Shown here: positions 1 through 64,000 of the stretch, piece after piece
Layout of the letters: each line of letters opens with the position of its first letter
Numbering within the stretch: the first letter of the stretch is position 1
Source of the DNA: an uncultured Thermoleophilaceae bacterium
GTDB lineage: Bacteria > Actinomycetota > Thermoleophilia > Solirubrobacterales > Thermoleophilaceae
NCBI GenBank assembly: GCA_963755215.1
Contig: CAVWIW010000014.1
Span: forward strand, 14,347-78,346
Direction: 5' to 3'
Length of the DNA: 64,000 nucleotides
Program-made: the position numbers and the translations under genes
The notes under the pieces: model-generated
Databases searched by the model: none
What the model was told of the DNA's origin: nothing
What the model saw: the letters and a program-made list of their open reading frames with translations, nothing else

Positions 1-44
1 TTCCGCCAGCCGGCGCGCACGATGAGCGCGATCGGCGGGTAAAC

Positions 45-590
45 CTAGGCGGCGCGGCCGGGCGCCAGCTCGGCCACCGTGGGCGTGAGGGACGCCACCC
101 GAGCTGTGACCTCGAGGGCGTCACCTGCGCCGACCGAGCCCTCGGCCAGCACGCGCAGGTAGGCGCCCGGGCGACCCGCACGCGCGAAGCGCTTCACGAA
201 CTTCTGGTCGCCGACCTTGGCCGCGAGCTTCTGGCACGGCAGCCGCGGCTGGCTGACCGCCAGCTCCAGGTCCCCGATCGACCAGCGGTCCCCCGGACGC
301 GCGCCGCTCACGCCGACGCCGCGCAGCGTCAGGTTCTCTCCGAAGAACCCCGGCCCCAATTCGCGGCCCAGCTCTGACTCCCACCACTCGATGTCCTCGA
401 TGGCATAGGCGTAGACGGCCTTATCCTCGCCGCCGTGGACCTCGCGGTCGGCCTGGACGTCGTCCACCAGCCCCATGGGCCCGACCGCCACCCGCCCGTC
501 GACCGGGCGCTTGAAGATGCCGGTGGGCACCTCCCTGCCAGACACCACCAGCATGCGCGGCTCGGCGACGTTGACAGACACGACCTCCAT
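45..590 (-). CDS. MOSC domain-containing protein (YiiM-like)
   Basis: 181-aa ORF with MOSC-type pattern (GENLTLRGV, conserved Cys in SQPRLPCQKL, GAYLRVLAEG). Family call from reading the translation. Confidence 0.8.
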   Translation of the reverse strand: MEVVSVNVAEPRMLVVSGREVPTGIFKRPVDGRVAVGPMGLVDDVQADREVHGGEDKAVYAYAIEDIEWWESELGRELGPGFFGENLTLRGVGVSGARPGDRWSIGDLELAVSQPRLPCQKLAAKVGDQKFVKRFARAGRPGAYLRVLAEGSVGAGDALEVTARVASLTPTVAELAPGRAA

Positions 591-683
591 GCCTTCAGAC
601 TAGGGCCGGTGGCGGCCTACCGGATAACGGTGCGCGCGGGCGCGCGCGTGGAAAGAGAGGGCGCGTCCGAGATCGACGCAGCG

Positions 684-953
684 ATGACGGCGCTGGAGCG
701 CCGCGCCCGGGCGCTGGAGAGCGACGCACCCGCCAGGGCCGTTGGCGGCACGCTCATGCGCAAGTTCGAGCCCGTGCAGCAGGTGGTGGGCCGAGTGGAG
801 CTGTCGGGGCCCCGCCGGTTGCGCGCGGGCGTGGACGTGCGCGGCGACGGCTCCGCCGAGGCGTTCATGGGCCGCGTCCGGCGGCGGCTCGTGGCCCAGC
901 GCCCGGGCGAGTCCCCGTACGACGCACTGCGGCGGGAGCTGGCGGGGCCGTGA
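684..953 (+). CDS. hypothetical small protein
   Basis: In-frame ATG inside the 435..953 ORF. Its stop overlaps the next start (GTGA at 950-953). No family recognised and the start is uncertain. Confidence 0.35.
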   Translation: MTALERRARALESDAPARAVGGTLMRKFEPVQQVVGRVELSGPRRLRAGVDVRGDGSAEAFMGRVRRRLVAQRPGESPYDALRRELAGP

Positions 954-1258
954 CCGGGGCGCCCGAGCCGCGCTGGCGGGTGGCGCTCCCGCGCGGCGCT
1001 GAGCGGCCGTTTCGCGTGTTCGTGAACGGCATCCCCCAGCGGGAGGGCACGGACTACTCGGTGGAGGGGCGCGAGCTGGTCTTCGCACGCCCGCTGGAGA
1101 AGGAGCGGCTGGGCTTCTGGCGCTGGACCGCTATCTTCCTCGCCCTGTTCGGCAGCTACCGCAAGAACGACTCCGTCGACGTCCAGTACGAGGTCAACGG
1201 GCGCAAGACCGTGGCCACCGGGCTGGAGATCCGCCCGCCCGAGCAACCATCCGCCTAA
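950..1258 (+). CDS. hypothetical protein with one hydrophobic segment
   Basis: 102-aa ORF with a GTG start overlapping the upstream stop. Has hydrophobic stretch FWRWTAIFLALFG. No family recognised. Confidence 0.45.
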   Translation: MTGAPEPRWRVALPRGAERPFRVFVNGIPQREGTDYSVEGRELVFARPLEKERLGFWRWTAIFLALFGSYRKNDSVDVQYEVNGRKTVATGLEIRPPEQPSA

Positions 1259-1283
1259 GGCCGCCCGGGTACCCTTCGCGCCC

Positions 1284-2180
1284 ATGCGCATCGATGAGAT
1301 CCTCCGCGAGCGGCGGCCCGTCTTCTCGTTCGAGTTCTTCCCGCCCAAGACCGACGCCGGGTACGAGAACCTCCGCGCTACCCTCGACGCGCTGCGCGAC
1401 GACGAGCCCAACTTCGTGTCGGTGACCTACGGCGCGCTGGGATCCACCCGCGACCGCACGATCGACATCGTGAAGTGGATCAAGCAGGACCTGGGCATCG
1501 AGGCGATGGCCCATTTCACCTGCGTCGGCGCCACCCGCGAGGAGCTGCGCGAGACGCTGGGCGAGATCGAGGCCGCGGGCGTGCAGAACGTGCTGGCGCT
1601 GCGCGGCGACCCGCCCGCCGGCGAGACCGAGTGGAAGCCCACCGAGGGCGGCCTGCTCTACAGCACCGAGCTAATCGAGCTGCTGCGCTCGGACTTCGGC
1701 TTCGCCGTCGGCGCGGCGGCATTCCCCGAGGTGCACCCCGAGGCCGAGAGCGGCGAGGCCGACATCCGCTTCCTGCGCGCCAAGCAGGACGCCGGGGCGC
1801 AGTTCCTGATCACCCAGCTCTTCTACGACAACGAGCTCTACTTCGACTTCGTGGCCCGCGCCCGCGAGGCCGGCATCACGGTGCCGATCATCCCGGGGAT
1901 CATGCCTGTCACGAGCTTCCGCAACATCAAGCGGATCACCGAGCTGTGCAAGTCGGAGATTCCCGAGCCGTTCGAGCGCGAGCTGGAGGCGCGCGAGGAC
2001 GACGAGGCGGCGGTGCAGGACCTGGGCGTGGCCTACGCGACGCTCCAGTGCGTCGACCTCCTGGCGCGCGGCGCTCCCGGCATCCACTTCTACACGCTCA
2101 ACCGCTCGCCCGCCACGCGGGCGATCCTCGCCGCGCTGCGCGCCGCCCAGCCGTGGACGCGCGCGGCGCAGCCGGTCTAG
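1284..2180 (+). CDS. metF: 5,10-methylenetetrahydrofolate reductase
   Basis: 298-aa ORF with N-terminal FSFEFFPPKT, VSVTYGALGSTRDRT, LALRGDPP and YTLNRS motifs typical of MetF. Confidence 0.9.
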   Translation: MRIDEILRERRPVFSFEFFPPKTDAGYENLRATLDALRDDEPNFVSVTYGALGSTRDRTIDIVKWIKQDLGIEAMAHFTCVGATREELRETLGEIEAAGVQNVLALRGDPPAGETEWKPTEGGLLYSTELIELLRSDFGFAVGAAAFPEVHPEAESGEADIRFLRAKQDAGAQFLITQLFYDNELYFDFVARAREAGITVPIIPGIMPVTSFRNIKRITELCKSEIPEPFERELEAREDDEAAVQDLGVAYATLQCVDLLARGAPGIHFYTLNRSPATRAILAALRAAQPWTRAAQPV

Positions 2181-2197
2181 CGCCCCGGCCCAGACCG

Positions 2198-3769
2198 TCA
2201 GCGAACGACCACGAACCTGCGCTTCCCCAAGGCGCGTCCATACTTCCGCGCCGCCGGCCTGCCCTCGCCGGGCCACACGAACCAGGTGTAGCGGCCGGCC
2301 ACCAGACGGCGCCGCCGGCCGGCGAAGCGCCAGCTTCCGTGCAGCTGCAGCCGGTTGGTGCGCGGCCACCGGCTGAGCACCTTGCGGCCGGCGCGGAAGA
2401 GCTGGACGTTGTAGTACCGCGCTCGCTTGACCGGCTTCCAGATCAAGAGCGGCGGCTGCTTCAGCCTCCCGCCGTTCGCAGGAACGAGCAGAGGCGACGA
2501 CGTGGGCACAGCGCTGGTCTCGTCCCAGGACCGGTTGCCGGCCCTGTCGACCGCTCCCACTCGGTAGCGGTAGCGAACGCCGTTGCGCAGTTCCCGGCCG
2601 GTGAACCTGCGCCCCGCGCCGCGATACAGGACCACGTCGGCGCCGGGGTCGAGCCGCACGACCTCGAAGCTCAACCCGTCCGCCGGCAGCGACCAAGTCA
2701 GGCTGACCCGGCGGTGGCCTGGCAGCGCCTGGGCCCGCGGCGCGCCGGGGGGAGTGGCGTCGTAGGCGACGGTGTAGGACGCGGTGCCGACGTTCCCGGC
2801 GCGGTCGCGACAGCGGCCGGACACCGGCACCGCCTGGCCATCCGGCCCGCCGAAGCCGACCGTGTCGCAGCCCGCCACCCCGGACGTGCCGTCGCTGCCC
2901 TTGAACGACAGCGTCACCGGACGGTTGAACCAGCCGCCGTAGTCCGGCGGGCGGCTGGACGTGAAGCCCTGCCCCGTGGGCGGCACGCGGTCGATTCGGA
3001 TCGGAACGCTGTGCGCCGTGGTCATGAAGGGATCGCCGAGTTCCCGGATTTCGCAGTTCGCCCTGGCGGTCGCCGTGTCATTCGTGAACCGGGTCTCGAA
3101 GCAGTTCCCGCCGTTCGGCATGGCGATCAGCTGATCCCAGTCCCACCGCAGAGTGACACTCGAGCGGTACCAGCCGAGGCAGTTCGCCGGCGCCGGCGAG
3201 CACGCGTATGTCAGCGCCGGCGCCGCCCGTGCCTCGGCCGGCAACCCGGCGAGGACCGCCAGGACCACCAGCGCCGGCCCCGCGAGCCGGACCATCAGGC
3301 GGAGGCTGGCCGTGCCGGCTGCCACCAGGAGCAGCAGCCCCACGGCGGCGCGCAGGAGCGGCCCCCTGTCGGCCGTCTCACCCGTCACGGGCTTCAGCGG
3401 CAGCCGCGGCCAGGCCGTCGCGCGCTGCAGCGAAGCCGGCAGCGCGCCGGCAGCGCCGACCGGGGTCCGCTCCCGGCGTGCCTCCCGGCGTTTCGGCGCC
3501 GGCCGCGAGGCCGGGACGGGCACCGCGACTCTGCTCGGCGCGACCACGCGTACCGGACGGGCGTCGACCGGGGGCGGCGTGCGTGCAACCGGAGCGGATC
3601 GCGTCTCGGCGGCGGGCGGCTGCGCCGCGGGGGCCGGATCGGGCGCAGGCGCGGGCGCGCTCGTCGGCGAGGGTGCCGGGTCAGGCGCGGGAGGGGCGGC
3701 AACCGACAGGACCGGCGCTGCGACGAGGACGAGCGCGGTGAAGCAGAGCCAGAGCCCGAAGACGCGCAA
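2198..3769 (-). CDS. exported Pro/Ala-rich protein with Ig/fibronectin-III-like C-terminal region
   Basis: ORF 2198..3832. Preferred start is TTG at 3769 with AGGAGGG 7 nt upstream, giving a signal-like MRVFGLWLCFTALVLVAAP. A long Pro-rich spacer and a second hydrophobic segment follow, then a beta-rich Cys-containing part with an FN3-like pattern (RVSLTWSLP...YRYRVGAVDRAGN). Confidence 0.6.
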   Translation of the reverse strand: MRVFGLWLCFTALVLVAAPVLSVAAPPAPDPAPSPTSAPAPAPDPAPAAQPPAAETRSAPVARTPPPVDARPVRVVAPSRVAVPVPASRPAPKRREARRERTPVGAAGALPASLQRATAWPRLPLKPVTGETADRGPLLRAAVGLLLLVAAGTASLRLMVRLAGPALVVLAVLAGLPAEARAAPALTYACSPAPANCLGWYRSSVTLRWDWDQLIAMPNGGNCFETRFTNDTATARANCEIRELGDPFMTTAHSVPIRIDRVPPTGQGFTSSRPPDYGGWFNRPVTLSFKGSDGTSGVAGCDTVGFGGPDGQAVPVSGRCRDRAGNVGTASYTVAYDATPPGAPRAQALPGHRRVSLTWSLPADGLSFEVVRLDPGADVVLYRGAGRRFTGRELRNGVRYRYRVGAVDRAGNRSWDETSAVPTSSPLLVPANGGRLKQPPLLIWKPVKRARYYNVQLFRAGRKVLSRWPRTNRLQLHGSWRFAGRRRRLVAGRYTWFVWPGEGRPAARKYGRALGKRRFVVVR

Positions 3770-3844
3770 TAGGTCACCCTCCTGGTGTCGTAACTCGCGT
3801 CCGGGGCCACCGTAGACCCCGGCCGCCGGCAAGTCAACGGAGCG

Positions 3845-3872
3845 GCCGCCGGCCCGCGGACGGGCCGGCGGC
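3845..3872 (-). terminator. GC-rich hairpin between the repeat-protein gene and the next gene
   Basis: Perfect 12-bp stem GCCGCCGGCCCG / CGGGCCGGCGGC with a 4-nt loop, 37 nt downstream of the stop at 3909. No clear U-tract, so it could be a terminator or attenuator. Confidence 0.4.
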
Positions 3873-3908
3873 GCACCGTGTGAACTCAGCTCACCTCGTT
3901 CTTGTCCG

Positions 3909-4982
3909 TCACCTCCTCACGACGCCCTGAGCCTGGGCCAGCGCCTGCTCGAGCGCGTTGTAGTTGGCCGCGAACGAGGCGGCGCCCGACGCGTTCGACT
4001 GCGTCAGGTCGCCCCCGCCGCCGTAGCTCGCGAACCGCAGGGCCAGGCTCTTGTTCTCGGGGTAGACCTGCTTCGAGTCCGCCCACGAATCCGCGTCCTG
4101 GTAGTTCCGCGCAGCCTGGCCGGCGGCCTGGATCCCCAGCCCGCCGTGGCATCGACAGCTCGAGCCGTCCTGGCTCTGGTCGATGGCCTGCGCTGTGCGA
4201 TTGGCGTTCAGGGCCTTCGAAAGCGCCACGGACTCGTTGCTCTGAGTCACGTCGCCGTCGTCGCCCTTGCTCAGCACGCGCACGGAGAGCGCGTTGTTCT
4301 CCGGCTTGTACTGCTTCGACTCGGCCGAGGACTCGGCGCCCTGGGTCGAGTACGCGTGCTGTCCGGCTGCCTGGATCCCAACCGAGCCTTCGCAGCACTT
4401 GGGATCGGAGTCCTTGCGGTCGCCGTGCTCTTCGTGCGAGCAGCACCGCGACCCGTCCTGCGCCTGCCGGATCGCCTGCCCGAGCCGGTTCTCGTTGACC
4501 GCGTACGACTTGGCGGCCGACTCGTTGCTCTGCGAGACGTCTCCGTCGTCGCCAGGGCTGAGAACCCGCACCGAGATGTTGCGATTGGTGGGCTTGACCT
4601 GCGTGGAGTCCGCCCTGGAGTCCGCCGACTGATCGTTGACGGCCTTCTGACCGGCCTCCTGCACCGCGGCGCCACCGGAGCCGGCCTGCCGCTGCTCGAC
4701 CGCCTGCGCGGTGGAGTTGCCATTGGCGGCGCCGGACTCGGCGGTGGACGTATTGCGCTGGGTCACCGAGCCGTTGTCACCGGGGCTCAGGACCCGGACC
4801 GAGATGTTGGTGTTGCTCGGTCCGTACTGCGTCGAGGTCGCGCCCGACTGAGCGGACTGCTCGTTGGCGGCGGTCTGCTCCGAGACCTGGCCGCTCGCGG
4901 GGGCGTCGGCCATTGCCGGCCCGGCACCCACCCCAAGGGCTGCCGCGCTCACGACCAGCGCGACGAAACGGTTGCGTTTCAT
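3909..4982 (-). CDS. secreted Q/N/S/A-rich tandem-repeat protein (four imperfect repeats of 76-95 aa)
   Basis: 357-aa ORF with SD GAGGAGAA upstream of the ATG and a signal peptide (MKRNRFVALVVSAAALGVGAGPAMA|DA). Four repeats each carry N-x-S-V-R-V-L-S-P-G-D-x-G-x-V-T-Q-S-N-x-S followed by an A/S/N/Q ladder. Cys pairs (CC...CC, C-R-C) lie between repeats. Confidence 0.8.
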   Translation of the reverse strand: MKRNRFVALVVSAAALGVGAGPAMADAPASGQVSEQTAANEQSAQSGATSTQYGPSNTNISVRVLSPGDNGSVTQRNTSTAESGAANGNSTAQAVEQRQAGSGGAAVQEAGQKAVNDQSADSRADSTQVKPTNRNISVRVLSPGDDGDVSQSNESAAKSYAVNENRLGQAIRQAQDGSRCCSHEEHGDRKDSDPKCCEGSVGIQAAGQHAYSTQGAESSAESKQYKPENNALSVRVLSKGDDGDVTQSNESVALSKALNANRTAQAIDQSQDGSSCRCHGGLGIQAAGQAARNYQDADSWADSKQVYPENKSLALRFASYGGGGDLTQSNASGAASFAANYNALEQALAQAQGVVRR

Positions 4983-5055
4983 GTCGTTCTCCTCTGCGTC
5001 TTGACTTGGGCCGGGAGGTCGTTCCCCCCGGCGGGTCGCGAAGAGCCGACAGGCG

Positions 5056-6162
5056 CTAGCCAGGCCGTTCGAGCCTGCGTGAGCCGATGAAAGAGGCGAA
5101 CCTCGGGATGCGCGCCCAGACCGGGCCCAGGGCGCGTGGCGCGATCAGGCTCAGCGCGCCGAGCAGCACCACCAGGAGCACCGACGACGAGCCGCCCGGC
5201 GGGCCGGGAGCCGACGCGGCGGGCCGCGCCACGGCAGGCATCTCGAACGGGCCCGTGGACCCTTTACCCGCCTCGGGGTTCCGTCCCCGACGGGTATCCA
5301 GGCTGGGAGACGAGCGCTGCGAAGCAGTGGCCGCGAGGGGAACGGCGTACCCGGTCACCGGGCCCGCAGCTGCGGGGATACGGGCCGGTTTGAATGGCGC
5401 GCCGCCGCCCTGGACCTGGCGCGGCTCTGAGCGCCCCGCGGCGGGTGACGGCCCGCTCTGCTCGGGGGCGGTGCCCTGCGGACGGAGCCCATCCGGGGGC
5501 TGCACGGCGCCGCGTCGGGGCAGCTCGGAGGGGGTGCGCGCGGCGCCGTCCTTGCTCCGGTCACCGCGCGCCCCGGCCAGGCCTCCGCAATCCCAGTCCC
5601 AGTCCCACCTCCAGCCCGCGGCCGTGGCGGGTGGGGTCGCGGCGGGGTCGCACGTCCAGTCCCAGTCCCAGTCCCAGCAATCGGTGCCCACGAGCGGGCC
5701 GCTCGGCGCGCGGGCGCCGCCGCCGCTCCCCGTGAGCTGGACCACGTCCCCGTTGTCGCCGGGACTGAAGATTCGGATGTCCACGTTCACGTTCGCCGGT
5801 GGTCCAGCCGCCGTTGGTGGCTGCACGCTGCGTGCGTCCGGCTCGAGGGAGGGCGGGTCAGCGGTCGGCGCCACGGTCGGGGCCTCCCGGGCGGGCTCGG
5901 CCGCGGGTGCGGGCTCGGCCGGCGCGGTCGGGGGCGCGGTCGCTCCCCCACCGGCCGAGGCCTCCTCGGGACGATGCTGCTGCGACGGATCCAGCGCGGG
6001 GTCCGGCGCACCGTCCGGGGTCGCCGCCGGCGCGACGGCGCCGCCGGACCCGCCCGCGCTCGAGACCTCAGCGCTCGAAGGCTCAGGACATCCCATCGCG
6101 ATGGCCAGCGCGGCGAGAAAGCCGGCGACCATCCTGAGAGCGTTGCTTGGCGTGCTTGCCAT
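5056..6162 (-). CDS. exported (possible lipoprotein) Pro-rich protein with SPGD motif, WDWDWDW blocks and C-terminal hydrophobic anchor
   Basis: 368-aa ORF. N-terminus MASTPSNALRMVAGFLAALAIAMGC looks like a signal with a lipobox-like AMGC. It has one copy of NVNVDIRIFSPGDNGDVVQ, the blocks CWDWDWDWTC and WRWDWDWDC, and C-terminal SSVLLVVLLGALSLIAPR followed by basic residues. Confidence 0.65.
   Translation of the reverse strand: MASTPSNALRMVAGFLAALAIAMGCPEPSSAEVSSAGGSGGAVAPAATPDGAPDPALDPSQQHRPEEASAGGGATAPPTAPAEPAPAAEPAREAPTVAPTADPPSLEPDARSVQPPTAAGPPANVNVDIRIFSPGDNGDVVQLTGSGGGARAPSGPLVGTDCWDWDWDWTCDPAATPPATAAGWRWDWDWDCGGLAGARGDRSKDGAARTPSELPRRGAVQPPDGLRPQGTAPEQSGPSPAAGRSEPRQVQGGGAPFKPARIPAAAGPVTGYAVPLAATASQRSSPSLDTRRGRNPEAGKGSTGPFEMPAVARPAASAPGPPGGSSSVLLVVLLGALSLIAPRALGPVWARIPRFASFIGSRRLERPG
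5592..5677. repeat. two blocks of hexanucleotide (CCCAGT)n repeats encoding the W-D repeats
   Basis: Block 5592..5607 and block 5655..5677 are tandem CCCAGT units on the + strand (ACTGGG = W-D on the coding strand). They are in frame. Confidence 0.7.
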
Positions 6163-7250
6163 GGCAGTTCACCCGACAAGTACCGGCGAAACGCAGCCCC
6201 GGGCGAAATTCCCCGCGCCAGAGGCCGATATCGGAGATACTGCGGGGCGATATCGCGCCCTCCCGTCAAGGAAGGAGGGGGGTCTTCACGAAACAGCAGC
6301 TCAGCAGTGAGCGCGCGACGGCCACGGGCCGCCTCCTCACGGCCTACCGCGAGGAAGGCGACATCCGCGCGCGTGACCGGCTCATCCAGCTCTACATGCC
6401 GCTCGTCGAGACGCTTGCCCGCCGGCACGGCCGTCGCGGGGCGGAGCTCGAGGACCTCGTGCAGGTGGGCTCGATCGGCCTGCTCAAAGCGATCGACCGC
6501 TTCGATCCCCGCAAGGGCGAGGAGCTCACGGCCTACGCAGTCCCGACGATCTCCGGTGAGATCAAGCGCCACCTGCGCGACCGGGGGCGAGGCGACCCGG
6601 CCGCGCTGGAGCAGGCAGGGGCCTTGAGCCATCGCGGGGAGGCCGACGCCGAGCCCGAGTCCGAGGTGGACGACCGGATCCTGCTGGCCGGCGCGTTCGA
6701 GGCGCTCGACGACACGGAGCGAAAGGTCATCTACCTGCGCTACATCCGCGAGCGGAGCCGGCGCGACACCGCGAAGGAGCTCGGGATGACGGACGATCGG
6801 CTGCGCAGGAGCACGCAGGCCGCGCTCGCCAAGCTGCGCGGAGAGCTCGAGCGGGGCGCCCTCCCGGCTCCGACCCGGGAAGCGCCCGCGCCGCTGGCAC
6901 CCAGCGAGCGCCCGCCGGAGCCTGGTCCCGCCCCGGCACCCGTCGCGGAGCCCGCCAGGGACCGCAACGGCGGTTCGCACAGCGGCCGGCTGCTGGTCCG
7001 GATGCCGCAGTCCCTGCACGACGAGCTCGCCAGCGCGGCGGAGGGCGACCGCGTGAGCCTGAACCAGTTCATCACCAATGCACTGGCGTCAGCCGTCGGA
7101 TGGAACCAGCCGCGGAGCCCGGAGCCGCCGCCGAGCGAGCCGCAGCCACCCCGGCTGCTGCGGGCGGCGATCGTGACGAACATCGTCGTGCTCGCGCTGG
7201 CCGGAGTCGCGGCGCTGCTCCTGCTGGTGGCCTGGCAGCAGGGCTGGTAA
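6147..7250 (+). CDS. sigma-70 family factor (regions 2 and 4 only) fused to a ribbon-helix-helix (HicB/Arc-like) domain and a C-terminal transmembrane helix
   Basis: Region 2 motifs LEDLVQVGSIGLLKAIDRFDP and PTISGEIKRHLRD. Region 4 ALDDTERKVIYLRYIRERSRRDTAKELGMTDDRLRRSTQAALAKLR. RHH-like SGRLLVRMPQSLHDELASAAEGDRVSLNQFITNALASAVGW (about 6981-7103). TM AAIVTNIVVLALAGVAALLLLVAW (about 7164-7235). The start is uncertain: the only in-frame canonical starts are TTG 6147/6156, and the strong SD GGAAGGAGGGGGG at 6270-6282 has no canonical start after it. Confidence 0.75.
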   Translation: MACLPWQFTRQVPAKRSPGRNSPRQRPISEILRGDIAPSRQGRRGVFTKQQLSSERATATGRLLTAYREEGDIRARDRLIQLYMPLVETLARRHGRRGAELEDLVQVGSIGLLKAIDRFDPRKGEELTAYAVPTISGEIKRHLRDRGRGDPAALEQAGALSHRGEADAEPESEVDDRILLAGAFEALDDTERKVIYLRYIRERSRRDTAKELGMTDDRLRRSTQAALAKLRGELERGALPAPTREAPAPLAPSERPPEPGPAPAPVAEPARDRNGGSHSGRLLVRMPQSLHDELASAAEGDRVSLNQFITNALASAVGWNQPRSPEPPPSEPQPPRLLRAAIVTNIVVLALAGVAALLLLVAWQQGW

Positions 7251-8258
7251 GCCGCCGGCTACCCGATCGCGCGCCAGCGCTCGGGGTCCTCGCCGTCCAG
7301 CTTCTCGCGCACCGCCGCCGAGCTCGAGGTGACGCAGGTAGCACAGCGTCTCCGACAGGCCCCAGTTGAGGAGCATCGGCGTGAGCTCCTCCACGCCCAG
7401 CAGGCGGGGAACGATCTCGTAAGGGGTGCGGGGCTCGTCGGAGATGGCAGCGCGCACCCGCTCGACCCGCTCATGCACCGCCGAGCGGTTGGCCTCGATC
7501 AGGCCCGGCGCGTCGCGCACCGGGCGGCCGTGCCCCGCCAGCACCAGGTCCACGTCGAGGCCGGCGACGGTGTCGAGGCTGCGCAGGAACTCGCCCGCCG
7601 GGTCGGGCGTCCAGCCGAAGTCGTAGTAGAGGGAGACGCGCCCAATGATGTGGTCGCCCGACAGAAGCAGACGCCGCTCCGGCTGATGCAGGACCACGTG
7701 CGACGGAGCGTGCCCCGGCGTTTCGTAGACGCGCCAGGTGCCCAGGTCGGTTTCCACCTCCACCCCGTCCAACAGCTCGCGGTCGGGCGGCACCACGTCG
7801 GCGATGCCGATCCCCTGCGCCTGGCGCGCCTCTCGGTAGCGCTCCATGGTGGGGCCGGGTACGCCGCTGTGCAGCGCCACCTCGATGCGGCGCTCGAGCT
7901 GGCGGTCGGGGTCGGCCGCGGCCGTGGTCATGTGCCGGTGGTCGGGGTGCATCCACAGCTCGCAGCCGGCCCGCTCCACGATTGGCGCAGCCAGCCCGTA
8001 GTGGTCGCTGTGCGCGTGCGTGCAAACCACCAGGCGCACGTGCTCGAGCCCCATGCCGGCCTGGTCGAGCGCCAGCTCGAGCTGTGCGAGGGAGCCGGGC
8101 TCGTGCATCCCGGTGTCCACGAGCACCACGCCGCTCCCCGCCGCGATCGCGAACGCGTTCACGTGCGGCACGCCCGGCCACGGCAGCGGCAGGCGCAGCC
8201 GCCACAGGCCGGGCAGCACGCGGTCGGCCCGGGCCAGCTCGCGCTTGCGCCCGCTCAT
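7089..8258 (-). CDS. MBL-fold metallo-hydrolase
   Basis: ATG at 8258 overlaps the upstream stop (ATGA). Motifs CTHAHSDHYG and ETPGHAPSHV. The open frame runs to 7089, overlapping the sigma gene by 162 nt. A more family-like C-terminus (AAVREKLDGEDPERWRAIG, stop at 7259) lies in another frame, so a frame break near 7305 is likely. Confidence 0.75.
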   Translation of the reverse strand: MSGRKRELARADRVLPGLWRLRLPLPWPGVPHVNAFAIAAGSGVVLVDTGMHEPGSLAQLELALDQAGMGLEHVRLVVCTHAHSDHYGLAAPIVERAGCELWMHPDHRHMTTAAADPDRQLERRIEVALHSGVPGPTMERYREARQAQGIGIADVVPPDRELLDGVEVETDLGTWRVYETPGHAPSHVVLHQPERRLLLSGDHIIGRVSLYYDFGWTPDPAGEFLRSLDTVAGLDVDLVLAGHGRPVRDAPGLIEANRSAVHERVERVRAAISDEPRTPYEIVPRLLGVEELTPMLLNWGLSETLCYLRHLELGGGAREAGRRGPRALARDRVAGGLPALLPGHQQEQRRDSGQREHDDVRHDRRPQQPGWLRLARRRLRAPRLVPSDG

Positions 8259-9864
8259 GGGTCGATCAGCACACCGGGGTTGAGCATGCCGGCGGGGTCC
8301 AGCTCGCGCTTGGCCGCCCGCAGGGCCGATGCGAACACGTCCGGGCGCTGGCGGTCGTACCAGGGGCGGTGATCGCGGCCCACCGCGTGGTGGTGGGTGA
8401 TCGTGCCGCCGGCTGCCACGATCGCCTCCGAGGCGGCCTCCTTGACCTCCTGCCACTGCTCCAGCTCGAGCCCGCGGCGTGCCGGAGCGAGGACGGTGAA
8501 GTAGGGCGCGGCGCCGTCGGGGTAGGCGTGGGTGAGGCGGCAGGTCACGCGCCCTTCGCCGAGCGCCTCACGCGCGGCGCCGCCGACGGACGCCACGAAC
8601 TCATCGAACGCGTCCCAGGTGATCGCCGTCTCGAACGTCTCGGCCAGGACACCGGCGGCCACCATCGTGTCGCGCAGGTAGGGCGCGCGCAGGAACGCGT
8701 CTCGCCACGAGCCCTCCGCGACGCCGCGCTCGCCCTCCCCCGCCTCGGGCCCGCGCAGGCGAGGCTCTCCGCTGGGGCTGCCCCCGTGATCGCCGCAGAG
8801 CTCCAGCGCGCGCGCCAGCCAGGCGTCGAGGGGATGGTCCGCCGACTCGAAGCCGAGGACCAACACTGCGCGCCCGGCGGCCGACGCGCCGGTGAGCTCG
8901 GCCTCGGCCGGGTCCAGCAGGCGGCAGTTGGAGGGCGAGAGCCCCGACTGCGCCAGGTCGCGCACGGCGCCCGCTCCAGCCTCGAAGCGTCTCGAACTCC
9001 AGGTCGGCGGCAGCCCTGAAGGGCGGCCGTGGCCGCACCCTCACCCAGGCCTCTGTGATCACCCCGAGGATCCCCTCCGAGCCGATCAGCATCCGGTCCG
9101 GACTGGGCCCCGCGCCCGACGCGGGCAGCCGGCGGCTCTGCCACTCGCCGGCCGGCGTGATCGCCCGGACCGACTGCACCAGGTCGTCGATGTGCGTCGG
9201 CCCGGTGGCGAAGTGACCGCCCGCGCGCGTGGCGATCCACCCGCCTAGCGTCGAGTACTCGAACGACTGGGGGAAGTGGCGCAGCGTCAGGCCGTGGGAT
9301 CTCAGCTGCTCCTCCAGCTCGGGGCCGGTTGCGCCCGCCTGGATCAGCGCCGTCTGGGAGGTGGCGTCGACCTCCAGGACCCGGTCCAGGGCGCGTAGGT
9401 CGAGCGTGACCACAGGCCGGTCGCCCAGGTCGCGCGCCTCGACCCCGCCGCACACGCTCGTGCCGCCGCCGAACGGAACCACGGCCGCGCCGGCTCCCTC
9501 GCACCAGTCCAGCACCCGCTCCACGTCGGCCTCGGCCTGCGGCCGCGCCACCACGTCGGGCGGCTCGGGGAAGTCGCCGCGGAAGCCGCGCACGACGTCG
9601 CGGTAGGCCTTGCCCAGCGCGTGCGACGCGCGCTCGTGGGCATCCGACAAGCAGATGGCTGCCAGTGCCGCCGGAGGCGTCTACCCGCGGCGCCCGCAGC
9701 GTCACGTCGTCCAAGGGCACCGGGCGCTCCACCTCCGCCGCGCCGAACCCCAGGTGCTCGCGGAGGCCGCGCGCGGCCGCCTCGACCTCCTCGTGGGGCG
9801 GCTGCTGGTCCTCGTATCCCCAGCCCCAGTGCTTGAGCCTGCGCGTGCCCTCGATCACACCCAT
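8255..9864 (-). pseudogene. FAD-linked oxidase (alkyl-DHAP-synthase/GlcD-like), split over three frames
   Basis: The N-terminus (LKHWGWGYED), the FAD-binding part (VVPFGGGTSVCGG, EGILGVITEAW) and the C-terminus (GGTITHHHAVGRDH...MLNPGVLIDP) lie in three different frames. The junctions are near 9678 and 8988. Confidence 0.8.
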
Positions 9865-9945
9865 GTGCAGGAACTCTCTCAGAGGCCGTGCGCCCCGGCC
9901 GACCGCCCTGCGGGTTCGCGCCGCACGGGTAGAGTGCCCGTGGGG

Positions 9946-10593
9946 ATGGCCACACAGGGCACGACGGTCCAGATCACCATGCCGGCCATGGGCGAGTCGG
10001 TCACCGAGGGCACCGTGCTCGAGTGGCTCAAGCAGGTGGGCGACACCGTCGCCGTCGACGAGCCGCTGGTGGAGGTGTCCACCGACAAGGTCGACGCCGA
10101 GGTGCCGTCCCCCGCCGCGGGCGTGCTCAGCGAGATCCTGGTGGGCCCCGACGAGACCGTGCAGGTGGGCCAGGCGCTGGGTGAGATCGAGTCGGCCGGC
10201 GGGCCCGCCGCCGAGGACGCATCCGCCGCCCCCGCCGGCGGCCCTTCCAACGGAGACGAGCCGGAGGAGACGACGGGCGAGGCCGTCGACGTGACCTTCC
10301 CGGAGATGGGCGACTCGGTGGCCGAGGGCACGATCCTCGAGTGGCGGGTCAAGCCCGGCGACACGGTGGCCGTGGACGACCCGCTGGTGGAGATCTCGAC
10401 CGACAAGGTCGACGCCGAGGTGCCCTCGCCCGTGGCCGGCACGGTGATCGAGCTGCTGGCCGAGGCGGACGCGACCGTCCCTGTCGGCAGCGTGCTATGC
10501 CGGATCGAGGCGGGCCCAGGAGCGCCCGGACAGGCAGCACCCGCGCCCAAGGCCGAGGCGGCGCGCCCCGGCACCGATGCGCCCGCCCCGTGA
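9946..10593 (+). CDS. two-lipoyl-domain protein (E2 lipoyl carrier part)
   Basis: ATG at 9946. Two copies of the lipoyl attachment pattern (EVSTDKVDAEVPSPAAG and EISTDKVDAEVPSPVAG) are followed by an Ala/Pro linker. The stop TGA at 10591 overlaps the GTG of the next ORF. Confidence 0.8.
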   Translation: MATQGTTVQITMPAMGESVTEGTVLEWLKQVGDTVAVDEPLVEVSTDKVDAEVPSPAAGVLSEILVGPDETVQVGQALGEIESAGGPAAEDASAAPAGGPSNGDEPEETTGEAVDVTFPEMGDSVAEGTILEWRVKPGDTVAVDDPLVEISTDKVDAEVPSPVAGTVIELLAEADATVPVGSVLCRIEAGPGAPGQAAPAPKAEAARPGTDAPAP

Positions 10594-13500
10594 ACGGCGA
10601 CGCCGACGCCACGCCGGTGGCCGCGCGAATGGCGGCCGAGCACGGCATCGACCTCGGCGCCGTGGGCGGGAGCGGCCCGCGCGGGCGCGTGACCAAGCAG
10701 GACGTGGAGGCGGCCATCTCGGGCAACGGTGGCGCGGCGCCCGCGGCTGCGGCGGAGCCGGCCGGCGCTTCGACCGAGCCCATCCGCGGCCCCGCGGCCA
10801 CGCTCGCCCGCTTCATGGACGAGAGCCGCTCGATCCCCACGGCCACCAGCTTCCGCACGCTGGCCGTGGACGCCCTGGCGGGCCGCCGCGGCCAGCTCAA
10901 GGCCGCGGGCAAGAAGCTCTCGTTCACCCACCTGATCGCCTGGGCGATCGTGCGCGCAACCGACGACATGCCGGTCATGGCCCACTCCTTCACGGAGGTC
11001 GAGGGCAAGCCGCACCGGGTGACCCCGGAGTCGGTGAGCCTGGGGCTGGCGGTCGACGCCGAGCGCAAGGACGGCACGCGATCGCTGGTGGTGCCGGTCA
11101 TCCGCCACGCCTCCACCCTGGACTTCGCCGCCTTCGTGTCCGCCTACGACGAGGCGGTGGCCGGCGCCCGCGACAACAAGCTTGCGCCGGATGCCTACAG
11201 CGGGGCGCAGATCACGCTGACCAACCCGGGGGGCATCGGCACGGTGGCATCCGTTCCGAGGCTGATGCCCGGCCAGGGCACGATCGTGGCCACCGGGGCC
11301 ATCGGCTACCCGGCCGGCCTGGCCCAGGCCGAGCCCGAGCGCCTGCGCGAGCTGGGCGTGGCCAAGGTCATGACCATGACCTCGACCTACGACCACCGCG
11401 TGATCCAGGGCGCGGAGTCCGGCGCTTTCCTCAAGCGCATCGACGAGCTGCTGCAGGGCCAGGACGGCTTCTACGAGACGGTGTTCGCCGCGCTGGGCGT
11501 GGAGAGCGACCGAGTCGCGGGCGAGGACGGCGGCGGCCGGGTCACGGCAGCCGACCCGGTGCCGGCCACGACGGCCCCCGCCGCGATGGCGGCTCCGGAC
11601 GAGGCCCTGCTGCAGGCCGTGCAGGCCGCCACCTCGGTGGTCAAGGCGCACCGGATGCATGGTCACCTGGCGGCGCGGCTGGACCCGCTGGGATCCGAGC
11701 CGCGCGGCGACCCGGCGCTCGACCCCGCCACGGTGAGCCTCTCGCCGGAGCTCATGGCCCGCATTCCGGCATCGGTGCTGCGCGTGGCGGTGCCCGGCGC
11801 CACCTTCGCCGAGGCGCTGCCCAATCTCGAGGCCACCTACTGCGGCACCATCGCCTACGAGATCGAGCACATCTCCGGCCACAACCGGCGCGTGTGGCTG
11901 CGCAAGGCCATCGAGTCCGGCGAGCACCGCCAGCCCATGTCGGCCGAGGAGAAGCGCCGCCTGCTCGGCCGCCTGTCTCAGGTCGAGGCGCTGGAGGGCT
12001 ACCTGCACAAGGCGTTCCTGGGCAAGAAGCAGTTCTCCATCGAGGGCCTGGACGCGCTGGTCCCGATGCTGGACGAGACGATCGAGCTCAGCGCCCGGGC
12101 GGGTGCGCGCGAGGTTGTCCTGGGCATGGCGCACAGGGGCCGGCTGAACGTGCTGGCCCACACGGTGAGCCGGCCGTACGAGTCGATCCTGGTGGAGTTC
12201 GAGGGCGAGCAGACGCTGTCGGCCGACACCGCCGCGCCCGAGGGCGGGACCGGCGACGTGAAGTACCACTACGGCGCCTCGGGGACCTACCGGACCCTCG
12301 AGGGCAAGGGCGTGACCGTGACGCTCTCGCCCAACCCCAGCCACCTGGAGTACGTGAACCCGGTGATCGAAGGCCGCGCCCGGGCCGACCAGACCAGTCG
12401 GAAGGGACGCGAGGTCAGCCACGACCCCAGCGTCGTGGTGCCGGTGCTCATCCATGGCGACGCCGCGTTCCCGGGCCAGGGCGTTGTGGCCGAGACGCTC
12501 AACCTCCAGGCGCTCCCCGGCTACAGCACCGGCGGCACGGTGCACATCATCGCCAACAACCAGCTGGGCTTCACCACCGACCCTCCGGACGCGCGCTCCA
12601 CCCGCTACGCGTCGGACCTGGCAAAGGGCTACGACGTGCCGATCATCCACGTGAACGCCGACGACGTGGAGGCCTGCGTCCACGCGGTGCGGCTGGCGGT
12701 GAGCTTCCGCAACGAGTTCCACCGCGATGCCCTGATCGACCTGATCGGCTACCGCCGCTTCGGCCACAACGAGACCGACGAGCCCGCCTACACCCAGCCC
12801 GCGATGTATGGGCTGATCAAGGACCACCCGCCCGTGCGCTCCCTCTACGCGGAGCGGCTGGCCGAGGAAAGCGTGGTGGCCTCCGAAGACGCGGACACGC
12901 TCGCCAAGGAGGCGCTGGACGCCGTGTCCAAGGCCCACCAGGAGCTCAAGGAGTCGATCGCTGGGCCGCCGCCCACCGGCCAGCACGAGATCGACGTGAC
13001 GATGAGCCGCGAGCCCAAGACCACCCTGCCCGAGGACCTGCTGCGCTCGCTCAACGAGCAGATCGTGAAGGTGCCAGACGGCTTCTCGGTGCACCGCAAG
13101 CTCAAGCCGTTCCTGGAGAAGCGCCGCGAGGCCGCCGGGGCGGACGGGCGCGTGGACTGGGCCCACGCCGAGTCGCTGGCATTCGCCTCCCTGCTGGCGC
13201 TGGGCGTGCCGATCAGGCTCACCGGCCAGGACACCGAGCGCGGCACGTTCAGCCAGCGCCACCTGGTGCTGCACGACGCCGAGAGCGGTGAGCGCTGGTG
13301 CCCGCTGCAGAACCTCCACAGCGCGGTGTCGCCGCTGGAGCTGCACAACAGCCCCCTGTCCGAGCAGGGGTGCCTCGGCTTCGAGTACGGCTACAGCGTG
13401 CAGGATCCCGACGCGCTGGTGCTCTGGGAGGCCCAGTTCGGCGACTTCGTGAACTCGGCCCAGGTGATCCTCGACCAGTTCATGGTCTCCGGCCTGGCCA

Positions 13501-14231
13501 AGTGGGGGCAGACCTCGCGCCTGACGCTGCTCCTGCCGCACGGCTACGAGGGCTCGGGCCCGGAGCACTCCTCCGGTCGCGTCGAGCGCTTCCTGCAGGC
13601 CTGCGCCGAGGGCAACATCCGGGTGGCCAACTGCACGACGCCGGCCCAGTACTTCCACCTGCTGCGCCGCCAGGCCATGGTCTCCAAGCCGCGCCCCCTG
13701 GTGCTCATGACGCCCAAGAGCCTGCTGCGGCTGCCGGCCGCCACCTCGACGATGGACGAGCTGGCCAACGGGGGGTTCAGCCGCGTGATCGACGACGACG
13801 CGCTGCCGGGCGAGCGCGAGGCTGTGACCAAGCTCGTGCTGTGCTCGGGCAAGGTCTTCTACGACATCGCCGGGCACGAGGAGCGGCCCGCGGCCGATCA
13901 CATCGCGGTCGCGCGCGTGGAGATGCTCTACCCGTTCCCGGGGGAGCAGCTCACGGAGCTGATGTCCTCCTACCCGAACCTGGAGCGCCTCGTGTGGGTG
14001 CAGGAGGAGCCGCGCAACATGGGCGCCCGCGCGTTCATGCGCAGGCGAATGGCGGCGATCCTGCCCGAGCACCTGCACTACTACTACGTCGGTCGCCAGC
14101 TCCGCGCGGCCCAGAGCGAGGGCTACACGGCGGCGCACCGCAAGGAGCAGGCCCGCATCGTGCGCGTGGCCCTGGACCTCGAGGACGACGTGCTCGAGCG
14201 CGACGCATCGGCCGAGCGGCCCTTGCTGTAG
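10590..14231 (+). CDS. kgd: multifunctional 2-oxoglutarate dehydrogenase: E3-binding domain + E2 acyltransferase core + E1 (Kgd/OdhA type)
   Basis: The GTG at 10590 is needed to include the peripheral-subunit-binding domain (TPVAARMAAEHGIDLGAVGGSGPRGRVTKQDV). E2 catalytic motif STYDHRVIQGAESGAFL. Then a long E1o region (GMAHRGRLNVLAH, HGDAAFPGQGVV, LLLPHGYEGSGPEHSS). Confidence 0.9.
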   Translation: MNGDADATPVAARMAAEHGIDLGAVGGSGPRGRVTKQDVEAAISGNGGAAPAAAAEPAGASTEPIRGPAATLARFMDESRSIPTATSFRTLAVDALAGRRGQLKAAGKKLSFTHLIAWAIVRATDDMPVMAHSFTEVEGKPHRVTPESVSLGLAVDAERKDGTRSLVVPVIRHASTLDFAAFVSAYDEAVAGARDNKLAPDAYSGAQITLTNPGGIGTVASVPRLMPGQGTIVATGAIGYPAGLAQAEPERLRELGVAKVMTMTSTYDHRVIQGAESGAFLKRIDELLQGQDGFYETVFAALGVESDRVAGEDGGGRVTAADPVPATTAPAAMAAPDEALLQAVQAATSVVKAHRMHGHLAARLDPLGSEPRGDPALDPATVSLSPELMARIPASVLRVAVPGATFAEALPNLEATYCGTIAYEIEHISGHNRRVWLRKAIESGEHRQPMSAEEKRRLLGRLSQVEALEGYLHKAFLGKKQFSIEGLDALVPMLDETIELSARAGAREVVLGMAHRGRLNVLAHTVSRPYESILVEFEGEQTLSADTAAPEGGTGDVKYHYGASGTYRTLEGKGVTVTLSPNPSHLEYVNPVIEGRARADQTSRKGREVSHDPSVVVPVLIHGDAAFPGQGVVAETLNLQALPGYSTGGTVHIIANNQLGFTTDPPDARSTRYASDLAKGYDVPIIHVNADDVEACVHAVRLAVSFRNEFHRDALIDLIGYRRFGHNETDEPAYTQPAMYGLIKDHPPVRSLYAERLAEESVVASEDADTLAKEALDAVSKAHQELKESIAGPPPTGQHEIDVTMSREPKTTLPEDLLRSLNEQIVKVPDGFSVHRKLKPFLEKRREAAGADGRVDWAHAESLAFASLLALGVPIRLTGQDTERGTFSQRHLVLHDAESGERWCPLQNLHSAVSPLELHNSPLSEQGCLGFEYGYSVQDPDALVLWEAQFGDFVNSAQVILDQFMVSGLAKWGQTSRLTLLLPHGYEGSGPEHSSGRVERFLQACAEGNIRVANCTTPAQYFHLLRRQAMVSKPRPLVLMTPKSLLRLPAATSTMDELANGGFSRVIDDDALPGEREAVTKLVLCSGKVFYDIAGHEERPAADHIAVARVEMLYPFPGEQLTELMSSYPNLERLVWVQEEPRNMGARAFMRRRMAAILPEHLHYYYVGRQLRAAQSEGYTAAHRKEQARIVRVALDLEDDVLERDASAERPLL

Positions 14232-16693
14232 TGGGCCGCTGGGCCGTCTTGGGGCTCGCGGCCCTGGCCGCCTCTGCGCCCGCGCCGGCCGCCGCCGGCG
14301 AGCCGTTCTTCCTGGAGGCGAAGGCGGGTCCGTGGACCGCCACGCTGGACACCGCGCCCGACGTGTTCCGGCTCAGCCAGAGCGGCGCGGGTCGCCTGGC
14401 CGCAGCCGTGAGCGTCCGCACGGCTTCGGGGTGGGTCCAGGCCACGGGCACGAGCCGAGAGCGGCGCGCGGGGCGCTCGATCGTGGCGACCGTCCAGACG
14501 GCGCAGCCCGGCCTGACCCTCGCCCTGCGCGTCACGCCGTCCGCGGGCGGGGCCACGGGCGTCACGCTCTCGGCCCCCGGCTCCGCGCTGGAGACGAGGA
14601 TGGCCTTCCAGGCGCCCGCGGGCGAGCGCTTCTGGGGCTTCGGGCAGCGCTCGAACGGGGTGGACCAGCGCGGCCGCGAGGTCGAGAACTACGTGTCGGA
14701 CGGGCCCTTCCGCGAGCCGGATCGCTCGCTTGCGGCGGTGCTGGTGCCGCCGTGGGCCACACGCGACCGCGACGACTCCACGTACTACCCGGTGCCGTGG
14801 ATGCTCTCGAGCCGGGGCTACGGGGTGCTCATCGACGAGGACGTGCGCAGTGCGTTCCGGCTGGGCGTGGACCGGCGCGACACCTGGAGCCTGCAGGCCG
14901 ATGGCGCGCGGCTGCGCGCGCGCTTCTTCGCGGGGCCGACGCCCGGGGCCGCGCTGGCGCGCTTCACCCGCGCGGTCGGGCGCCAGCCCCCGCCGCCCGC
15001 GCCGTGGGCCTTCGGCCCGTGGTTTCAGACGGGCCAGCCCAACGTGATCCCGCTGGCCGACGAGGCGCGCATCACGCAAACGCTGCGCAACGCCGACGCC
15101 CCGGTGTCGGCGGCCGAGACACAGATGCACTACCTGCCCTGCGGGGCGCAGCGCGGCAACCGCGACTACCTGCGCCGGCGCAACCGCTTCTTCCACGCCC
15201 AGGGCCTGGCCCACCTGGCCTACTTCAACCCGGCCCTGTGCGAGTCATATGCCTCCGTCTACCAGCGCGCCGGGGCCCTCGGGCTGCTGCAGAAGCGCGC
15301 CGAGGACGGCCGTCCGTTCCTGTACTCGGCGTTCGTGGGCGGCAGCGGCCCGGCCGGTTTCACACGCGAGCCGCTGGCCCAGTTCGACTTCACGGCGCGC
15401 GGCACCGAGTCCTTCTACGCCGGGCTGGTGCGGGAGGCCGTTGCGGCCGGGCATGACGGCTGGATGGAGGACTTCGGCGAGAACAGCCCGCCGCAGGCGG
15501 TGTCGGCCGATGGCAGCGACGGCGACGAGGTCCACAACCGCTACCCGCGGCTCTACCACTGCGCCGTCCAGCGGATAGCGCGGGGACTGCCGAAGCCGGT
15601 CGTGCGCTTCCAGCGATCGGGATGGACGGGCGCAGCGCGCTGCGCGGACCTGGTCTGGGGCGGCGACCCCACCACGGTCTGGGGCTTCGACGGCCTGTGG
15701 TCCTCGGTGCGGCAGGCGCTCAGCATCGGCATGTCGGGGGTCAGCCGCTGGGGCTCGGACATCGGCGGCTACAACAGCTTCAACGAGCGCGAGCGGCTCA
15801 CGCCCGAGTTGCTCAAGCGCTGGATCCAGTTCGGCGCCGTGTCCGGCGTCATGCGCACCAAGCGCTCGGGCATCGCGCTGCCCTCCTACGAGCGCCCGCA
15901 GATCTTCGATCCCGGCGTGCTGCCCACCTGGCGCCGCTACGCGAAGCTGCACACCCAGCTTCACCCCTACCTGCTCGCCGCCGATCGCCGCTATCGCCGG
16001 ACCGGGCTGCCGCTAATGAGCCATCTGGCGCTCAACTGGCCGCGCGACCGCCGCTCGCTCGCGCGCGAGGACGAGTTCATGTTCGGGCCCAGCCTCCTGG
16101 CTGCTCCGGTGGTCACGCCCGGCGCGCGGCGCCGGCGGGTGTACGCCCCGCCAGGGCGCTGGCTGGACTTCTGGCGCAGCGTCCGTTACACCAAGCGCAG
16201 CGGAGCGTTCTCCGTCGGGCGGGTGCGCTCCGTTCGCGGCGGCCGCGAGCACGTACTCCCGGCGCCGCTCGAGCAGCTGCCGATGCTCGTCCGCACGGGT
16301 GCGGTGCTGCCGTTGCTGCCCGCGGACGTGGACACGCTCGCCGGCTTCGGGCGCCGCCGGGGCCTGGTCCACCTGCGCGACCGCCGCAACCGGATGACGC
16401 TGCTGGCCTTCCCGCGCGGGCGCACGCGAGCGTCCTTCAACGAGGGCGAGCGCCTGGTCTCCAAGGAGCGCCGCGCCTCCTGGTCGCTCGCCGTAGCCGG
16501 CAAGCGCCGGCGGGCCTACCGGGTCCAGGCTTCCCTGGCCACCCTGCGGCGGCCGTTCAGGCCGTGCGCGGTGTCGGTGGGCGGGGGAGCCTCGCGGCGG
16601 GTCGCCTGGAGCTACTCCAGCCGGACCCGCGTGCTGCGGGCGCGCTTCGTCGCCCGGCTCGGAACGCTGACCGTGCGCGCCTGCCGCCGCTAG
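14231..16693 (+). CDS. glycoside hydrolase family 31 (secreted alpha-glucosidase/xylosidase-like)
   Basis: GTG at 14231 shares one base with the kgd TAG. Signal-like VGRWAVLGLAALAASAPAPAAAG. GH31 motifs GWMEDFGE and DLVWGGDPTTVW. Confidence 0.85.
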   Translation: MGRWAVLGLAALAASAPAPAAAGEPFFLEAKAGPWTATLDTAPDVFRLSQSGAGRLAAAVSVRTASGWVQATGTSRERRAGRSIVATVQTAQPGLTLALRVTPSAGGATGVTLSAPGSALETRMAFQAPAGERFWGFGQRSNGVDQRGREVENYVSDGPFREPDRSLAAVLVPPWATRDRDDSTYYPVPWMLSSRGYGVLIDEDVRSAFRLGVDRRDTWSLQADGARLRARFFAGPTPGAALARFTRAVGRQPPPPAPWAFGPWFQTGQPNVIPLADEARITQTLRNADAPVSAAETQMHYLPCGAQRGNRDYLRRRNRFFHAQGLAHLAYFNPALCESYASVYQRAGALGLLQKRAEDGRPFLYSAFVGGSGPAGFTREPLAQFDFTARGTESFYAGLVREAVAAGHDGWMEDFGENSPPQAVSADGSDGDEVHNRYPRLYHCAVQRIARGLPKPVVRFQRSGWTGAARCADLVWGGDPTTVWGFDGLWSSVRQALSIGMSGVSRWGSDIGGYNSFNERERLTPELLKRWIQFGAVSGVMRTKRSGIALPSYERPQIFDPGVLPTWRRYAKLHTQLHPYLLAADRRYRRTGLPLMSHLALNWPRDRRSLAREDEFMFGPSLLAAPVVTPGARRRRVYAPPGRWLDFWRSVRYTKRSGAFSVGRVRSVRGGREHVLPAPLEQLPMLVRTGAVLPLLPADVDTLAGFGRRRGLVHLRDRRNRMTLLAFPRGRTRASFNEGERLVSKERRASWSLAVAGKRRRAYRVQASLATLRRPFRPCAVSVGGGASRRVAWSYSSRTRVLRARFVARLGTLTVRACRR

Positions 16694-17493
16694 CGCTTGG
16701 ACGCCTGGCCCTCGGCCATGTCGCGCGAGATGTCGTTGCCGCCCAGGCGGCGCTGGAGCTTGGCCATCGTGCCAGGGGCGATCCCGGCCACCACCCCGGC
16801 GGCGCGGAACGAGAGCGGCGCAACGTCGATCTCCGGCCGGCCGCTCTCGATACCCGCGACCACAGCTCGCGCCACCTGGTCGGGCGTGCGGGTGCCCACG
16901 AACGGCGGCAGCTTGGCGCCGCTCTCATGGAACATGCCCGCGTCGCGGATGAAGCCTGGGAACACGGTCGTGACCCCCACACCCGTGCCGTGGAGGTCCT
17001 GGCGCAGGCCCAGCGCGAACCCGCGCAGGCCGAACTTGGTGGCCGAGTACAGGCTGCTGCCCGGGCTCGTGACCTTGCCCGACAAAGAGGAGACGAACAC
17101 CAGGTGGCCCCGGCCCCGCTCCACCATGCCGGGCGCCAGCGCGCGAGCCACCTGGATCGGCGCGCGCAGGTTCACGTCCAGCGCCCGGTCGATCTGGTCG
17201 GGCTCGAAGTCCAGCAGGTGCCCGCTGGCCGGCAGCGCAGCGTTGGCCACGACCGCGTCCACGGCGCCGGCGCGCCCTGGCAGCGCCGCCAGCTCGCCGG
17301 GATCCGCGAGGTCCGCGGGCAGCACCTCCACCCCGTCACCCAGCTCAGCGCTCAGGCGCTCCAGCACGTCCGTCCGCCGGGCCGTGGCCACCACCGTGGC
17401 CCCGCGCGAATGCAGCAGGCGGGCAATCGCCACACCGATCCCCCCGGAGGCGCCCGTGACCAGAGCGCGGCTGCCTTGGAGGCTCATTCCCAC
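16690..17493 (-). CDS. SDR family oxidoreductase
   Basis: ALVTGASGGIGVAIA Rossmann motif and YSATKFGLRG catalytic motif. The start may be the second Met, at 17487. Confidence 0.85.
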   Translation of the reverse strand: MGMSLQGSRALVTGASGGIGVAIARLLHSRGATVVATARRTDVLERLSAELGDGVEVLPADLADPGELAALPGRAGAVDAVVANAALPASGHLLDFEPDQIDRALDVNLRAPIQVARALAPGMVERGRGHLVFVSSLSGKVTSPGSSLYSATKFGLRGFALGLRQDLHGTGVGVTTVFPGFIRDAGMFHESGAKLPPFVGTRTPDQVARAVVAGIESGRPEIDVAPLSFRAAGVVAGIAPGTMAKLQRRLGGNDISRDMAEGQASKR

Positions 17494-17527
17494 GGGCCAA
17501 GTATCGCGTAGGCACGCGCCGTGCCGG

Positions 17528-20110
17528 TCATCGTGGTGCCCGTCGGAGCTCGCTCGCCCGGTTGCCGCTGATGGCGAATATGCGCGCGCCGGACTTGCGG
17601 TTGATCTCGCTGTCGGTGTCGATCCCGGCCGTCAGCGCGAAGCCGGAGTCACGCGCATCCGGACCGAGCCGTTTGGCCACGTCAGGCCTGGGCCGTGAGG
17701 GCCGGCCGGCCACGATGAAGCGCCCGTCCACGAAGGCCACCACCCGGTCGGCGGCGCCTTGGCGGGCGCTCGCGGCCCAGCCATCGACGGAGAACCGACG
17801 AGCGCTGAAATCGAGCCTGACGGCTTCGTATGCCCCCTGCACCGCGCCGGGCCGAACCGTTATCTCACGGCCCGACGCGGCAGCCAAGACCTCGCGCCCG
17901 CCTCGCCGCTTCAATGCAAAGGCCTCTCCAGCACCGCCGGCGACGGGCCGGCTCAGCCTCGTCAGCCGGCGCGCAGCCCCGGCTCCGTCGACTGCGAACA
18001 CCTCCACCGTGTTCCTGCCGGGACGGAATGAGCTCGGCGCGATCATCGCGCCGAAGCGTCCCGCGACGGACTCATACAGCCGCGTGGTCGCCTCGATGCG
18101 CCCGTTCACCGCCACGATCAGGCGTAGCCCCGCCGTTGCCGAACCCTCCACTCGCCCTGTCACGAATGCCGGCACAACGGCGTCCCGAGGATCGACGGAC
18201 GAGTACAGCTGGGGACTGTCGATGACCACGCGACGGCCCGAGCTCGCAGCAGGCTGAAGGCTCTGGACCGATGCTCCGATGAGGTCGGCGTCGGGGCCGA
18301 ATCGGAACATCCCGCCGGCCCCAAACAGTGCTGCGGTGCGGGCGACCTCGGCGTCTCGCTGGCGACGGTAGTCCTCGAACGACACATCCACGTCCTCGCC
18401 CGCCTGGGACTGCACGCTAACCGGCCCCGCCTGCCGCCCCCCGCGCTCCAGCGCCGAGCGCCCATCCGCATCCCACGGCAGTGCCACGTCGAGGTGGTCG
18501 GCCAGGGTGGGCAACAGGTCCAGGGTGGACACCTGCGCGTCGTCGACCCGCCCCCGGCGCTGGCCCGGGCCCTTCACGATGAGCGGGACACCGGCGATCT
18601 GCGCCAGCGTCTCCCGGGTCACCTCGCGCCGCGGCGCGCCCGGGCGAAAGCTCACCCCGTGATCCGAGGTCACAGCGATCAGTGCTCGGTCGTACGCGCC
18701 GGTCGCCCTCAGCCGGTCGAAGACCCGCCCAAGGAACCGGTCCACGTAGCCCACCTGCAGCGAGTAGCGCTGGAACGCCTGTTCCGCGGCCCAGGCGTCG
18801 CCGCCCCAGCCAGCTGGTCGTAGGCCGGGCGGATCGGCAACGCGCACCGGGTATTGCTGGCCTGAGGGCAGGTAACGGTAGGCCAGGTGCGGCAACTGCA
18901 CGTGGAGGTAGTGAAGCGTCGGGCGCGACGACCGGCGGCCGAGACCACGCTCGAAGGCGTTGAGCTGTCCGACGCGATCCTCCAGGGCCCGCCGATGAGT
19001 GAGCCGGAATCGGGCGGCGTTCCGCGCCTGGCCGCCGGTCCCGACGGGGGGCCCGTCGTCATCGAAGTCACCGAAGGTCCGGTCCACCGCGGGAAGGTCA
19101 TCGCGCAGGTCGTCGGGAAGGCCGAGGTGGAGCGACACGATGCTCAGGTCCGAGATCAGGCCGGACAGGCGATCTGACTTCGGCTCCCGCGTGGACTCGC
19201 CACACAGATGCGCAGGGCAGAGGTCGGTGACCGGCTCGATGACCTCGAATGAGTAGCTGCCGGCCAGGAGCGTGAACAGGTTGCCCGGGTGATCCGCCGC
19301 GATCGGAAGGGCATCGCGGTCGGGGCGGCGGCCCGACAGCAGCGCGGGCACCGCTTGCGGCGTCACGTCGGCCACCGTCGTGGCGTTGCGGTACCAGGTG
19401 CCATCGCGGGCGAGGCGGGCGAAGTTCGGGTAGCGCGTGCCGTCGATCCGGTGGCGAGCGTCCATCAGGGACGTGACCGAGAGCTCGTCGAACACGAGCA
19501 CCACGACGGGAGTGTCCCCATCGACCTCGACGCTGCCCTGGCCGGTCGCGTCGCTCGGGAAGACGAGCTTTGAAACCGGCGATGCGATCAGGAACAGCAC
19601 GAGGAACAGGACCGGAGCGGGCGACAGGGCGGTGAGCACCGCCGGTGCGAAGCGAGTGCGCTGGTATGCGAGCGCGAACGCGAAGCCGAGCGCGATCGCC
19701 ATGGGGATCAGCACTACGGATGGGATTAGCTCGTTGAGGAGGTTGAGCACGAATGCTCCAGCCAGCGCGCCCGTCAGGACCGCGTGGGCTGCGCGGCGCG
19801 CCGCGCGCCCAGCGACCAAGAACACCGCCTCGACCGCGAGCAGGATGGTTGGAGGGACGAGCACCAGCCCGAAGCCCAGCAGCAGGATGTCCCCGCGCGT
19901 GTTGCCCCGGGCCACGAAGAACTCGGGGTTGTCCGCCAGCAGGTCGAGCAGGGGCTGGGCCAGGGCCAGCGACCACAGCACAGCCAGGTGAAGCCATGCC
20001 CATGCCAGCTCCCGCCCCACCGGCGGGCGCGCGTTCACAATTCGATGGTACTTGAGGTTCAGCCCGATTCCGCGCCTGTCCCGCACGCGTCGCGGGCCGC
20101 TCGACAGCAT
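17528..20110 (-). CDS. membrane-anchored sulfatase-like protein (alkaline-phosphatase superfamily)
   Basis: ORF 17528..20269; ATG at 20110 is preferred to avoid overlapping the upstream gene. Several N-terminal TM segments are followed by VVVLVFDELS and LIAVTSDHGVSF motifs. The C-terminal stretch of about 300 aa has no recognised family. Confidence 0.7.
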   Translation of the reverse strand: MLSSGPRRVRDRRGIGLNLKYHRIVNARPPVGRELAWAWLHLAVLWSLALAQPLLDLLADNPEFFVARGNTRGDILLLGFGLVLVPPTILLAVEAVFLVAGRAARRAAHAVLTGALAGAFVLNLLNELIPSVVLIPMAIALGFAFALAYQRTRFAPAVLTALSPAPVLFLVLFLIASPVSKLVFPSDATGQGSVEVDGDTPVVVLVFDELSVTSLMDARHRIDGTRYPNFARLARDGTWYRNATTVADVTPQAVPALLSGRRPDRDALPIAADHPGNLFTLLAGSYSFEVIEPVTDLCPAHLCGESTREPKSDRLSGLISDLSIVSLHLGLPDDLRDDLPAVDRTFGDFDDDGPPVGTGGQARNAARFRLTHRRALEDRVGQLNAFERGLGRRSSRPTLHYLHVQLPHLAYRYLPSGQQYPVRVADPPGLRPAGWGGDAWAAEQAFQRYSLQVGYVDRFLGRVFDRLRATGAYDRALIAVTSDHGVSFRPGAPRREVTRETLAQIAGVPLIVKGPGQRRGRVDDAQVSTLDLLPTLADHLDVALPWDADGRSALERGGRQAGPVSVQSQAGEDVDVSFEDYRRQRDAEVARTAALFGAGGMFRFGPDADLIGASVQSLQPAASSGRRVVIDSPQLYSSVDPRDAVVPAFVTGRVEGSATAGLRLIVAVNGRIEATTRLYESVAGRFGAMIAPSSFRPGRNTVEVFAVDGAGAARRLTRLSRPVAGGAGEAFALKRRGGREVLAAASGREITVRPGAVQGAYEAVRLDFSARRFSVDGWAASARQGAADRVVAFVDGRFIVAGRPSRPRPDVAKRLGPDARDSGFALTAGIDTDSEINRKSGARIFAISGNRASELRRAPR

Positions 20111-20174
20111 GGCGGCCGAGTCCGCCTCCGCTGTCCTCGCTCGACCCCAGCGGGCGCGAGGAGTATCCAGGACC

Positions 20175-22061
20175 TCAGGGTGTGACGATGGCGAAGTACG
20201 GGTCGGGCGGGTCGAGGAGGCCGAGCAGTTCGCCGACCTTGGCCGGATCGCCTTCCACGACCAGTCCACCCGAGGAGGCGAGATCCTCGATCTTGGCGAT
20301 GCCGGCGACGACCTGGTCGAGCGCGCTGCGCTGAATGCTCAAGGTGGCGTCGACCGGCCCCGTGGGGGCGCCGCGGCGGTGGTTCAGCACGCCGTGCTCG
20401 AGCGTAAGCCCGTACTCGTTGCCGGTGTCGGTGAATCGCCAGTGCAGAGCGATGCGGCGGTCACCGGCGCGCGGCCCGTCGATCTGAATCGCCAGGGCGC
20501 TGAAGAGCTGTTCGTCGCTGAGACTGGCGATGAAGTCGGGGGGCAGGACGGCCGCTGTCCCGCTGCCGCCGTGGCGCAGCTCCTGGGCGCCCGTCAGGAA
20601 GAAGTTGCGCCAGGTTCCGTTCTCGGCGCCGTAGGCGAGCTGCTCGAGCGCCTGTGCCTGGAGCTCCTTGGCCTCGCCGTGGTCGGGATCGGCGAAGACG
20701 AGGTGATTCACCACCTCCGCGACCCAGCGAAAATCTCCGCGCTCGAACGCCTCGCGGGCGTGCGCGAGCAGCGCGTCTGCGCCTCCGGCCAGCTCCACGT
20801 ACCGCTCGCCTGCGGCCTCGGGCGGGTGGGGCCAGAGGTGCGCCGGGTTGCCGTCGAACCACCCGAGGTAGCGCTGGTAGACCGCCTTGAGGTTGTGGTT
20901 CAGCGAGCCGTAGTAGCCGCGGCAGTGCCATTCGTGCTCCAGGCTCGGCGGCAGCTCGAGCTGCTCGGCGATCTCGGCGCCAACGTAGCCCTTGTTCAAC
21001 AGGCGCAGTCCCTGGTCGTGGATGTAGCCGTACAGATCACGCTGCTTCTCCAGGAAGTCGACGATGCGCTCGGCCCCCCAGCGCGGCCAGTGGTGCTGGG
21101 CGAACTGCACGTCGGCCTCGGCGGCAAACAGGACGATCGCCTCGTCGAGGTACGCGGCCCAGCCGCGCGCGTCGCGCACCAGCGCCCCACGCAGCGTGGC
21201 CACGTTGTGCAGGTTGTGGGTGGCGTTCTCGGCCATGCACAGCGCACGCCGGTCGGGGAAGAGGAAGTTCATCTCCGCCGGCGCCTCTGTGTTCGGCGTG
21301 AGCTGGAACACCATGCGGATGCCGTCGACCGTGACCTCCTGGCCGGTGTGGGTGATGTCGATCGTCGGAGCGATCAACGTGACGGTCCCGGTCGACGTGG
21401 TCTGGCCCAGGCCGGCGCCGACCTGCCCGGTCGGCCCCTTCGGCAACAGCGCGCCGTACATGTACGTCGCCCGCCGGGTCATCGCGCCGCCGGCGTAGAC
21501 GTTCTCGCTGATCGCATGCTCCATGAACCCCTCGGGCGCGAACACCGGCACACGGCCCGAAGCGACGTCCTCGGCCGAGACGACGCCGCGCGCGCCACCG
21601 AAGTGGTCGACGTGGCTGTGCGTGTACAGCAGCCCCGTCACGGGGCGGTCGCCGCGATGGTCGCGGTACAGGGCCAGCGCCGCCGCTGCGCACTCGGCCG
21701 AGATGAGAGGGTCGATCGCGAGCACGCCGCCCTCGCCTTCGACGATCGTCATGTTCGACAGGTCGAGCCCGCGCACCTGGTAGATGCCCTCGGCGACCTC
21801 GAAGAGGCCGTGGATGGCTGCCAGCTGTCCCTGCCGCCACAGGCTCGGGTTCACCGTCTCCGGGCATTCGGCGTCGAGGAACTCGTACGCCTGCGTGTCC
21901 CACACGACGCGGCCGCTGGTAGCCCGGATCAGCGGATCCGGCAGCGAGGCGATCCGCCCTCGCCGCGCGTCGTCGAAGTCCTTGGTGTCAGCGAACGGCA
22001 GGCTCAGTCGCACCGCGGCATTCGCGTCGGCAATCTGCCGCGTGACCTGTGCAGGCTCCAT
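20175..22061 (-). CDS. alkyl/aryl-sulfatase (MBL fold with SCP2-like C-terminus, SdsA1/YjcS type)
   Basis: 628-aa ORF with N-terminal DFDDARRG, metallo-beta-lactamase motif YTHSHVDHFGGARGV, and dimerisation plus C-terminal sterol-carrier-like regions. Confidence 0.85.
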   Translation of the reverse strand: MEPAQVTRQIADANAAVRLSLPFADTKDFDDARRGRIASLPDPLIRATSGRVVWDTQAYEFLDAECPETVNPSLWRQGQLAAIHGLFEVAEGIYQVRGLDLSNMTIVEGEGGVLAIDPLISAECAAAALALYRDHRGDRPVTGLLYTHSHVDHFGGARGVVSAEDVASGRVPVFAPEGFMEHAISENVYAGGAMTRRATYMYGALLPKGPTGQVGAGLGQTTSTGTVTLIAPTIDITHTGQEVTVDGIRMVFQLTPNTEAPAEMNFLFPDRRALCMAENATHNLHNVATLRGALVRDARGWAAYLDEAIVLFAAEADVQFAQHHWPRWGAERIVDFLEKQRDLYGYIHDQGLRLLNKGYVGAEIAEQLELPPSLEHEWHCRGYYGSLNHNLKAVYQRYLGWFDGNPAHLWPHPPEAAGERYVELAGGADALLAHAREAFERGDFRWVAEVVNHLVFADPDHGEAKELQAQALEQLAYGAENGTWRNFFLTGAQELRHGGSGTAAVLPPDFIASLSDEQLFSALAIQIDGPRAGDRRIALHWRFTDTGNEYGLTLEHGVLNHRRGAPTGPVDATLSIQRSALDQVVAGIAKIEDLASSGGLVVEGDPAKVGELLGLLDPPDPYFAIVTP

Positions 22062-22067
22062 CCTAGA

Positions 22068-22142
22068 AGCAAGCGGCCGGACTCGAACCGGCGACCTCCG
22101 GCGTGACAGGCCGGCAACCGTTCCGTGCTAAACGAGCTTGCT
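22068..22142 (-). tRNA. degenerate tRNA-Asp(GTC)-like element
   Basis: Shares an identical 39-nt block (22077..22115 = 22303..22341) with the neighbouring tRNA-Asp, covering the anticodon arm (CTGTCAC loop), variable region and T-arm. The acceptor stem can pair (AGCAAGC/GCTTGCT), but the D-arm region and junctions are non-canonical (extra bases before the anticodon stem and after the T stem). Confidence 0.4.
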
Positions 22143-22293
22143 AGAGCGGTACTGGCGCCCAGCCTACTGCCCCTGGGGAGGGATTGAGGAAGTCGCCGTT
22201 GAAGAGCGGGCCGGGACGTGAGACGCTCGCTTGGAGTCAGCGCCCCGAGGCGGTGACGGCGCTTTACGGAGCCAACGCAGGCTCTAGCTTCGA

Positions 22294-22367
<74 letters not shown>

Positions 22368-22438
22368 TGGCGTTGAGCGAGGATAGCGGAGGTCGGGCGG
22401 TCTTCTCGCCTGGCCCTCGGGGGATTAGAGTCGCCCTT

Positions 22439-23296
22439 ATGGGTCGGATCGGTCGCGGCTGGCAGCTGACCAAGCAGAGTTGGGCGATCGTCAAGCGCGA
22501 CCGCTCGTTGATGGTCTTCCCGGCGGTCGGCGGGGCCGGCGCGCTGATCCTCGCGGTGCTGATCGGCGGCGGCGGATACGCGCTCTACGACGCCTCCGAG
22601 AGCGAGCCGGCGCTGATCGCGCTGCTGGTGGTGGCCGCCTATCTCGTGGTGCTGGTGTCGCTGTACTGCAACGTCGCGCTGAGCCATTGCGCGGCGCGGT
22701 CGCTGGAGGGCCACGACACGACCGCGCGCGAGGGGTTCGCCGCAGCCGGCGCTCGGTTCGGGCCGGTCGCGAGCTGGGCGCTGCTATCCCTGCTGGTCGG
22801 CGTCCTGATCAGCGCGGTGCAGGCGCTGCTGCGCGGCGGAGCCGGTCAGCTGGTGGCCTCACTCGTCGGCGGGCTGGCGAACCTGGCCTGGAGCGTGGCC
22901 AGCTTCTTCGTGGTGCCGGTCATCGCTCTCGAGGGCCTGGGGCCGATGAGCGCCCTGAAGCAGTCGGTGTCGGTCATCCGGGAGCGCTGGGGCGAGGGCG
23001 TGACCGGGTCGTTTGCGATCGGCGGACTGGTGTTCCTGGTGGCGTTCCTGCCCGGTGCCGCGCTGGTGGCGGGCGGCATCGCGCTGAGTTCCTCCGCTGA
23101 GATCCCGGCGGCCGTCCTGATCGCGCTCGGTGTGGCCGTGTTCGCGATCGGCGCCGTGGTGCAGACCGCGCTGATGGCGATCTTCAAGGTCGCGCTCTAT
23201 CGGTTCGCGACGGAAGACCGCGTCCTCGCCGAGTACTCGCGCGATGAGCTCGAGGGCGCCTTCAGGCCCAGGCGCGGGCGCCTGGCCGGCGCCTGA
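22439..23296 (+). CDS. polytopic membrane protein (DUF6159-like)
   Basis: ATG at 22439. N-terminus MGRIGRGWQLTKQSWAIVKRDRSLMVFP followed by 5-6 hydrophobic segments. Family name from memory. Confidence 0.6.
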   Translation: MGRIGRGWQLTKQSWAIVKRDRSLMVFPAVGGAGALILAVLIGGGGYALYDASESEPALIALLVVAAYLVVLVSLYCNVALSHCAARSLEGHDTTAREGFAAAGARFGPVASWALLSLLVGVLISAVQALLRGGAGQLVASLVGGLANLAWSVASFFVVPVIALEGLGPMSALKQSVSVIRERWGEGVTGSFAIGGLVFLVAFLPGAALVAGGIALSSSAEIPAAVLIALGVAVFAIGAVVQTALMAIFKVALYRFATEDRVLAEYSRDELEGAFRPRRGRLAGA

Positions 23297-23298
23297 GC

Positions 23299-23880
23299 TC
23301 AGAGCAGCTCGGCCGCCAGCACGATCGCTCCGAACACGCCGGCCACGGCGGCGATGGATGCCACCAGCCACGTGGGCGGACCGCCGTGAATGCCCGTCTC
23401 GTGCAGCACGGCGTGGCCCTTGCCGCGAGCTATCAGGCGCCGGTTCACGGGGAAGGCCACGAGCCCTGCGATCACCAGCGCCACGGCAAGCGAGCCCCAG
23501 AACAGCACGTCACCCACGCCCGCCTCCATCGCCCCCGGGATGAGCAGCAGGATCGCGTTGTCCACGACCTCCATCACGGCGATGGACAGCGTGTCCGTGG
23601 CGAGCGCGATCGGAATGACCGCCGCCACCGCCATCCCCGCCCGCAGGAGCGGCAGGCTCGTGAGCGAGTAGCCGAACAGGAACGCGAGGCCGATGGCCAG
23701 CGCGATCGTGCCCAGGTCCGAGAAGCCGAGTGCCGTGCCCACCACCACGCCGGTGACCTCGCCGATGGCGCACCCGGTGAGGCAGTGCAGCGTGGCGCTG
23801 GCGGCCATCGCTGTGAGTGCGCTGCCCGAGGTCGGGAGCTCGTGGTGATGGTGCTCGTGAGCTGCAGTCGAGGCTTCCAT
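23299..23880 (-). CDS. DUF4396-like membrane protein with His-rich N-terminus
   Basis: ATG at 23880. N-terminal HEHHHHE, conserved LHCLTGCAIGE, 4-5 TM segments. Divergent from csoR. Confidence 0.7.
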   Translation of the reverse strand: MEASTAAHEHHHHELPTSGSALTAMAASATLHCLTGCAIGEVTGVVVGTALGFSDLGTIALAIGLAFLFGYSLTSLPLLRAGMAVAAVIPIALATDTLSIAVMEVVDNAILLLIPGAMEAGVGDVLFWGSLAVALVIAGLVAFPVNRRLIARGKGHAVLHETGIHGGPPTWLVASIAAVAGVFGAIVLAAELL

Positions 23881-23891
23881 TCCAAGCACCC

Positions 23892-23917
23892 TAGCAAACC
23901 CCCTGGGGGTATTGCTA
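23892..23917. promoter_or_regulatory. CsoR-type palindromic operator candidate
   Basis: TAGCAAACCCCCTGGGGGTATTGCTA has a core ACCCCC-T-GGGGGT palindrome flanked by TAGCAA/TTGCTA arms. It lies in the 70-bp divergent intergenic region. Confidence 0.55.
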
Positions 23918-23950
23918 CCCTTTCTCCGGCAACGACCGAGAGGAGCATCG

Positions 23951-24253
23951 ATGGCAGCCACAACGGCCGGCGCTGCACGCGGCTACAGCGCCACCCGGGA
24001 ACAGCTGATCAACAGGCTGCGGCGCATCGAGGGGCAGGTGGGCGGCGTCGAGCGCATGGTGGAGGACGACCGCTACTGCATCGACGTGCTGACCCAGATT
24101 GCCGCGATCCAGGCGGCGCTCGACAAGGTCGCCCTGGGGCTGCTGGACGACTACGCGCGACACTGCGTGATCGGCGGTCAGGGCGACGGCGAGCCCGAGG
24201 AGCTCACGACCGAGCTCATGGCCGCCGTCGGTCGCCTGATGCGCCGCGGCTAG
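23951..24253 (+). CDS. csoR: CsoR/RcnR family metal-sensing repressor
   Basis: ATG at 23951 with GAGAGGAG upstream. Pattern RLRRIEGQVGGVERMVEDDRYCIDVLTQIAAIQAAL...HC. Confidence 0.8.
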   Translation: MAATTAGAARGYSATREQLINRLRRIEGQVGGVERMVEDDRYCIDVLTQIAAIQAALDKVALGLLDDYARHCVIGGQGDGEPEELTTELMAAVGRLMRRG

Positions 24254-24258
24254 GTCAG

Positions 24259-24879
24259 CTAACGGCGGGCGAGCGCCGCCGCGGCGCCCAGTCCCACGAA
24301 CGTCGCCCCGCTCACGCGGTCGAGCAGCCTCCGGGCGCGCATGCTGCGGCGCAGGCGGTCGCCCGCCATGCCGGCCGTCAGCGCCCAGGCGATGTCCAGC
24401 GCCGCGGCGATCGCGATGAACAGGGCACCCAGGATCGCCACCTGGGGCGCCACGGCCCGGCCAGGGTCGATGAACTGGGGCAGGAAGGCCACGAAGAAGA
24501 TCGCCACCTTGGGGTTCAGGGCGCTCACGACCACTCCCTGACGGAACAGCGCCGCCGGTCGGGCCGGCGGTGCCTCCGCCAGCGTCCGGTGCTCACGCGT
24601 CGTGAGCTTCTGGATGCCCAGGGCGATGAGGTATGCGGCCCCGGCGTACTTGACAACGCTGAACGCGGTGGCCGACGAGGCCACCAGCGCGGACAGGCCG
24701 ACGGCGGCCGCCGCCACGTGCACCAGACCCCCGGCCTCGATCCCGAGCGCGCTGATCACGCCGGCGGACCGGCCCTGGGCTACCGCGCGCGTGACGATGT
24801 AGACCACGGCCGGCCCCGGCACCACGATCAACGCGGCGCTGGCAAGCGCGAAGGGCAACAGTGCGGATGAGTCGGGCAC
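24259..24879 (-). CDS. LysE/RhtB family amino-acid exporter
   Basis: 206-aa ORF with N-terminal PFALASAALIVVPGPAVVYIV and 5-6 TM segments. Confidence 0.8.
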   Translation of the reverse strand: MPDSSALLPFALASAALIVVPGPAVVYIVTRAVAQGRSAGVISALGIEAGGLVHVAAAAVGLSALVASSATAFSVVKYAGAAYLIALGIQKLTTREHRTLAEAPPARPAALFRQGVVVSALNPKVAIFFVAFLPQFIDPGRAVAPQVAILGALFIAIAAALDIAWALTAGMAGDRLRRSMRARRLLDRVSGATFVGLGAAAALARR

Positions 24880-24965
24880 GGCGCGATTGTGCCACGGCCC
24901 AGGCGCATCCGGGTGTCGCTACTACCTTGACCCGGGCGGGCGCACCCAACTAGGGTCGCCCGGTC

Positions 24966-26327
24966 ATGACGCCACGACGACTTGCCGTAGCAGCCGTGGC
25001 GGCGACGCTTGGCCTGACCGGCTGCACGCTCGACCGCCCCGCCGATCCCGTCGTGCTCACAGGTGCCGACGTGCCCAGCCTGGCGTCCACTCCGGCGGGC
25101 GACGTGGTGGCGTTCCGCTGGATCGAGGACTCCTGGTTCCAGGTGCCGATCCAGGTCGACGAGCGCAAGGCCATCGACCTCGGGCAGGTCTATAACGGCA
25201 ACTACGGCGGCTACACCACCACCGTCTACACCGACGCCGGGACGTTCACGGGAGCCGACACGAACGCCAACGTGGACGCCAACGACGAGATCGCCCTGAT
25301 GGCAAAGGACACGGGCTACGAGGCGCCGGGCGGCTCCGGCAACCCCAGCGGCGTGGTGGCCGGAAGCGGCGTGAAGGTCAGGGTCCGCTCGACGCTGGGC
25401 GGCCAGACCAAGGACGGCTGGGTCTACCTCTTCCGCCGCAGCGGCGGGCTCAGCCCGGGCGCCGGGTACAAGTACGTGGACTACCAGTTCAACCTGCTCT
25501 CGGGCGACTACAAGACCACCTACAAGCTCGAGGACGGGCCAAACCCCGAGAACTCGACGGTGAGCACGCCCAACTACTCGGTGCACTTCTCCGACCGGTG
25601 GCTGAAGGACCAGCTGCGGGTGAAGGCCGGGGACGCCACGGAGGTCGACATCCTCGATCGCGCGAAGTCCCGGCTGGCAGCGGGCAACTGCGGTCGCAGC
25701 GAGGACACCTTCAACGACGCCGAGGGAGCGTTCATCGCCAACAAGAGCGGGCCCGTGCGTGCGATCCGCTCCTACGTGGGCGCCAACAGCGGGCCGCTCG
25801 TCCAGCGCGAGCACCTGTTCTACGAGGGCCGCGAGGACGTGCGCACCTTCCTGCGCGTGCACGCGGTCCCGGGACCGCTGGACTATCACGACTACTCCTC
25901 CGCGGCCAGCGGGATGACCTACAAGAACGACAACAACCCCGGCGGCCTTGCGATCAACGGCCAGCCGGAGACGCCGGCGGCCGGGGCGATCACGTGGGAG
26001 AGCGTCGACGGGGCCCAGGGCGGACTTTCGATCGCCCACTCGCTGGACAGCGACATCGCGGGGCTGGCCGTTGGCACGTACTACCTGGACGACAGCACGC
26101 CCGGTGGCGGCATCGAGACCCAGTGCACCGGCGACACGCAGGCCTTCGGCGCCAGCGGGCCCGACCTGCTGGGCAACCTGCCGAACACGGACCCGCGCAG
26201 CACGCCGTCGAACCGGATGAACTCCACGCGCACGATCTACTTCGAGGCGCCAGGGAAGGCCAACGGGTCTGCGCGCGCCGCGCAGGCCGCAAGCGCTTTT
26301 CAGACCAGCGTCACTAGCTTCCCCTAG
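24966..26327 (+). CDS. lipoprotein of unknown function
   Basis: Signal plus lipobox MTPRRLAVAAVAATLGLTGC. Balanced, beta-rich composition. No family recognised. Confidence 0.6.
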   Translation: MTPRRLAVAAVAATLGLTGCTLDRPADPVVLTGADVPSLASTPAGDVVAFRWIEDSWFQVPIQVDERKAIDLGQVYNGNYGGYTTTVYTDAGTFTGADTNANVDANDEIALMAKDTGYEAPGGSGNPSGVVAGSGVKVRVRSTLGGQTKDGWVYLFRRSGGLSPGAGYKYVDYQFNLLSGDYKTTYKLEDGPNPENSTVSTPNYSVHFSDRWLKDQLRVKAGDATEVDILDRAKSRLAAGNCGRSEDTFNDAEGAFIANKSGPVRAIRSYVGANSGPLVQREHLFYEGREDVRTFLRVHAVPGPLDYHDYSSAASGMTYKNDNNPGGLAINGQPETPAAGAITWESVDGAQGGLSIAHSLDSDIAGLAVGTYYLDDSTPGGGIETQCTGDTQAFGASGPDLLGNLPNTDPRSTPSNRMNSTRTIYFEAPGKANGSARAAQAASAFQTSVTSFP

Positions 26328-26469
26328 GCCCACGGCCGTTGCGGCGGCCGTCGGCCCCGTGCCTGCGCTCGCGCACCGTGGTGATACCCAGCCAGACCAG
26401 GAACGCCACGACCGGCAGGAAGTAGGCGACCTGCACCAGCCAATGGCCTGCGTGGGCGATGAGCATCAT
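26323..26469 (-). CDS. 48-aa single-TM peptide translationally coupled to the upstream membrane-protein gene
   Basis: ATGA overlap with the stop at 26466-26468. Hand translation: MMLIAHAGHWLVQVAYFLPVVAFLVWLGITTVRERRHGADGRRQRPWA. It is below the ORF-track size cutoff. Confidence 0.3.
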
Positions 26470-27863
26470 CCGTTGGACTGCGCCAGGAGCCACAGGGCGA
26501 GGCTCGTGAACCCGACCATCACCACGAGCATCCAGTACTGCGATCGAACGGCCATGCGCGAGTCGCGGTAGATGGAAAGCGCCCGGTCGTGCGCGAGGAT
26601 GAGCGCGGCCACGTGGCCTACGACCACGAATGCCACCTGCCAGTACCAGGTTGCGGTCGCGCCGATCACCGCGTAGTCGATGGCGTCATTGGCCGTGCCG
26701 AACAGGTCGGTGCCGCTCTCCCCGAGCGGGTTGGAGGCCAGATAGCCGAACGGCGCGGTGGAGATGCGTATGACCGCCTGGCCCTGGTAGAGCAGCAGCG
26801 TGAGGTAGTGCGCCGCCACGTAGGCGAAGGAGATGGGCACGAGCGTGTGGATGAACGCCTTGGCGAGCTCGCCGGCCGAGAGGTCGCCTCCCACCGTGCG
26901 CGCGCCCGCCACGCCCAACCGGTAGAAGCCGCCCACCAGCGCTATCGCGGCCACCAGGCCGAGCAGGAAGGTGGCCTCCAGGGCCTTCTCGGGTGAGAAG
27001 CCCAGCGAGCGGAAGAACTCGGCCAGGTCGGGGGAGATCCCCGTCCACAGCGGCGCCTCGGCCACGCCGTCGAAGGTGACCGAACCGATCAGGACCGCCA
27101 GCAGCGCCACGGTGCCCGCGACGGGCTGGAAGGCCGCAAGGCCCGAGAGCGGTCGCCGCAGCCCCACCTCATCCCCCTCGCGGCAGAAGGGCGAGATGCG
27201 CGAGAACAGGTTGAAGTAGACCCCGAACGCCTCTCCGCGCGCGCACCACGCCTCGACGCCGTAGAGGGCCATGCCCACGAAGGTCGCGCCCGAGTAGATC
27301 AACGCTCCGATGGCCACGTTTTCCGGCTTGTCGCCGTTGGACGCCACGAGCTCGAGCGCTGCGAACGCGAACAGCCCCGCCGCCGCGGGCCAGTGGCCGA
27401 GCCGCTCGCGGGTAGGCCATCGGGGCCGGCACCGGGCCGCGGGCCGCGGCGCTGGCCACCCAGGCGACCGCGCGCCCGATCGCACGCCACGGGTTGAAGG
27501 CGCGGAACACATCGCCGAACAGGACCGCCAGCGGCACGAAGCCCAGCCAGAAGATCACGAACACGAACGTGGGCGCGAAGTTGGCCTGGGGCGTCTGGAT
27601 CCCCGACAGGCCACTCCAAACGACGAGGACCAGCAGCGCGACGCCGACCGCTCCGCACAGCAACTCAACCGCGCGGCTGGTGAGTACCCGCGAGAGCCTC
27701 CCGGCAGGGGCCTGAAGTCCTCGTCCTGCAGCCGCGGCCGGGGCCAGAGGACCGCCAGCGCGACGAAGGAGATGACCAGCACCATGGCCGCCGCCCAACC
27801 GAACAGCCACTCCGGGATGGGAAGGTCGGCGCGCCCGACGATGCCGTGGGCCAGCAAGCTCAC
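26466..27863 (-). pseudogene. polytopic membrane protein of unknown function, split over three frames
   Basis: GTG at 27863 with GGGAGA upstream. Hydrophobic, family-like sequence continues across frame breaks near 27706 and 27410 (ORFs 27555.., 27169.. and 26466..27512). Confidence 0.6.
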
Positions 27864-27880
27864 GCAGCGTCTCCCGGGCC

Positions 27881-28349
27881 TCAGCTGGGCTCGACCACGA
27901 GCCGCGCGATCAGCGGCTCGCGGCCGGCGTCCTCGGCCGTGTGGCTCTCGACCTCGAACACGCCCTCGGTGTTGGCCTTGAAGCGGAACCGCGCGGGCTT
28001 GCCCGGGCGCCGTGTCGCGATAGAGGTCGTAGCCGTGCACGTGGATCTCGTCCTGGGCATCGGAGGCCACGACCATCCGCACGGTGCTCCCCTTGTCCAC
28101 CACGATCCGCTGCACGCCGCCCTCCGGTGCCCCGCCGCGGAGCACGATCTCCTCCGGGGGCGGAGGGGGCGCCGACTCGGCGGTGGCCGTCGGCGTGCTC
28201 TCGGTCTCGGTTGTCGTTTGCTCCTGCGCCTGCGTGGTGGCCGGGTCGTCGGCCTGCTCGCTCTCCTCGCCGGGGCTGATGACCACGAAGGCCACCACCG
28301 CCACCAGCGCGGCGGCCACGACAAGCCCCAGTCTCGTCCTGTTCGACAT
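27881..28349 (-). pseudogene. exported cupredoxin-like protein, one frame break
   Basis: Signal/TM MSNRTRLGLVVAAALVAVVAFVVI, then a low-complexity linker, then DEIHVHGYDLYRDTAPG. After a break at the CCCGGG run (about 28005) it continues as KPARFRFKANTEGVFEVESHTAEDAGREPLIARLVVEPS with stop at 27881. Confidence 0.6.
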
Positions 28350-28399
28350 GCGTTCCTCCTACTCGACGTGCGCGCGGCCCCGTGGCCGCGCGCTGGGCC

Positions 28400-28972
28400 T
28401 CAGCGGAGGGCGAGCGGGGGAGCGCGCCCGGCCAGGTGGAGCGCCAGCGCTCCAGCTCGGGGCCGGTGAGCGGAGGGCAGGGCGAGCCTGCGCGTCACTG
28501 CTCGCCCGGGGAGCACGCGCCGCGTCCGAAGGGCCGCGGACGCAACCGCGGCCCGGGCGCGCTCGAGCCCGAGGGCGGCCACCGCGCCGGCGGCCAGCGC
28601 CAGCGGGTACGCGACCCAGCCGCCGTTTCCTACGACGGCCGCCAGGCCGTCGGCCCGCCCGGGGGCCAGGATGCCCTCGAGGAGCTCTTGGGCCGTGAAG
28701 ATCGCGGCGATCGCGAGTGCGGCCAGCACCCATGCGGAGCAGAAGCCCAGGCGAGCCTCGGCGCCCCTGCCGGTGGCGCGCGCCCGGGCGATCATGACCA
28801 GCAGCTGCGCCGAGGCGCCGGCCAGCAGGAGCGCCACGGCCAGCCCCGCCAGGGGCAGGTAGGCATGGCCGCCGGGCTCACCGCCCGCGCCATGCTCGGC
28901 AATCAGGAAGCGGCCCTCGTGTACCGCCAGGGAGGCCGCCGCGATGGCCGCCGCAGTTCGGAGCTTCGACAC
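28400..28972 (-). CDS. hypothetical membrane protein
   Basis: GTG at 28972, 4-5 hydrophobic segments, no family recognised. Confidence 0.45.
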   Translation of the reverse strand: MSKLRTAAAIAAASLAVHEGRFLIAEHGAGGEPGGHAYLPLAGLAVALLLAGASAQLLVMIARARATGRGAEARLGFCSAWVLAALAIAAIFTAQELLEGILAPGRADGLAAVVGNGGWVAYPLALAAGAVAALGLERARAAVASAALRTRRVLPGRAVTRRLALPSAHRPRAGALALHLAGRAPPLALR

Positions 28973-29025
28973 GCCCCGGAGTATGGCAACGCGCCGCGGG
29001 TCAGATCCCGGAAGCGCCGCTGGTG

Positions 29026-29837
29026 CTAGGGCAGGCCCGCGCCCGACCGCTCGAGGGCGGCCTCGGCGGCGGTGTCTGCAACTTGCACGGGGGCGCCCTC
29101 GCCGCGTGTGACCCGTGGCTCGCGCAGCTCCGGGTCGAAGCGGTAGCCGACCCCGAAGTGAGTGTGGATGTATTGCCATCCGGGCGACGCGCCCTCGAGC
29201 TTCTGGCGGACCTTGCGGATGAAGACGTCGACCGAGCGGTCGCCGTGGGCCATCGCGTAGCCCCAGACCTGCTGGTAGATCTCCTCGCGCTGGAGGACCT
29301 TGCCCTCCGCGTGCGCCAGCAGCTGGAGCACCTCGAACTCGCGCCGCGTCAGGTCGACGCTGCGACCCCCGGAGAAGGCCTGGAACTGGTCCGCCCGGAT
29401 CTCGAGATCGCCCGCCGTGGACCGGGCCCTCATCGGCGCGCCCCGAGGCCTGCTTGCGGCGGCGCACGACCGCCTCCACGCGCGCGAGGACCTCCTCGGG
29501 GTGGCACGGCTTGCTGACCCAGTCATCCGCGCCCATCCGCAGCCCGCGCACGCGCTGCGCCACGGTCGAGCGCCCGGTGCAGACCACCACCCCGAGGCCC
29601 GGCATGGCGGCGGTGAGCCGTCTCGAGGAAATCCCAGGCGGCGGGGCCCAGCAGCGCCAGGTCCACGACCAGCGCGTTGACCCGCATGGCGACGAACTCC
29701 TCCACGCGCGGCGCGGCCTCCAGCCGGCGGTGCTGCCAGCCGAGGCTCTCCAGGCGGTTGACCAAGACACGCACGAAGCCCGAGTCGGAGTCGAGGACGG
29801 CGAGCCGGATCGGGCCGTGATCAGACGGGTTCACCAC
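29026..29837 (-). pseudogene. OmpR/PhoB-family response regulator, split over three frames; no kinase gene adjacent
   Basis: The receiver (IRLAVLDSDSG...ALVVDLALLGP | GLGVVVCTGRST...ADDWVSKP) and the winged helix (LTRREFEVLQLLA...DRSVDVFIRKVRQKL...IHTHFGVGYRFDP) lie in different frames. The junctions are near 29622 and 29418. Confidence 0.75.
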
Positions 29838-29874
29838 GCGGCAGGATACGCCACCCGCCCCCGGAAGTTGCCCG

Positions 29875-29918
29875 TTTACAGCTTTTTCACAGCCCGGTCA
29901 CGCGCACATAACGGGCTT
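29875..29918. promoter_or_regulatory. PHO-box-like array of four 11-nt direct repeat units
   Basis: TTTACAGCTTT TTCACAGCCCG GTCACGCGCAC ATAACGGGCTT, in the divergent intergenic region between the response regulator and the winged-helix gene. Confidence 0.45.
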
Positions 29919-29946
29919 TTCCGCTCTACGATGGCAGGTTGACGAC

Positions 29947-30264
29947 GTGGAAGCGGCGACGAACGGGCGCTTGCAGTCCGGCGAGGTCGAGATCCGGCCG
30001 GCCGAGTTTCTCGCGATGGCGGGCGGCCGCCCGCTGAAGCTGACGGCCCGCGAGCTGGAGCTGCTCACGGCCCTCGTCGAGCGCGAGGGGCGGATCGTCA
30101 GCCGCGAGGAGCTCTACCGCATGGTCTGGGGCGAGCACTACCGCAAGTCCGACCGCTCGGTCGACGTGTACGTCGGCAAGCTGCGCCAGAAGCTCGACGA
30201 CGCGCTCCCGGGCCGCCTGCTCATCCACACCCATTTCGGGTTCGGCTACCGCTTTCAGCCCTGA
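29947..30264 (+). CDS. stand-alone OmpR/PhoB-type winged-helix DNA-binding protein (no receiver domain)
   Basis: 105-aa ORF with a GTG start. [13 protein letters not shown]...[15 protein letters not shown]...[11 protein letters not shown] closely parallels the output domain of the adjacent regulator. Confidence 0.75.
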
Positions 30265-30289
30265 GCGGAAGCGTTCGGCAGCGAACGGC

Positions 30290-30333
30290 TTTACATCCCT
30301 TTCACATCCCGGAGACAAGTCCGCAACAGACTC
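30290..30333. promoter_or_regulatory. PHO-box-like array of four 11-nt direct repeat units upstream of pstS
   Basis: TTTACATCCCT TTCACATCCCG GAGACAAGTCC GCAACAGACTC. ACA is conserved at positions 4-6 of each unit. The array ends 59 nt before the pstS ATG. Confidence 0.5.
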
Positions 30334-30391
30334 ACGGCGGTGCCCTGCGAGTCTCGGCCGCCGTCCCGATGAACCAACAAGGAGACATCGC

Positions 30392-31338
30392 ATGAGGAAG
30401 TGGCTTGCGCTTCTCGCCGGCGCGGTGCTGGCGCTCGGCGTCATCGCCTGTGGCGACGACGACGACGATTCAGGCTCTGGTGGAGGCGGAGGCGGCGACC
30501 TGTCTGGCTCCATCAAGATCGACGGCTCGAGCACGGTCGGCCCGTTCGCCCAGGCCGCCGCGGAGGCGTTCCAGGGCGAGAACCCGAACGTGAAGGTGTC
30601 GGTCGGCACCTCCGGCACCGGCGGTGGCTTCGAGAAGTTCTGCGCCGGGGAGACCGACATCTCGGACGCCTCGCGACCGATCAAGGACGACGAGGAGGTC
30701 CCCGTCTGCAAGAAGAACGGGGTGACCTACAAGGAGATCCAGATCGCCAACGACGGCATCGCCATCGTGACCAACACGGCGACCAAGATCGACTGCATGA
30801 CCACGGACGAGCTCAAGAAGCTGTGGAACCAGGGCTCGAAGGTCAAGAGCTACAACGAGGTCAATCCGCAAGTTCCCGGACGCCCAGGCCAGCGCTGTTC
30901 GGGCCCGGCACGGACTCCGGCACGTTCGACTTCTTCACCGACGAGATCAACGGTGAGGAGGGCGTCAGCCGCAAGGAGTACCAGCCCTCGGAGGACGACA
31001 ACGTGCTCGTGCAAGGCGTGGAGGGCGAGGAGGGCGGCCTCGGCTACTTCGGCTTCTCCTACTACGAGCAGAACAAGGACAAGCTGAACCTCGTGGGCGT
31101 CGACGGTGGCGACGGCTGCGTGAAGCCCAGCAGCGAGACGATCCAGGACGGCACCTACAAGCCGCTCGCACGTCCGCTGTTCATGTACCCCAGCGACAAG
31201 TCGCTCACGGACAAGCCGCAGGTGAAGGCGTTCATGGACTACGTCCTGGAGAACCAGGAGACGATCGCGGAGGCGGCACAGATCGTCCCGATGACCACCG
31301 AGCAGCTCGACAAGGGCAAGACCACGCTCGGGAGCTAG
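30392..31338 (+). pseudogene. pstS: phosphate ABC transporter substrate-binding protein, frame-disrupted
   Basis: Lipoprotein signal [20 protein letters not shown], then IDGSSTVGP and [12 protein letters not shown]. Family-like sequence runs NEVNP | KFPDAQA | ALFGPGTDSGTFDFF across three frames, with breaks near 30869 and 30891. Confidence 0.85.
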
Positions 31339-31348
31339 GACGACGCAC

Positions 31349-32284
31349 GTGGAAGCAGGTAGCACAGCGGCACGCGCCACCCCCGCCCTGGGGGTGGCGC
31401 GTCGTCGCGTCGGCGAGGACGTGATCAAGGGGCTGTTGCTGCTGGCGGCCCTGTTGTCGGTCCTCACCACCACCGGCATCGTGGTCTCGCTGCTGCGCGA
31501 GACCTTCGTCTTCTTCGAGGACGTGGGCGTCGCCGAGTTCCTGTTCGGCAAGGACTGGTCGCCCGTGATCAAGCCGCAGAGCTTCGGCGTGCTCCCGCTG
31601 GTGAGCGGCACGTTCCTGGTCACAGGAATCGCGCTGCTCGTGGCGGTGCCGCTGGGCCTGGGCTCGGCGATCTACCTCAGCGAGTACGCGAGCCCGCGCG
31701 TGCGCAAGACGCTCAAGCCGGTACTGGAGCTCACCGCGGGCGTGCCCACGATCGTGTTCGGCTACTTCGCTCTGACCTTCTTCACCCCCACGATCCTCAC
31801 CGACATCGCCAAGCTGGACGTGGGCGTGTTCAACGCGCTCTCGGCCGCGGTGATCATGGGCTTCATGGTGGTGCCGACCATCGCGTCGGTCTCCGAGGAC
31901 GCGATGTCGGCGGTGCCGGCGTCCCTGCGCGAGGGCTCCTACGGCCTCGGCGCCACCAAGCTGCAGACCTCCACGCGCGTGGTCTTCCCCGCGGCGCTGT
32001 CGGGCATCGTCGCGGCCATCGTGCTGGGCGCCTCGCGCGCGGTGGGCGAGACGATGATCGTGCTCGTGGCCGCCGGCCAGGTGGCCGCGCTGACCGCGGA
32101 CGCGAGAGAGCCGATGTACACGATGACCTCCTACATCGGCGCGGTCGCCAAGGGCGACATCGCCACGGGCAGCGTCCAGTACAAGACGGTGTTCGCCGTC
32201 GGGATGCTGCTGTTCCTGATCACCCTGGTCATGAACATGATCTCGATCAGGTTCGTGCGCAAGTACAGGCAGGTCTACGAATGA
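31349..32284 (+). CDS. pstC: phosphate ABC transporter permease PstC
   Basis: 311-aa polytopic ORF with an EAA-like loop (ASVSEDAMSAVPASLREGSYGLGATKLQT), immediately after pstS. Confidence 0.9.
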   Translation: MEAGSTAARATPALGVARRRVGEDVIKGLLLLAALLSVLTTTGIVVSLLRETFVFFEDVGVAEFLFGKDWSPVIKPQSFGVLPLVSGTFLVTGIALLVAVPLGLGSAIYLSEYASPRVRKTLKPVLELTAGVPTIVFGYFALTFFTPTILTDIAKLDVGVFNALSAAVIMGFMVVPTIASVSEDAMSAVPASLREGSYGLGATKLQTSTRVVFPAALSGIVAAIVLGASRAVGETMIVLVAAGQVAALTADAREPMYTMTSYIGAVAKGDIATGSVQYKTVFAVGMLLFLITLVMNMISIRFVRKYRQVYE

Positions 32285-33168
32285 GCTCCGTGTCGCGCGC
32301 GGTCGGCCAGGCCCCGCAGTCCACCAAGGTCAAGGGCACCGCCTTCCGGCTGGTGCTGCTGGCCTGCCTGGCCCTGTCGGTGATCCTGCTTGGCACGCTG
32401 CTGATGGACGTTGCCGTGGACGGCCTCGGCTCGGTCGACCTGGCCTTCATCACCGACTACCCCTCCTCGGTGGCCGCCAACGCCGGCGTCCGGGCGGCGC
32501 TTCTGGGCACCATCTGGCTGATGGGCGTGGTCACGGTGTTCATCGTGCCGGTGGGTGTGGCCACCGCCGTCTACCTCGAGGAGTACGCGGACCGGGAGCG
32601 CTGGTTCAACCGCGCCATCGAGGTGAACATCCAGAACCTGGCCGCGGTGCCGTCGATCGTCTACGGCATCCTCGGCCTGGCCTTCCTGGTGCGCGGCCCC
32701 TTCTCGCAGGGCAACGTGGTGCTGGCCGGCGGGCTGACCCTGGGGCTGCTGGTGCTGCCGGTCGTGATCATCGCCGGCCGCGAGGCCATCCGGGCCGTGC
32801 CTCCCTCCATCCGCGAGGGCTCGATGGCCCTGGGTGCCACCCAGTGGCAGACCATCTGGCGCCAGATCCTCCCGGCCGCGATCCCGGGCATCGCCACCGG
32901 CGTGATCCTGGCGCTCTCGCGGGCCATCGGGGAGACGGCGCCGCTGATCGTCGTCGGGGCAGCCACCTTCGTGGCCTTCGACCCCGATCTGTTCTCGCAG
33001 TTCACCGCGCTTCCGATCCAGATCTTCGACTGGATCTCGCGCCCGTCCAACGACGTCAATGACTTCGCATCGTTGGCGGCCGGCGGGATCATCGTGCTGA
33101 TGATCCTGCTGCTGTCCATGAACGCGGTGGCCATCTGGCTTCGCAATCGTTACGAGCAAAAGTGGTAG
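32281..33168 (+). CDS. pstA: phosphate ABC transporter permease PstA
   Basis: ATGA overlap with pstC. Loop IAGREAIRAVPPSIREGSMALGATQWQT. Confidence 0.9.
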   Translation: MSSVSRAVGQAPQSTKVKGTAFRLVLLACLALSVILLGTLLMDVAVDGLGSVDLAFITDYPSSVAANAGVRAALLGTIWLMGVVTVFIVPVGVATAVYLEEYADRERWFNRAIEVNIQNLAAVPSIVYGILGLAFLVRGPFSQGNVVLAGGLTLGLLVLPVVIIAGREAIRAVPPSIREGSMALGATQWQTIWRQILPAAIPGIATGVILALSRAIGETAPLIVVGAATFVAFDPDLFSQFTALPIQIFDWISRPSNDVNDFASLAAGGIIVLMILLLSMNAVAIWLRNRYEQKW

Positions 33169-33178
33169 GTGACCTAGA

Positions 33179-34099
33179 GTGGCTGAGCAGATGACCGAGC
33201 CCGAGCAGGAGCGAACCGAGGCCGGGGTCCCCGCGCGGGGCGCCACGCCGCAGGGCGAGCAGGGAGTGGACCTCAAGCGCACGGCCCTGGACGGCGCACG
33301 GCGGGAGCCGAAGGCAGACCGCGAGGCGATCTTCGGGATCCAGAGCGTTGACGTGGCCTACAGCGGCAATCCCGCGGTGCGCGACATCACGTTCGACATT
33401 CACATGAACGAGATCACGGCGCTGATCGGTCCCTCCGGATGCGGCAAGAGCACCCTGCTGCGCTGCCTCAACCGGATGAACGACCTGATCCCCGGCGCCA
33501 CGGTGAGCGGGCGCCTGGAGTACCACGGCCAGGACCTCTACGGCAGCGACGTGGACGCCGTGGAGGTGCGCAAGCGGATCGGCATGGTGTTCCAGAAGCC
33601 CAACCCGTTCCCCAAGTCGATCTACGAGAACATCGCCTTCGGCCCGCGGGTGCTGGGCATGAAGGGCGACATGGACGAGATCGTCGAGCGGGCGCTGCGG
33701 CGCGGCGCTCTCTGGGACGAGGTCAAGGACCGGCTCAAGACCAACGCCTTCGGCATGTCGGGCGGGCAGCAGCAGCGCCTGTGCATCGCCCGCGCGCTGG
33801 CAACCAACCCCGACGTGATCCTCATGGACGAGCCGTGCTCGGCGCTGGACCCGATCTCCACCGGCAAGATCGAGGACCTGATGCTGGAGCTGCGCGAGAA
33901 CTACTCGATCGTGATCGTGACCCACAACATGCAGCAGGCCGCGCGCGTCTCGGACATGACAGCGTTCTTCACGGTGGAGCTGGACGCCGACGAGAAGAAC
34001 CGCACCGGCCGAGTGGTGGAGTTCGACGACACCGAGAAGATCTTCACCAACCCCTCCGACCCGCGCACGGAGGCCTACGTGACCGGGAAGGTCGGCTGA
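33179..34099 (+). CDS. pstB: phosphate ABC transporter ATP-binding protein PstB
   Basis: Walker [10 protein letters not shown], signature [13 protein letters not shown], Walker B ILMDEP. Has an N-terminal extension; the start could be GTG 33179 or ATG 33191. Confidence 0.9.
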
Positions 34100-34100
34100 C

Positions 34101-34817
34101 GTGAGCGCGCGGGACAGCACCAACCGCCAGCACTTCCAAGAGGAGCTCGAGTCGCTGGAGAAGGCCGCGCTCGGCGGCCTGGACCTGGTTGCCGGCGCCC
34201 TGGACCGCGCGATCGAGACCGTGCAGCACCAGGACGTGGAGCTGGCGAGCATGGTCATCGCCGACGACGACCGCGTCGACGGGCGCTACATGGAGGTCCA
34301 CCAGGGGATCCTCTCGCTGCTGGCCCTCCAGGCGCCGGTGGCCGGTGACCTGCGCGTGGTGGCCGCGCTGCTGCACGTGATCAGCCACGTGGAGCGAATG
34401 GGCGACCAGTGCGTGAACATGGCCAAGCTGGTGCCGCTCGCCGGCCACGAGCCGCCCGCCGACGACGAGCTGCTGGGCAACCTGGCGCGCATGGGCGAGC
34501 TGGCGCGCTCGCTGGTGGTGCAGGCCAAGCAGGCGTTCGAGCGCCGCGACGTGGGCCTGGCCGAGGACCTGGTGCGCCAGGACGACGAGATCGACCGTTT
34601 GAACCGCGCCTCGTTTGCCCGCGCGCTGGAGATCGGCGACGATCCGGACACGCGCGAGTGGGCCATGCACATGATGCTCGTGGCCCGCTGCCTGGAGCGG
34701 ATCGGAGACAACGCCGTGGACATCGGCGAGCAAACGGCTTTCGTGGTCACCGGGCTCTTCCGCGAGTTCGAGGACGCCTCGCACCCAGAGCTCGCCCAGG
34801 GCCTGCGCGGAGGCTGA
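34101..34817 (+). CDS. phoU: phosphate signalling complex protein PhoU
   Basis: GTG at 34101, 2 nt after the pstB stop. Two PhoU repeats (ISHVERMGDQCVN and ARCLERIGDNAVD). Confidence 0.85.
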   Translation: MSARDSTNRQHFQEELESLEKAALGGLDLVAGALDRAIETVQHQDVELASMVIADDDRVDGRYMEVHQGILSLLALQAPVAGDLRVVAALLHVISHVERMGDQCVNMAKLVPLAGHEPPADDELLGNLARMGELARSLVVQAKQAFERRDVGLAEDLVRQDDEIDRLNRASFARALEIGDDPDTREWAMHMMLVARCLERIGDNAVDIGEQTAFVVTGLFREFEDASHPELAQGLRGG

Positions 34818-34819
34818 CG

Positions 34820-35440
34820 GTGGCGCTCTTCGCCAGCGCGCCCAACCACCGCACGTTCTTCTCCCTGCTCCAGGAGGCCGGCGCGAACATCGTCGAGGCC
34901 ACCGAGAAGCTCGACAGGCTCATGCGCGACTGGCCCGACGACTCGGGCCTGCGCGGGGAGATCAAGGCGCTGGAGCAGGCCGGCGACCGGCTGACCCACG
35001 ACATCCTGCACCAGCTCTATTCCACGGCGGTCACACCGCTGGACCGCGAGGACATCCACGCGCTGGCGGCGGCGCTGGACGACGTGGTCGACTACGCGGA
35101 GGAGACGGCCGACGTGCTCGGGCTCTACCAGATCGAGGCGCCCATGGAGCAGGCGGTCGAGCTCACGGGCGTGCTGCGCGACGCGGGGCGGGAGATCGCC
35201 GCGGCGCTGGCCAAGCTCGACTCGCTCGACTCGATCTGGCCCCACCTGGCCAGCGTCGATCGCCTGGAGGACGAGGGCGACCGCATCAGCCGCCAGGCCC
35301 TGGGTACGCTCTTCTCGGGCGGCATCGACCCCATGGTGGTGATCCGCTGGAAGGACGTGTTCGAGCGCCTGGAGCAGGCCATCGACGCGTGCGAGCGGGT
35401 GGCGCACGTGCTCGAGGGGATCGTTGTCAAGCAAGCTTGA
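34820..35440 (+). CDS. DUF47 (PhoU-related, YkaA-like) protein
   Basis: GTG at 34820, 3 nt after the phoU stop. Pattern FFSLLQEAGANIVEA...EQAGDRLTHDI...PLDREDIHALAAALDDVVD...EDEGDRI. Confidence 0.75.
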   Translation: MALFASAPNHRTFFSLLQEAGANIVEATEKLDRLMRDWPDDSGLRGEIKALEQAGDRLTHDILHQLYSTAVTPLDREDIHALAAALDDVVDYAEETADVLGLYQIEAPMEQAVELTGVLRDAGREIAAALAKLDSLDSIWPHLASVDRLEDEGDRISRQALGTLFSGGIDPMVVIRWKDVFERLEQAIDACERVAHVLEGIVVKQA

Positions 35441-36356
35441 GTCGCCTCCGCGGAAGTCTGCCAAGCTCACGCGGACTCCGTTGATCCTGGGCTGCATCGA
35501 CATCGGCAGCAACACGACGCGGCTGCTGGTGGCCGAGGCCGGAGGCGGGACGCTCCGCGAGCTCGTGACCCAGCGCGCGTTCACCCGCATCGGCCGTAGC
35601 CTTGGCAAGGGCGGGGCGATACCGCTGGAGAAAGTGGAGGAGACGGCGGAGGTCGTGAGCACACAGGCCAAGGTCGCGCGCGAGGTGGGCGCCCAGGAGC
35701 TGGCCGCCGTGGCCACCGCCGCCATCCGCAACGCCGCCAACCGCGACGAGCTGGTCGCGGCCGTGGAGGGCCGGCTGGGCGTGCCGCTGCGCGTGCTGTC
35801 CGGCCAGGAGGAGGCGCGGCTCTCCTTCGTTGGCGCCACCCGCACCCTGGCCCAGCCGGCCACCGGCACCATCGCGGTGGTGGATGTGGGCGGCGGGTCC
35901 ACCGAGATCGCCGTGGGCGCCCCGGACGGAGCGGTGGAGTGGTCGGAGTCCTTCCGCGTGGGCTCGGGCTTCCTGGCCGACAGCTACCTGCGCAGCGACC
36001 CCCCGGCGGTGGCCGAGCTGGAGACGCTTCGCAGGCACGTGGGCGGCGTGTTCGAGGGCCTGCGCCCGCCCCCGGCGGACGCCGCGGTGGCGGTGGGCGG
36101 CACCGCCACCTCCCTGCGCCGCCTCGTGGGCGCAGAGCTGGCCCACGAGACGCTCGAGCGGGGCGTGCGGGTCCTGTCGGCAACGCCGATCGCCGAGGTG
36201 GCCGAGCGGTTCGAGCTCGACCCCGAGCGCGTCCGGCTGCTGCCCGCCGGCATCCTGCTGCTGGAGGCCGTGTCGGACTGCCTCGGCCTGCCGCTGCGGA
36301 TCGCGCGCGGTGGGCTGCGCGAAGGAGTGATCCTCGAGATGGTGGACGCGGCCTAA
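35424..36356 (+). CDS. ppx: Ppx/GppA family exopolyphosphatase (N-terminal ASKHA domains only)
   Basis: GCIDIGSNTTRLLVAE, LSGQEEARLSFVGA and VVDVGGGSTEI motifs. The start may be TTG at 35481 rather than 35424. Confidence 0.8.
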   Translation: MSSKLESPPRKSAKLTRTPLILGCIDIGSNTTRLLVAEAGGGTLRELVTQRAFTRIGRSLGKGGAIPLEKVEETAEVVSTQAKVAREVGAQELAAVATAAIRNAANRDELVAAVEGRLGVPLRVLSGQEEARLSFVGATRTLAQPATGTIAVVDVGGGSTEIAVGAPDGAVEWSESFRVGSGFLADSYLRSDPPAVAELETLRRHVGGVFEGLRPPPADAAVAVGGTATSLRRLVGAELAHETLERGVRVLSATPIAEVAERFELDPERVRLLPAGILLLEAVSDCLGLPLRIARGGLREGVILEMVDAA

Positions 36357-36372
36357 AGTGGGCCACTAGACG

Positions 36373-36864
36373 ATGGCCAAGGCGCGCCCGATCCCCGGCC
36401 TTGGGCCAGACACCCGCTTCGGCGATGCTGCCGCCGCCGCGGTGGAGGTCCGCGCGCGCGAGGTGTTCGAGCACGCCGACGGGGTCCTCGACACCGGAGA
36501 CATCGAGCGCGTCCACGACATGCGGGTGGCCACCCGGAGGCTGCGCGCGGCGCTGGAGGTCTTCGCGGCCTGCTTCCCGAAGAAGGAGCACAAGGCGGCG
36601 CTCAAGCAGGTCAAGCACCTGGCGGACGCCCTGGGCGAGCGCCGCGACCCCGACGTGGCGATCGAATCGCTGGAGCACGTGGCAGGCGAGCTCGGGGGCG
36701 CCGAGCGACCCGGCATAGAGGACCTGGTGGCCGAGCTGCGCGCCGATCAGGAGGCAGGCAATCAGGCCGTAGCGCGGGCGCTGGAGGAGGCCGAGGCCGC
36801 GGAACTGGCCGAGCGGCTGGAGGCGCTGGCGAAGGCCGCCCGCCAGGAGGCGAGGCCGGCGTGA
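36373..36864 (+). CDS. CHAD domain protein (short)
   Basis: 163-aa ORF with the CHAD hallmark VHDMRVATRRLRAALEVF...LGERRDPDV. Confidence 0.7.
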   Translation: MAKARPIPGLGPDTRFGDAAAAAVEVRAREVFEHADGVLDTGDIERVHDMRVATRRLRAALEVFAACFPKKEHKAALKQVKHLADALGERRDPDVAIESLEHVAGELGGAERPGIEDLVAELRADQEAGNQAVARALEEAEAAELAERLEALAKAARQEARPA

Positions 36865-37448
36865 AGGCGCGCAAGGTCAAGCGGCTCAACCCCGGCGGCT
36901 CGCTGGCGGCCAACGCGCGGCGAATCGTGGCGGTACGCCTGGCCGAGCTGCGCTCGTTCGGTGCGAAGGCCGTGGACCCGGAGGAGGTCGAGGCCCTGCA
37001 CGACATGCGCATCGCGGCCAAGCGGCTGCGCTACGTGCTGGAGACCACACGCCCGGCGTTCGGCCGCCCGGCGGCGGATGGAGCGCGGGCGGCGCGCAGG
37101 CTGCAGGACCTGCTGGGCGAGATCCATGACTGCGACGTAATGCTGCCGCGTGTGCGCGAACACGAGCGCCGGCTGCGGTCCGAGGACGCCGAGGCGCTGG
37201 CGTTCTCTGCCGGGCGCCGCGCCCGGGACCTGGAGCCCTCGGCTGTTGCTCGCGCGCCCAACCTCGACCGCTACCGCGGGCTCGAGGCGCTCGCGACCTA
37301 CCTGACCGCCAGACGCGCCGTGCTGCACGCCGCCTTCGTGCGGGAATGGGAGCGACTGGAGGCGCGCGACTTCGCCGGCCGGCTCAAGGACGGACTGAGC
37401 GCGCAGCCGCGATCACCCGCAGCTCCGCCGGACGGAGCAGCACCTTGA
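36861..37448 (+). CDS. CHAD domain protein (short, second copy)
   Basis: GTGA overlap with the previous gene. LHDMRIAAKRLRYVLE...LLGEIHDCDVM. Confidence 0.7.
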   Translation: MKARKVKRLNPGGSLAANARRIVAVRLAELRSFGAKAVDPEEVEALHDMRIAAKRLRYVLETTRPAFGRPAADGARAARRLQDLLGEIHDCDVMLPRVREHERRLRSEDAEALAFSAGRRARDLEPSAVARAPNLDRYRGLEALATYLTARRAVLHAAFVREWERLEARDFAGRLKDGLSAQPRSPAAPPDGAAP

Positions 37449-37833
37449 GCTCTCCGCGATCGACTCCGGCCAGCCCACCCTTCTTCATCCGCACCTGCGC
37501 GCCGGTGAGCCTGTGGAGCGCCATTGAGAAGTCGGGGTCGTGGCCCACCAAGAGCACCTCCGCGCCGTGTTCGCCCGCCACGGCGCGGACGTCCACGGGC
37601 CCTCCCTCCAGGCGTGCGTCCTCCACGACCTCCAGGCCGAACGGCTCGCAGGCCAGGCGCGCGGTCTGTGCGGCGCGGACCTTCGGGCTGGTCAGGCAGG
37701 CCGTCAGTTCGATTCCGAGGCCCTTCAGGGCGGCGCCCGCTGCGCGCGCCTGTTCTTCCCCCTTCGGGGTGAGCTCGCGCTGCTCGTCGGGGGTACCGTC
37801 GTGTGCCTCGGCGTGGCGCAGAAGCCAAATCAC
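37384..37833 (-). CDS. sixA: SixA-type phosphohistidine phosphatase
   Basis: GTG at 37833. IWLLRHAEA (RHA catalytic motif), LTPKGEEQA, VLLVGHDPDFS. The 3-prime end overlaps the convergent CHAD gene by 65 nt. Confidence 0.7.
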   Translation of the reverse strand: MIWLLRHAEAHDGTPDEQRELTPKGEEQARAAGAALKGLGIELTACLTSPKVRAAQTARLACEPFGLEVVEDARLEGGPVDVRAVAGEHGAEVLLVGHDPDFSMALHRLTGAQVRMKKGGLAGVDRGELKVLLRPAELRVIAAARSVRP

Positions 37834-37857
37834 GTGCGCAACATAGAGCAGGAGAGA

Positions 37858-39966
37858 ATGGGAGCGATGGAGGCAGCAAGAGAGACCCCGCACGTCCAGG
37901 CGCCGGACCTGGACTCCACGGAGCTGTACGTGAACCGCGAGCTGTCGTGGCTCGACTTCAACGAGCGTGTCCTGGAGCTGGCCGAGGACGAGGCCACGCC
38001 GCTCATGGAGCAGGTCAAGTTCCTGGCCATCTACGCGTCCAACCTGGACGAGTTCACCATGGTCCGCGTGGCAGGGTTGCACGACCAGGTGGAGGCGGGA
38101 ATCGACGCGCGCAAGGCCGACGGCCTGTCACCCCAGGAGACGATCGAGCGGATCACCGAGCGCACGCAGGAGCTGGCGGGGCGTCAGTCACGCCACTGGG
38201 AGCACGAGGTGCGCCCGCGCCTTGCCGAGGAGGGCATCCGGGTGCTGGATACCGACGGCTGCTCACCCGAGGAGCTCGAGCGGCTGGACCGCCTGTTCTA
38301 CGAGCAGATCTTCCCGGTGCTGACCCCGCTGGCCGTGGGGCCGGGGCGCCCGTTCCCCTACATCTCCAACCTCTCGCTGAGCCTGGCGGTGTGGCTGCGT
38401 GACCCGGTCACCGACACCGAGCTGTTCGCGCGGGTGAAGGTTCCGCGGGAGGTGGTGCCGCGGTTCGTGGCCCTGGGTGACAACACGTTCGTGCCGCTGG
38501 AGTTCGTGATCGCCCGCCACCTCGACGCGCTCTTCCCCGGCATGGAGGTGGAGCGCCACGCGTTCTTCCGGGTGGCGCGCGACGCCGACTTCGAGGTGTC
38601 CGACGAGGCCGACGACCTGATCCGTGCCGTGGAGAAGGAGCTGCGGCGGCGGCGCTTCGGCGAGGTCGTGGGGCTCGAGGTTTCGGGCGACGTGGACGAC
38701 GAACTGCGTGCGTTCCTGATCGACCAGCTCGGAATCGAGGAGAACCAGGTGGTCGACGTCGACGGGCTCGTGGACCTGACCGACCTCTGGCAGATCCACG
38801 GGATCGAAGGGTTCAAGCACCTCAGAGAGGAGCCCTGGTCGCCGGTGAGCGCGGGCCCCTTCTCGACACATGACGGCAAGCCCGACGTGTTCGCCGCCAT
38901 GCGCGCCGGCGACCTGCTGGTGCACCACCCCTACGACTCGTTCGCGTCCAGCGTCGAGCGCTTCGTGGAGCAGGCGGTGAACGACGCCGACGTGCTGGCC
39001 ATCAAGATGACCGTGTACCGGACGTCAGGCGATTCCGCGCTCGTGCCGCTGCTGATCGAGGCGGCCGAGCGCGGCAAGCAGGCGGTGTGCCTGGTGGAGC
39101 TCAAGGCCCGCTTCGACGAGCGGCGCAACATCGGCTGGGCGCGTTCGCTGGAGGAGGCGGGCGCTCACGTCGTCCATGGCCTCCCCGGGCTCAAGACCCA
39201 TGCGAAGGCGCTGCTGGTGGTCCGCCGCGAGGGCACGGGCGTGCGCCACTACGTGCACGTCGGCACCGGCAACTATCACGCCAAGACTGCGCGGCTGTAC
39301 GAGGACTTCGGCCTGTTCACGTGCGACCGCGAGGTGGCGGCTGACGTGGCCTCGCTGTTCAATGCCTTGACCGGCGCAGCGCGGCCCCCCAGCTACCACA
39401 AGACGCTCGTGGCCCCGGAGCGGATGCGGGACGGGCTGCTGGCCGAGATCGAGCGCACGGTCGAGGCCCACCGGGCAGGCGAGCCCGCGCGGATCGTGAT
39501 GAAGATGAACTCGCTCGTGGATCGCCGCTGCATCCGGGCGCTCTACGAGGCCTCGCAGGCGGGCGTCCGGGTGGACGTGAACGTGCGCGGCATCTGCTGC
39601 CTGCGTGCCGGCATCGACGGGGTCAGCGACAACATCCGCGTGGTCTCGGTCGTCGGGCGCTTTCTCGAGCACTCCCGCGTCTACGGGTTCGAGCGCGGCG
39701 GCGAGCGCCGCTGTTTCATCGGGTCGGCCGACCTGATGCCACGCAACCTGGACACTCGCGTCGAGCTGCTGACGCCCGTGGAGGACGGCATCCTGCGCGG
39801 GCAGGTCGAGGACACGCTGGAGCGCTGCCTCGCCGACGACACCTTCGGCTGGGACCTGCTGCCCGACGGCTCCTGGCGCCGCCGCACCGGCGGCACCCGC
39901 TCCGTACACAGCGAGCTCATGAAGCACGCGCTCGAGAGTGCCGCGCGGGAGGAGGGCGACGCCTGA
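37858..39966 (+). CDS. ppk: polyphosphate kinase 1
   Basis: ATG at 37858 with AGGAGAG upstream. YVNRELSWLDFNERVL, FLAIYASNLDEFTMVR, HHPYDSF, LKTHAKALLVVRRE, GTGNYH and GSADLMPRNLDTRVE motifs. Confidence 0.92.
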   Translation: MGAMEAARETPHVQAPDLDSTELYVNRELSWLDFNERVLELAEDEATPLMEQVKFLAIYASNLDEFTMVRVAGLHDQVEAGIDARKADGLSPQETIERITERTQELAGRQSRHWEHEVRPRLAEEGIRVLDTDGCSPEELERLDRLFYEQIFPVLTPLAVGPGRPFPYISNLSLSLAVWLRDPVTDTELFARVKVPREVVPRFVALGDNTFVPLEFVIARHLDALFPGMEVERHAFFRVARDADFEVSDEADDLIRAVEKELRRRRFGEVVGLEVSGDVDDELRAFLIDQLGIEENQVVDVDGLVDLTDLWQIHGIEGFKHLREEPWSPVSAGPFSTHDGKPDVFAAMRAGDLLVHHPYDSFASSVERFVEQAVNDADVLAIKMTVYRTSGDSALVPLLIEAAERGKQAVCLVELKARFDERRNIGWARSLEEAGAHVVHGLPGLKTHAKALLVVRREGTGVRHYVHVGTGNYHAKTARLYEDFGLFTCDREVAADVASLFNALTGAARPPSYHKTLVAPERMRDGLLAEIERTVEAHRAGEPARIVMKMNSLVDRRCIRALYEASQAGVRVDVNVRGICCLRAGIDGVSDNIRVVSVVGRFLEHSRVYGFERGGERRCFIGSADLMPRNLDTRVELLTPVEDGILRGQVEDTLERCLADDTFGWDLLPDGSWRRRTGGTRSVHSELMKHALESAAREEGDA

Positions 39967-39972
39967 GCGGCG

Positions 39973-40461
39973 TCAGACGGCCAGAGCCGTCCGCCCCGCC
40001 TCGAGCTCCAGCAGCGCCCGCTTGCGCTCGATGCCGCCGCCGAAGCCGGTGAGCGACCCGTCGGCGCCGATCACACGGTGGCAGGGCACGATCACGGCAA
40101 TCGGATTCCGCCCGTTGGCCAGGCCCACCGCGCGCGCCGCGCCGGGTCTGCCGATGCGCGCCGCGAGCTCGCCGTAGCTCACGCTCTCGCCGTAGGGGAT
40201 CCGCTGCAGCTCCTGCCAAACCCGGAGCTGGAAGTCCGTGCCGGCCGGCGCCAGGGGCAGGTCGAAGTCGGTGAGCTCGCCCGCGAAGTAGCGCTCCAGC
40301 TGGTCGCGTGCGGCGCGGAGGGGTGCGGCGGGGGCGGCAGTGGCCGTGCCAAGGCCGAGCTCGCTGGCGGGGCCCATGTGGAGGCAGGTGAGCGCGCCGG
40401 TCCGGGCGGTGAGGGTGAGCGGCCCGATGGGGCTGTCCAGAGTTGTGTGCGCTGTGGTCAT
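39973..40461 (-). CDS. ogt: methylated-DNA--protein-cysteine methyltransferase
   Basis: [13 protein letters not shown] and active-site VPCHRVIG motifs. Confidence 0.85.
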
Positions 40462-40506
40462 GTGTCGAGAACGCGGGGACGGCGGGCGCTGTGAGATCGC
40501 GTCAGA

Positions 40507-41730
40507 TCATCGCGCAACCGCCGCCCGCAGCCCCAGGCGCCGCTTGAGCGCCAGCACGCGGCCCGCCGCCTCCTCCACCCGCGCGCGGAAGCGAGGGTCG
40601 CGGCGGGCGCGGCGCACGAGCCGCGGCTGGATCAGGTTCCAGCTGCCGGACCCGGTCATGAGCACCAGGTCCGCCCCGGCCGCGACCGAGCGCTCGGCGG
40701 CCACCGCCACGCCCGACCGGTCGAGCACCGCCTGGGCCTCGATGCTGTCCGTCACCACGACGCCGCGGAAGCCGAGCGCGGTGCGCAGTAGGCCGTCGAG
40801 CACGGCGCGTGACTGGGAGGCGATGCGGTCGCCGTCGAGCGCCGGATAGAGCGCGTGCGAGGCCATCACCAGGGGCGCGCCCGCGCGCACTGCCCGGGCG
40901 AAGGGTGCAACGTCGCCCTCAAGGATCTCGGCGCGGCCGGCTGCGATCGTCACGCTTCGGTCATCGGTGTTGGAGGTCGCGCGACCCAGGCCCGGGAAGT
41001 GCTTGACGGCGGCGCCCACCCCGGCGCGGATCATGCCGGTAGCCGAGGACTCCACGAGCCCGCTCACGGCGGCGGCGTCGCCGGGAAAGGCACGCCCCGC
41101 CACCACGGACCCGGCGGTGGCCGCCACATCCGCCACCGGCGCCAGGTTCACGTTCACCCCGAGGGAGCGCAGCTCGCGCGCCGATGCCGCGGCCGCACGT
41201 CGCGCGGAGTCCACGCCGGTGGTCTGCGGCTGTGCCAGATCCGGGCCCGCGAACCCGACACTGCGGATCTCCCCGCCCTCCTGATCGGTGGACACGAGCG
41301 CGTGGCCTCGAGCCGCGCGCTGGATGGCGCGGGTCAACGCCACCAGCCGCGCCCGGTCGGGAGCATTGCCGCCGAAGAGGATCACGCCGGTGCCCTGGCC
41401 GCGAGCGAGCCTGCGGCCGATGTAGCCCGGCATCCGGTCGCCGTCGAAGCTCATGACCAGCAGCTCGCCGACTTGGCGCTCGAGCGAGAGGCGCGACTCG
41501 AGGCCCGCCGGTCGCGAGGCCCGTCGCGTGGGTTCGTCGTCGCCCGCGCCGCGGGAGCCGGCCACCAGGCCCGCCGCGGCGGCACAGGCCGCCACGGCGC
41601 AGATCGCCGCCAGGCGTCGCCGCGGGCCTGGATCCGCGGCCCGGCTCAGCTCTGGCTGCGCGCCCGGGCGGCGGCGCGGATCTTCTCGACGGCGCTCGGC
41701 ACCGCCTTCTCCAGCCGCTTCATGTCCCAC
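40507..41730 (-). CDS. glycoside hydrolase family 3 (NagZ-like beta-N-acetylhexosaminidase), exported
   Basis: STDQEGGEIRS, NLAPVADV and KHFPGLG motifs. The start is uncertain because the first 85 nt overlap the upstream cNMP-binding gene. Confidence 0.75.
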   Translation of the reverse strand: MGHEAAGEGGAERRREDPRRRPGAQPELSRAADPGPRRRLAAICAVAACAAAAGLVAGSRGAGDDEPTRRASRPAGLESRLSLERQVGELLVMSFDGDRMPGYIGRRLARGQGTGVILFGGNAPDRARLVALTRAIQRAARGHALVSTDQEGGEIRSVGFAGPDLAQPQTTGVDSARRAAAASARELRSLGVNVNLAPVADVAATAGSVVAGRAFPGDAAAVSGLVESSATGMIRAGVGAAVKHFPGLGRATSNTDDRSVTIAAGRAEILEGDVAPFARAVRAGAPLVMASHALYPALDGDRIASQSRAVLDGLLRTALGFRGVVVTDSIEAQAVLDRSGVAVAAERSVAAGADLVLMTGSGSWNLIQPRLVRRARRDPRFRARVEEAAGRVLALKRRLGLRAAVAR

Positions 41731-42035
41731 TGGTCGAGCGTTATCAGCCGCGTGTCCGCCGTGGCCACAACCGTCGCGTTGCGGCGGTCGTCGCCCAGCA
41801 GGCCGACCTCGCCGAAGAAGTCGCCCGGCCCAAGGTCGGCCACCTTCTCCCCGCCGCGGCGAACCTCGGCCGTGCCGTCCTCGATGGCCATGAACGTGTA
41901 CGCGTAGTCGCCCTCGTCCACGAGATGCTTGCCCTCGGAGACCGAAACCTCGCTCACGAAAGGAGAGATCTTCTGCAGATCCTCGTCCGAGACCGACTCG
42001 AACAGAGGCAGCGATTTCAGACGGCTGATATCCAA
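41646..42035 (-). CDS. stand-alone cyclic-nucleotide-binding domain protein
   Basis: 129-aa ORF with LPLFESVSDEDL...GDFFGEVGLL...RNATVVA as in the CAP/Crp effector domain. No DNA-binding or other output domain. Confidence 0.75.
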   Translation of the reverse strand: MDISRLKSLPLFESVSDEDLQKISPFVSEVSVSEGKHLVDEGDYAYTFMAIEDGTAEVRRGGEKVADLGPGDFFGEVGLLGDDRRNATVVATADTRLITLDQWDMKRLEKAVPSAVEKIRAAARARSQS

Positions 42036-42111
42036 CCCAATCTCCTCACACGCGTAAAGACGGCAGTGGCGGGCAATCTAACCCACTCGGGCACCTGTCC
42101 ACCACTGATCG

Positions 42112-42519
42112 GTGGAGGTCACCCAAGCGTATGAACGCGTGATGGCTCGGACCCGCACGCTCACCACGCTGTTCGCACTCGGCCGCATGGGGTTCGGACT
42201 GGGCCTGCTGGCCAAGCCCGAGGCCGTGGCGTGGGGGTGGATCGGCGAGTTGGCGCAGCGCGACCCGGTGAGGCTCCTGTTGCGCGCGGTCGGAGGTCGC
42301 GACATCGCGCTCTCGGCGGGCGCCCTGCTGGCCGGCGGCGACCGCGACAGGCTCACTCCGTGGCTGGCGGGCGCCGTGGTCAGCGACCTGACCGACGTGG
42401 CATCCACGCTGGCGGTGCATCCCGACTCGCTGCCGGCGAACGCCCGCTGGGGCACCGTGGCGCTGGGAGGCGGCTCGGCCCTGGCGGGTGCCGCGCTGAT
42501 CGTGGCGGTCCGGCAATGA
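42112..42519 (+). CDS. small membrane protein of unknown function
   Basis: 135-aa ORF (alternative ATG at 42142) with 3-4 hydrophobic segments. Its stop overlaps the next start (ATGA). Confidence 0.5.
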   Translation: MEVTQAYERVMARTRTLTTLFALGRMGFGLGLLAKPEAVAWGWIGELAQRDPVRLLLRAVGGRDIALSAGALLAGGDRDRLTPWLAGAVVSDLTDVASTLAVHPDSLPANARWGTVALGGGSALAGAALIVAVRQ

Positions 42520-43769
42520 AGGTCGCCATCGTGGGCGCGGGCATCTCCGGCCTGACCGCCGCCCACCACCTGCACCGCGAGCACGAGGTCACCGTCTATG
42601 AGGCGGGGCCATACGCCGGCGGTCACTCCAACACCGTGCGCGTGGACCTGGCCGAGGAGACGCACTGGATCGATACCGGCTTCATCGTGCTCAACGACCG
42701 CAACTACCCCAGCTTCGAGGCGCTGCTGGCGGAGCTCGGAGTGCCGACCCAGCCCTCACGCATGAGCTTCTCGGTGAGCGATGCGGCGGGCGCATTCGAG
42801 TACGCGGGCACCCCGCGGGGGCTTTTCGCCCAGCCCCACCGCGCGCTCGACCCACGCTTCCTGCGGATGGTGGCCGACCTGCTGCGCTTCAACCGCGAGG
42901 CGCGCGCCTTGCTGGAGCTGGCGCCCGGCCAGGGGCCGAGCCTGCGCGAGTTCCTGGCGGCCGGTGACTACTCCGACTGGTTCGTGCAGCGGCTGATCGT
43001 GCCCCAGGCATCGGCCGTGTGGTCGGCAGAGCCGGAGGCCATGTGGACGTTCCCGGCCGCCTTCCTCGCCCGCTTCTTCCACAACCACGGAATGCTCGGC
43101 TTCCGCGACCGGCCGCGCTGGCGCGCGGTGACCGGCGGCTCGCGCCGCTACGTGGAGGAGATCACGCGGCCGTTCGCCGACCGGATCCGCCTGAGCGCCC
43201 CCGTTCGCGCGGTCACGCGCGCCGATGAGCACGTGGAGGTCCGGGCCGAGGGTTGCGAGACAGAGCGCTTCGACGAGGTGGTCATCGCCGCGCACTCCGA
43301 TCAGGCGCTGGCCATGCTCACCGACGCCAGCGACCGTGAGGCCGAGCTGCTCGGGTCCATCTCCTACCAGCCCAACCAGGCGGTGCTGCACACGGACGAG
43401 TCGCTGCTCCCGCGCCGCCGTGCGGCATGGTCGAGCTGGAACTTCCACCTCTCCACGCCGCCCGCGCGGAGGACGATGCTGACCTATTGGATGAACGCCC
43501 TGCAGGCGCTGGACTCGAAAACCAACTTCTGCGTGACGCTCAACCGTACCCAGGACGTGGACCCCGCCAAGGTGATCGAGACGATCGAGTACTCCCACCC
43601 GGTCTTCACCCCGGATGGCGTGGCCGCGCAGGCTCGCCACGGCGAGATCTCGGGGGTGAACCGCACGCACTACTGCGGCGCCTACTGGCGCTGGGGCTTT
43701 CACGAGGACGGCGTGGTGAGCGCCCTGCGAGCCGTCGCCGACGTGGGTCGCGCCCCGGTGGCGGCATGA
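42516..43769 (+). CDS. NAD/FAD-binding amine-oxidase-like oxidoreductase
   Basis: MKVAIVGAGISGLTAA dinucleotide fold, then YEAGPYAGGHSNT. ATGA overlaps on both sides. Confidence 0.8.
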   Translation: MKVAIVGAGISGLTAAHHLHREHEVTVYEAGPYAGGHSNTVRVDLAEETHWIDTGFIVLNDRNYPSFEALLAELGVPTQPSRMSFSVSDAAGAFEYAGTPRGLFAQPHRALDPRFLRMVADLLRFNREARALLELAPGQGPSLREFLAAGDYSDWFVQRLIVPQASAVWSAEPEAMWTFPAAFLARFFHNHGMLGFRDRPRWRAVTGGSRRYVEEITRPFADRIRLSAPVRAVTRADEHVEVRAEGCETERFDEVVIAAHSDQALAMLTDASDREAELLGSISYQPNQAVLHTDESLLPRRRAAWSSWNFHLSTPPARRTMLTYWMNALQALDSKTNFCVTLNRTQDVDPAKVIETIEYSHPVFTPDGVAAQARHGEISGVNRTHYCGAYWRWGFHEDGVVSALRAVADVGRAPVAA

Positions 43770-44518
43770 CGGCCTCCGCGATCTACGACGGCTGGGTGCG
43801 CCACCGCCGCTTCACGCCGGTCGAGCACGAGTTCACCTACCGCCACACGATGCTCCTGCTGGACCTCGACGAGCTGCCCGGCGTGCTGGACCGTCATCCG
43901 CTCTACTCATCGACGCGCGCCGCGCCGGCGCGCTTCCGGCGCGAGGACTATCTGGGCGACCCCGGCCGCCCGCTGGACGAGTCGGTTCGCGACCTGGTGG
44001 AGGAGCGCACCGGGGCCCGGCCCGCCGGGCCGGTACGGCTGCTCACCACGCTGCGCACCTTCGGGCACAACTTCAACCCGGTCTCGTTCTTCTACCTCCT
44101 CGGGGCAGGCGGCTCGCGCGTGGAGGCGGTGGTCGCGCAGGTCACGAACACCCCCTGGGGCGAGCGCCACGCCTACGTCCTCGGCCGTGACGACGAGGAC
44201 TCGGTCATGCGCGACACCATGGACAAGGTCTTCCACGTGTCCCCCTTCATCGGCATGGACTCCCACTACGACTGGCGGGTCACGGAGCCCAACGACAACC
44301 TGCTGGTGCACATCGACGAGCGCGACGACCACGGTCGTCACGTGTTCGACGCCACCCTGTCGCTCACGCGAAGGGACATGTCGGCTCGGCGGCTGACCCA
44401 GATGCTGCTGCGGTTCCCGGCCACGTCGCTGAGGGTGGTGGCGCTGATCTACTGGAACGCGCTGCGTCTCAAGCTCAAGGGCGCGCCGTACCACCCCCAC
44501 CCGGAGCGAGCGCGATGA
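43766..44518 (+). CDS. DUF1365 family protein
   Basis: N-terminal IYDGWVRHRRFTPVEHEFTYRHTMLLLDLDEL and FGHNFNPVSFFY are typical of DUF1365 (from memory). Confidence 0.8.
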   Translation: MTASAIYDGWVRHRRFTPVEHEFTYRHTMLLLDLDELPGVLDRHPLYSSTRAAPARFRREDYLGDPGRPLDESVRDLVEERTGARPAGPVRLLTTLRTFGHNFNPVSFFYLLGAGGSRVEAVVAQVTNTPWGERHAYVLGRDDEDSVMRDTMDKVFHVSPFIGMDSHYDWRVTEPNDNLLVHIDERDDHGRHVFDATLSLTRRDMSARRLTQMLLRFPATSLRVVALIYWNALRLKLKGAPYHPHPERAR

Positions 44519-45765
44519 AGGAGCAGGCCGCGCGGCGGTTCTTCTTCAGCCTGCTCTCGCGGATGCGCCGTGAGCGGATCGAGATCGTGGAGGGCGCACG
44601 GCGGCTCGGCTTCGGTCCCGAAGGCGCGGCCCTGCGGGCGGTGGTCACGGTGCGCTCGCCCCATGTCTACCGCGAGGTGCTGCGCGGCAGCACGGGGTTG
44701 GCGGAGACCTACATGGCCGGCCACTGGGACACCGACGACCCGGTGGCTTTGATCAGGATCGCGGCGCGCAACATGCGCGCGATGGACGACCTGCGGCGGC
44801 GTTGGCACCCGGTGCTGCACACCGGCCAGCGGGTGGCAAAGATGATCCCGCACAACGACCGCGACGGCAGCCGGCGCAACATCTCCGCGCACTACGACCT
44901 GGGCAACCAGCTCTTCTCGCTGTTCCTGGACCCCACGATGATGTACTCCTGCGCCTACTTCGACTCGCCCGAGCAGTCGCTGGAGGAGGCGCAGACGGCC
45001 AAGCTCGACCGCGTCTGCCGGCAACTGCGCCTGCGCCCGGGCGACCACCTGCTGGAGATCGGCACGGGCTGGGGCGCGATGGCCATCCACGCGGCCCGCC
45101 ATTACGGCTGCCGCGTGACCACGACCACCATCTCCCAGGAGCAGCACGACTTCGCCCTGGAGCGGGTGGAGGCCGAGCGCCTGGCGGGCCGCGTGACCGT
45201 CCTGCTCGAGGACTACCGGGACCTGCGCGGCACCTACTCCAAGCTCGTCTCGCTGGAGATGATCGAGGCCGTGGGCTGGCAGTTCTTCGCCACCTACTTT
45301 CGGCGTTGCTCGGAGCTGCTCGAGCCCGACGGCCTGATGCTGCTCCAGGCCATCACCATCGACGACCGCGCCTACGAGGTCGAGAAGGCCTCCAAGAGCT
45401 TCATCAACACGCACATCTTCCCCGGCGGGTGCCTGCCGTCGCTCGACACGATTCACCGCTGCGTGAGTGCCCAGACCGACATGCGCACGGTGTGGCTGGA
45501 CGACATCACCGAGCACTACGCCGAGACGCTGGTGCACTGGCGTGAGTCGTTCAGGACCAGCGCCAAGCTCGCCGCCGAGCTGGGCTACGACCTGCGCTTC
45601 AGGCGCATGTGGGAGCTGTACCTGGCCTATGTGGAGGCCGGCTTCCGCGAACGGCGGATAGGCGACGTGCAGATGCTGCTGGCAAAGCCGGAGTGGCGCG
45701 AGCCGCTGTCGCCCTCAGCTCCGCGGCTCGCGGCTGAACATCCGGTCCGAGATCAGGTCCACTAG
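44515..45765 (+). CDS. cfa: cyclopropane-fatty-acyl-phospholipid synthase family SAM methyltransferase
   Basis: ISAHYDLGNQLFSLFLDPTMMYSCAYF, SAM motif LLEIGTGWGAMA, SLEMIEAVG and FPGGCLPS. Confidence 0.88.
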   Translation: MKEQAARRFFFSLLSRMRRERIEIVEGARRLGFGPEGAALRAVVTVRSPHVYREVLRGSTGLAETYMAGHWDTDDPVALIRIAARNMRAMDDLRRRWHPVLHTGQRVAKMIPHNDRDGSRRNISAHYDLGNQLFSLFLDPTMMYSCAYFDSPEQSLEEAQTAKLDRVCRQLRLRPGDHLLEIGTGWGAMAIHAARHYGCRVTTTTISQEQHDFALERVEAERLAGRVTVLLEDYRDLRGTYSKLVSLEMIEAVGWQFFATYFRRCSELLEPDGLMLLQAITIDDRAYEVEKASKSFINTHIFPGGCLPSLDTIHRCVSAQTDMRTVWLDDITEHYAETLVHWRESFRTSAKLAAELGYDLRFRRMWELYLAYVEAGFRERRIGDVQMLLAKPEWREPLSPSAPRLAAEHPVRDQVH

Positions 45766-46506
45766 AAAGCCCGGCCCGCGCGAGGCCAGCTTGGCGAGCG
45801 CCACCTTCCCGCCCGGGCCCAGGATGGTGCGGTCGTCGCGGATGGCCTCCAGCACCTTGTTCGCCCACTCGTCCGGATCCTGCTTCTCCCACTCGGAGGT
45901 GTCCATGTAGCGGCCGTAGGCGTCCTCGGTGGCGTCGAGCATGCCCGTGTCCACGCCCGGCGTGACCAGGTGCAGAGTGTTCACCCCGGTGTCCTTGAGC
46001 TCGCGACGCAGGGACTCGGTGAAGGCCACCACGCCCGCCTTGGAGGCCGCATAGGTGCTGGCTGCCGGGAAGTAGGCGTAGCCGGAGATGCTGGCGTTGT
46101 TCACGATCAGCCCCGAGCCGCGCTCGATCATCCCCGGGAGCACCGCCTGGGTGAGCTGTACCACGGCGACCAGGTTCACCTGGAACATCGCGTAGACCTC
46201 GTCCAGATCCTGTTCCTCCAGTAGCCCGCCGGTCACAAGGCCGGCGTTGTTCACGATCACGTCGATTTGACCGAGCGCGTCGCCCAGCTCAGCGCAGCTC
46301 TCCTCGATTGACTCGCGCGAGCTCAGGTCCATCCGCACCGGCCGGACCTCTTTGGCGCGGGCCACCGGGGTGGCCTCGTACTTGTCGGGCGAGCGCATGC
46401 CCGCCAGCAGCAGGTCCAGCGGCTCCTTGGCGAGCGCCTCGAGGATCGCGCGGCCGATCCCCCGGTTGGAGCCCGTGACGAGCGCAGTTCGGCCGGTGAG
46501 GTCCAT
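45715..46506 (-). CDS. SDR family oxidoreductase
   Basis: ATG at 46506 inside the longer ORF. ALVTGSNRGIG, NNAG, YAASKAG. Convergent 51-nt overlap with cfa. Confidence 0.8.
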   Translation of the reverse strand: MDLTGRTALVTGSNRGIGRAILEALAKEPLDLLLAGMRSPDKYEATPVARAKEVRPVRMDLSSRESIEESCAELGDALGQIDVIVNNAGLVTGGLLEEQDLDEVYAMFQVNLVAVVQLTQAVLPGMIERGSGLIVNNASISGYAYFPAASTYAASKAGVVAFTESLRRELKDTGVNTLHLVTPGVDTGMLDATEDAYGRYMDTSEWEKQDPDEWANKVLEAIRDDRTILGPGGKVALAKLASRGPGFLVDLISDRMFSREPRS

Positions 46507-46599
46507 CTCCCTCAGGCTACGCGGCAGCCAGCCCTGCGGACGATCGGGCTCCTCCAGAGCTGATCGGACCGCGGACGGCCCACGTATCTTCCTTCGGCC

Positions 46600-47403
46600 A
46601 TGCGCACCCCCTCGGAGCTGACCCTCTCCCATGACCGGACCGGCTCCGGGCCGGCGCTGGTGCTCGTGCACCCGCTCGGTGCCGATCGCGGTGTGTGGGA
46701 GCCCGTCACGCCCCTGCTCACCCCTCATCACGAGGTGATCGCCATGGACATGCCCGGCTTCGGCGAGTCCCCAGAGCTGCCGGCCGACGTGCCGCCGACC
46801 GCCGCCGGGATCGCGGCCGCCATCGCCGCCACGCTGGACTCCCTGGGCGTCGACCGCGCCCATGTCTCCGGCATCTCGCTGGGGGGCTGGGTGGCGCTGG
46901 AGTTCGCCAGGACCGACCGCTGCCTGAGCATCAGCGGGCTCTGCTCGGCCGGCTTGTGGCCGCGGCCGCTCGGGCCCCGCCCGGAGGTGGCGCGCAGCAC
47001 GGCCCTCGGACTGGCGCCCCTCCTGCGCCCGCTGCTATCGACCGCGGCCGGCCGCCGCCTGCTGCTCAGCCGCGTAATCGCCCGGCCCGAGCGCGTGCCG
47101 CCGAGCGCGGCGTACCGCCTCGTTCGCTCCTATGCGAGCGCGGCCGGGTTCGAGCGCGCCAACGCCGAGATGCGCAAGACCGTGTTCGACGGCTTCGACG
47201 AGATCGACGTGCCCGTGACGCTCGCGTGGGCCGAGCACGACCGCCTCGTTCGCGCGCCGCGGAGCGTGCCTGCCGGGGTCGAGACGGCCTTCCTGCGCGG
47301 GTGCGGCCACGTGCCAACGTGGGACGACCCGGAGCAGGTGGCGGGCGTGATCCTGGCGGGCATCGGGCGCGCCGAAAGCAGTTCCGGCGCGCTGTCCGCC
47401 TGA
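46600..47403 (+). CDS. alpha/beta hydrolase
   Basis: LVLVHPLG, nucleophile elbow GISLGG, and C-terminal GCGHVPTWDDPE. Confidence 0.8.
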   Translation: MRTPSELTLSHDRTGSGPALVLVHPLGADRGVWEPVTPLLTPHHEVIAMDMPGFGESPELPADVPPTAAGIAAAIAATLDSLGVDRAHVSGISLGGWVALEFARTDRCLSISGLCSAGLWPRPLGPRPEVARSTALGLAPLLRPLLSTAAGRRLLLSRVIARPERVPPSAAYRLVRSYASAAGFERANAEMRKTVFDGFDEIDVPVTLAWAEHDRLVRAPRSVPAGVETAFLRGCGHVPTWDDPEQVAGVILAGIGRAESSSGALSA

Positions 47404-47436
47404 CGGCCTCAAGGGCGCGCGCGTACCCTTCGAGGC

Positions 47437-47793
47437 ATGCCCGAGCCACTCGCCTGTTCCCTGGGCTCCGCTGCGCTGGGCGATCGCGCGCGCCAGCTGG
47501 CCGAGGTCGGGCGGAGGGGCCTGCTGGACTCCGCGCTGTCCGGCAACCGCGCGGTGCTCACCTGGGATCCGGCGGCCCGCGACGACGTGCGCGCCCTGAT
47601 GGCCGCCGAGGCCGAGTGCTGCCCCTTCTTGGACATGCGGCTGGTGGAAGGCGCGCGCGCGATCGAGCTTGTCGTGGAGGCGCCCGCCGGAGCTGAGCCG
47701 GTGCTCGCCGACCTCGTGGCGGCGGTGGGCGGAGGAGCCGCTGAGGCAGCCGGCGACGTTGGACGAAGACAGCCTAGGTACACCTCGTCCTGA
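47437..47793 (+). CDS. hypothetical Cys-motif protein
   Basis: 118-aa ORF with an N-terminal ACSL and an internal AEAECCPFLD motif. I recall this pattern from uncharacterised actinobacterial proteins, but no family name can be given. Confidence 0.45.
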   Translation: MPEPLACSLGSAALGDRARQLAEVGRRGLLDSALSGNRAVLTWDPAARDDVRALMAAEAECCPFLDMRLVEGARAIELVVEAPAGAEPVLADLVAAVGGGAAEAAGDVGRRQPRYTSS

Positions 47794-47819
47794 ACAGGAC
47801 TCGAACGAAAGGACGCACC

Positions 47820-48149
47820 ATGGCCCAGTCGACAGATGAGACTCCCCTCCTCGACCTGCTCAAGGACATGACCGCGAGCTCGCTTGACGCGACGAACCTC
47901 GATGAGCAAACGCTCATGCTCGTTCGCCTCGCGGCGCTTGTGGCCGGCGGCGCCCCGCCGGTCTCGTACGGGATGAACCTCGAAGCGGCAGCTGAGGTAG
48001 GTCTCGACGCCGAGCGCGTCCGCGACGTGCTTGCAGCGATCGCACCGATCGTCGGCACGGCGCGGGTCGTCGCGGCGACGACCAGCATCGCTAAGGCACT
48101 CGCGCTCGAGATCGAGCTCGCGGAGCTCGATCAGCAAGGCATGCAGTAG
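47820..48149 (+). CDS. carboxymuconolactone decarboxylase (AhpD-like) family protein
   Basis: 109-aa ORF. LDEQTLMLVRLAALVAGGAP...AIAPIVGTARV is typical of short CMD-family proteins. Local GC looks lower. Confidence 0.7.
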   Translation: MAQSTDETPLLDLLKDMTASSLDATNLDEQTLMLVRLAALVAGGAPPVSYGMNLEAAAEVGLDAERVRDVLAAIAPIVGTARVVAATTSIAKALALEIELAELDQQGMQ

Positions 48150-48179
48150 CGGCAACGGCGGGCGCCGCCGGCCCGTCTT

Positions 48180-48616
48180 TCACCGAGGCGCCGTGGGGGG
48201 ACCCTCCTCCGCGGCGCCCTGGGCCGGCTCGGCCACTACAGCTGGCTCACTCGATCGCCGACGCCCCCTCAGCCGCGGTCGCGTGCGGCCGTCCTCGCGC
48301 TTCAGCCGGATGTACTGCTCCGCAACCGAGGTCAGCAGGGCGACGAGTACGCCGAACCCGGTGAGGATGTAGACGATCGTAAAGATCTGCGTCCCGGCGG
48401 ACGTCGGGGAGAAGTCTCCGTAACCAACAGTCGTCAGCGTCGCGATGCAGAAGTAGAGGGACTCGATGATGGTCCAGTCCTCGAAGCGCCAGTAAAGAGC
48501 GTCCCCGTTAGCACCAAGGCGCCCGCGACAGCGGGCAGCGCCTTGGTCTCGGGATCGCGCCAGACCGCCGCAAGGGCCCGGCCAAGCTCCCGCGCCGCTA
48601 AGAGAAGCGGAATCAT
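48180..48616 (-). pseudogene. two-TM potassium channel, one frame break
   Basis: MIPLLLAARELGRALAAVW...LVLTGTLF continues in another frame as YWRFEDWTIIESLYFCIATLTTVGYGDFSP (TVGYGD selectivity filter). The break is at an A/T run near 48495, consistent with one missing T. Confidence 0.7.
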
Positions 48617-48623
48617 CGGCGCC

Positions 48624-49133
48624 CTAGCTCGCGTCGTCTCGCGCCGCCGTGTCGATCTCGCGCTCGAGCTCGTCGGCATCGGCCTCGATCTGTTTCTCGA
48701 TGAGCTTGTTGGCGCGCTTGGTCGCCTTCTCGAGCTGCTCCTCGATCTTCGACTCGCCGAGCACGATCACGGCGGCGGTGCCCGCCTCGAGCTCGTCACC
48801 GAGGTCCTTGAGGTCGCCGCGCGAGATGCCTTTCGTGAGGTGCCCCGTCAGGCCCCCCGCGCCCGCGCCGACAATCGCGCTGCCGAGCACCGCGGGCGGG
48901 AAGATCATCCCGACCAGCGCGCCGACCGCGGCCCCCGTCCAGGCGCCGTGCTGCGTCGGCTTCTCGGTCTTCGTCACGCGGACCTTGCCGTCCTCTTCCT
49001 TTCGGATCACCGCCGAGTCGAAGGTCCCGATCGCCCCCCCGGCGTGAAGGTCGAAGACGGCCTCGTAGTCAGCCTCGGCATCCGCGATCTCGTCATAGAT
49101 AGCGGCGTAGAGAAACACGGGTCGGTCGGACAT
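48624..49133 (-). CDS. DUF1269-like membrane protein
   Basis: ATG at 49133 with AAAGGAA upstream. An N-terminal soluble part (VFLYAAIYDEIADAEADYEAV) is followed by the Gly-rich TM pair GAAVGALVGMIFPPAVLGSAIVGAGAGG. Confidence 0.65.
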   Translation of the reverse strand: MSDRPVFLYAAIYDEIADAEADYEAVFDLHAGGAIGTFDSAVIRKEEDGKVRVTKTEKPTQHGAWTGAAVGALVGMIFPPAVLGSAIVGAGAGGLTGHLTKGISRGDLKDLGDELEAGTAAVIVLGESKIEEQLEKATKRANKLIEKQIEADADELEREIDTAARDDAS

Positions 49134-49155
49134 GGCGGTTCCTTTCGTCGGGCCC

Positions 49156-50568
49156 TCACAGGCCGGTTTCTGCCGCGAGCCGGCCAGACGCGACGGCTTC
49201 CCGCAGCGCGTTGTAGTCACGCTCGTTCTGGTCGGCGTAGGCCTCCGCAAACGAAGCCAACGCACGGTCGAAGCTGTCGCCCCTGCCGAGATAGCTTGCG
49301 ATGGCGATCGCGTCACCCGAGCGAGCGTGCGCCGTCGCGAGCGCGTTGCCGCAGAGCTTCGCGTACATCGTCATCGCCCGCCGGTCCATCATCTCGACCA
49401 GCGCTGAGCCCTTCCCGTCCCAGAGCTGGCGAACGTAGAAGTCGCGGCTCACGCCGTCCAGGCCATCCACCCGGATCCAGCCGAGCATGATGTCGCTGGC
49501 GGCTTGCGTCAGCCGCTGCCCCTCGACGACCCGCTGACCGTGCTTGGCAAACGTGCTCTTGCCGAGAAACGGCTCGAGCACCGATGCCCCCGCCTCCTTG
49601 AGCTGCAGGAACAGCGGATCGTCCTCGCCCCGGCCGAGCATCAGGACGATCCACGCCCGGCTGCCCACACTTCCAACGCCCACAACCTTGTGCGCCGCGT
49701 GGACGTAGCGAAAGCGCTCGAGCAGCTGCCGGCGGTCGGCGCTCAGGGTGCGCCGATAGGAGCGGATCACTCCATGTACGAAGTCCTCGAGCTCAACCCC
49801 TTCTGCGCTCGACAGCGCCTCCTCGATTGGCACGATGAGCGGCGGGTCGCTCACGATCCTGGGCTCGCCGTCGACGAGCTCCGTGAGCTTGGCAAGTGCC
49901 CTCAAGCTGTCCTTCGACCGCGCCTTCGCGACGTTGCGCTCGAATCGCTTCCGCTGCTTTCTGGAGCCCTGCTGAGCCGCTAGCTCGGCGATCTCATCCA
50001 CGTCGATGCGGGAGTACCAGAGGTCGAGGTTGGACATCGCGGCGAAGCTCCTGATCGCCTCGCGATACGAACGCGTAACGGTCCGATTGATCGACCGCCG
50101 CTGCCTGGCGTCGAAGCCTCGGTCGCGGCCGGCCACGGCAAAGCTGGCCACGAGACGCTTCACGTCCCACTCGAACGGACCCGGGAGCGTCTCGTCGAAG
50201 TCATTGAGGCTGAACATGAGCCGCCGATCGGGCCCGGCGAAGGCGCCGAAGTTGGACAAGTGCGCGTCGCCACAGAGCTGCACGTCCAGCCCGGTCCGAG
50301 GCGCGCCTGCAAGGTCGGCCGCCATCGGGTAGGCCGCCCCGCGGAAGAACGTGAACGGTGACACCAGCATCCGCCCATAGCGGATCGGTACGAGCTCGGG
50401 CACCCGAGAGGCTGCCTGCTCTTCGAGCAGGTCTACCGGATCACGCCGATCAGAGGCGGGCTCCCATTCGCCCTGCTCGGAGCGCGGCGCCGCCGACCTT
50501 GCTGCCTTGCCCCTAGCCGCCCGCTCCGCGACCGTGGGGTGGGGTACCGCTTTCGGCACGTTCGCCAT
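49156..50568 (-). CDS. DUF2252 family protein
   Basis: ATG at 50568 with AAGGGAG upstream. RYGRMLVSPFTFFRGAA, CGDAHLSNFG and NDFDETLPGPFEWDVKRL are characteristic (from memory). Confidence 0.8.
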   Translation of the reverse strand: MANVPKAVPHPTVAERAARGKAARSAAPRSEQGEWEPASDRRDPVDLLEEQAASRVPELVPIRYGRMLVSPFTFFRGAAYPMAADLAGAPRTGLDVQLCGDAHLSNFGAFAGPDRRLMFSLNDFDETLPGPFEWDVKRLVASFAVAGRDRGFDARQRRSINRTVTRSYREAIRSFAAMSNLDLWYSRIDVDEIAELAAQQGSRKQRKRFERNVAKARSKDSLRALAKLTELVDGEPRIVSDPPLIVPIEEALSSAEGVELEDFVHGVIRSYRRTLSADRRQLLERFRYVHAAHKVVGVGSVGSRAWIVLMLGRGEDDPLFLQLKEAGASVLEPFLGKSTFAKHGQRVVEGQRLTQAASDIMLGWIRVDGLDGVSRDFYVRQLWDGKGSALVEMMDRRAMTMYAKLCGNALATAHARSGDAIAIASYLGRGDSFDRALASFAEAYADQNERDYNALREAVASGRLAAETGL

Positions 50569-50656
50569 GCTGTCGCTCCCTTCAGGCCGGGCGAGATCTC
50601 GTATAGCTCTGGCATATGCCGTCGGTTCCAATGGAACCAGCCCTAAGCCGGCGGGT

Positions 50657-50715
50657 CGTCATCCAGTTGGGATGAAATCCCGGCCGCGCGATTTCATCCC
50701 AACGGGGCGATGACG
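50657..50715. repeat. long inverted repeat / stem-loop
   Basis: Perfect 13-bp arms TTGGGATGAAATC (50667..50679) and GATTTCATCCCAA (50690..50702), nested inside 7-bp arms CGTCATC/GATGACG. It lies between the PAP2 stop and the DUF2252 start. Confidence 0.5.
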
Positions 50716-50777
50716 CTCCCTCGTCGATGTTGGAGGGTTGTCTCCAAGTGTTTTGGCTTTCCATACGCCCTCACCGC

Positions 50778-51369
50778 CTACAGCACCCGCCAGCCCCCGG
50801 TCATGTGGGTCGTGAGTTGCGCGAGTGCGGTGCCGATCAGGGCGCCGGCCAGCACGTCGGCGGGGTAGTGGACGCCGGTGTGGACGCGCGAGTAGGCGAC
50901 CAGGCCGGCGAGTGCGCGCAGCGGGACGGCGGCCGTCGGCGACACGTGCCCGACGCCGGTGGCGAACGCGAAGGCGGCGGCGGAGTGCCCCGAGGGAAAC
51001 GAGCGCGAGCTCGGCATCCGCACGTGGCGGGCGAGCGGGACGTCACCGGCCAGGCGGTCAGGGCGTCGGCGCCGCGCGAGCCGTTTGACAGCGACGTTGA
51101 CCACGGCCGCGGTGACTCCGAGCGAGGCGAGGCCCCGGGTGGCCGCGCGGCGGCCGGTGCTTCCTCCGGCGAGTGCGAGCAGCACGGCAGAGGTCAGCGA
51201 GAGGCGCGAGTAGTCGGCGGCGCGCGAGAGGCGGCTCATCGCTGCGATCGAGCGCGGGTGTCGGGGTGCGGGCGATGGCGGCGTAGATCGCGAGATCGAG
51301 GAGCTCGGCGTCCTCGATCCAGGCAGGTCGGCGCGGCCGGTGGGCCGCGGATTCGACGTTGGTGCTCAC
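50778..51369 (-). pseudogene. PAP2 family lipid phosphatase, one frame break
   Basis: C-terminal part carries PSGHSAAAFA and SRVHTGVHYPADV motifs. The family-like N-terminus (GTG at 51369, LDLAIYAAIARTPTPALDR) is in another frame. The break is near 51240. Confidence 0.7.
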
Positions 51370-51383
51370 CGAGGTTGGATCCT

Positions 51384-52701
51384 ATGAGGCGGCAGCAGAT
51401 TGCGGCGATCGTCGCGTTGATAGTGGGGGTGGCCGCAGTGGCACTTGCGGTGTTTGTGGCGGTGAGCGAGTTCCCGCGCGGGTTGGGCCTGTTGGCGTGT
51501 GTCGTGGTCGCCGGCGCGGCGGCGTGGTATGGGGTGCTGCGGCGCGGGGCTGCGCGGGTGGCGGGGCTGACCGTCGCGGTGGTGGCGCTCGCCGGCGCCG
51601 TCGTGTTGCTGGTGGTGGAGGGGGCGCCGTTCGCCGACCTGCTCGTGGTGGCGGGTCTGCTGGTGTCGCTGGCGGCGGCGCGTGCCGCGTTTGCCGTCCA
51701 CGTGGATCTGCCGGGCGCGCCTGCGCCCCAGCAGCCGGTGCTGTTCTTCAACCCGCGCTCGGGTGGCGGCAAGGCAGAACGTTTCGCGCTCGCCGAGGAG
51801 GCACGCGCTCGAGGCATCGAGCCGATCGAGCTGAAGCCGGGCGACGACCTCGAGACGCTCGTCCGCGGGGCCGTGGAGCGCGGCGCCGACGGGCTCGCGA
51901 TGGCCGGCGGCGACGGCTCGCAGGCGATCGTCGCGGCGGTCGCGGCCGAGCACGGGCTGCCGTACGCATGTGTGCCCGCCGGCACGCGCAACCACTTCGC
52001 CCTCGACCTCGGCGTCGACCGCGACGACGTCGTCGGAGCCCTCGACGCGTTCGTCGACGGCGGCGAGCGCATCGTCGACCTGGCCGAGGTCAACGGTCGG
52101 GTGTTCGTCAACAACGTCTCGCTCGGGCTCTACGCCGAAGCCGTCCAGCGAGAGGGCTATCGCGACGCGAAGCTGCGCACGCTGCTCGACACCGTTCCGG
52201 ACATGCTGGGCCCGGGCGGCGGCGAGCTCGCCCTGCGCTGGACCGGCCCCAGCGGGCACGCACACCACGCCGGTGCGATGGTGCTCGTCTCCAACAACCG
52301 CTACCGGCTAGGCCGAGCGGTCGGCTCGGGTACTCGGCCGCGGATCGACGAAGGCCTGCTCGGCGTCACGGTCGTCGGCGAGCCTTCGGAGCGCAGCGAG
52401 GGCGGGCGGCGGTTGCAGCGGCCGTGGCGCGAGTGGTCGGCGCCCGAGCTTCGAGATCGACGCCGACCGCCCCATCCCCGCCGGCATCGATGGTGAGGCG
52501 CTCATGCTCGACCCACCGCTCCACTTTCAAATCCATCCGGGAGTCCTGCGCGTGCGGATCGCACGCAAGCACCCGGGTGCCTCGCCCTCGGCCATGACTC
52601 CCGAAGGAAGCTGGGCGGGCGTGCTGCGAGGTCGCGCGAATCGCGCGCGGCCACCAGAAACCCGACAACATCAACGACCAAGGAGGCCCGAATGGACCTG
52701 A
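51384..52701 (+). pseudogene. diacylglycerol-kinase-family lipid kinase with N-terminal TM segments, one frame break
   Basis: ATG at 51384. Three to four TM segments, then VLFFNPRSGGGKA, AMAGGDGSQA and PAGTRNHFALDLG. The C-terminus continues in another frame (SFEIDADRPIPAGIDGEALMLDPPLHFQIHPGVLRVR) after a break near 52446. Confidence 0.75.
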
Positions 52702-52910
52702 TGGAAATCACCGAGAAGGAACGGCTCAGCCGCAAAGACGCCGCCGCCCGCCTCCGCGCCCTCGCCACCGCGCTCGCCAAGGACAACGAGATCAAGTTCG
52801 AGCGCGGGGGGCTGCACTTCAAGGTGCACGTGCCCGACGAGGTCGACTTCAAGCTCGAGATCGAGATCGACGAAAAGGAAAGGGAGCTCGAAATCGAGCT
52901 CAAATGGTGA
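52692..52910 (+). CDS. amphi-Trp domain-containing small protein
   Basis: 72-aa ORF. LSRKDAAARLRALATALAKDNEIKFERGG...KVHVPDEVDFKLEIEIDEKERELEIELKW matches the amphi-Trp pattern (from memory). Confidence 0.65.
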   Translation: MDLMEITEKERLSRKDAAARLRALATALAKDNEIKFERGGLHFKVHVPDEVDFKLEIEIDEKERELEIELKW

Positions 52911-53070
52911 TCAGCCCGATGCCTCCCTCCGCTCACGGTCATAAGGCGAGCAGCCGCGGCTGGAGATCTTGGCGCTGAGTGGAAACCGCCTCGGCGCCCG
53001 GCCCGACATGTGTTACGGTCGGCCTTGTCGCCAGCCCGGCGCGTGGGCTTAAAGACGGAGGAGGTCCTGG

Positions 53071-55152
53071 ATGCAGTTCAAGTGGCGGCAGGGGTTTTCG
53101 TTTAGGCACGGAGTGTCGTTGGCAGCGACGGTCGCGGCTGTGATGCTGGCCCTGCCTGCGATCGCCGTCGCCCACCTCGAGCGGCCCTCCTACTGGCCCG
53201 ACCCGGCCCCCGACAACACCGTCACTCCGCCGGCCGGGGGTGAAGTGCCCGAGGCGCGCTCGCTGAAGTCGGCACCGGGCGGCGCCGGCCCGGGCGATGT
53301 GCTGGTGGTCTGCAAGGGCACGCAAAAGGGCAAGGGCAAGAACGGGGCGCAGTCACTGGCCCTTCTTCGCAGCTCAGTGAGCGAGGCCCGCAGGAAGGGC
53401 TATCGCCTCCGGCCGAGCCAGCCGAAGATCAAGCTTTCCAAGAAGGAGGCGGACCGGCTGCTAGCAATCAACGCCGCACTGGCGCGGCAGTGCCGCTACG
53501 ACTCGGTCCAGCGGGCGGTCCGCGACGCGGGCAACAACGACCGGGTCCTGATCATGCCCGGCCACTACACCGAACCAGAGTCACGCAGCGCTCCGGAGAA
53601 CGACCCGACGTGCAACCCCAGCCTGCTCCAGAGGGACGCCAGCGGCGATCTCACCCCGAGCTACGAGTATCAGGTCACGTGTCCCAACGACCAGAACCTG
53701 ATCTACGTGCAGGGGCGCGCGGTGGTGGGCGACCCGCTGGTGCCGCCGCTCGCGAACCGCCAGGGGATCCCGGCTCAGGAGCTGGGCCCGTGCGTGCGGT
53801 GCAACCTGCAGATTGAGGGCACCGGCCCGAAGCCCGAGGACGTGATCCTCGACGCGGGCACCGACTATGAGGGTACGGGTGCGGCAGCGAAGCCCGGCGG
53901 CTACGCCAAGCACGTCGTCCTACGAGTGGACCGCGCCGATGGCTTCGTCGGGCGCAACTTCCTCGCGCGCGGGGCGCGGGAGCACACCTTCTACAACGAG
54001 GAGGTCGACGGCATCTTGCTCGACCGCGTCAAGTTCTTCTGGGGCGCGGACTACGGCCACCTCTCCTTCACCTCCGATCACAACCTCGTCGAGAACTGCG
54101 AGGGGCTCGGCGCAGGCGACGCGGTCGTATACCCGGGCGCGGCTCCGGAGACCGGCTCCCAGGCCACGGACTTTTATCCGGACGCGCCTCGGCCCAACAG
54201 CGTCATCAGGGACTGCGACCTGCACGGCTCCACGCTCGGCTACTCGGGCTCGATGGGCAACGCGGTCCGCATCACCCGCAACCACATCTACGGCAACACG
54301 ACCGGGATCTCGAGCGACACGCTCTCGGCCGCGGGTCATCCCGGCTTCCCGGCCGACAGCTCGCAGATCGACCACAACTACATCTACTCGAACAACCTCG
54401 ACCTCTACACGGAGAACCCGCCGGTCGACCCGCTGGTCGGAGTGCCGATCGGGACCGGGATCATCTACCCCGGAATGAACGACGCCCGCGTCCACGACAA
54501 CTGGATCTTCGACAACTGGCGCGACGGCGCGATGCTGTTCGCCGTTCCGGACGCGTTCACCAACGGTGGCGGCGCCGAAGGCGACATCTTCCCCGGCGTG
54601 TCATGCCCGGGCGCGCCGGCAAACGGGTTCTCGACCTCGTGTGGCAACCAGTTCTTCCGCAACCGTGTCGGCAGGGCGCCGAAGGGCTTCCGCTTCCCGG
54701 ATGCGATCGACATGTTCGGCAACGCACACGCCCACGACGACGCGAGGCCGAGGAAGCCGAACGGCAACGACTTCTGGTGGAGCGAGCTCTTCAGCTCCAA
54801 CACGGGAAACTGCTGGTTCAACAACACGGGCTTCGACGGGACCGCGGCCACCGTCACGGGGCCGGGCCAGGCCGGGCGGCTCCCGGCAGACCCGCCCCAG
54901 CTACTGCCGTCGAACTGTGCCACCAGCGTCGGTAACAACGACGGCGCCAAACTCGTCTATCTGGTCGACTGCGGGAACGGTCCCGACGAGGACACCGGGC
55001 CAACGGACTGCGACTGGTGGACCCTGCCGCCCAAGCCCGGCACCGCGCCCGCACAGAGCACGGAGCTGAGCCGAGCCAGGGCCGCGCGAGCGTTCGAGGA
55101 GTCGCCGGAGGCCGACGCGCTGAGGAAACGGGTCGCCGAGCTGACCCCTTGA
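53071..55152 (+). CDS. secreted right-handed parallel beta-helix repeat protein
   Basis: GGAGGAGG SD and signal MQFKWRQGFSFRHGVSLAATVAAVMLALPAIAVA. Repeated N-x-I/V-x-x-N segments (ITRNHIYGNTTGIS, IDHNYIYSNN, VHDNWIFDN). Confidence 0.75.
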   Translation: MQFKWRQGFSFRHGVSLAATVAAVMLALPAIAVAHLERPSYWPDPAPDNTVTPPAGGEVPEARSLKSAPGGAGPGDVLVVCKGTQKGKGKNGAQSLALLRSSVSEARRKGYRLRPSQPKIKLSKKEADRLLAINAALARQCRYDSVQRAVRDAGNNDRVLIMPGHYTEPESRSAPENDPTCNPSLLQRDASGDLTPSYEYQVTCPNDQNLIYVQGRAVVGDPLVPPLANRQGIPAQELGPCVRCNLQIEGTGPKPEDVILDAGTDYEGTGAAAKPGGYAKHVVLRVDRADGFVGRNFLARGAREHTFYNEEVDGILLDRVKFFWGADYGHLSFTSDHNLVENCEGLGAGDAVVYPGAAPETGSQATDFYPDAPRPNSVIRDCDLHGSTLGYSGSMGNAVRITRNHIYGNTTGISSDTLSAAGHPGFPADSSQIDHNYIYSNNLDLYTENPPVDPLVGVPIGTGIIYPGMNDARVHDNWIFDNWRDGAMLFAVPDAFTNGGGAEGDIFPGVSCPGAPANGFSTSCGNQFFRNRVGRAPKGFRFPDAIDMFGNAHAHDDARPRKPNGNDFWWSELFSSNTGNCWFNNTGFDGTAATVTGPGQAGRLPADPPQLLPSNCATSVGNNDGAKLVYLVDCGNGPDEDTGPTDCDWWTLPPKPGTAPAQSTELSRARAARAFEESPEADALRKRVAELTP

Positions 55153-55178
55153 CCCGCGTCAGCCGCAGCGGCAGGACC

Positions 55179-55566
55179 ATGCTCGTACTCGTCGCTGCCG
55201 CGGTCGCCTTGCCGGCGTGCGGCGGCGGCGGACAAGGGGACAACCCGTGAGGACGGACCCGTCGACATCCGGGGCGTCGGCCTAGTGAGTGGAAATTCGA
55301 CGGCCCAGTTCGCGAACTGCCGGGACTGGCGCCGCGGATCCGTGGAGCAGCGCCACGCGACAATCGATGACATCCGCGGGCAGCTCACCCCCCAGCGCTC
55401 GCGATCGGCCGAGTCCGACCTCTCCGACGAGGCGGCCTACAAGCTCTTCCAACACGCGTGCGCCGCCAAGTTCTCCGACAAGCTGCGGCTCTACAAGCTC
55501 TATGCCCACGCCCAGGCCTTCGCGCCGCTCACCAAGGACGCGGGCGAAGCGGAGCCGGCGCCCTAA
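55179..55566 (+). pseudogene. small lipoprotein, probable frame break just after the lipobox
   Basis: MLVLVAAAVALPACGGGG stops after 23 codons. The open frame of ORF 55285..55566 extends upstream to the same GGC repeat (GGGDKGTTREDGPVDIRGVGLVSGNSTAQF...). The break is near 55228. Confidence 0.4.
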
Positions 55567-55596
55567 GGATCGGCTACGCGTCGGAGGCTGGCTGGG

Positions 55597-56031
55597 CTAG
55601 TCGCAGTCGACGGGCGCGTACGCCGTGCGGAACGCTGTGGCGAGATCGTCGAGCGCGGCACCCAAGCTCGCGCCGGCTTCCTCGCCGCTCGTCGCGCCCG
55701 AGATGACCTCCTTGGCCGTGGTCTCAAGCTCTGAGCGGAAGCGCTTCCCCGCCTCCTCGACCTCCTGTTGTCGGTCTGGCTCGAGATCGCCTTGCTCGGC
55801 GGCGATTTTCTCCAGGTCATCCTGGATCGCCCGGAGGTTGTTCCTCACCCCGTCGATGCTCGCGGTAGTGATTGTGAGCCCGGCAAGGTCGTCCACTCGC
55901 CGCTCGATGTCCGCACGAGCGTCGCAGACCTCGTTCTGTGCCTTCTCTTCCTCGGACTCGCCACAAGCGACCAGCAGCGCGGCCGACGCAAGCACTGCGA
56001 CGACGACCGATCTCGCCCGGGCTGTTGTCAA
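55597..56031 (-). CDS. lipoprotein of unknown function (helical, acidic)
   Basis: Signal plus lipobox MTTARARSVVVAVLASAALLVAC. The remainder is charged and helical. Confidence 0.6.
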   Translation of the reverse strand: MTTARARSVVVAVLASAALLVACGESEEEKAQNEVCDARADIERRVDDLAGLTITTASIDGVRNNLRAIQDDLEKIAAEQGDLEPDRQQEVEEAGKRFRSELETTAKEVISGATSGEEAGASLGAALDDLATAFRTAYAPVDCD

Positions 56032-56107
56032 TCGATCGGAGAGCAGGCGGCAAGCCTGACAGGCGCGGCCGGGCGCGACAAGGGTGCCCGGGCCCTGGTG
56101 GAGTGCG

Positions 56108-56524
56108 TCACTCCGGGAATTCGTCGCTGCGGGTCAGCAGTGCGTAGAGCACCAGGAAGTCAAGCGCGAGGACCGCCATCCCCCACAAGGGGAAGATGAA
56201 GATGACGAACACGGTCAGCATCGCGCTCAGCGACGCGCCAGCCACACCGAGCCAGAGCCCCCACTCGTTGCGGCTGAGGATGAGCACACCGGTGAACAGC
56301 TGCAGCAGCCCGACGATCAGCCACAACCAGCCCCACGCCGTGAGGTCGATCCCGTAGAGGACCTCGTTGACCTGCGCGGCGACCGTGTCGTCGTCGGTCA
56401 GCGCGGCAATCCCGCTCAGGGCGTTATACGCGCCCGCGATCAGCACCGTCACGCCCGCGAAGGTGATCCAACCGGAGCGTCTTGGGCGCTCCACCGACAT
56501 ACGGCTTGTGCGTTCCTCGGCCAT
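56108..56524 (-). CDS. DUF7144-like membrane protein
   Basis: 138-aa ORF. SGWITFAGVTVLIAG...DLTAWGWLWLIVGLLQLFTG with four TM segments. Family name from memory. Confidence 0.6.
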   Translation of the reverse strand: MAEERTSRMSVERPRRSGWITFAGVTVLIAGAYNALSGIAALTDDDTVAAQVNEVLYGIDLTAWGWLWLIVGLLQLFTGVLILSRNEWGLWLGVAGASLSAMLTVFVIFIFPLWGMAVLALDFLVLYALLTRSDEFPE

Positions 56525-56559
56525 CTAGGGGGCTCCTTCCGCGCTCGCTAATGCGGGTC

Positions 56560-56860
56560 GCCAGCGAGTCGTTGGTCTAACTGCGAAGTCACACGACTTT
56601 CGACACCGACAGCCGCCAATCCTGCCTACCCATCGAGCGCGGCCTGAAGTCCACCGATAATGAGGACGATCCACCCCCAGGTCCGCAGGTCGTCGAAGAT
56701 GCGCTGCGTCTCGCCCACAAAAGGAAGCCCGAACGATCGATGGCGGCAATGAAGCTGATCAATGACCAACCAGCCGTCGTCTGGGCGGACTGGCTGGAGG
56801 CCGTGGTCGAGGCGACCGGCTGGGAGGACTTGGGGGAGCTGCGCGACGAGCACGTCCGCC
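56560..56860 (-). pseudogene. decayed paralogue of the DUF7144-like gene
   Basis: The fragment FDDLRTWGWIVLIIGGLQAALDG parallels LTAWGWLWLIVGLLQLFTG of the neighbouring gene. It is followed by an in-frame TAG where a Trp would be expected, and the upstream part is in another frame. Confidence 0.3.
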
Positions 56861-56951
56861 TCGTCGGGGAGCGCTGCGGCGGGAGTCTCGAAGGGCTTCC
56901 ACGCCGGTGAGCGCCGGCGCCCCTCGCGAGCACGACCGACGGCGGAAGCCG

Positions 56952-58037
56952 ATGATCGTGTCGCTCCGTCGCATCGCGGTCCTGGCCGTCACGGGCGTCT
57001 CGCTCTACCTCGTCGCCCCCGCCCTGCTTGACACCTTCTCGTCCTGGCAGCGGCTGCGCGACATCTGGCCCGGCGCGGTCGCGCTCATCGTCGCGCTCGA
57101 GTTCGCCAGTCTCGCCTGCATCTGCCTGCTTCAGCGGCTGGCGCTGCAGCGGCCGCGCTGGCTGCCGGTGGTGACGTCGCAGCTCGCCGGCAACGCCGCG
57201 GCCAAGGTCGTCCCCGGAGGCGGCGCGGTTGGGAGCGCGCTTCAGTACGCGATGCTGCGCAAGGCAGGTCTACCCGGCGCTGCCACCGCCTCCGGCCTGA
57301 CCGCGGTGAACCTCCTGACCTTTGGCACCTTGCTCGCCCTGCCGCTCCTCGCCGTGCCAGCCATCCTCCTCGGCGCGCCGATTCCCGAGGACCTGCTTCA
57401 GGGACTCTGGGTCGGACTCGGCGCGCTCGCGATCCTCTTCGCCGTGGGCGCTGTGCTGCTCGTAGCCGATAGGCCGCTACGGCGGGTCGGCGCCGCGATC
57501 CAGGCCGTTCGCAACTCGATCCTGCGCAAGCGCGCTCCAGTCGACGGGCTTTCGGAGCGCCTCGTCCGCGAGCGCGACCGGATCCTCGGCGTCCTCGGGC
57601 ATAGCCGCTGGGAGGCGCTAGCCGGATCGATCGGCCGCTGGCTGCTCGACTACGGCGCACTCCTCGTGGCGGTCCGAGCGGTCGGGTCGGATTCGCGGGC
57701 GCTGCTCGTGCTACTCGCCTTCGTGACCGCGCAGGTGCTCGCGCAGATTCCAGTCACGCCGGGCGGCCTGGGGTTCGTCGAAGCGGGTCTGACGGCGACG
57801 CTCGTGCTCGCGGGCGTCGGTGCAGCGGACGCCGCCCTCGCGACCCTCGCCTACCGGCTGGCCTCGTACTGGCTGCCACTGCCCGCGGGAGCGGCCGCTT
57901 GGGGCATCCACGCCTGGCGTTACCGGGAGCGTCCGGCTGCCCCTAACGGCGCGTACTCAGCCGCTGCCGCCGACCCCTCAGAACAGCCCGAGCAAGATGC
58001 CCGTCACGAGCGACGTCGGCGCCATCGCGAGAGCTAG
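56952..58037 (+). CDS. lysylphosphatidylglycerol-synthase-TM-region-like (UPF0104/flippase-like) membrane protein
   Basis: ATG at 56952. Eight or so TM segments. LAGNAAAKVVPGGGAVGSALQYAML and VTPGGLGFVEAGL motifs. Confidence 0.75.
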   Translation: MIVSLRRIAVLAVTGVSLYLVAPALLDTFSSWQRLRDIWPGAVALIVALEFASLACICLLQRLALQRPRWLPVVTSQLAGNAAAKVVPGGGAVGSALQYAMLRKAGLPGAATASGLTAVNLLTFGTLLALPLLAVPAILLGAPIPEDLLQGLWVGLGALAILFAVGAVLLVADRPLRRVGAAIQAVRNSILRKRAPVDGLSERLVRERDRILGVLGHSRWEALAGSIGRWLLDYGALLVAVRAVGSDSRALLVLLAFVTAQVLAQIPVTPGGLGFVEAGLTATLVLAGVGAADAALATLAYRLASYWLPLPAGAAAWGIHAWRYRERPAAPNGAYSAAAADPSEQPEQDARHERRRRHRES

Positions 58038-58093
58038 GAGCATTGTGGCCGCCTGCGGTCGGTAGGCCAGGTAGACCGCATTGACGACCGGGA

Positions 58094-59197
58094 TCAGGGA
58101 CTGGCGCCCGCGAGCCCCGGTTCAGAGCGCTTGGTCGGCGCCGGTTTCGCCTGTTCGAGCGCGTTGTAGACAGACCAGCCGACGGCGACCATGGGGACGG
58201 CGAGGAACGCCCCGACGATCCCGAGCAACTGGCTGCCGACGATGACCGAGGTGAGCGTCACTATCGGGTGGAGGCTGACCGTTTTCTGGTAGACGAGCGG
58301 TGTGACGAACATGCTGTCGAGCTGCTGGGCGATGAGGATGACGGCGGCCATCGCAAGGGCGGCCCCGGTGCCGTGGGCGGCAAGCGTCACGAGGACGATG
58401 ACCGTTCCTGAAACCCACGCTCCCAGGATTGGGATGAAGAGCGACACGAAGCTCAGCAGGGCGAGCGTGCCGAGGTTCGGAGTGCCGATCACGAGCATGC
58501 CGAGTGTGATCACGCTGGTGTCGATCAACGCGACGAGCGCAATACCGCGGATGTAACCACTCGCCGCGCTCCAGGCGGCGACGCCAACAGCGGCCACGCG
58601 GTCGCGACGGCCCGCGCTAAAACGCTCCTGGATCCAACCCCAGATCGCGTCGCCGCCGGTGAGGATATACAGCAGGAAGACGAACATCAGCAGAGCGCCG
58701 CTGACGAGCTGCGCGACGAACGAGAGGCCCCCGAGCACGCCGGTCAACACGCCGGCGGCGGCTGTCTTGGCTGCCGGCAGCACGCCCGAGAGGAAGTTCC
58801 GGATCGCGTCCTCGTGCTGATCCACCCAATCGTTGTTTGCCTGCAGCCAGGTGACGACCTCGTCGGCACCTTCGCTGATGTCCTCGCCGACGCCCCCCAG
58901 ATTGCCGAACAACGCGTCGGCGAACAGCCACGCCAGCCCCGCGGTCACCAGCACGACGCCGAGCAGGCTCGCCGCGATCGCCAGCCCACGCGAGACCCCG
59001 CGGGACGTCGCCCAGCCGATCAGCGGCAGCAGCTGAGTGCTGACCAGCGCCGCCACGATCAGCGGCACCGTGGCCGCCCGCGCGTACCAGATCGCCCCGC
59101 CGACGAGGAGCGCCCCGGCGGTGATCAACAGCGCCTTGGCGCTCCAGCTAGCCAACGCGCTGCCCGCAGCAGCACGCTCCGAGACCTCAGCGGACAT
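58094..59197 (-). CDS. AI-2E family transporter (PerM/UPF0118)
   Basis: 367-aa polytopic ORF. FIPILGAWVSG and LAVPMVAV patterns are typical of this family. Confidence 0.85.
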   Translation of the reverse strand: MSAEVSERAAAGSALASWSAKALLITAGALLVGGAIWYARAATVPLIVAALVSTQLLPLIGWATSRGVSRGLAIAASLLGVVLVTAGLAWLFADALFGNLGGVGEDISEGADEVVTWLQANNDWVDQHEDAIRNFLSGVLPAAKTAAAGVLTGVLGGLSFVAQLVSGALLMFVFLLYILTGGDAIWGWIQERFSAGRRDRVAAVGVAAWSAASGYIRGIALVALIDTSVITLGMLVIGTPNLGTLALLSFVSLFIPILGAWVSGTVIVLVTLAAHGTGAALAMAAVILIAQQLDSMFVTPLVYQKTVSLHPIVTLTSVIVGSQLLGIVGAFLAVPMVAVGWSVYNALEQAKPAPTKRSEPGLAGASP

Positions 59198-59508
59198 GGC
59201 GCCCTACTTCGACGGTCCCCGTCGGCATCCTCCACCCCGGCGAGGAGTGCACAACGCGGACGATCAGCTGAGACCAGCGCCAGTATTGGCCTAGCCCGTA
59301 CGACCAATGGGCGGTGAGGGTCACGATCCCCCGACCTCTCGCTTGTAAGGCGCCGCGACTTTCCGCTCCAGAGCGGTTTCAGGCGCCTCGACGATCCACC
59401 ATTTGCAGGCGATTCACAGGGGTTCTGGCAGGGCTGCCGATTCAGCCGCCCCGGTCTTCGCCGATCGCGGACACCGCGACCCTGCCGTGATGGACCTGCT
59501 CGCGGAGC

Positions 59509-59874
59509 TCAGCCCCCCTGCGACTTGACGTGATCGATGACCGCCCTGAACTCCTTGGTCGGAGAGAAGTCCACGTACTCGGAGTCCTCGAGCGCCATTG
59601 GCGCGTGACCCGGCGCCCAGTAGAAGGCCTGCCCGGCCTCGTAGACCTCCTCGCCCTCCTTGGTTCGCATCTTCACCCGCCCCTTCAGCAGATATCCCCA
59701 GTGCGGACACTGGCAGAGGTCGTCCGGCTGTCCGACCAGCGCGGGGCCCAAGTCCGCACCGGCCGGCAGGCGAACAAATGCCGTGGTCATGTCGCCGCCG
59801 ATCTCCTTCATCCGGAGCTCGACGCCGTCGCCCTCAATCTCGACCGGGGCCTCTTCCCGCGTGATCGCCTTCAT
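59509..59874 (-). CDS. cupin domain protein
   Basis: 121-aa ORF with beta-barrel pattern CPHWGYLLKGRVKMRTKEGEEVYEAGQAFYWAPGH. Confidence 0.75.
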   Translation of the reverse strand: MKAITREEAPVEIEGDGVELRMKEIGGDMTTAFVRLPAGADLGPALVGQPDDLCQCPHWGYLLKGRVKMRTKEGEEVYEAGQAFYWAPGHAPMALEDSEYVDFSPTKEFRAVIDHVKSQGG

Positions 59875-59912
59875 TGATCCTCCCCTTCGCCGTTCGATGC
59901 TGCGTCGAGCGA

Positions 59913-60851
59913 CTATCTCACGCCGGCCAGGAGTGGGCTCGGATCCGGCGCATCCACGTGCCGCGACGCGAACCGACGTCGTCGCCGTCGATGGCGCACG
60001 CGAGCCGCCCGTAATTCTGGGGCGCGCTGCGCTACGCGTTTAGGAGGGTTTCGGCAGGGCCATTTGGGGAGCCCTGCGAGGCGCTCTCTGTGAGCACGCC
60101 AGCACTTGTTGCACTCGGTCGGCGGTGGATCTCGCCTGGCGAAGAACTCGTCGCCGCACGCGCAGGTGGCAACCAAACCCGTCAGGGCCCTACGACCGCT
60201 GGGACGCCAGTCGGGTTTCACCGAGGACGGCCGGATGGGGGCGCATCGGAATGCCCGCACCTGTCCTGTCGTCCAAGCGTGGAAGGACGCCTGGATCAGC
60301 TCATCCGAGTGCCAGTCCTGCGGGAGTCTGCCTCCCTTGAGGCCGAAGTAGAACCACGGCCACGCGCCGAGCTGGGCCAACAGCCTTCGGCCCTCTGTGA
60401 GGCGCGTGGAGGCCTTGCTCTGCTGGATGCTGAAGGCCTCGGCCACGTCGGTTGTGCGGCAGTGACCGAGGTCGACCCAGGCTGCGGCACAAAGGCGGTC
60501 GAGCTGGGTCCTCGCGTGCTTGCTGGCGTCCACGGCCGCCCAGACGGCTACGGCTCCGGGTCCCCACGCCGTGGTCGAAGGACTGAATCCGTGTTCGAGT
60601 GCCACGAGTACCTCGGGACGGAGCAGCCCGGCGGGGTCGTCGAGGTCCGGCCGAACCATCGTCCAGCGCGGCTCTGCGGGCCAGGGGACCCAGGCCGCAG
60701 CGAAGTCCAGCCGAGGCACCGCAATGTCGGGCGCGAGCCAGAACGTGGGCTCACCCCGTCCGGCCGCGGCGAGGATTTCACTGCTTACCGATTCAGGCTC
60801 GAAACAGGGATAGACCCCGGACCCTGAACCTTTTCTACTAGTTGGTGCCAT
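59913..60851 (-). CDS. hypothetical protein with HTH-like segment and C-terminal zinc ribbon
   Basis: ATG at 60851 within ORF 59913..60923. TTDVAEAFSIQQSKASTRLTEGRRLL resembles a sigma-region-4/LuxR-type HTH. CACGDEFF...ECNKCWRAH is a CxC...CxxC ribbon. Confidence 0.5.
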   Translation of the reverse strand: MAPTSRKGSGSGVYPCFEPESVSSEILAAAGRGEPTFWLAPDIAVPRLDFAAAWVPWPAEPRWTMVRPDLDDPAGLLRPEVLVALEHGFSPSTTAWGPGAVAVWAAVDASKHARTQLDRLCAAAWVDLGHCRTTDVAEAFSIQQSKASTRLTEGRRLLAQLGAWPWFYFGLKGGRLPQDWHSDELIQASFHAWTTGQVRAFRCAPIRPSSVKPDWRPSGRRALTGLVATCACGDEFFARRDPPPTECNKCWRAHRERLAGLPKWPCRNPPKRVAQRAPELRAARVRHRRRRRRFASRHVDAPDPSPLLAGVR

Positions 60852-61125
60852 GGCAACCACCTCCGATTGTGCACCTGGGCGAGGACGGGATCTGCGACTC
60901 GCGCGCGAGAAGGCCGGCCTCACTCGCGCTCAGCTTGCTCAGCTCTGCGGCGCGTCGATCACGCAGCTCGCCAACATTGAGCATGGGGCGGTCCCGCGCG
61001 AAAGCCGTGTACTGGCAGCGGCGATCGCTGCCCTGTACGAGATCACCTCCAACGACACGCGGCCCGCCGGGGGCAGGCCGCCGGTCGAAACGTCGGCCGG
61101 ACGGGGCCGAGATGACACAGCGTAG
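60850..61125 (+). CDS. XRE family helix-turn-helix regulator
   Basis: LRLAREKAGLTRAQLAQLCGASITQLANIEHG. Confidence 0.7.
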   Translation: MATTSDCAPGRGRDLRLAREKAGLTRAQLAQLCGASITQLANIEHGAVPRESRVLAAAIAALYEITSNDTRPAGGRPPVETSAGRGRDDTA

Positions 61126-61272
61126 CCAGGTCGCGCGACTGGCCGTGCCGGGCGCACGCGGTCCCCGCGGAATCGCCGTGGTGGCCCGCCGAGGTTGGCG
61201 ACGTTGGTTCCGGTATCGGCTGATCGAGCTCGAAGCCGCTAGGCACCGTAGTCCCTGGGGAGGCTCGGCGAC

Positions 61273-62178
61273 ATGACCGAGCTCGGCGGCTACCTCCACG
61301 CCCTCTTCGGCGGAGAAGGGGACGACTCCTACGTCGAGACGCGGTGGAAGCTCCGAAACGGAGGAATGGGTCGCGAGTTCGTCACCGTGCGAGATCGCCG
61401 CCTGCCCGAGCTTGTCGCCGCCCGGGCAGCCATGAGTGATGTTTTCATTGGTGTCGCGCCTCGCAGTCGACAGGACGGGATCCGTGCCGCTGTAGACCAT
61501 TCCAATGTCCTCTGGGCCGACTGCGACGGCGAAGCGGCGGTGCGCGCCCTGACGCGCTTCAAGCCCGTCCCGTCGATGGTGGTGGGAAGCGGCACGACCT
61601 GCAACTGCCACGCCTACTGGCCCACCTGGCCGCCAGTGAGTCCCGATGAACTCGAGCGCGCGAACCGTCGGATCGCCTATGCGATCGGAGCCGACATGCG
61701 CTCTACAGACGCGCCCCGAATCCTGCGCCCCGCCGGCACGTTCAGCTACAAGGGCGGCGCGCCGGTGCCGGTGACGTTGAAACGGCTGGTGATGGACACC
61801 TACACCACCGCCGAGGTCACCGGCACCCTCGCCGATCCGCCTTCCCACCGTCCCCCCGCCCGGCCGGAATGCGCTGGCGGTTTGGCGCGTGGGGACGATC
61901 CCCTCGCGACCATCGCGCCCGCGATCTACTTCGAGGCGCTGACCGGGCTGGTGCCCGACCGAGCCGGAAAGGTGTCGTGTCCTCTCCATGAGGACCGAAC
62001 CCCTTCCTGCCACGTCTACCCCGACCCCGGGCGAGGTTGGTACTGCTACGGCTGCGGCGCCGGCGGCCGCATCTACGACCTAGCTGCGCACTTGAGCGGA
62101 TACCCACTGCCGCTGCGCGGCGACGACTTCCTTCGCGTCCGCGACACCCTGACCAACCACCTGGCGGTTACGGCGTGA
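61273..62178 (+). CDS. archaeo-eukaryotic-primase-like (RepB/Prim-Pol-type) replication protein with C-terminal CHC2 zinc finger
   Basis: Motifs VFIGVAPRS, VLWADCDG and PSMVVGSGTTCNCHAYW resemble AEP catalytic motifs. The C-terminal CPLHEDRTPSCHVYPDPGRGWYCYGCGAGGRIYDL is a DnaG-type CHC2 finger. Confidence 0.7.
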   Translation: MTELGGYLHALFGGEGDDSYVETRWKLRNGGMGREFVTVRDRRLPELVAARAAMSDVFIGVAPRSRQDGIRAAVDHSNVLWADCDGEAAVRALTRFKPVPSMVVGSGTTCNCHAYWPTWPPVSPDELERANRRIAYAIGADMRSTDAPRILRPAGTFSYKGGAPVPVTLKRLVMDTYTTAEVTGTLADPPSHRPPARPECAGGLARGDDPLATIAPAIYFEALTGLVPDRAGKVSCPLHEDRTPSCHVYPDPGRGWYCYGCGAGGRIYDLAAHLSGYPLPLRGDDFLRVRDTLTNHLAVTA

Positions 62179-62977
62179 GTGCCGAGGAGCGCGCGATCGT
62201 GACCGATCTCCGCACGGCCAAGTCCAAGCCGAAGGGGCGCCGGTCGCGATCCCTGCTGCCATCGCCGCCACCCGATCCGGGAGCTGACCGCGAGCAGGTA
62301 GCGGCGTGGCTGACCGTCGCCCTCGGGCTGGGTGGCGACCCCGTCCAGCGCGCCGAACGATACGGCCGCCACGAGGACGCCCGTATGGTCGTCGTGCTGC
62401 GCTCCAATCAACGAGTGGTGTTCGAGCGCCAGGCGGACGCGTTCGATGCCCGCCGACTCGTCCGTGTCGTCGTCACCGCCACGGGCGCGATCGTCCCGCC
62501 CTACGCCTACGCCGACGGACTCCAGGTCGCGAGCGCAATGGTCCGACTCGCCGAGACGCTCGCCGACGATGACGGCCGGACCGAGGCCGCCGAGTGGTGT
62601 GTCAGCTTCCTGGACGGCGCGCGGAGAAACACGATCACCGTCGACTGGATCGACACGCCGGCAGGACGGTTCGCCGCCCTCACCGCGCTGGTGAACTGGA
62701 CCCCGCCTAGCCGACCTGCCGCCCTACACGCCGGCTGCCGAGCGTGCCGCGCTGGTCCTGGACCCGGAGACCGGCACCCGGCTCCTCCGCGTCAGCGCGT
62801 TCGCCGCGCATGTGCGCGGGGCTCGCGGGTCGACCTCTGTCCTGGCCGGCGCTGCATGGCCGGGTGGTCGAGGTCGGATGGGAGCACCGCGGCGAGGTCG
62901 AGCAGCGGCAGCCGAAGGGGCAGCGGCGCGTCAAGGCCCACCTCTACGCAGTGCCGAAGGGCTGGGCGGGCGAATGA
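62175..62977 (+). pseudogene. element-encoded hypothetical protein coupled to the primase gene, split over three frames
   Basis: GTGA overlap with the primase stop. Coherent sequence continues ...LTALVNW | LADLPPYTPAAERAALVLDPETGTRLLRVSAFAAHVRG | LAGRPLSWPALHGRVVEVGWEHRGEV...YAVPKGWAGE. The breaks are near 62697 and 62822. Confidence 0.45.
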
Positions 62978-62980
62978 GGT

Positions 62981-63092
62981 TGTCACCCTCGTGTCACCCC
63001 TTGTCCCCTTGTCCCCTCGTGTCACGTAGCCTCGCGCGTGCGCATGCGCGCCGCGTACGCGCACATGCGTATGGCAAGGTGACACGAGGGGA
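62981..63092. repeat. iteron-like direct and inverted repeats (candidate origin or operator region)
   Basis: TGTCAC occurs at 62981, 62992 and 63020, and CCTTGTCCC occurs twice. There is a perfect 13-bp inverted repeat CCCCTCGTGTCAC (63013..63025) / GTGACACGAGGGG (63079..63091). The spacer holds the 10-bp palindromes GCGCATGCGC (63040..63049) and CGCGTACGCG (63052..63061). Confidence 0.5.
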
Positions 63093-63142
63093 CACCCCGC
63101 CACAGTGGTCACTCCCGCTGCTCGGCTGGGGGGTGTGGGGGG

Positions 63143-63529
63143 ATGACCACCAGCGAGATCGACGCCCTAGCGGAGCGCATCGCCGAGGTGGTCGTCCAAC
63201 GGCTGCGCGCAGAGGAGCCAGACCAGCGAACGCAATCAGTCGATGCGACGGGGCTCGCCCGCCTCCTCGGTGTCTCGCGGGCTTACGTGTACGAGCACGC
63301 GAACGAACTCGGCGGCTTCAGACTCGGGGGCGGCACTCGGGCGCGGCTCCGGTTTAACCCCGAGCGGGCTCGGGCTGCCCTTTCGGCAGACCTCCAGGTG
63401 TCGGCCCAGCGAGCTGCCAGCGAGGTCGAGGCCTCCCGGCCTGCGGCCCGACGGCTACGAACTACGAAGACCGGCGCGGTACTCACGTCGCGCCCTATCG
63501 ACAAGACAAGAGACAAGAGGAGCAAATGA
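63143..63529 (+). CDS. excisionase/MerR-like helix-turn-helix protein
   Basis: VDATGLARLLGVSRAYVYEHANELGGFRLGGGTRARLRFNPE, followed by a basic tail. Confidence 0.55.
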   Translation: MTTSEIDALAERIAEVVVQRLRAEEPDQRTQSVDATGLARLLGVSRAYVYEHANELGGFRLGGGTRARLRFNPERARAALSADLQVSAQRAASEVEASRPAARRLRTTKTGAVLTSRPIDKTRDKRSK

Positions 63530-63729
63530 CTGACAACAACGATGCGGCGCTCATCGCCGCCTTGCGAGAGAGCGGCCATCACGACGCCGCCGACCATGTC
63601 CGCGACACCGCCCTGGCCGCCGACCTGCGAGCCGCTGGCCATCCGCAGCTGGCCGAGGCGCTAGCCGCGAAGGGCGGGTCCGCGCAGCCCGCCACCGCAC
63701 CCGACCCGGCACCACACGGAGAGTCATGA
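63526..63729 (+). CDS. hypothetical small protein
   Basis: 67-aa ORF with ATGA overlaps on both sides. No family recognised. Confidence 0.4.
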   Translation: MTDNNDAALIAALRESGHHDAADHVRDTALAADLRAAGHPQLAEALAAKGGSAQPATAPDPAPHGES

Positions 63730-63992
63730 AGGAATATTTGCCCGACGTCATGACCATCGAGCGCGAGTTGGCGGGAGAGCTCGCGGACCTGCTGCACGAG
63801 CTCTACACCCTCAAAGCCGTTCACTTCGCCGAGAACCCGGAAGCGAAAAGGATCTGGGAGGACCAATGGTCCGAACTGATCTTCGACTTCAGAGAGTTCG
63901 GCGCCGGGCTGACGCCCACATACACCCGGGACCACGAAAAGCCCCTCCTCGACAGGTTCCGAACCGAACTCGACGCGTTTGGAACGGAATGA
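63726..63992 (+). CDS. hypothetical small protein
   Basis: 88-aa ORF with balanced composition, translationally coupled to the previous ORF. No family recognised. Confidence 0.45.
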   Translation: MKEYLPDVMTIERELAGELADLLHELYTLKAVHFAENPEAKRIWEDQWSELIFDFREFGAGLTPTYTRDHEKPLLDRFRTELDAFGTE

Positions 63993-64000
63993 CGTGCGGT

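Follow-up and report, generated by a model that had tools for sequence, protein, structure and literature searches.

The 64,000-nucleotide stretch of DNA analysed here (the window) carries a genuine, undescribed module of uncultured soil actinobacteria, which combines a membrane-anchored sigma factor with three exported proteins (proteins A, B and C; Table 1). Conservation of the module extends over ~80 genomes at species level, every one a MAG from the class Thermoleophilia. The sigma factor was found in 82 of 85 loci, the RHH-TM in 81 and C, which lies 3' of A, in 80, the exceptions being contigs that end short. Across three or more families, flanking genes vary between loci while the module stays together, and the adjacency of sigma gene and structural genes is kept in essentially all loci with enough flank, as the original prediction entailed. 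Values of dN/dS between 0.2 and 0.5 indicate purifying selection on all four genes. The open reading frames lie where they had been placed, and an N-terminal hydrophobic segment in each of A, B and C bears out the export signals ascribed to them. Likewise, profile searches (Pfam, NCBIfam, PDB) and the literature gave no match of A, B or C to a described family, in agreement with the view that the structural proteins fall outside every characterised family, and our literature search found no paper describing a sigma-RHH-TM architecture.

Table 1. Features of the module, with positions counted from the first nucleotide of the window.
Feature	Position	Strand	Basis or remark
Protein C, basic, pI 11.4	2198..3769	-	ORF (2198..3769/3832), topology
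Two-TM-helix hairpin of C	3290-3364, 3224-3289	-	Ig/FN3-like ectodomains follow
Signal or anchor segment of C	3683-3769	-	Pro-rich spacer follows
Sigma-70-type promoter of C, TTGACT-N17-TACGGT	3809..3837	-	motif match
Terminator-like 12-bp GC hairpin 3' of A	3845..3872	-	z -3.8
Protein A, 357 aa, secreted major repeat protein	3909..4982	-	signal peptide, then four repeats (76-96 aa each)
Motif copies in A	4758-4814, 4530-4586, 4242-4298, 3999-4055	-	motif search
CxC in A	4149-4157	-	sequence
CC...CC insert in A	4392-4445	-	sequence
GC hairpin between B and A, GCCGGG-loop-CCCGGC	5010..5032	-	strong ribosome-binding site and A's ATG follow
Protein B, 368 aa, membrane-anchored minor component	5056..6162	-	ORF, topology, motifs
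ERPG, end of B's basic tail	5059-5070	-	sequence
C-terminal TM of B	5131-5199	-	topology signal
W-x-W-x-W-x-W elements of B, each adjoining Cys	5656-5676, 5593-5613	-	sequence
A-type motif in B, one copy	5737-5793	-	alignment to A repeats
Signal peptide of B	6070-6162	-	hydrophobic segment; Pro/Ala-rich spacer follows
Promoter of B-A	6180..6205	-	GGGTA[TC]-type element at conserved position
GATATC palindrome pair, 22 bp apart, candidate RHH operator	6227..6254	.	unique in window
Possible -10 of sigma gene, GATACT, flanked by GATATC pair	6236-6241	+	sequence
Alternative sigma, SigB/SigF/SigG type, fused to HicB-type RHH and C-terminal membrane helix	6282..7250	+	start uncertain; profile matches
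Sigma region 2	6381-6590	+	Pfam Sigma70_r2 2.7e-20
Sigma region 4	6693-6839	+	Pfam Sigma70_r4 7.5e-8
RHH of sigma gene	6978-7103	+	Pfam HicB (PF05534) 3.2e-9, above cut-off
TM helix of sigma gene	7155-7247	+	hydrophobic C-terminal segment

The predicted composition of the regulator, a sigma factor with an RHH domain and a C-terminal TM helix, was recovered in full. Like the group-3 factors SigB, SigF and SigG it has regions 2 and 4 and a likely target with a -10 of GGGTA(T/C) and a 14-nt spacer, and its best PDB match is sigma-F (1l0o_C, 2e-24). It departs from them in its C-terminal RHH and TM extension and in the deletion of region 3 from the window's sigma and close relatives (alignment against loci L001, L002 and others); the best NCBIfam match, SigBFG, scores 134.8, below the cut-off of 234.35. 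Unlike in partner-switching systems, the module in the inspected loci includes no conserved genes of RsbW/RsbV type. Depending on the family, the RHH-TM is either fused to the sigma factor or encoded by a separate gene directly after it, and as fused and split forms alternate, the two probably act together (Rosetta-stone evidence). A full HicB with its N-terminal domain is kept in some relatives, the basic beta-strand signature of the RHH, SGRLLVRMP, in all loci, and the conserved sequence of the helix includes a polar Asn and a terminal AWQQGW. The 'sense' function once proposed for the module finds no support in the topology of the sigma, of which only ~5 residues lie outside the membrane and which lacks a sensor domain. 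Its proposed start at 6147 is also doubtful: the frame is open from this TTG, which overlaps the first codons of B and precedes conserved regulatory DNA, and protein-level conservation starts near 6309, preceded by GGAAGGAGG at 6270-6278. There is no canonical start codon between 6147 and 6396, and a search for the gene's own promoter identified none.

A regulatory link from the sigma factor to all three structural genes had been proposed; such a link fits B and A, which follow a conserved SigB/F-type promoter, whereas C has a promoter of its own. In 57 of 79 loci the strand of B bears GGGTA[TC] at the same position (background 0.15/kb for each strand), and the consensus among the loci compared is GGNTCA-N14-GGGTATTTC, with GGGTAT/C as its -10, or GGCCGC-N14-GGGTACTTG, with a Solirubrobacteraceae variant, GGCTGA-N14-GGGTAG. 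This motif agrees with the consensus of SigB-type promoters, in which the three G of the -10 are nearly invariant (PMC8346170). The -10-like element of the window itself, cGGTAC (6185..6180), has one mismatch, the first of the three G being missing, and a poor, weak -35 ~14 nt upstream; as B's ATG lies 17 nt downstream of this element, the B-A mRNA would be nearly leaderless. Several SigB/F paralogues may be present in the hosts and could read the promoter. The hairpin between B and A (fold energy -39 kcal/mol, z -3.4) occurs in nearly all loci, its 7-bp stem being kept with compensatory change at 3 pairs in a 21-sequence alignment. A three-gene operon, in contrast to the original prediction, is contradicted by a GC hairpin and a sigma-70-type promoter that lie between A and C. 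Perfect stems, 10 bp or longer and differing in sequence, follow A in ~50 of 79 loci (mean MFE after A -55.8 vs -46.3 kcal/mol in random windows), and 61 of 79 have TTGACN-N16-18-TANNNT in the 200 nt that follow A (background 0.0065 per 200 nt). C itself has weak FN3 and titin matches and a sub-threshold NCBIfam match to the MXAN_2561 family (8e-11), and in many loci is divided between separate genes, C1 and C2.

The RHH domain had been regarded as part of the tether, whereas the conserved GATATC pair beside it suggests a real DNA-binding domain. The pair is single in the window (0 expected in shuffled sequence), which holds only 4 GATATC in 64 kb. It was found near the module in 34 of 65 loci, at a density of 0.48/kb vs 0.009/kb elsewhere, a ~54-fold enrichment. 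In ~14 loci it lies inside B's ORF and not at the sigma promoter, and in 11 loci it is spelled there with rare codons, in one or the other of two reading frames; about half of the loci yielded no pair, so that a single operator model does not fit all families.

The motif common to A and B is absent elsewhere in the window's six-frame translation, as first stated; the regular expression given for it proved two residues too long for A, and is corrected to N-x-[NSA]-[IVL]-[SDA]-[VIL]-R-[VIF]-[LFA]-S-P-G-D-x-G-x-[VL]-x-Q. SPGD is present in only two of A's four copies, the third having SKGD and the fourth SYGGGGD, and B's single motif aligns with all four (E 1e-6, 2e-6, 3e-4 and 0.077). Ala, Ser, Gly, Gln, Asn and Thr make up 60% of mature A (pI 5.0), and the ILVMF content of A is 12%; Q/N/S/A are conserved with period 2 over stretches of 20-29 residues (conservation autocorrelation +0.62 at lag 2, -0.26 at lag 1), the inserts are rich in His, Asp and Cys, and the SPGDDGD turns in Asp. 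So few hydrophobic residues, together with the period-2 pattern, suggest that A lacks an ordinary globular core and packs sheet on sheet between units or molecules. At E<=1e-3, A is matched by 1203 50%-identity cluster representatives of 170-1161 aa, with widely varying repeat number. Against Pfam it has no match above cut-off (nearest GFP, 21.4 bits vs 22, no stretch passing), against NCBIfam none, and against PDB none apart from a signal-peptide match (E 1.4); B has none in Pfam or NCBIfam, and its terminal [ED]RPG, TM and Trp motifs are kept in 47 orthologues. Rather than disordered, the proteins are predicted to be all-beta, as in the AF2 model of A (pLDDT 54.7), which does not converge on a solenoid; Foldseek returned nothing significant for the models. 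The label 'amyloid-like' goes beyond AlphaFold models of low confidence (pLDDT 55 and 38) and an absence of curlin homology. A fibre or amyloid reading is plausible, and a fibre or coat anchored to the cell is the probable product of the secreted Q/N-rich beta-repeat proteins.

On balance, we lean towards a class-wide, undescribed envelope module of four parts: sigma-driven B-A expression, a polymerising A, an anchored B and an accessory C. The group-3 (SigB/F-like) sigma would transcribe B-A from GGNTCA-N14-GGGTA(T/C/G) just 5' of B; A, acidic, with long beta-strands and one conserved Q/N/S/A face, would be exported by Sec, dock on B and probably polymerise from it; and B, anchored in the membrane, would cross the wall via Pro/Ala-rich spacers and display one strand-SPGD-strand unit in common with A. 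Together they would form a beta-rich fibre or coat anchored to the cell, in which CC/CxC motifs may provide cross-links, and C, a basic Ig/FN3-like membrane protein with a housekeeping promoter of its own, would be an accessory in assembly or attachment. We infer that an RHH dimer binds the GATATC pair beside the sigma gene's promoter in autoregulation, and that the tail-anchor helix limits or localises sigma activity. It is possible, if doubtful, that A is instead a non-polymerising surface-layer, adhesin or stress-protective coat (e.g. for desiccation or metal/Ca binding), retained by B and under the control of a general-stress-type sigma. SigB/F-family sigmas typically govern regulons for stress, stationary phase or dormancy (PMC8346170), and the acidity, turns and inserts of A would suit such a coat, as would the lack of a solenoid in AF2; however, the low ILVMF content with strict period-2 Q/N/S/A, and a repeat number that varies as in modular fibres, argue for polymerisation.

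The role of the RHH-TM invites a further, rather unlikely, alternative, namely that it is chiefly an anti-sigma, which would keep the sigma silent at the membrane, in cis in the fused form and in trans in the split one, and free it upon proteolysis or a signal that comes from the membrane segments of B or C, with GATATC unrelated, for example another regulator's site. Its gene has the usual anti-sigma position directly after sigma and alternates between fusion and split, its conserved TM sequence suggests specific intramembrane contacts, and no RsbW/SpoIIAB-type anti-sigma was found nearby in the inspected loci. Yet this is a canonical RHH of HicB type whose strand signature is invariant, Pfam and NCBIfam detect no known anti-sigma domain in the protein, and there is no extracytoplasmic part to take up a signal. 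RHH dimers such as the Arc/MetJ/CopG-type repressors bind palindrome pairs about two helical turns apart, and the GATATC pair has this form. That the HicB domain, retained with both its domains in some loci, is the remnant of a degenerate hicAB toxin-antitoxin cassette, inserted by chance beside the sigma and functionally unconnected to the exported proteins, is very improbable: HicA is absent from all inspected loci, the RHH always bears the TM helix, a dN/dS of 0.21 vs L007 points to purifying selection on the fused gene, and conservation of the arrangement across at least three families with differing flanks already contradicts it.

The likeness of the envelope module favoured here to curli or chaplin systems is one of logic and does not extend to sequence. 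In the curli of Enterobacteria, csgBAC is divergent from csgDEFG, and both systems place a regulator gene divergent from structural genes, ordered as a minor cell-bound subunit, a major secreted subunit with the same repeat and a small Ig-like protein; both also have imperfect Q/N/S/A/G-rich repeats of strand, tight Gly/Asp turn and strand. However, there is no Curlin_rpt match at E<=1 (hhalign probability 0.14%), the repeat has 76-96 aa with 20-29-residue alternation vs 19-23 aa in curlin, csgE/F/G-like genes are absent from the inspected loci, B has a TM helix as its anchor, a sigma factor stands in place of a LuxR-type regulator, and the host is presumably monoderm. The chaplin/rodlin layer of Streptomyces is under sigma-BldN and the membrane anti-sigma RsbN, and there, as proposed here, an actinobacterial alternative sigma linked to a membrane protein drives secreted surface proteins that self-assemble and are in part anchored to the cell. 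BldN, though, is an ECF sigma and ours SigB/F-like, the short domains of chaplins are hydrophobic while A is polar and rich in Q/N, Pfam finds no chaplin or rodlin match, and the genes here are adjacent in one module. With ToxR/CadC-type regulators, and with sigma/anti-sigma pairs under regulated intramembrane proteolysis, the regulator shares DNA-binding or sigma activity on a single membrane helix, but its helix lies at the very C-terminal end, where neither a periplasmic nor an extracellular domain follows, and the module has no protease gene. From HicB antitoxins it differs in the missing HicA partner, the tail-anchor helix, the sigma factor to which it is fused or with which it shares an operon, and the fixed association with envelope genes; it shares with them the PF05534 RHH, the N-terminal HicB domain of some relatives and a palindromic candidate operator beside its own gene.

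The picture supported by comparative sequence data is of a self-contained envelope module whose SigB/F-like sigma factor would drive transcription of B and A, the genes for a membrane-anchored protein and a secreted repeat protein, respectively. The sigma ORF and the three minus-strand ORFs of the original prediction, the third of which (C) encodes a basic exported protein, were all recovered in an ORF check of the window (G+C approximately 72%), and the export signals that it had claimed for the three minus-strand products were seen by hydropathy as an N-terminal segment in each of A, B and C. Closely related loci are on contig CAWFBA010000012.1 (L006, an uncultured Thermoleophilaceae MAG; 97.3% DNA identity to the window) and in a second MAG (L007; 84-88%). 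The same layout, with sigma (with or without HicB) divergent from B-like, A-like and one or two C-like genes, occurs on five annotated contigs with differing flanks. With each species represented by one genome, a scan yielded 159 relatives, the best 80 of which are all MAGs belonging to Thermoleophilaceae, Solirubrobacteraceae, Gaiellaceae or unclassified relatives. The proposed adjacency is kept in these genomes: sigma lies upstream on the opposite strand in 82/85 loci, the expected RHH-TM partner (a ribbon-helix-helix domain with a transmembrane helix) is present in 81/85, and C in 80/85, the exceptions in each case being contigs that end early. Purifying selection acts on all four genes (dN/dS 0.21-0.50). 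One MAG, MFD02360.bin.1.63, has the whole module twice, on separate contigs (L015, L018). The 2-oxoglutarate dehydrogenase-type, MTHFR, MOSC and metallo-beta-lactamase-fold genes around the module in the window are all unrelated to it.

Features of the module and its surroundings, in window coordinates
Feature	Position	Strand	Remarks
MOSC gene	45-590		module flank; syntenic with related locus L001
MTHFR gene	1284-2180		module flank; syntenic with L001
C ORF	2198..3769, or 3832	minus	ORF check
C promoter, TTGACN-N17-TANNNT type	3809-3837		after hairpin 3' of A; such a promoter in 61/79 loci
A ORF	3909..4982	minus	ORF check
GC hairpin GCCGGG-loop-CCCGGC	5010-5032	minus	B-A spacer; conserved in nearly all loci
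B ORF	5056..6162	minus	ORF check
[ED]RPG tetrapeptide	5059-5070		cytoplasmic tail of B
B-A -10-like element cGGTAC	6180-6185	B strand	one mismatch
Two GATATC palindromes 22 bp apart	6227-6254		candidate operator; unique within the window
RBS-like GGAAGGAGG	6270-6278		near sigma 5' end
Conserved ACG	6288		near sigma 5' end
In-frame loss of sigma region 3	6590-6693		between regions 2 and 4
Sigma ORF	end at 7250	plus	ORF check
Metallo-beta-lactamase-fold gene	7089-8456		module flank; syntenic with L001
2-oxoglutarate dehydrogenase-type large ORF	9610-14231	plus	lipoyl, E2 and E1 parts; syntenic with L001
Two tRNA genes	22068-22141, 22294-22367	minus	Rfam RF00005; second barely exceeds gathering score

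Module promoters were recognised solely by cross-locus comparison; a generic promoter and terminator scan of the module region found nothing. On the B strand, GGGTA[TC] has a fixed position immediately 5' of B in 57/79 loci, relative to a background of 0.15 per kb. Across loci the B-A promoter reads GGNTCA-N14-GGGTATTTC or GGCCGC-N14-GGGTACTTG, with GGCTGA-N14-GGGTAG in Solirubrobacteraceae, and the B start codon follows 8-17 nt past the element. SigB-type promoters comprise a GGG(T/A)A(T/A/C) -10 element and a spacer of 12-15 nt, as documented in B. subtilis and for nine SigB homologues of S. coelicolor (PMC8346170). By this consensus the B-A promoter fits the SigB-type form in the 57/79 loci and in the GGGTAG variants, and in the window with one mismatch. 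The first G of GGGTAC is lost upstream of B in the window, L006 and L007, in all of which the sigma factor lacks region 3, and no GGGTAC-type element was recognised upstream of B in L036, a related locus that likewise lacks it. A search upstream of the sigma gene for GGGTAT or TTGAC-type promoters was negative, and the idea that sigma is self-transcribed from the same promoter type was dropped.

In the sigma factor itself, Pfam recognises Sigma70 region 2, region 4 and HicB (PF05534), and the top NCBIfam match is SigB/SigF/SigG (TIGR02980), at 134.8 bits under a cut-off of 234.35; the sole NCBIfam model that the protein passes is that of the general sigma-70 superfamily (TIGR02937). Its top PDB match is sigma-F (1l0o_C, 2e-24), followed by 8x6g_H (7e-20), deposited simply as 'RNA polymerase sigma factor'. 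An ECF (group 4) identity was rejected because the specific best matches are all group 3 and relatives keep region 3, though the window protein consists of regions 2 and 4 only. Relative to L001, L002 and others, approximately 55 residues of region 3 are absent from the window, L006 and L007, with a similar gap in L036, and most relatives retain the region; even with this in-frame loss, the window sigma is still subject to purifying selection (dN/dS 0.21). The window protein differs from SigB/SigF/SigG in the absence of region 3, and also in having no RsbW-type gene in its module. As to its start, there is no ATG, GTG or TTG in the sigma frame between 6147 and 6396, the stretch from approximately 6309 is conserved as protein, and in L001 a stop codon lies just upstream of that stretch. 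As this conserved N-terminus lacks a canonical start, in L001 as in the window, a non-canonical start is possible.

The RHH domain and C-terminal TM helix attributed to the sigma protein were borne out by a PF05534 match of 37 bits against a cut-off of 21 (residues 278-313), and by a hydropathy TM helix at the extreme C-terminus. Both are conserved in sequence, as HSGRLLVRMP in the RHH strand and VTNIVV...AWQQGW in the TM helix. Sigma and RHH-TM are fused in Thermoleophilaceae and Solirubrobacteraceae; in Gaiellaceae-type loci RHH-TM is its own gene directly after sigma (a 79-aa version in L005), and several lineages retain the whole two-domain HicB. A homologue search with the RHH-TM segment returned 44 short proteins, which are uninformative on its range. 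The RHH is common to the HicB antitoxin and the module protein, but the adjoining HicA toxin gene is missing beside the module in the five annotated loci. Most simply, the RHH would be a DNA-binding autoregulator descended from a HicB antitoxin. The main rival is that RHH-TM serves as an anti-sigma factor; the gene Pfam lists of the same five loci contain neither an RsbW/SpoIIAB anti-sigma nor a STAS antagonist in the module, and RHH-TM, whether fused or separate, accompanies sigma. A single SpoIIAA-like gene was seen near one of these loci (L003) only. Extracellular sensing by the sigma protein has no support, and of the 'sense-and-build' surface module originally envisaged, the self-contained envelope module is supported, the sensing is not, and a fibre or amyloid-like layer is compatible with the data.

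An autoregulator of this kind might act at the paired GATATC palindromes, our candidate operator, which occur near the module in 34/65 loci (a 54-fold enrichment). In Thermoleophilaceae (the window and approximately 20 loci) the pair adjoins the sigma-RHH gene and separates it from the B promoter; in approximately 14 other loci it falls within the B ORF, and in the remainder it is absent or unrecognised. The in-ORF form, GATATC-N16-GATATC, encodes V-I-S...P-D-I-T; its codons, read in 11 loci, include the rare ATA, GAT and CCT, and the pair occurs in either of two reading frames. Rare codons and dual frames suggest that the constraint acts on DNA and not on protein, and the in-ORF pair looks like a DNA-level element inside the gene. 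It is situated in the 5' part of B in L022, L023, L030, L032, L040, L043, L046-L049, L056, L064, L070 and L076. In Solirubrobacteraceae, a GCATG repeat considered as a second operator was rejected, its second copy being the -35 element itself.

The proposal that B retains A on the cell, through a hairpin unit common to both, is also supported by the data. In a six-frame translation of the window the motif, a strand-SPGD-strand unit, is confined to A and B, as originally claimed; the pattern first drawn for it fits B and exceeds the motif of A by two residues, the four copies in A containing two SPGD, one SKGD and one SYGGGGD. The single B unit aligns to all four A repeats (BLASTP, E 1e-6 to 0.08), and an A query matches B ORFs in many loci. 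In 47 orthologues B keeps the A-type unit, Pro/Ala-rich spacers and a pair of W-x-W-x-W(-x-W) elements with a Cys after each; at the C-terminus, a TM helix precedes a basic tail of approximately 25 aa, of which the final [ED]RPG is invariant. This tetrapeptide is unlike known sorting signals. There is no LPXTG-like motif near the C-terminus of any module protein, and a sortase-anchored surface protein was ruled out for B, given its TM, 25-aa basic tail and ERPG end. C is basic (pI 11.4), with Ig/FN3-like ectodomains and an internal pair of TM helices.

In line with the original reading, no characterised family accommodates the exported proteins: Pfam and NCBIfam gave no match above cut-off for A, B or C, and PDB sequence searches with C and with an A profile returned nothing useful. 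A precomputed Pfam label, Inhibitor_I78, on longer A homologues (P0002, P0013, P0096, P0115) was discarded, as no single stretch passes and the label arises from adding up partial matches to the VRVLSPGxxGxVTQ hairpin; the window protein has no match to PF11720, of which the full domain is 65 residues, and the label is likely a misleading, motif-level artefact. At least 482 relatives of A exist in a set of 5.8 billion proteins, all unnamed or 'hypothetical'. An exhaustive profile search (E<=1e-3) gave 1203 A-family representatives of clusters at 50% identity, the only cluster annotation naming an organism being 'hypothetical protein [Gaiella sp.]'; their lengths range from 170 to 1161 aa, and repeat number therefore varies. 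Mature A is acidic, with 60% A/S/G/Q/N/T and 12% ILVMF, and its conservation alternates with period 2 nearly throughout (autocorrelation +0.62 at lag 2, -0.26 at lag 1), shifting phase only at PxN and SPGD. The structure prediction suggested for the repeat protein gave long beta-strands, three per repeat, at low confidence: AlphaFold2 reached a pLDDT of 54.7 for full-length A (44 sequences) and a worse 38.2 for a two-repeat fragment (49 repeat pairs). Foldseek against the PDB found nothing significant (best E 9e-3, TM <0.1), and the beta-helices, CsgA, FapC and ice-binding proteins in its insignificant list carry no evidential weight. Polymerisation of A into a fibre or amyloid-like sheet would fit its composition, period-2 conservation, variable repeat number and the major/minor pairing with B.

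The three minus-strand genes were originally taken for one operon, and this view had to be revised. A long hairpin lies 3' of A, and C has its own promoter of the sigma-70 type in 61/79 loci; C is therefore a separate transcription unit, served by a housekeeping-type sigma. The spacer between B and A is approximately 70-80 nt, a length kept across families, and its hairpin may set the B:A ratio by acting in mRNA processing, stability or attenuation. No Rfam family was matched in the module region.

In their logic, the nearest analogues are curli and the chaplin/BldN system, and every sequence-based test of membership in either was negative. The curlin repeat PF07012 had no Pfam match at E<=1, hhalign of the A-family profile with E. 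coli CsgA gave a probability of 0.14%, and csgE, csgF and csgG are absent from the gene Pfam lists around five module loci. Chaplin, rodlin, TasA and FapC amyloid domains likewise have no match at E<=1 in module proteins, and the FapC and CsgA structures match the A model insignificantly (TM <0.1). As in curli, the minor cell-bound subunit (B) carries a repeat of the major secreted subunit (A), as a functional analogy only. We found no paper describing the module or its sigma architecture in the literature on sigma-HicB fusions, RHH membrane-anchored sigma factors, Thermoleophilia amyloid or membrane-tethered SigF. In a joint reading that we regard as improbable, A and B would form a new, sequence-unrelated class of functional amyloid or beta-fibre in monoderm soil bacteria, and sigma-RHH-TM a new membrane-tethered transcription machine in one polypeptide. 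With the locus tethered to the membrane by the RHH, the sigma domain would recruit RNA polymerase, such that aggregation-prone subunits would be transcribed, translated and exported at the site of assembly, and the regulator would receive feedback from the conserved cytoplasmic ERPG tail of B.

Thermoleophilia are abundant in soils and few are cultured, and to our knowledge their cell surface is uncharacterised. The module offers a candidate envelope structure, made of a protein family without described relatives that spans some 1,200 clusters at 50% identity, and a defined set of promoter and operator that is testable in vitro. A SigB/F core joined to an RHH and a tail anchor, in natural forms with and without region 3, would widen the known modes of sigma control; and if A is a fibre, it would have arrived independently at the curli-like logic of minor anchor and major repeat subunit. 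Synonymous divergence of gene A, compared with L007 and L001, is far below that of its neighbours (dS 0.18 vs approximately 0.5 for L007), possible causes being gene conversion, constraint at the RNA level or strong selection on codons through high expression. In one clade, a second sigma-70-family ORF lies near the module (phmmer E 1e-11 to 3e-14 against the sigma core), on the plus strand approximately 3-5 kb downstream of A in L022, L023, L030 and L040, and on the plus strand past the RHH-TM gene, on the far side of the sigma gene, in L046 and L056.

Follow-up and report, generated by a model that had tools for sequence, protein, structure and literature searches.

The Thermoleophilia are abundant, mostly uncultured soil actinobacteria, among the commonest and least studied of soil bacteria. 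One of them, an uncultured Thermoleophilaceae bacterium, carries in the 64,000-nucleotide stretch of DNA analysed here (the window) a gene, called D below, whose secreted product is built of four imperfect repeats with a ladder of small and polar residues that recalls curlin. Is D a curlin, a fibre subunit of separate descent, or a protein that forms no fibre at all? A sequence-only reading had drawn the curlin comparison; its observation of a secreted four-repeat product was confirmed overall, and its interpretation was supported in part. Gene D and its flanking signals are:

3909..4982, minus strand: gene D, secreted four-repeat protein of 357 aa (open reading frame and translation, ATG start)
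4908..4982, minus strand: Sec-type signal peptide, residues 1-25, with predicted cleavage between AMA and DA (read from the sequence and from conservation of AGPAMA)
4989..4993, minus strand: Shine-Dalgarno sequence AGGAG, 6 nt ahead of the gene D ATG
4983..5055, minus strand: spacer between D and its upstream neighbour, gene E, with a GC-rich stem-loop just 5' of the Shine-Dalgarno sequence (folding energy)
3837..3879, minus strand: GC-rich hairpin just past the gene D stop, without a U-run (folding energy and conservation)
3809..3837, minus strand: putative promoter of the downstream genes, TTGACT-17 nt-TACGGT (read from the sequence and from comparison of loci)

The third-codon-position G+C of gene D is 0.90 (measured on a near-identical copy, locus L001), which fits a real gene in a window of 71% G+C. 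The signal peptide, judged by eye, reads MKRNRFVALVVSAAALGVGAGPAMA followed by DA, and its AGPAMA segment is near-invariant across 76 homologues (alignment A1), which bears out the earlier description of a clear signal peptide; the Shine-Dalgarno sequence described upstream of the gene is also present. The spacer between E and D folds at -32.9 kcal/mol (z = -2.0), and its inverted repeat, as judged by eye, persists among Thermoleophilaceae loci despite differing sequence. On the 3' side, a GC hairpin had been placed at 3845..3872; it is real and its core matches, the full span being somewhat wider. The 76-nt spacer 3' of D folds at -45.8 kcal/mol (z = -4.2), a value that 0 of 200 shuffles equalled, and a comparable hairpin at z < -2 follows D in 61 of 74 related loci. 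A canonical terminator scan around gene D found nothing, the hairpin being missing from its list because it has no T-run; it is probably a terminator or attenuator that sets D apart from the genes downstream. The GTTGAC immediately past the hairpin is kept in many loci, and TTGACT-17 nt-TACGGT is a possible promoter for the genes downstream of D, to judge from its sequence; a strict sigma-70 promoter scan around gene D returned nothing, this candidate included.

The product of gene D divides into repeats and linkers as follows:

4683..4898, minus strand: repeat 1 (residues 29-100), with strand A, tip NISVRVLSPGDNGS and strand B (AlphaFold strands E30-53 and E72-100)
4455..4670, minus strand: repeat 2 (residues 105-176; AlphaFold strands E106-129 and E148-176)
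4383..4454, minus strand: linker between repeats 2 and 3 (residues 177-200), a charged loop, rich in His, with CC...CC closing it
4167..4382, minus strand: repeat 3 (residues 201-272; AlphaFold strands E201-225 and E245-271)
4140..4166, minus strand: linker between repeats 3 and 4 (residues 273-281), with a CxC motif, C276 and C278 (CRC)
3924..4139, minus strand: repeat 4 (residues 282-353), with the variant tip LALRFASYGGGGDL, the variant itself conserved within the clade

The four units, of 72 residues each, align without gaps and are pairwise 42-60% identical (mean 37.5 of 72 positions), against 6.0 +/- 1.0 identical positions of 72 (8%) and a maximum of 9 in 2000 shuffles, so that the four imperfect Q/N/S/A repeats first described are genuine. 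Their number was right, whereas the start points given for them (residues 50, 126, 221 and 301) lie some 20 residues into each unit, the first strand having been overlooked; apart from that strand the consensus given is correct. A curlin-type unit of about 22 residues does not describe D. Cys clusters were correctly placed between repeats 2 and 3 (C180, C181, C196 and C197, within CCSHEEHGDRKDSDPKCC) and between repeats 3 and 4, where C276 and C278 are near-invariant in alignment A1. In the tip of repeat 4, S314, R316, S319, G321, G323 and G324 are near-invariant in the same alignment.

Each repeat consists of strand A, a hydrophobic SVRVLSPGDDG tip and strand B, and each strand has one face of near-invariant Q/N/A/S/T residues and an opposite face that is variable and hydrophilic, conserved and variable positions alternating strictly (971 unique repeats; 1822 in the enlarged set). 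About 30 positions per repeat are near-invariant, and Q4, Q8, Q14, Q24, Q47, N49, N59, Q65 and Q69 approach 100%. Across the family the strands are free of indels, insertions being confined to the tip and the linkers; conserved Gly is likewise found solely in the tip (G40, G43) and the linkers, with no conserved GxGN turn within the strands. Between 1 and 15 repeats are detected per protein, the modes being 4 and 7. The Cys count of a linker is always even (0, 2, 4 or 6); CxC is the commonest motif (280 unique linkers), about 43% of unique linkers have no Cys, CC...CxC pairs flank low-complexity loops rich in His, Asp, Glu, Lys and Tyr, and in some family members Cys recurs at regular spacing. 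D itself is 16% Q+N and 39% A+S+G. Its aromatic residues are few (3 F, 1 W and 8 Y), and most of its aliphatic ones (24 V, 15 L, 6 I) belong to the signal peptide and the tips.

Homologues of D numbered 482 at E<=1e-3 among 8000 candidates scored. The family comprises 1203 unannotated clusters at 50% identity, for which the only name returned was 'hypothetical protein [Gaiella sp.]', and all genome matches kept are Thermoleophilia MAGs; counts of loci given below refer to a set of 80, outside which there are 66 further matching genome loci. The repeat and profile searches that had been proposed for D matched no known family: Pfam and NCBIfam profile scans, which took in D, E and the fused S-IG reading frame downstream, left D and E without a match, and a profile search of PDB sequences with D gave nothing relevant. 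Literature searches on amyloid in Thermoleophilia, functional amyloid in Actinobacteria and the motif strings also returned nothing relevant.

Curlin homology was rejected. Neither D nor any of 76 family members matched Curlin_rpt (PF07012) at E<=1, alignment of the family profile with E. coli CsgA by hhalign gave P = 0.15% and E = 0.4, and the unit is of 72 residues; the earlier remark that the repeat is clearly different from the CsgA type is thus upheld. Chaplin (PF03777) is absent from D and from the 25 most widely matched of 40 Pfam families for the 76 members. Peptidase inhibitor I78 (PF11720), a precomputed label on some long homologues, was rejected as partial matches to the tip: D has no match at E<=1, weak matches occur in 36 of the 76 members (best 3.5e-5), and the above-cutoff score of the long homologues sums partial tip matches (mostly profile positions 12-38 of 65), no single stretch passing alone. 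The GFP family, a recurrent match below cutoff in 59 of the 76 members, was rejected as a partial match to the tip hairpin. The JGI name of homologue P0024, trimeric autotransporter adhesin, has no counterpart in the Pfam results: the 25 families that the 76 members, a set without P0024, match most widely contain no YadA-type head, stalk or anchor domains.

How the strands are arranged was addressed by direct coupling analysis (DCA) of the 1822 unique repeats (Neff ~1033). The five strongest pairs (22-51, 12-61, 18-55, 20-53 and 6-67; 18.5 to 6.2 sd) all obey i+j = 73 and join positions of the conserved faces, and the mean score on this antidiagonal is 3.55, versus at most 0.44 elsewhere. The coupled pairs conserve volume (I-A, A-I, A-V and V-A, never I-I; also S-S, T-A and A-V), as would be expected if the side chains of a tight two-layer core faced each other directly. 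Strands A and B of one repeat thus pair antiparallel and pack through their conserved polar faces. An exposed, ice- or ligand-binding role for the conserved face was rejected because the other face, variable and charged, cannot make a core; the conserved polar face is the sole core candidate, buried between the two strands. A closed eight-strand beta-barrel was rejected too, since the conserved face stays the same in proteins with anything from 1 to 15 repeats. When DCA was extended to two repeats, in-register couplings between adjacent repeats appeared, and so did A(n)-B(n+1) couplings that are impossible as single-sheet contacts; since elements that do not touch couple too, couplings between adjacent repeats are inseparable from the effects of shared ancestry or lineage.

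Structure prediction, which had also been suggested, placed eight strands of 24-29 residues exactly at the A and B positions, in an AlphaFold model of low confidence (pLDDT 58.8, pTM 0.48). Among the Foldseek matches listed for this model, FapC (9u4u) and CsgA fibrils rank 1 and 2, none of the matches being significant (best, 9u4u: E = 8.7e-3, probability 0.06, TM 0.07-0.11), and the 50 neighbours listed, among them adhesins, enzymes and ice-binding proteins, all apparently have a parallel beta-helix or solenoid fold. D resembles a solenoid in the fold class of this list, that is, of non-significant matches to a low-confidence model, and it is only from that class that its topology is taken. 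To our knowledge, straight cross-beta strands of 21-27 residues in a two-arc rung have no solved precedent.

The same couplings bear on a different topology, in which each repeat would be a long hydrogen-bonded beta-hairpin in an antiparallel meander sheet and the sheets would pair through the conserved face, within or between molecules, to give a two-dimensional lattice like an S-layer or sheath, or an antiparallel cross-beta ribbon, instead of a parallel solenoid. The register i+j = 73 sets like by like (Q4/Q69, Q8/Q65, N12/N61 and Q14/N59; A16/A57, A18/A55, A20/A53 and S22/S51), which in an antiparallel sheet would produce unbroken Q/N and Ala stripes, and the DSSP output fits either topology. 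Exposed-face pairs of like charge are slightly under-represented at i+j = 73 (ratio 0.88 for A(n)-B(n) and 0.86 for B(n)-A(n+1)), as such a sheet would have it, but the effect is small, and the exposed faces gave no DCA signal at i+j = 73 with Neff ~1033. The strict absence of large-large pairs, moreover, suits opposed side chains better than laterally adjacent ones, and antiparallel sheets are missing from the Foldseek neighbours listed, every one of which is a parallel beta-helix. We regard the meander arrangement as quite unlikely.

Gene D lies within a module whose other parts in the window are:

5056..6162, minus strand: gene E, a membrane-anchored paralogue of D, 368 aa
5737..5799, minus strand: repeat tip of E, PANVNVDIRIFSPGDNGDVVQ, in one copy
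5650..5679 and 5587..5613, minus strand: two Cys-bounded WxWxWxW segments of E
5137..5190, minus strand: C-terminal transmembrane helix of E
5059..5076, minus strand: basic tail of E, ending RLERPG
2198..3832, minus strand: downstream open reading frame fusing S and IG, which are separate genes in relatives
from 3769 (probable start), minus strand: S part, a transmembrane or signal segment followed by a Pro-rich PDPAP stretch, with a second transmembrane segment at the C-terminus
from ~3295, minus strand: IG part, comprising a separate signal peptide and four Ig/FN3-like domains in tandem
6147..7250, plus strand: divergent sigma factor of the SigB/SigF/SigG type (Pfam and NCBIfam profiles)
6984..7100, plus strand: HicB-like ribbon-helix-helix segment fused to the sigma factor
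7164..7235, plus strand: C-terminal transmembrane helix of the sigma factor

Two gene-call sets, independent of each other, show the full order sigma, E, D, S, IG. In 75-77 of the 80 loci the sigma, D and IG genes are present (the sigma factor adjoins a repeat gene in 77, and tblastn finds an IG-type gene in 75), while the flanking housekeeping genes vary; E and S were recognised less often, with E-type genes called upstream of D in 57 loci and a gene in the S position in 41.

The N-terminal part of E consists of a signal peptide and a Pro/Ala-rich spacer, and hhalign of the D profile against E gave P = 86% and E = 5e-6 across the tip. The features of E are conserved among loci, with the C-terminal transmembrane anchor in nearly all loci where E was called. 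A search for its C-terminal pattern (mostly [DE][RH]PG) among 1090 open reading frames found 55, of which 54 lie directly upstream of D-type repeat genes, 53 of them upstream of the main gene D. In the clade of D, E carries the tip only and no full rung, an observation that weighs against a fibre. On the other side of D, the start of S is probably the TTG at 3769, which is preceded by AGGAGG. The IG model (pLDDT 92.4) matched domains d1-d4 of CD45 at 8e-11 in Foldseek, and also the GhpA stalk. Neither the four window proteins scanned nor the genes called in two related loci include members of the CsgG, CsgE and CsgF Pfam families, nor was a curli- or Fap-type chaperone or secretion partner, a FapF-type channel or a FapD protease found in the module.

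The sigma factor, whose true start is probably downstream of 6147, matches Sigma70_r2 (2.7e-20), Sigma70_r4 (7.5e-8) and HicB (3.2e-9) in Pfam, and TIGR02980 in NCBIfam at 3.5e-39 and 134.8 bits, under the curated cutoff of 234. Its type is one of stress or differentiation, and in one locus a SpoIIAA-like gene lies near the module. Both would suit a non-structural role for D, induced by a stress-type sigma factor, as a secreted hydrophilic protein of water retention or desiccation, or as a metal-binder acting through its Cys/His/Asp-rich loops; the paired Cys around low-complexity linker loops and the Q/N- and A/S/G-rich composition are compatible with such a role. However, the near-invariant positions, the indel-free strands and the strong coevolution point to a precise fold and not a disordered hydrophilin, the abundance of Cys-free linkers means that metal or thiol chemistry is not the core function, and a membrane-anchored paralogue and an Ig/FN3 rod indicate a surface structure. 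A non-structural D is very improbable.

The reading that we prefer, plausible but tentative and falling just short of evenly balanced, is that Thermoleophilia carry on their surface an extracellular cross-beta fibre or ribbon, curli-like but unrelated to curli, with D as its major subunit. The curlin likeness of the ladder fails as homology and holds as analogy, in the packing of the A and B faces, the solenoid-type neighbours and the tip-bearing upstream paralogue. The reading is further favoured by the variable repeat number, the even linker Cys counts and the conserved hairpin behind D; against it speak the low confidence of the model with its non-significant matches, the ambiguous couplings between adjacent repeats, the missing solved precedent for such long strands in a two-arc rung, the tip-only E of this clade and a module lacking curli- or Fap-type partners. 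The repeat anatomy, the pairing of A and B through their conserved faces, the family and the conserved module are findings of the analysis; the rest of the mechanism is proposed, as follows. A SigB/F-type sigma factor of the module itself, divergently encoded, would turn the module on, and D would be exported by Sec. Each 72-residue repeat would form one rung, strand A (21 residues) lying antiparallel to strand B (27 residues), face to face, with the tip joining them at one end and a Gly/Cys linker at the other. Rungs would stack in register into a flat two-sheet beta-solenoid, calculated to be ~8 nm wide and 0.48 nm thick per rung, with Gln and Asn ladders in a polar core and a variable, hydrophilic surface, and D subunits would then join end to end. 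E, held in the membrane by its C-terminal helix, would display one tip (one to three motifs in other lineages); being membrane-held and displaying a repeat tip, it is proposed, by analogy, to anchor and nucleate the D polymer. The paired linker Cys may staple loops or rungs through disulfides, and the Pro-rich membrane protein S and the four-domain Ig/FN3 rod may be accessory spacers.

The same repeat anatomy could also build a stand-alone, non-polymerising beta-solenoid, a coat component, adhesin or ligand-binding rod held at the surface via E, S and the Ig/FN3 rod, in which repeat number merely sets length. In its favour, monomeric beta-helix adhesins, enzymes and ice-binding proteins account for many of the Foldseek neighbours, the longest family members, with as many as 15 rungs, could be stable by themselves, and two conserved variants, the opening strand of repeat 1 and the repeat 4 tip, could serve as caps and not as interfaces. 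A solenoid of four rungs with an almost purely Q/N/A/S core is nevertheless unlikely to be stable as a monomer, the low confidence of the AlphaFold model is compatible with an unstable monomer, and a co-encoded paralogue bearing the stacking tip alone is better explained as a template. We consider a solitary solenoid unlikely, though it deserves to be kept in mind.

If D does form fibres, they would add a new system to the functional amyloids of bacteria, without kinship to curli, Fap, TasA or chaplins, and Thermoleophilia would have a functional amyloid attributed to them for the first time. The fuller claim is a possible one that we hold with some doubt: that Thermoleophilia have such a system of their own, with a flattened solenoid of 72-residue rungs, a purely polar Q/N/A/S core and linker disulfides, a membrane-anchored nucleating paralogue with a Trp-ladder hairpin and an invariant ...ERPG end, and control by a membrane-tethered SigB/F-type sigma factor. 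Were it true, the design space of cross-beta structures would be widened to rungs three times the length of those of curli, with a core almost purely of Q/N/A/S, and the putative disulfide-closed loops, which accept insertions of tens of residues, would make an attractive scaffold for engineered materials. The 1203 clusters being all labelled 'hypothetical', the repeat profile and the five-gene signature could be used to annotate members and neighbours. The predicted biology of the module is also of interest: its sigma factor would be membrane-tethered by way of a ribbon-helix-helix segment, and its anchor protein, E, would have an invariant C-terminus in the cytoplasm.

Curli, the closest analogy, consist of the major subunit CsgA and the nucleator CsgB (PF07012) in E. 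coli and many other Gram-negative bacteria, and the curlin repeat is of ~19-23 residues with the motif S-X5-Q-X-G-X-G-N-X-A-X3-Q. D too is secreted, with tandem imperfect repeats in which S, Q, N and A are conserved on alternate residues, with predicted strand-turn-strand rungs around a polar Q/N ladder core, and with a repeat number that likewise differs between species. By analogy only, E corresponds to CsgB as a paralogous, cell-associated minor protein encoded directly upstream, and the sigma factor to a dedicated, divergently encoded transcription factor; CsgA fibrils are near the top of the structural neighbours of the D model, non-significantly. D differs in having no sequence relationship to curlin, in a rung of 72 residues with strands of 21 and 27 (curli, ~22 residues with strands of ~8), in a hydrophobic SVRVLSPGDDG tip and Cys-containing linkers instead of the GxGN turn, in a module without CsgG, CsgE, CsgF or CsgC homologues, in an anchor, E, that is an integral membrane protein, and in its actinobacterial host.

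The Fap subunits of Pseudomonas have imperfect repeats, variable-length linkers and a Q/N/A/S/G-rich composition, and stack as a beta-solenoid (PMC12392863, PMC12822426), with three repeats almost invariably (PMC12822426). D shares with FapC and FapB the imperfect repeats, the variable linkers, the composition, a predicted solenoid stack and, putatively in E, a nucleator paralogue, and FapC (9u4u) is its top Foldseek neighbour. The match is, however, non-significant (E = 8.7e-3, TM 0.07-0.11), the D family has 1-15 repeats versus three, and the D module is without a gene for a FapF-type outer-membrane channel or a FapD protease.

The chaplins and rodlins of Streptomyces, also an actinobacterium, are secreted and form amyloid at the cell surface; they have paired Cys and are under developmental sigma-factor control, and the long chaplins are anchored to the cell and the short ones polymerise. 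D is similarly a secreted actinobacterial product with paired Cys, a sigma-factor gene alongside and a cell-anchored relative, E, but chaplin units are hydrophobic and of ~40 residues whereas those of D are polar and of 72, and chaplins are anchored by sortase and LPXTG, E by a C-terminal transmembrane helix with an ...ERPG tail. Finally, the antifreeze and ice-binding beta-solenoids of insects and bacteria, with disulfide-stapled rungs or regular polar faces, resemble D in their flat sheets of tandem repeats, their ladders of small polar residues and, for some members of the D family, regularly spaced Cys, and ice-binding proteins are among the Foldseek neighbours listed for the D model; in these solenoids, however, the polar face is exposed and the core is separate, whereas in D the conserved polar face is the only candidate for the core.

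The reading of 3909..4982 (minus strand) as a gene for a secreted repeat protein, here called D, was confirmed as described. Third-position G+C is 0.90 (measured on a near-identical copy in locus L001), as expected of a genuine coding frame at the window's G+C of 71%. D lies among the following features:

2198..3832, minus strand: one ORF comprising S (about 200 aa; signal or TM segment, PDPAP-type Pro-rich region, C-terminal TM helix) and IG (about 365 aa, secreted; own signal peptide, four tandem Ig/FN3-like domains)
3809..3837, minus strand: promoter-like element, TTGACT, 17 nt, TACGGT, at a conserved GTTGAC
3909..4982, minus strand: D, with repeat units R1-R4 at residues 29-100, 105-176, 201-272 and 282-353, aligned without gaps over 72 residues
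4983..5055, minus strand: 73-nt E-D spacer, with a GC-rich stem-loop just upstream of D's Shine-Dalgarno sequence
5056..6162, minus strand: E, a membrane-anchored paralogue of D, with signal peptide, Pro/Ala-rich spacer, repeat tip, Trp segments, C-terminal TM helix and basic tail
6147..7250, plus strand: divergent sigma factor of SigB/SigF/SigG type, fused to a HicB-like ribbon-helix-helix segment and a C-terminal TM helix

The N-terminus of D is a typical Sec signal peptide (MKRNRFVALVVSAAALGVGAGPAMA, followed by DA). The four imperfect repeats noticed from sequence alone proved to be 72-residue units with 42-60% pairwise identity and a mean of 37.5 identical positions in 72, against 6.0 +/- 1.0 (maximum 9) when the mature sequence was shuffled 2000 times. 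Other details of that reading also held: all six cysteines are confined to the R2/R3 and R3/R4 linkers, AGGAG is present as a Shine-Dalgarno sequence, and the 76-nt spacer downstream contains the GC hairpin (-45.8 kcal/mol, z = -4.2), which has no T-run. In 61 of 74 loci D is followed by a hairpin whose stem measures some 12-21 bp; in many related loci the conserved GTTGAC is immediately 3' of the hairpin. In the window, the element at this point looks like a housekeeping promoter of actinobacterial type that would serve the genes downstream of D; no promoter was recognised for D itself. The inverted repeat of the E-D spacer is kept in related loci despite differing sequence, and its stem-loop could serve to terminate transcription of E or to stabilise the 5' end of the D transcript.

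Neither Pfam nor NCBIfam has a curated family that matched D, a profile search of PDB sequences gave no match, and the literature, searched also by motif strings, yielded no account of the family. A word-indexed search (E<=1e-3, 8000 candidates scored) returned 482 homologues, nearly all named 'hypothetical protein' and a few carrying evidently wrong automatic names. When 1.84 billion cluster representatives were searched exhaustively with a profile, 1203 matched at E<=1e-3, 759 reached <=1e-10 and 307 reached <=1e-30; the longest family member among the matches listed has 1161 aa. The tip, the hydrophobic SVRVLSPGDDG segment joining strands A and B of each repeat (e.g. residues 57-75 of D), repeatedly gives Pfam matches below threshold, to Inhibitor_I78 in 36 of 76 members and to GFP in 59 of 76. 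They were rejected as evidence of homology, being short local matches of the tip region; the local match to Inhibitor_I78 accounts for the precomputed label PF11720 that some long homologues carry.

The repeat-aware HMM proposed earlier, seeded from D's four units, found 1253 repeats in 231 proteins in its first round and, after representatives were added, 2230 in 378 proteins; the analysis used the 1909 full-length repeats among these (1822 unique, Neff about 1033). Conserved and variable positions alternate strictly:

Conserved positions of the repeat (columns of the 72-column repeat model)
Strand A: Q4 A6 Q8 A10 N/S12 Q14 A16 A/S18 A/S20 S/A/T22 Q24
Tip: P27 N29 N31 S/P33 V34 R35 V36 L37 S38 P39 G40 D41 D42 G43
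Strand B: V45 Q47 N49 S51 A53 A55 A57 N59 N61 T/L63 Q65 A67 Q69 Q71

There is practically no variation at the Gln and Asn positions; the positions between them vary and carry hydrophilic residues (D, E, K, T, S, G). Indels are almost absent from strand A and, except for trimming at the C-terminal end, absent from strand B; insertions are restricted to the tip and the inter-repeat linkers. Family proteins have 1 to 15 repeats (modes 4 and 7), joined by linkers of 3 to 96 residues. Unique linkers contain 0 (315 linkers), 2 (349), 4 (61) or 6 (3) cysteines, never an odd number, usually as CxC (280) or CC (49). Four-Cys linkers enclose low-complexity loops rich in His/Asp/Glu/Lys/Tyr; such inserts in long linkers (e.g. 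in family proteins P0015 and P0003, and at 4383..4454 of the window), for example KDDYGHEKDDYGREKDDYGH and EHGSDEHGSDEHGHD, are always flanked by CC...CxC or CC...CC. The long linkers may be disulfide-closed, metal-binding loops. That D as a whole is a non-structural stress or metal protein is very improbable.

Mean-field direct-coupling analysis (DCA) of the repeat alignment gave 22-51, 12-61, 18-55, 20-53 and 6-67 as its top five pairs (18.5 to 6.2 sd), all five with i+j = 73 and on conserved faces. This antidiagonal has a mean score of 3.55, against <=0.44 on each other antidiagonal, and no antidiagonal signal was found on the exposed faces. Volume is conserved across coupled positions: pair 6/67 occurs as I-A, A-I, A-V and V-A, with large-large combinations essentially absent, pair 22/51 as S-S, T-A and A-V, and pair 18/55 as A-A or S-S. 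Thus, as read from covariation, strands A and B are antiparallel, in fixed register, and touch through their conserved faces. The volume compensation, combined with the lack of signal on the exposed face, agrees better with side chains that face each other across a two-layer core (a beta-arch) than with lateral neighbours in one sheet.

AlphaFold2, given 76 homologues, predicted eight strands, each 24-29 residues long, that coincide exactly with A and B, in a model of low confidence (pLDDT 58.8, pTM 0.48). Foldseek found no significant neighbour of this model in the PDB; in its non-significant order FapC fibrils rank at the top and CsgA fibrils next, and further down come SufBD, ice-binding proteins, pectate lyases and tailspikes. 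All 50 neighbours listed we take to be parallel beta-helices or solenoids. Because the 3Di alphabet tells parallel from antiparallel neighbours, the fold class of this list lets the model be read as a stack of rungs. An antiparallel meander, forming a lattice or ribbon, is an unlikely alternative. Two approaches to in-register stacking gave no proof of it: in a two-repeat DCA, i-i' couplings dominate, as is also expected from shared ancestry, and couplings appear also between elements unable to touch; the statistics of exposed-face charge pairs reveal a small effect only. A solenoid surface protein that does not polymerise would agree with the same rung stack and is rather unlikely.

The scan for related loci, with one genome per species, found 146 and kept 80, all in metagenome-assembled genomes labelled Thermoleophilaceae, Gaiellaceae, Solirubrobacteraceae, Thermoleophilia or merely generic actinobacterial. 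On contig CAWFBA010000012.1 of an uncultured Thermoleophilaceae bacterium, D is 100% identical to that of the window and its neighbours are 90-99% identical. Sigma-factor and IG genes occur together with D in 75-77 of the 80 loci, an E-type gene was called at its place in 57 and a gene at the S position in 41, and two loci with independent gene calls have the same order. Only the three closest genomes share the housekeeping genes on either side (metF, MBL-fold hydrolase, 2-oxoglutarate dehydrogenase).

E has a single repeat tip in the window's clade and between one and three tip motifs elsewhere. Next come two segments of alternating Trp bounded by Cys, CWDWDWDWTC and WRWDWDWDC, with the form WxWxWxW in most loci. 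After the TM helix and basic tail, its extreme C-terminus is an almost invariant ...[DE][RH]PG, which may mark a site for cytoplasmic docking or for processing; it matched no NCBIfam sorting-signal model. The C-terminal pattern searched for occurs in 55 of 1090 ORFs, 54 of them immediately 5' of a D-type repeat gene (in 53 cases the main D). The TM helix of the sigma-factor fusion would tether it to the membrane; in other lineages sigma factor and HicB-like protein are encoded by two separate genes, which are adjacent in Gaiellaceae-type loci. A SpoIIAA-like gene is close to the module in L081, a related locus.

S and IG form one continuous ORF in the window and the two closest MAGs, and are separate in most relatives. 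The listed TTG start (3832) falls within the promoter-like element, and translation more likely begins at the TTG at 3769, which has AGGAGG before it. The IG model (pLDDT 92.4) has four tandem Ig/FN3-like domains and best matches CD45 d1-d4 (8e-11) and the GhpA stalk. Farther along, one gene at 8255..9864 (minus strand) is apparently split over two frames, with overlapping ORFs 8601..9650 and 8255..8965, the former ending in an Arg/Pro-rich stretch of out-of-frame look. By the look of its translation, we take the product to be a putative FAD-linked oxidase; the gene is either a frameshifted pseudogene or carries an assembly indel error.

Sequence analysis establishes the repeat, the A/B pairing, the family and the module; stacking, polymerisation, the partners' roles, disulfides and regulation are inferred from it. 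The best-supported mechanism, a tentative one with somewhat under an even chance, is that D is a curli-like fibre subunit. The divergent sigma factor would drive expression of the module and Sec would export D; each repeat would form one rung of strand A, tip and strand B, rungs would stack into a flat polar-core solenoid, and subunits would join end to end. E would template and hold the polymer, paired cysteines would staple loops or rungs, and S and IG would serve as spacers.

D failed the membership tests for curlin by profile, repeat motif and secretion genes, in keeping with the difference from curlin claimed for it, and likewise those for Fap, chaplins, inhibitor I78 and, among the 25 Pfam families most widely matched by 76 members, trimeric autotransporters. 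It is like CsgA and FapC, whose design principles have been reviewed (PMC12822426), in its imperfect repeats, Q/N ladders and adjoining nucleator-like paralogue. It differs from them in rungs of 72 residues whose strands are 21 and 27 residues long, in a hydrophobic SPGDDG tip instead of Gly/Asn turns, in linkers that contain cysteine, and in a module without outer-membrane secretion genes whose anchor is an integral-membrane protein.

Follow-up and report, generated by a model that had tools for sequence, protein, structure and literature searches.

A conserved membrane-anchored protein with alternating-tryptophan blocks and its SPGD-repeat neighbour in Thermoleophilia: a possible base for a surface structure

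Introduction

In the curli system, the minor cell-associated protein (CsgB) has the repeat type of an adjacently encoded, secreted, Gln/Asn-rich and all-beta major protein (CsgA), with invariant Gln/Asn/Ser/Ala positions that recur periodically, and in the actinobacterial genus Streptomyces anchored and freely secreted versions of a surface-fibre subunit coexist, the long chaplins (ChpA-C), which reportedly bear a C-terminal anchor signal, being found beside the free (short) ones, reportedly under developmental/alternative sigma control. Designed tryptophan zippers (trpzip) are beta-hairpins, Asn, Thr and Asp are the residues forming ladders in beta-solenoids and antifreeze proteins, and C-terminal sorting signals are typically common to several unrelated proteins. 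Among such signals, that of the GlyGly-CTERM/rhombosortase system is described as a Gly/Ser-rich motif with a hydrophobic helix and then basic residues after it, in proteins having an N-terminal signal peptide (PMC3237569; PMC6219818).

The locus compared with these systems here lies in a 64,000-nucleotide stretch of DNA from an uncultured Thermoleophilaceae bacterium (the window, meaning the whole of the stretch analysed), in which a sequence-only reading had pointed out an exported protein with Cys-bracketed Trp-Asp blocks and an unusual C-terminus. Thermoleophilia (Thermoleophilaceae, Solirubrobacteraceae, Gaiellaceae) abound in soil, yet, as far as we are aware, there is hardly any knowledge of their cell surface; a literature search returned nothing connecting Thermoleophilia to functional amyloid, and no paper with WDWDW in such a sense, or with W-x-W-x-W, RLERPG, SPGDNG/SPGDDG or WNWTW-type strings. 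A conserved, previously unannotated module of 4-5 genes can now be defined, of which the protein in question (hereafter, the anchor) is one product.

Results

The open reading frame (Table 1) is a genuine conserved gene for a membrane-anchored surface protein, hitherto unnamed. Its frame is kept in orthologues at 90%, 56% and ~38% identity, with both frame and motifs intact at 0.5-1.2 synonymous substitutions per site, and its GC3 is 0.85 in frame versus 0.71 for the window. Selection on the anchor is purifying and focused on the core and the C-terminus, the dN/dS of the SPGD and Trp core being 0.24-0.43 and that of the C-terminal 48 aa 0.11-0.31 (both the lowest in the anchor; down to 0.24-0.31 for core and C-terminus when compared with the 56%-identity orthologue), and the Pro/Ala linkers evolve nearly neutrally (0.68-1.1 for the N-terminal spacer). 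It is extremely improbable that we are dealing with a chance ORF over GC-rich hexanucleotide repeat DNA: the Trp-Asp runs are indeed perfect (TGGGAC)n repeats (5656-5677 for block 1, 5591-5607 for block 2), and this 71% GC DNA has long ORFs in many frames, but the anchor frame has the highest GC3, the family profile matches 429 representatives, and the frame retention seen in the orthologues (alignment A1), together with their low dN/dS, refutes such a non-gene reading. The ORF and its motifs are thus present as the sequence-only reading had described them, and length changes within the Trp region of the relatives stay in frame. The ORF being conserved as well, the refuting condition set by that reading (lack of conservation, or a freely varying Trp-Asp region with frameshifts) does not hold.

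Table 1. Features of the anchor gene and its surroundings (positions in the window; aa numbering of the anchor)
Feature	Position	Strand	Basis
Anchor gene, whole: 368 aa + stop; SPGD unit, two Trp-ladder blocks, C-terminal TM helix and tail	5056..6162	-	
Signal peptide, aa 1-25, ending in lipobox-like AIAMGC (Cys25)	6088..6162	-	Sequence; AlphaFold2 helix aa 7-23
Pro/Ala-rich N-terminal spacer, aa 26-120 (A 26%, P 22%)	5803..6087	-	Composition; pLDDT below 50-65; no secondary structure
Single SPGD unit, aa 122-144, PPANVNVDIRIFSPGDNGDVVQLT	5731..5799	-	Invariant columns; hhalign to neighbour's repeats
Trp block 1, CWDWDWDWTC, aa 162-171, only C171 conserved	5650..5679	-	Sequence; family comparison
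Trp block 2, WRWDWDWDC, aa 184-192, C192 conserved	5587..5613	-	Sequence; family comparison
Ala/Pro/Gly/Arg-rich linker, aa 193-321, core to membrane	5200..5586	-	Composition; no predicted structure
Gly/Ser run and TM helix, aa 323-342, GGSSSVLLVVLLGALSLIAP	5137..5196	-	AlphaFold2 helix 326-344, pLDDT up to 86
Basic tail, aa 343-368, RALGPVWARIPRFASFIGSRRLERPG, with RLERPG-COOH end (aa 363-368 = nt 5059-5076)	5059..5136	-	Conservation
Downstream gene, secreted 357 aa protein, four SPGD repeats, Gln/Asn/Ser/Ala-rich	3909..4982	-	ORF; adjoins anchor in essentially all loci
Third gene, membrane/secreted protein with Ig-like/FN3-like domains	2198..3832	-	Weak NCBIfam MXAN_2561 match, E 8e-11, below cut-off
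Divergent regulator: group-3 sigma factor fused to RHH (HicB-like) domain and C-terminal TM helix; true start uncertain	6147..7250	+	Pfam Sigma70_r2, Sigma70_r4, HicB
GC-rich stem-loop (9 bp), anchor stop to next gene	5010..5032	-	76-nt spacer fold -32.9 kcal/mol, z -2.3; no U-tail
Conserved non-coding blocks, divergent intergenic region	6167..6254	.	Upstream alignment, 9 Thermoleophilaceae/Solirubrobacteraceae loci

The anchor family, wholly unannotated until now and mostly restricted to Thermoleophilia (61 loci in the genome scan), was defined by three hallmarks: one N-x-N-V-x-I-R-I-x-S-P-G-D-x-G-x-V-x-Q unit; two W-x-W-x-W(-x-W) strands with one conserved Cys after each; and a C-terminal part in which a Pro/Ala/Gly linker of at least 122 aa gives way to a run rich in Gly, then to a TM helix and lastly to a basic tail of 13-28 aa that closes with ...R-L-E-R-P-G-COOH. 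All three are found in 96 retrieved proteins, and their combination also occurs in the great majority of the 57 listed genomic loci; the window anchor has the three motifs in order with an SPGD-repeat gene adjoining, and so belongs to the family as defined. The anchor had no match in Pfam, NCBIfam or the PDB, and PDB sequence searches with the anchor and repeat family profiles, as well as with the third gene, gave nothing significant, which, together with the literature search, agrees with the Trp/Cys arrangement having been called unrecognised. Curators could build models from the signatures obtained, which are SPGD repeats, paired W-x-W-x-W...C strands and a TM helix combined with the ...RLERPG end.

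Translation confirmed that the anchor holds one IRIFSPGDNGDVVQ unit (aa 129-142), and in this region N126, I129, R130, S133, P134, G135, D136, G138, V140 and Q142 are invariant (alignment A1). Far from being incidental, as the sequence-only reading had treated it, this unit is the key link to the adjacent gene: anchor aa 117-144 align with the SPGD repeats of the neighbour at an hhalign probability of 97.4% (E 1.5e-11), by which sequence comparison the two are homologous. Alternating-Trp blocks with Cys are likewise conserved across genomes, Trp163, 165, 167 and 169 being invariant among the 14 homologues of alignment A1 and a Cys following each W block within at most 5 residues in 90/92 family members; the opening Cys162, however, is an insertion peculiar to the window protein, the conserved pattern being a single Cys after each block (C171 and C192), and the Asp spacers are not family-wide either, as Asn and Thr predominate between the Trp (N 213, T 166, D 73). 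Judging by these sequences, "WD" is a local, lineage-specific variant of W-x-W-x-W...C, and only the Trp alternation and the trailing Cys of the originally proposed Cys-bracketed blocks stand for the family.

There are exactly two Cys per unit of one SPGD motif and two W blocks, at constant spacing, and in longer relatives it is this entire unit that is duplicated. The loops between the W blocks are never shorter than 10 aa, and 10-25 residues lie between the strands. When the spacer residues of one block are compared with those of the other in a Cys-anchored parallel register, their identity is 0.325 versus a null of 0.193 (z 6.2; antiparallel z 3.3). The better parallel fit could simply stem from the two blocks having arisen by duplication. 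AlphaFold2, run with an 18-sequence alignment, was confident about the two helices but uninformative for the Trp blocks (pLDDT 37-43 over aa 140-200, no confident structure for the core). None of the WD40, choline-binding, LysM, SLH, CBM and WxL models in Pfam and NCBIfam matched the anchor, and choline-binding, LysM and SLH readings were dropped on these grounds. A WD40 reading, which would call for ~40-residue repeats ending in Trp-Asp and forming a beta-propeller, was also rejected, as Trp and Asp alternate adjacently here, Asp is replaced by Asn/Thr in relatives and no Pfam match was obtained. Darobactin-like W-N-W cross-linking is unsupported too, the conserved module being without a radical-SAM maturase and the radical-SAM gene near related loci being of the MoaA type.

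The predicted signal helix and TM helix (Table 1) bear out the notion of an exported membrane protein, and the Pro/Ala spacer was recovered by composition. The lipobox-like end of the signal peptide is real in the window protein, where IAMGC fits the lipobox [LVI][ASTVI][GAS]C, as it does in the closest relatives, but it is not a family trait: such a Cys is found in just 11/76 full-length anchor relatives, with Ala-x-Ala type sites in the rest. The core-to-TM linker has a minimum of 122 aa across the family (median 145), and the 8 residues preceding the helix are 37% Gly (104 relatives), with GG or G-x-G in 77/104. Beyond the helix, the tail of 13-28 aa has a median net charge of +4, and its terminal peptide R-L-E-R-P-G (octapeptide SSRLERPG) is the most strongly conserved stretch of all. 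Within a set of 103 relatives, for which a terminal Pro-Gly was itself the selection criterion, Arg at -3 was found in 91, Glu/Asp at -4 in 99, Leu/Ile at -5 in 84 and Arg at -6 in 84; two further observations do not depend on this selection, as conservation of P367 and G368 reaches at least 90% in alignment A2, and 96/108 retrieved proteins in which an SPGD unit is combined with a W block have the Pro-Gly end.

The gene order of the module is fixed: divergent sigma and membrane-tethered RHH, anchor, SPGD-repeat protein, Ig-like protein. The stem-loop between the anchor gene and the repeat-protein gene may attenuate transcription. In the 62 loci compared (those of the scan without the duplicate L001, and the window in addition), the SPGD-repeat cluster is never missing (62/62) and takes position +1 in 36, the Ig-like gene lies at +2/+3 in 49/62, and the sigma cluster at -1/-2 in 54/62, with many loci having sigma and RHH as two separate genes. 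The SPGD-repeat protein has at least 482 relatives (sequence clusters), among which Gln/Asn/Ala/Ser invariant columns recur periodically; it carries 4-9 SPGD units and a signal peptide with no anchor, versus 1-2 units and a TM helix in the anchor, and its AlphaFold2 model (pLDDT 78, pTM 0.69) is all-beta with 12 long strands (24/10/27 residues per repeat). Homologues of the Ig-like third gene gave mostly sub-threshold Big_13 and fn3 matches, and the divergent sigma factor matched the SigB/F/G subfamily at 135 bits, which is below the cut-off. No separate anti-sigma gene was seen in the module, and nothing for polysaccharide synthesis or degradation in the neighbourhood. The anchor and the repeat protein could be co-regulated without contact.

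The divergent intergenic region contains blocks that are conserved within the close group only, namely an SD-like GGTACTTGTCGGGTGAAC (minus strand, 6167-6184) and paired GATATC boxes (6227-6232 and 6249-6254, 16-nt spacer), the latter standing as non-coding boxes only for the close Thermoleophilaceae group. More general GATAYC box pairs (seemingly enriched upstream of the gene in 25/47 loci) were discarded as a candidate, as they fall within the ORF in Gaiellales-type loci, where they encode Asp-Ile/Thr-Thr repeats, and so was a SigB/F-type promoter (GTTT-N14-GGGTG) just 5' of the window ATG, which is missing in the region of the 90%-identical orthologue and in all the other loci.

Discussion

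The motifs and the fixed gene neighbours suggest a tethering or seeding role, and the reading preferred here, at a probability of roughly 0.42, is that the anchor might be a type-I membrane protein by which a surface structure made of the downstream SPGD-repeat protein is held to the cell, with the anchor as its base (tether and/or nucleator). We favour it because the SPGD unit is common to the anchor and its neighbour, because the linkage of the two genes is strict, because one partner is membrane-anchored and the other is free, because the neighbour is predicted, with fair confidence, to be an all-beta repeat protein, because the two Cys per unit keep a constant spacing, because the spacer residues of the two blocks match best in a parallel register, and because selection is purifying above all in the core and the C-terminus; a linker that is always at least 122 aa long, in turn, is what a wall-spanning spacer would be expected to show. 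Under such a model, the signal peptide would direct export, the C-terminal helix would stay membrane-embedded, leaving the Arg-rich tail (...RLERPG) on the cytoplasmic side, and the linker would bring a small folded core across the wall. This core would consist of one SPGD strand-turn-strand unit of the neighbour's repeat kind and two Cys-ended W-x-W-x-W-x-W strands, presumably stacked in parallel register and stapled by a C171-C192 disulfide, so as to have one face of ~7 Trp and one of Asp (Asn/Thr in relatives). The SPGD unit may pair with the repeat protein's beta-sheet or template it, the Trp ladder may cap or stabilise the interface between the two, and the module would be transcribed under its own divergent group-3 sigma factor and membrane-tethered RHH protein. 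That the repeat protein polymerises is conjectural, because its model found no solved fibre or amyloid match in the PDB (Foldseek, best E 0.07, TM-scores at most 0.1) and the Curlin, chaplin and TasA Pfam models did not match it.

Other roles deserve weighing against the preferred one. The C-terminus does show the tripartite layout for which it had been compared to a sorting/anchor signal, and one might imagine an intramembrane or membrane-associated enzyme encoded elsewhere (rhomboid-/rhombosortase-like, or an unknown sortase) cutting at the Gly/Ser run and transferring the protein to wall or lipid, with helix and tail discarded; the Gly run resembles the "often SGGS" motif described for GlyGly-CTERM (PMC3237569; PMC6219818), and the presence of a signal peptide with no further TM segment is also what PMC3237569 describes for such substrates. 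It does not, however, behave as a classical sorting signal, and we consider this scenario improbable: no NCBIfam sorting-domain model (GlyGly-CTERM, PEP-CTERM, LPXTG and others) gave a match at E up to 1, whether to the window protein or to any of 10 diverse relatives, the tail is restricted to the focal gene (one per locus, on no unrelated protein across 62 loci), and the strongest conservation sits at the far cytoplasmic end, R-L-E-R-P-G, which is unexpected for a segment to be thrown away. As had been noted from the sequence, LPXTG or PEP motifs are lacking (LPXTG/LAXTG 0/103 in the last 75 aa, PEP 1/103, PGF 0/103). Within +/-10 kb of the 62 loci, moreover, none of the conserved or semi-conserved neighbours encodes a sortase, an exosortase or a rhomboid protein, nor does any of the 24 of ~62 window genes scanned with Pfam encode a sortase or a rhomboid protein, although genomes with a single GlyGly-CTERM target usually place the protease gene adjacent to it, according to PMC3237569.

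The same conserved end also counts for another reading, the anchor being mainly a transmembrane partner of the sigma and RHH-TM proteins, its core sensing the surface structure or wall and its ...SSRLERPG end binding or releasing the tethered regulator, with feedback on module expression: the sigma/RHH-TM genes are divergently adjacent, the RHH protein (sigma-fused in the window) ends in a TM helix that would put its soluble part at the inner membrane face, near the tail, the terminal octapeptide combines top conservation with a very low dN/dS, and the module shows no separate anti-sigma gene. We nevertheless regard this as unlikely to be the main role, as a tail of just 13-28 aa is dissimilar to known anti-sigma domains (Pfam, NCBIfam), and the extracellular SPGD unit common with the neighbour, along with the long spacer, would rather favour a structural role, the two roles being compatible. 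A wall-associated adhesin or wall-binder, in which the Trp blocks form a cell-wall/polysaccharide binding platform and SPGD is merely a shared structural element, seems quite doubtful. Aromatic platforms are the usual glycan grip of carbohydrate- and wall-binding modules, the blocks would be amphipathic strands with every Trp on one face, and the protein is held outside the membrane by a long spacer, yet the CBM, LysM, SLH, WxL and choline-binding models are without a match, the genes nearby have nothing to do with polysaccharides, and such a platform would not account for the strictness with which anchor and repeat protein are paired.

As a whole, the module is likely to build a major surface structure. 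An anchor/nucleator model leaves the conserved cytoplasmic end ...RLERPG unexplained. Such an end on a surface anchor may indicate a new coupling of surface assembly to a sigma factor, or a new processing pathway. A bolder and rather unlikely version would have a disulfide-stapled Trp-ladder beta-arch (two parallel W-x-W-x-W-x-W rungs) capping or seeding a beta-sheet polymer and ...SSRLERPG-COOH reporting assembly to the membrane-tethered sigma/RHH, i.e., an outside-in checkpoint and a previously unseen actinobacterial surface-assembly system. A natural alternating-Trp module with a disulfide staple would, furthermore, interest protein designers and structural biologists working on amyloids and beta-solenoids.

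Comparison with known systems

With trpzip, the family shares a W-x-W-x-W alternation that puts all the indoles on one face, and with beta-solenoid and antifreeze ladders the Asn/Thr/Asp on the opposite face of the strands; trpzip are, however, antiparallel hairpins of 12-16 residues with tight turns, whereas the anchor strands are 10-25 residues apart and their Cys fit the parallel register better. The layout shared with GlyGly-CTERM proteins is extended here by a 13-28 aa tail ending in RLERPG, the GlyGly-CTERM model gives no match, and the tail is confined to one family and one gene per locus with no adjacent rhomboid-type gene; the host of the anchor belongs to Actinomycetota, whereas Shewanella, Vibrio, Acinetobacter and Ralstonia, as named in PMC3237569, are Gram-negative.

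The likeness to curli lies in the pairing of a cell-associated protein with an adjacently encoded secreted one of the same repeat type, in the periodic invariant positions and in a weak, non-significant Foldseek list for the repeat protein, which is headed by beta-solenoids, including CsgA and FapC (E 0.21 and TM 0.06 for CsgA, 8c50; all TM-scores at most 0.1). Unlike in curli, neither the anchor nor its neighbour matches the Curlin repeat (PF07012) at E up to 1, the strands of the repeat protein are 24-27 residues long, far beyond curli rungs, the module is without CsgG/E/F-type secretion genes, and the anchor is integral to the membrane and has a Trp-ladder module, of which curli has none. 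The host, moreover, we take to be a monoderm actinobacterium, unlike curli hosts. The proposed outside-in checkpoint would be analogous in logic to FlgM/sigma-28, with unrelated parts. With the chaplins, the module shares an actinobacterial setting and the coexistence of anchored and freely secreted partners; the anchor, however, has neither a chaplin domain (Pfam, ~40 aa, two Cys) nor LAXTG (0/103), its TM helix, which may be retained, is followed by a conserved cytoplasmic end, and the secreted partner is here a large multi-repeat protein in place of a ~55 aa peptide.

Coding status and layout of the anchor protein

As the G+C content of the window is 71%, long open reading frames are frequent in it; the frame encoding the protein here called, after its inferred role, the "anchor" has its highest G+C at the third codon position (0.85) over its full length, and its homologues range from 91% through 56% to lower identity. 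When it was compared with orthologues from three Thermoleophilaceae genomes (synonymous divergence per site of 0.05, 0.57 and 1.2), the frame was intact in all, and dN/dS was lowest in two parts, the core of SPGD unit and Trp blocks (0.24-0.43) and the C-terminal 48 residues (0.11-0.31), both Pro/Ala linkers being near-neutral (0.6-1.1). At the level of sequence comparison, composition, homologues and the frame and dN/dS evidence show that the frame is coding. Non-coding repeat DNA is excluded by the conserved frame, the homologues and dN/dS.

The sequence-only reading had described WD blocks, a lipobox-like AIAMGC, a single SPGD motif and a C-terminal helix with a tail, all of which are present in the translation (see the table), and had held that an unconserved frame or a frameshifting WD region would speak against it; as the frame is kept, the finding holds.

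Features of the window discussed in this part, with their positions
Feature	Position	Strand	Description	Basis
Ig-like/FN3 protein	2198-3832		weak similarity; last in module	
SPGD-repeat protein	3909-4982	-	secreted, without anchor; four repeats; directly after anchor gene	
Stem-loop	5010-5032	-	9 bp, GC-rich, no U-tail, z -2.3	
Anchor gene	5056-6162	-	368 codons	
Signal-peptide-like N-terminus		-	last residues AIAMGC (Cys25)	translation
Ala/Pro-rich segment		-	~95 residues, after AIAMGC	translation
SPGD unit	aa 122-142	-	PPANVNVDIRIFSPGDNGDVVQ	translation
W block 1	aa 162-171	-	C-WDWDWDW-T-C	translation
W block 2	aa 184-192	-	W-R-WDWDWD-C	translation
Ala/Pro/Gly/Arg-rich segment		-	~130 residues, after block 2	translation
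Helix		-	GGSSS-VLLVVLLGALSLIAP, after the preceding segment	translation
C-terminal tail		-	RALGPVWARIPRFASFIGSRRLERPG, between helix and stop codon	translation
Hexanucleotide tandem repeats	5591-5607, 5656-5677	-	perfect, TGGGAC on coding strand; encode the Trp-Asp runs	
Fusion regulator	6147-7250	+	group-3 sigma, RHH (HicB-like) DNA-binding domain and C-terminal TM helix; upstream of anchor gene, opposite strand	Pfam, NCBIfam
Block ahead of anchor ATG	6167-6184	-	GGTACTTGTCGGGTGAAC	
GATATC palindromes	6227-6232, 6249-6254		16 nt apart, divergent intergenic region	
Unrelated 693-aa protein	53071-55152	+	right-handed beta-helix region (Pfam Beta_helix, E 1e-5, slightly under cut-off)	

Some details of that reading proved peculiar to this lineage. 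A Cys after each W block (the alternating W-x-W-x-W strand) is common to the family, whereas the opening Cys162 is an insertion unique to the window protein; the alternating Trp are conserved, but their Asp spacers are lineage-specific and stem from the perfect (TGGGAC)n repeats; and the lipobox-like signal is real here, although only 11 of the 76 full-length members share its Cys. The hexamer repeats could allow in-frame gain or loss of W-D units; among relatives, the number of Trp in a block is 3-6. Short coding repeats (GATA[TC]C...GCCGATACC, translated as x-D-I/T-T/A-x-A-D-T) occur in the anchor's N-terminal spacer in Gaiellales-type loci (e.g., L025 9929-9990, L029, L060); their DNA resembles paired operator boxes.

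Reach and conserved features of the family

A scan of one genome for each GTDB species gave 61 loci, almost all from MAGs (many of them from Danish soils) of Thermoleophilaceae, Solirubrobacteraceae, Gaiellaceae or unclassified Thermoleophilia/Actinomycetes. Two loci with members are assigned to taxa other than Thermoleophilia, namely Ca. Limnocylindrales of the Chloroflexota (L022) and Ilumatobacteraceae (L024), perhaps through a binning error or lateral transfer. When 1.84 billion cluster representatives were searched exhaustively with the family profile, 429 proteins matched at E <=1e-3 (186 at E <=1e-10). Of the proteins retrieved, 96 combine all three hallmarks (SPGD unit, W-x-W blocks and Pro-Gly end), the remainder being mostly SPGD proteins with multiple repeats.

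Among the 103-104 members chosen by Pro-Gly end and W-x-W, the W blocks come as a pair, each with 3-6 Trp (4+4 being most frequent), separated by a loop of 10-25 residues. In 90 of 92 members both blocks are followed by a Cys at a distance of no more than five residues, and most mature proteins have exactly two Cys. The spacer residues between Trp are led by Asn (213), followed by Thr (166) and Asp (73); the linker from block 2 to the helix has at least 122 residues in every member measured; the eight residues preceding the helix are 37% Gly, and the tail after it (13-28 residues, median net charge +4) ends in R(84)-L/I(84)-E/D(99)-R(91)-P-G. Since the terminal P-G was itself a selection criterion, its conservation was tested independently: in an alignment of anchor homologues not selected by C-terminal end, conservation is at least 90% for both P367 and G368, and 96 of the 108 retrieved proteins that combine an SPGD unit with a W block end in PG. 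In longer relatives, the entire [SPGD - short W block...C - long W block-x-C] unit is duplicated with a constant Cys-Cys spacing of 28-29 residues, which indicates that the SPGD unit and two W strands form a single module.

Structure of the core and of the SPGD-repeat protein

AlphaFold2, given an alignment of only 18 anchor sequences, was confident only for two helices, that of the signal peptide (aa 7-23) and the TM helix (aa 326-344), with a core pLDDT of 37-43, so the geometry of the Trp blocks has to be derived from the sequence. Every Trp would lie on the same face of its strand. One Cys follows each strand, and the inter-strand loop always has at least 10 residues; an antiparallel hairpin would place the two Cys at opposite ends, while parallel in-register strands would bring them together, and the loop length would suit a cross-over connection. 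Spacer identity between the blocks in parallel register is 0.325, where 0.193 is expected (z 6.2), and z is 3.3 for the antiparallel register; common descent of both blocks could also produce such a signal.

Anchor aa 117-144 match the repeats of the neighbouring SPGD-repeat protein with a profile-profile probability of 97.4% (E 1.5e-11). That protein has at least 482 relatives and, in the sources examined, no meaningful name; its alignment displays dozens of regularly spaced invariant Gln, Asn, Ala and Ser. Its AlphaFold2 model is all-beta (pLDDT 78, pTM 0.69), each of the four repeats comprising strands of ~24, 10 and 27 residues, the SPGD turn connecting the short and the long ones. Foldseek found no significant match in the PDB; beta-solenoids (SufBD, FapC, a CsgA, Ag43, ice-binding proteins) head the non-significant list with TM-scores <=0.1. 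Between repeats it has Cys-rich loops (CC-SHEEHGDRKDSDPK-CC and C-x-C, at aa ~176-200 and ~274-280), the C-x-C pair being almost invariant in 81 relatives; these may bind metal or form disulfides between subunits. Some relatives of 540-620 aa (e.g., P0021, P0032) carry precomputed matches to PF11720 (Inhibitor_I78; 33 bits over ~28 residues in P0021), either a genuine fused domain or a repeat-driven artefact.

The gene module and its regulator

Gene calling and clustering in all loci revealed one fixed module: divergent regulator, anchor, SPGD-repeat protein (4-9 repeats) and Ig-like protein. All 62 loci contain the repeat-protein cluster, 54 the sigma cluster and 49 the Ig-like gene; the remaining neighbours differ from locus to locus and serve housekeeping or transport. 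The 73 nt that separate the anchor gene from the SPGD-repeat gene contain the stem-loop, which may set the ratio at which the two are expressed.

The sigma domains of the regulator are Sigma70_r2 and Sigma70_r4 (Pfam), with an NCBIfam SigB/F/G subfamily match of 135 bits, under the cut-off. With its fused RHH domain and a TM helix at the C-terminus (last residues ...AWQQGW), the regulator would be a sigma factor tethered to the membrane; many related loci instead encode sigma (~195 aa) and an RHH-TM protein (105-165 aa, in one case including a full HicB N-domain) in two neighbouring genes. No canonical start codon was found after the ribosome-binding-like site GGAAGGAGG of the window's regulator. 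The GATATC pair and the GGTACTTGTCGGGTGAAC block, conserved among close Thermoleophilaceae loci and not in distant ones, may function as operator, promoter or SD elements.

Proposed role and alternatives

We propose, as a full mechanism at a probability of about 0.4, that the anchor tethers or seeds the SPGD-repeat protein at the cell surface. Exported by its signal peptide and held in the membrane by its C-terminus, it would extend its small core through the wall on a long disordered linker, where the single SPGD strand-turn-strand unit of the core would meet the repeat protein's beta-sheet and so tether that protein or seed its putative polymerisation; a disulfide-stapled Trp ladder would cap or stabilise the unit, and the module's own sigma factor would drive the module. 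The gene, its conserved motifs, the linkage, the repeat homology and the helix are established, while topology, disulfide, interaction with the repeat protein and polymerisation are inferred.

The C-terminus had also been likened to a sorting/anchor signal, and its Gly run, helix and basic region do agree with the GlyGly-CTERM type as published (PMC3237569, PMC6219818). A cleaved signal of that type is nevertheless unlikely: the sorting-domain model matches neither the anchor nor any of 10 diverse relatives, the domain is restricted to this one family, conservation is strongest at the far cytoplasmic end, and no protease gene is linked, none of the neighbours in the analysed loci being a sortase, exosortase or rhomboid. 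A TM helix with ...RPG was found on no gene of these loci except the anchor. Through its conserved tail, the anchor might also act in signalling together with the sigma/RHH-TM pair, a reading compatible with tethering and attractive because it would account for ...RLERPG, which the tethering model does not. The Trp blocks are possibly a glycan- or wall-binding platform, which no domain model supports.

Neither Pfam, NCBIfam and PDB nor the literature searched holds any entry for, or mention of, the module's three non-regulatory genes (or, in the literature, their motifs). That a natural Trp-ladder beta-arch is joined here to tail-to-sigma feedback seems improbable. The proposed pairing of an anchor/nucleator with a repeat surface protein would share its logic with CsgB/CsgA, the long and short chaplins and TapA/TasA, although its parts are new and family tests show no homology to these systems.
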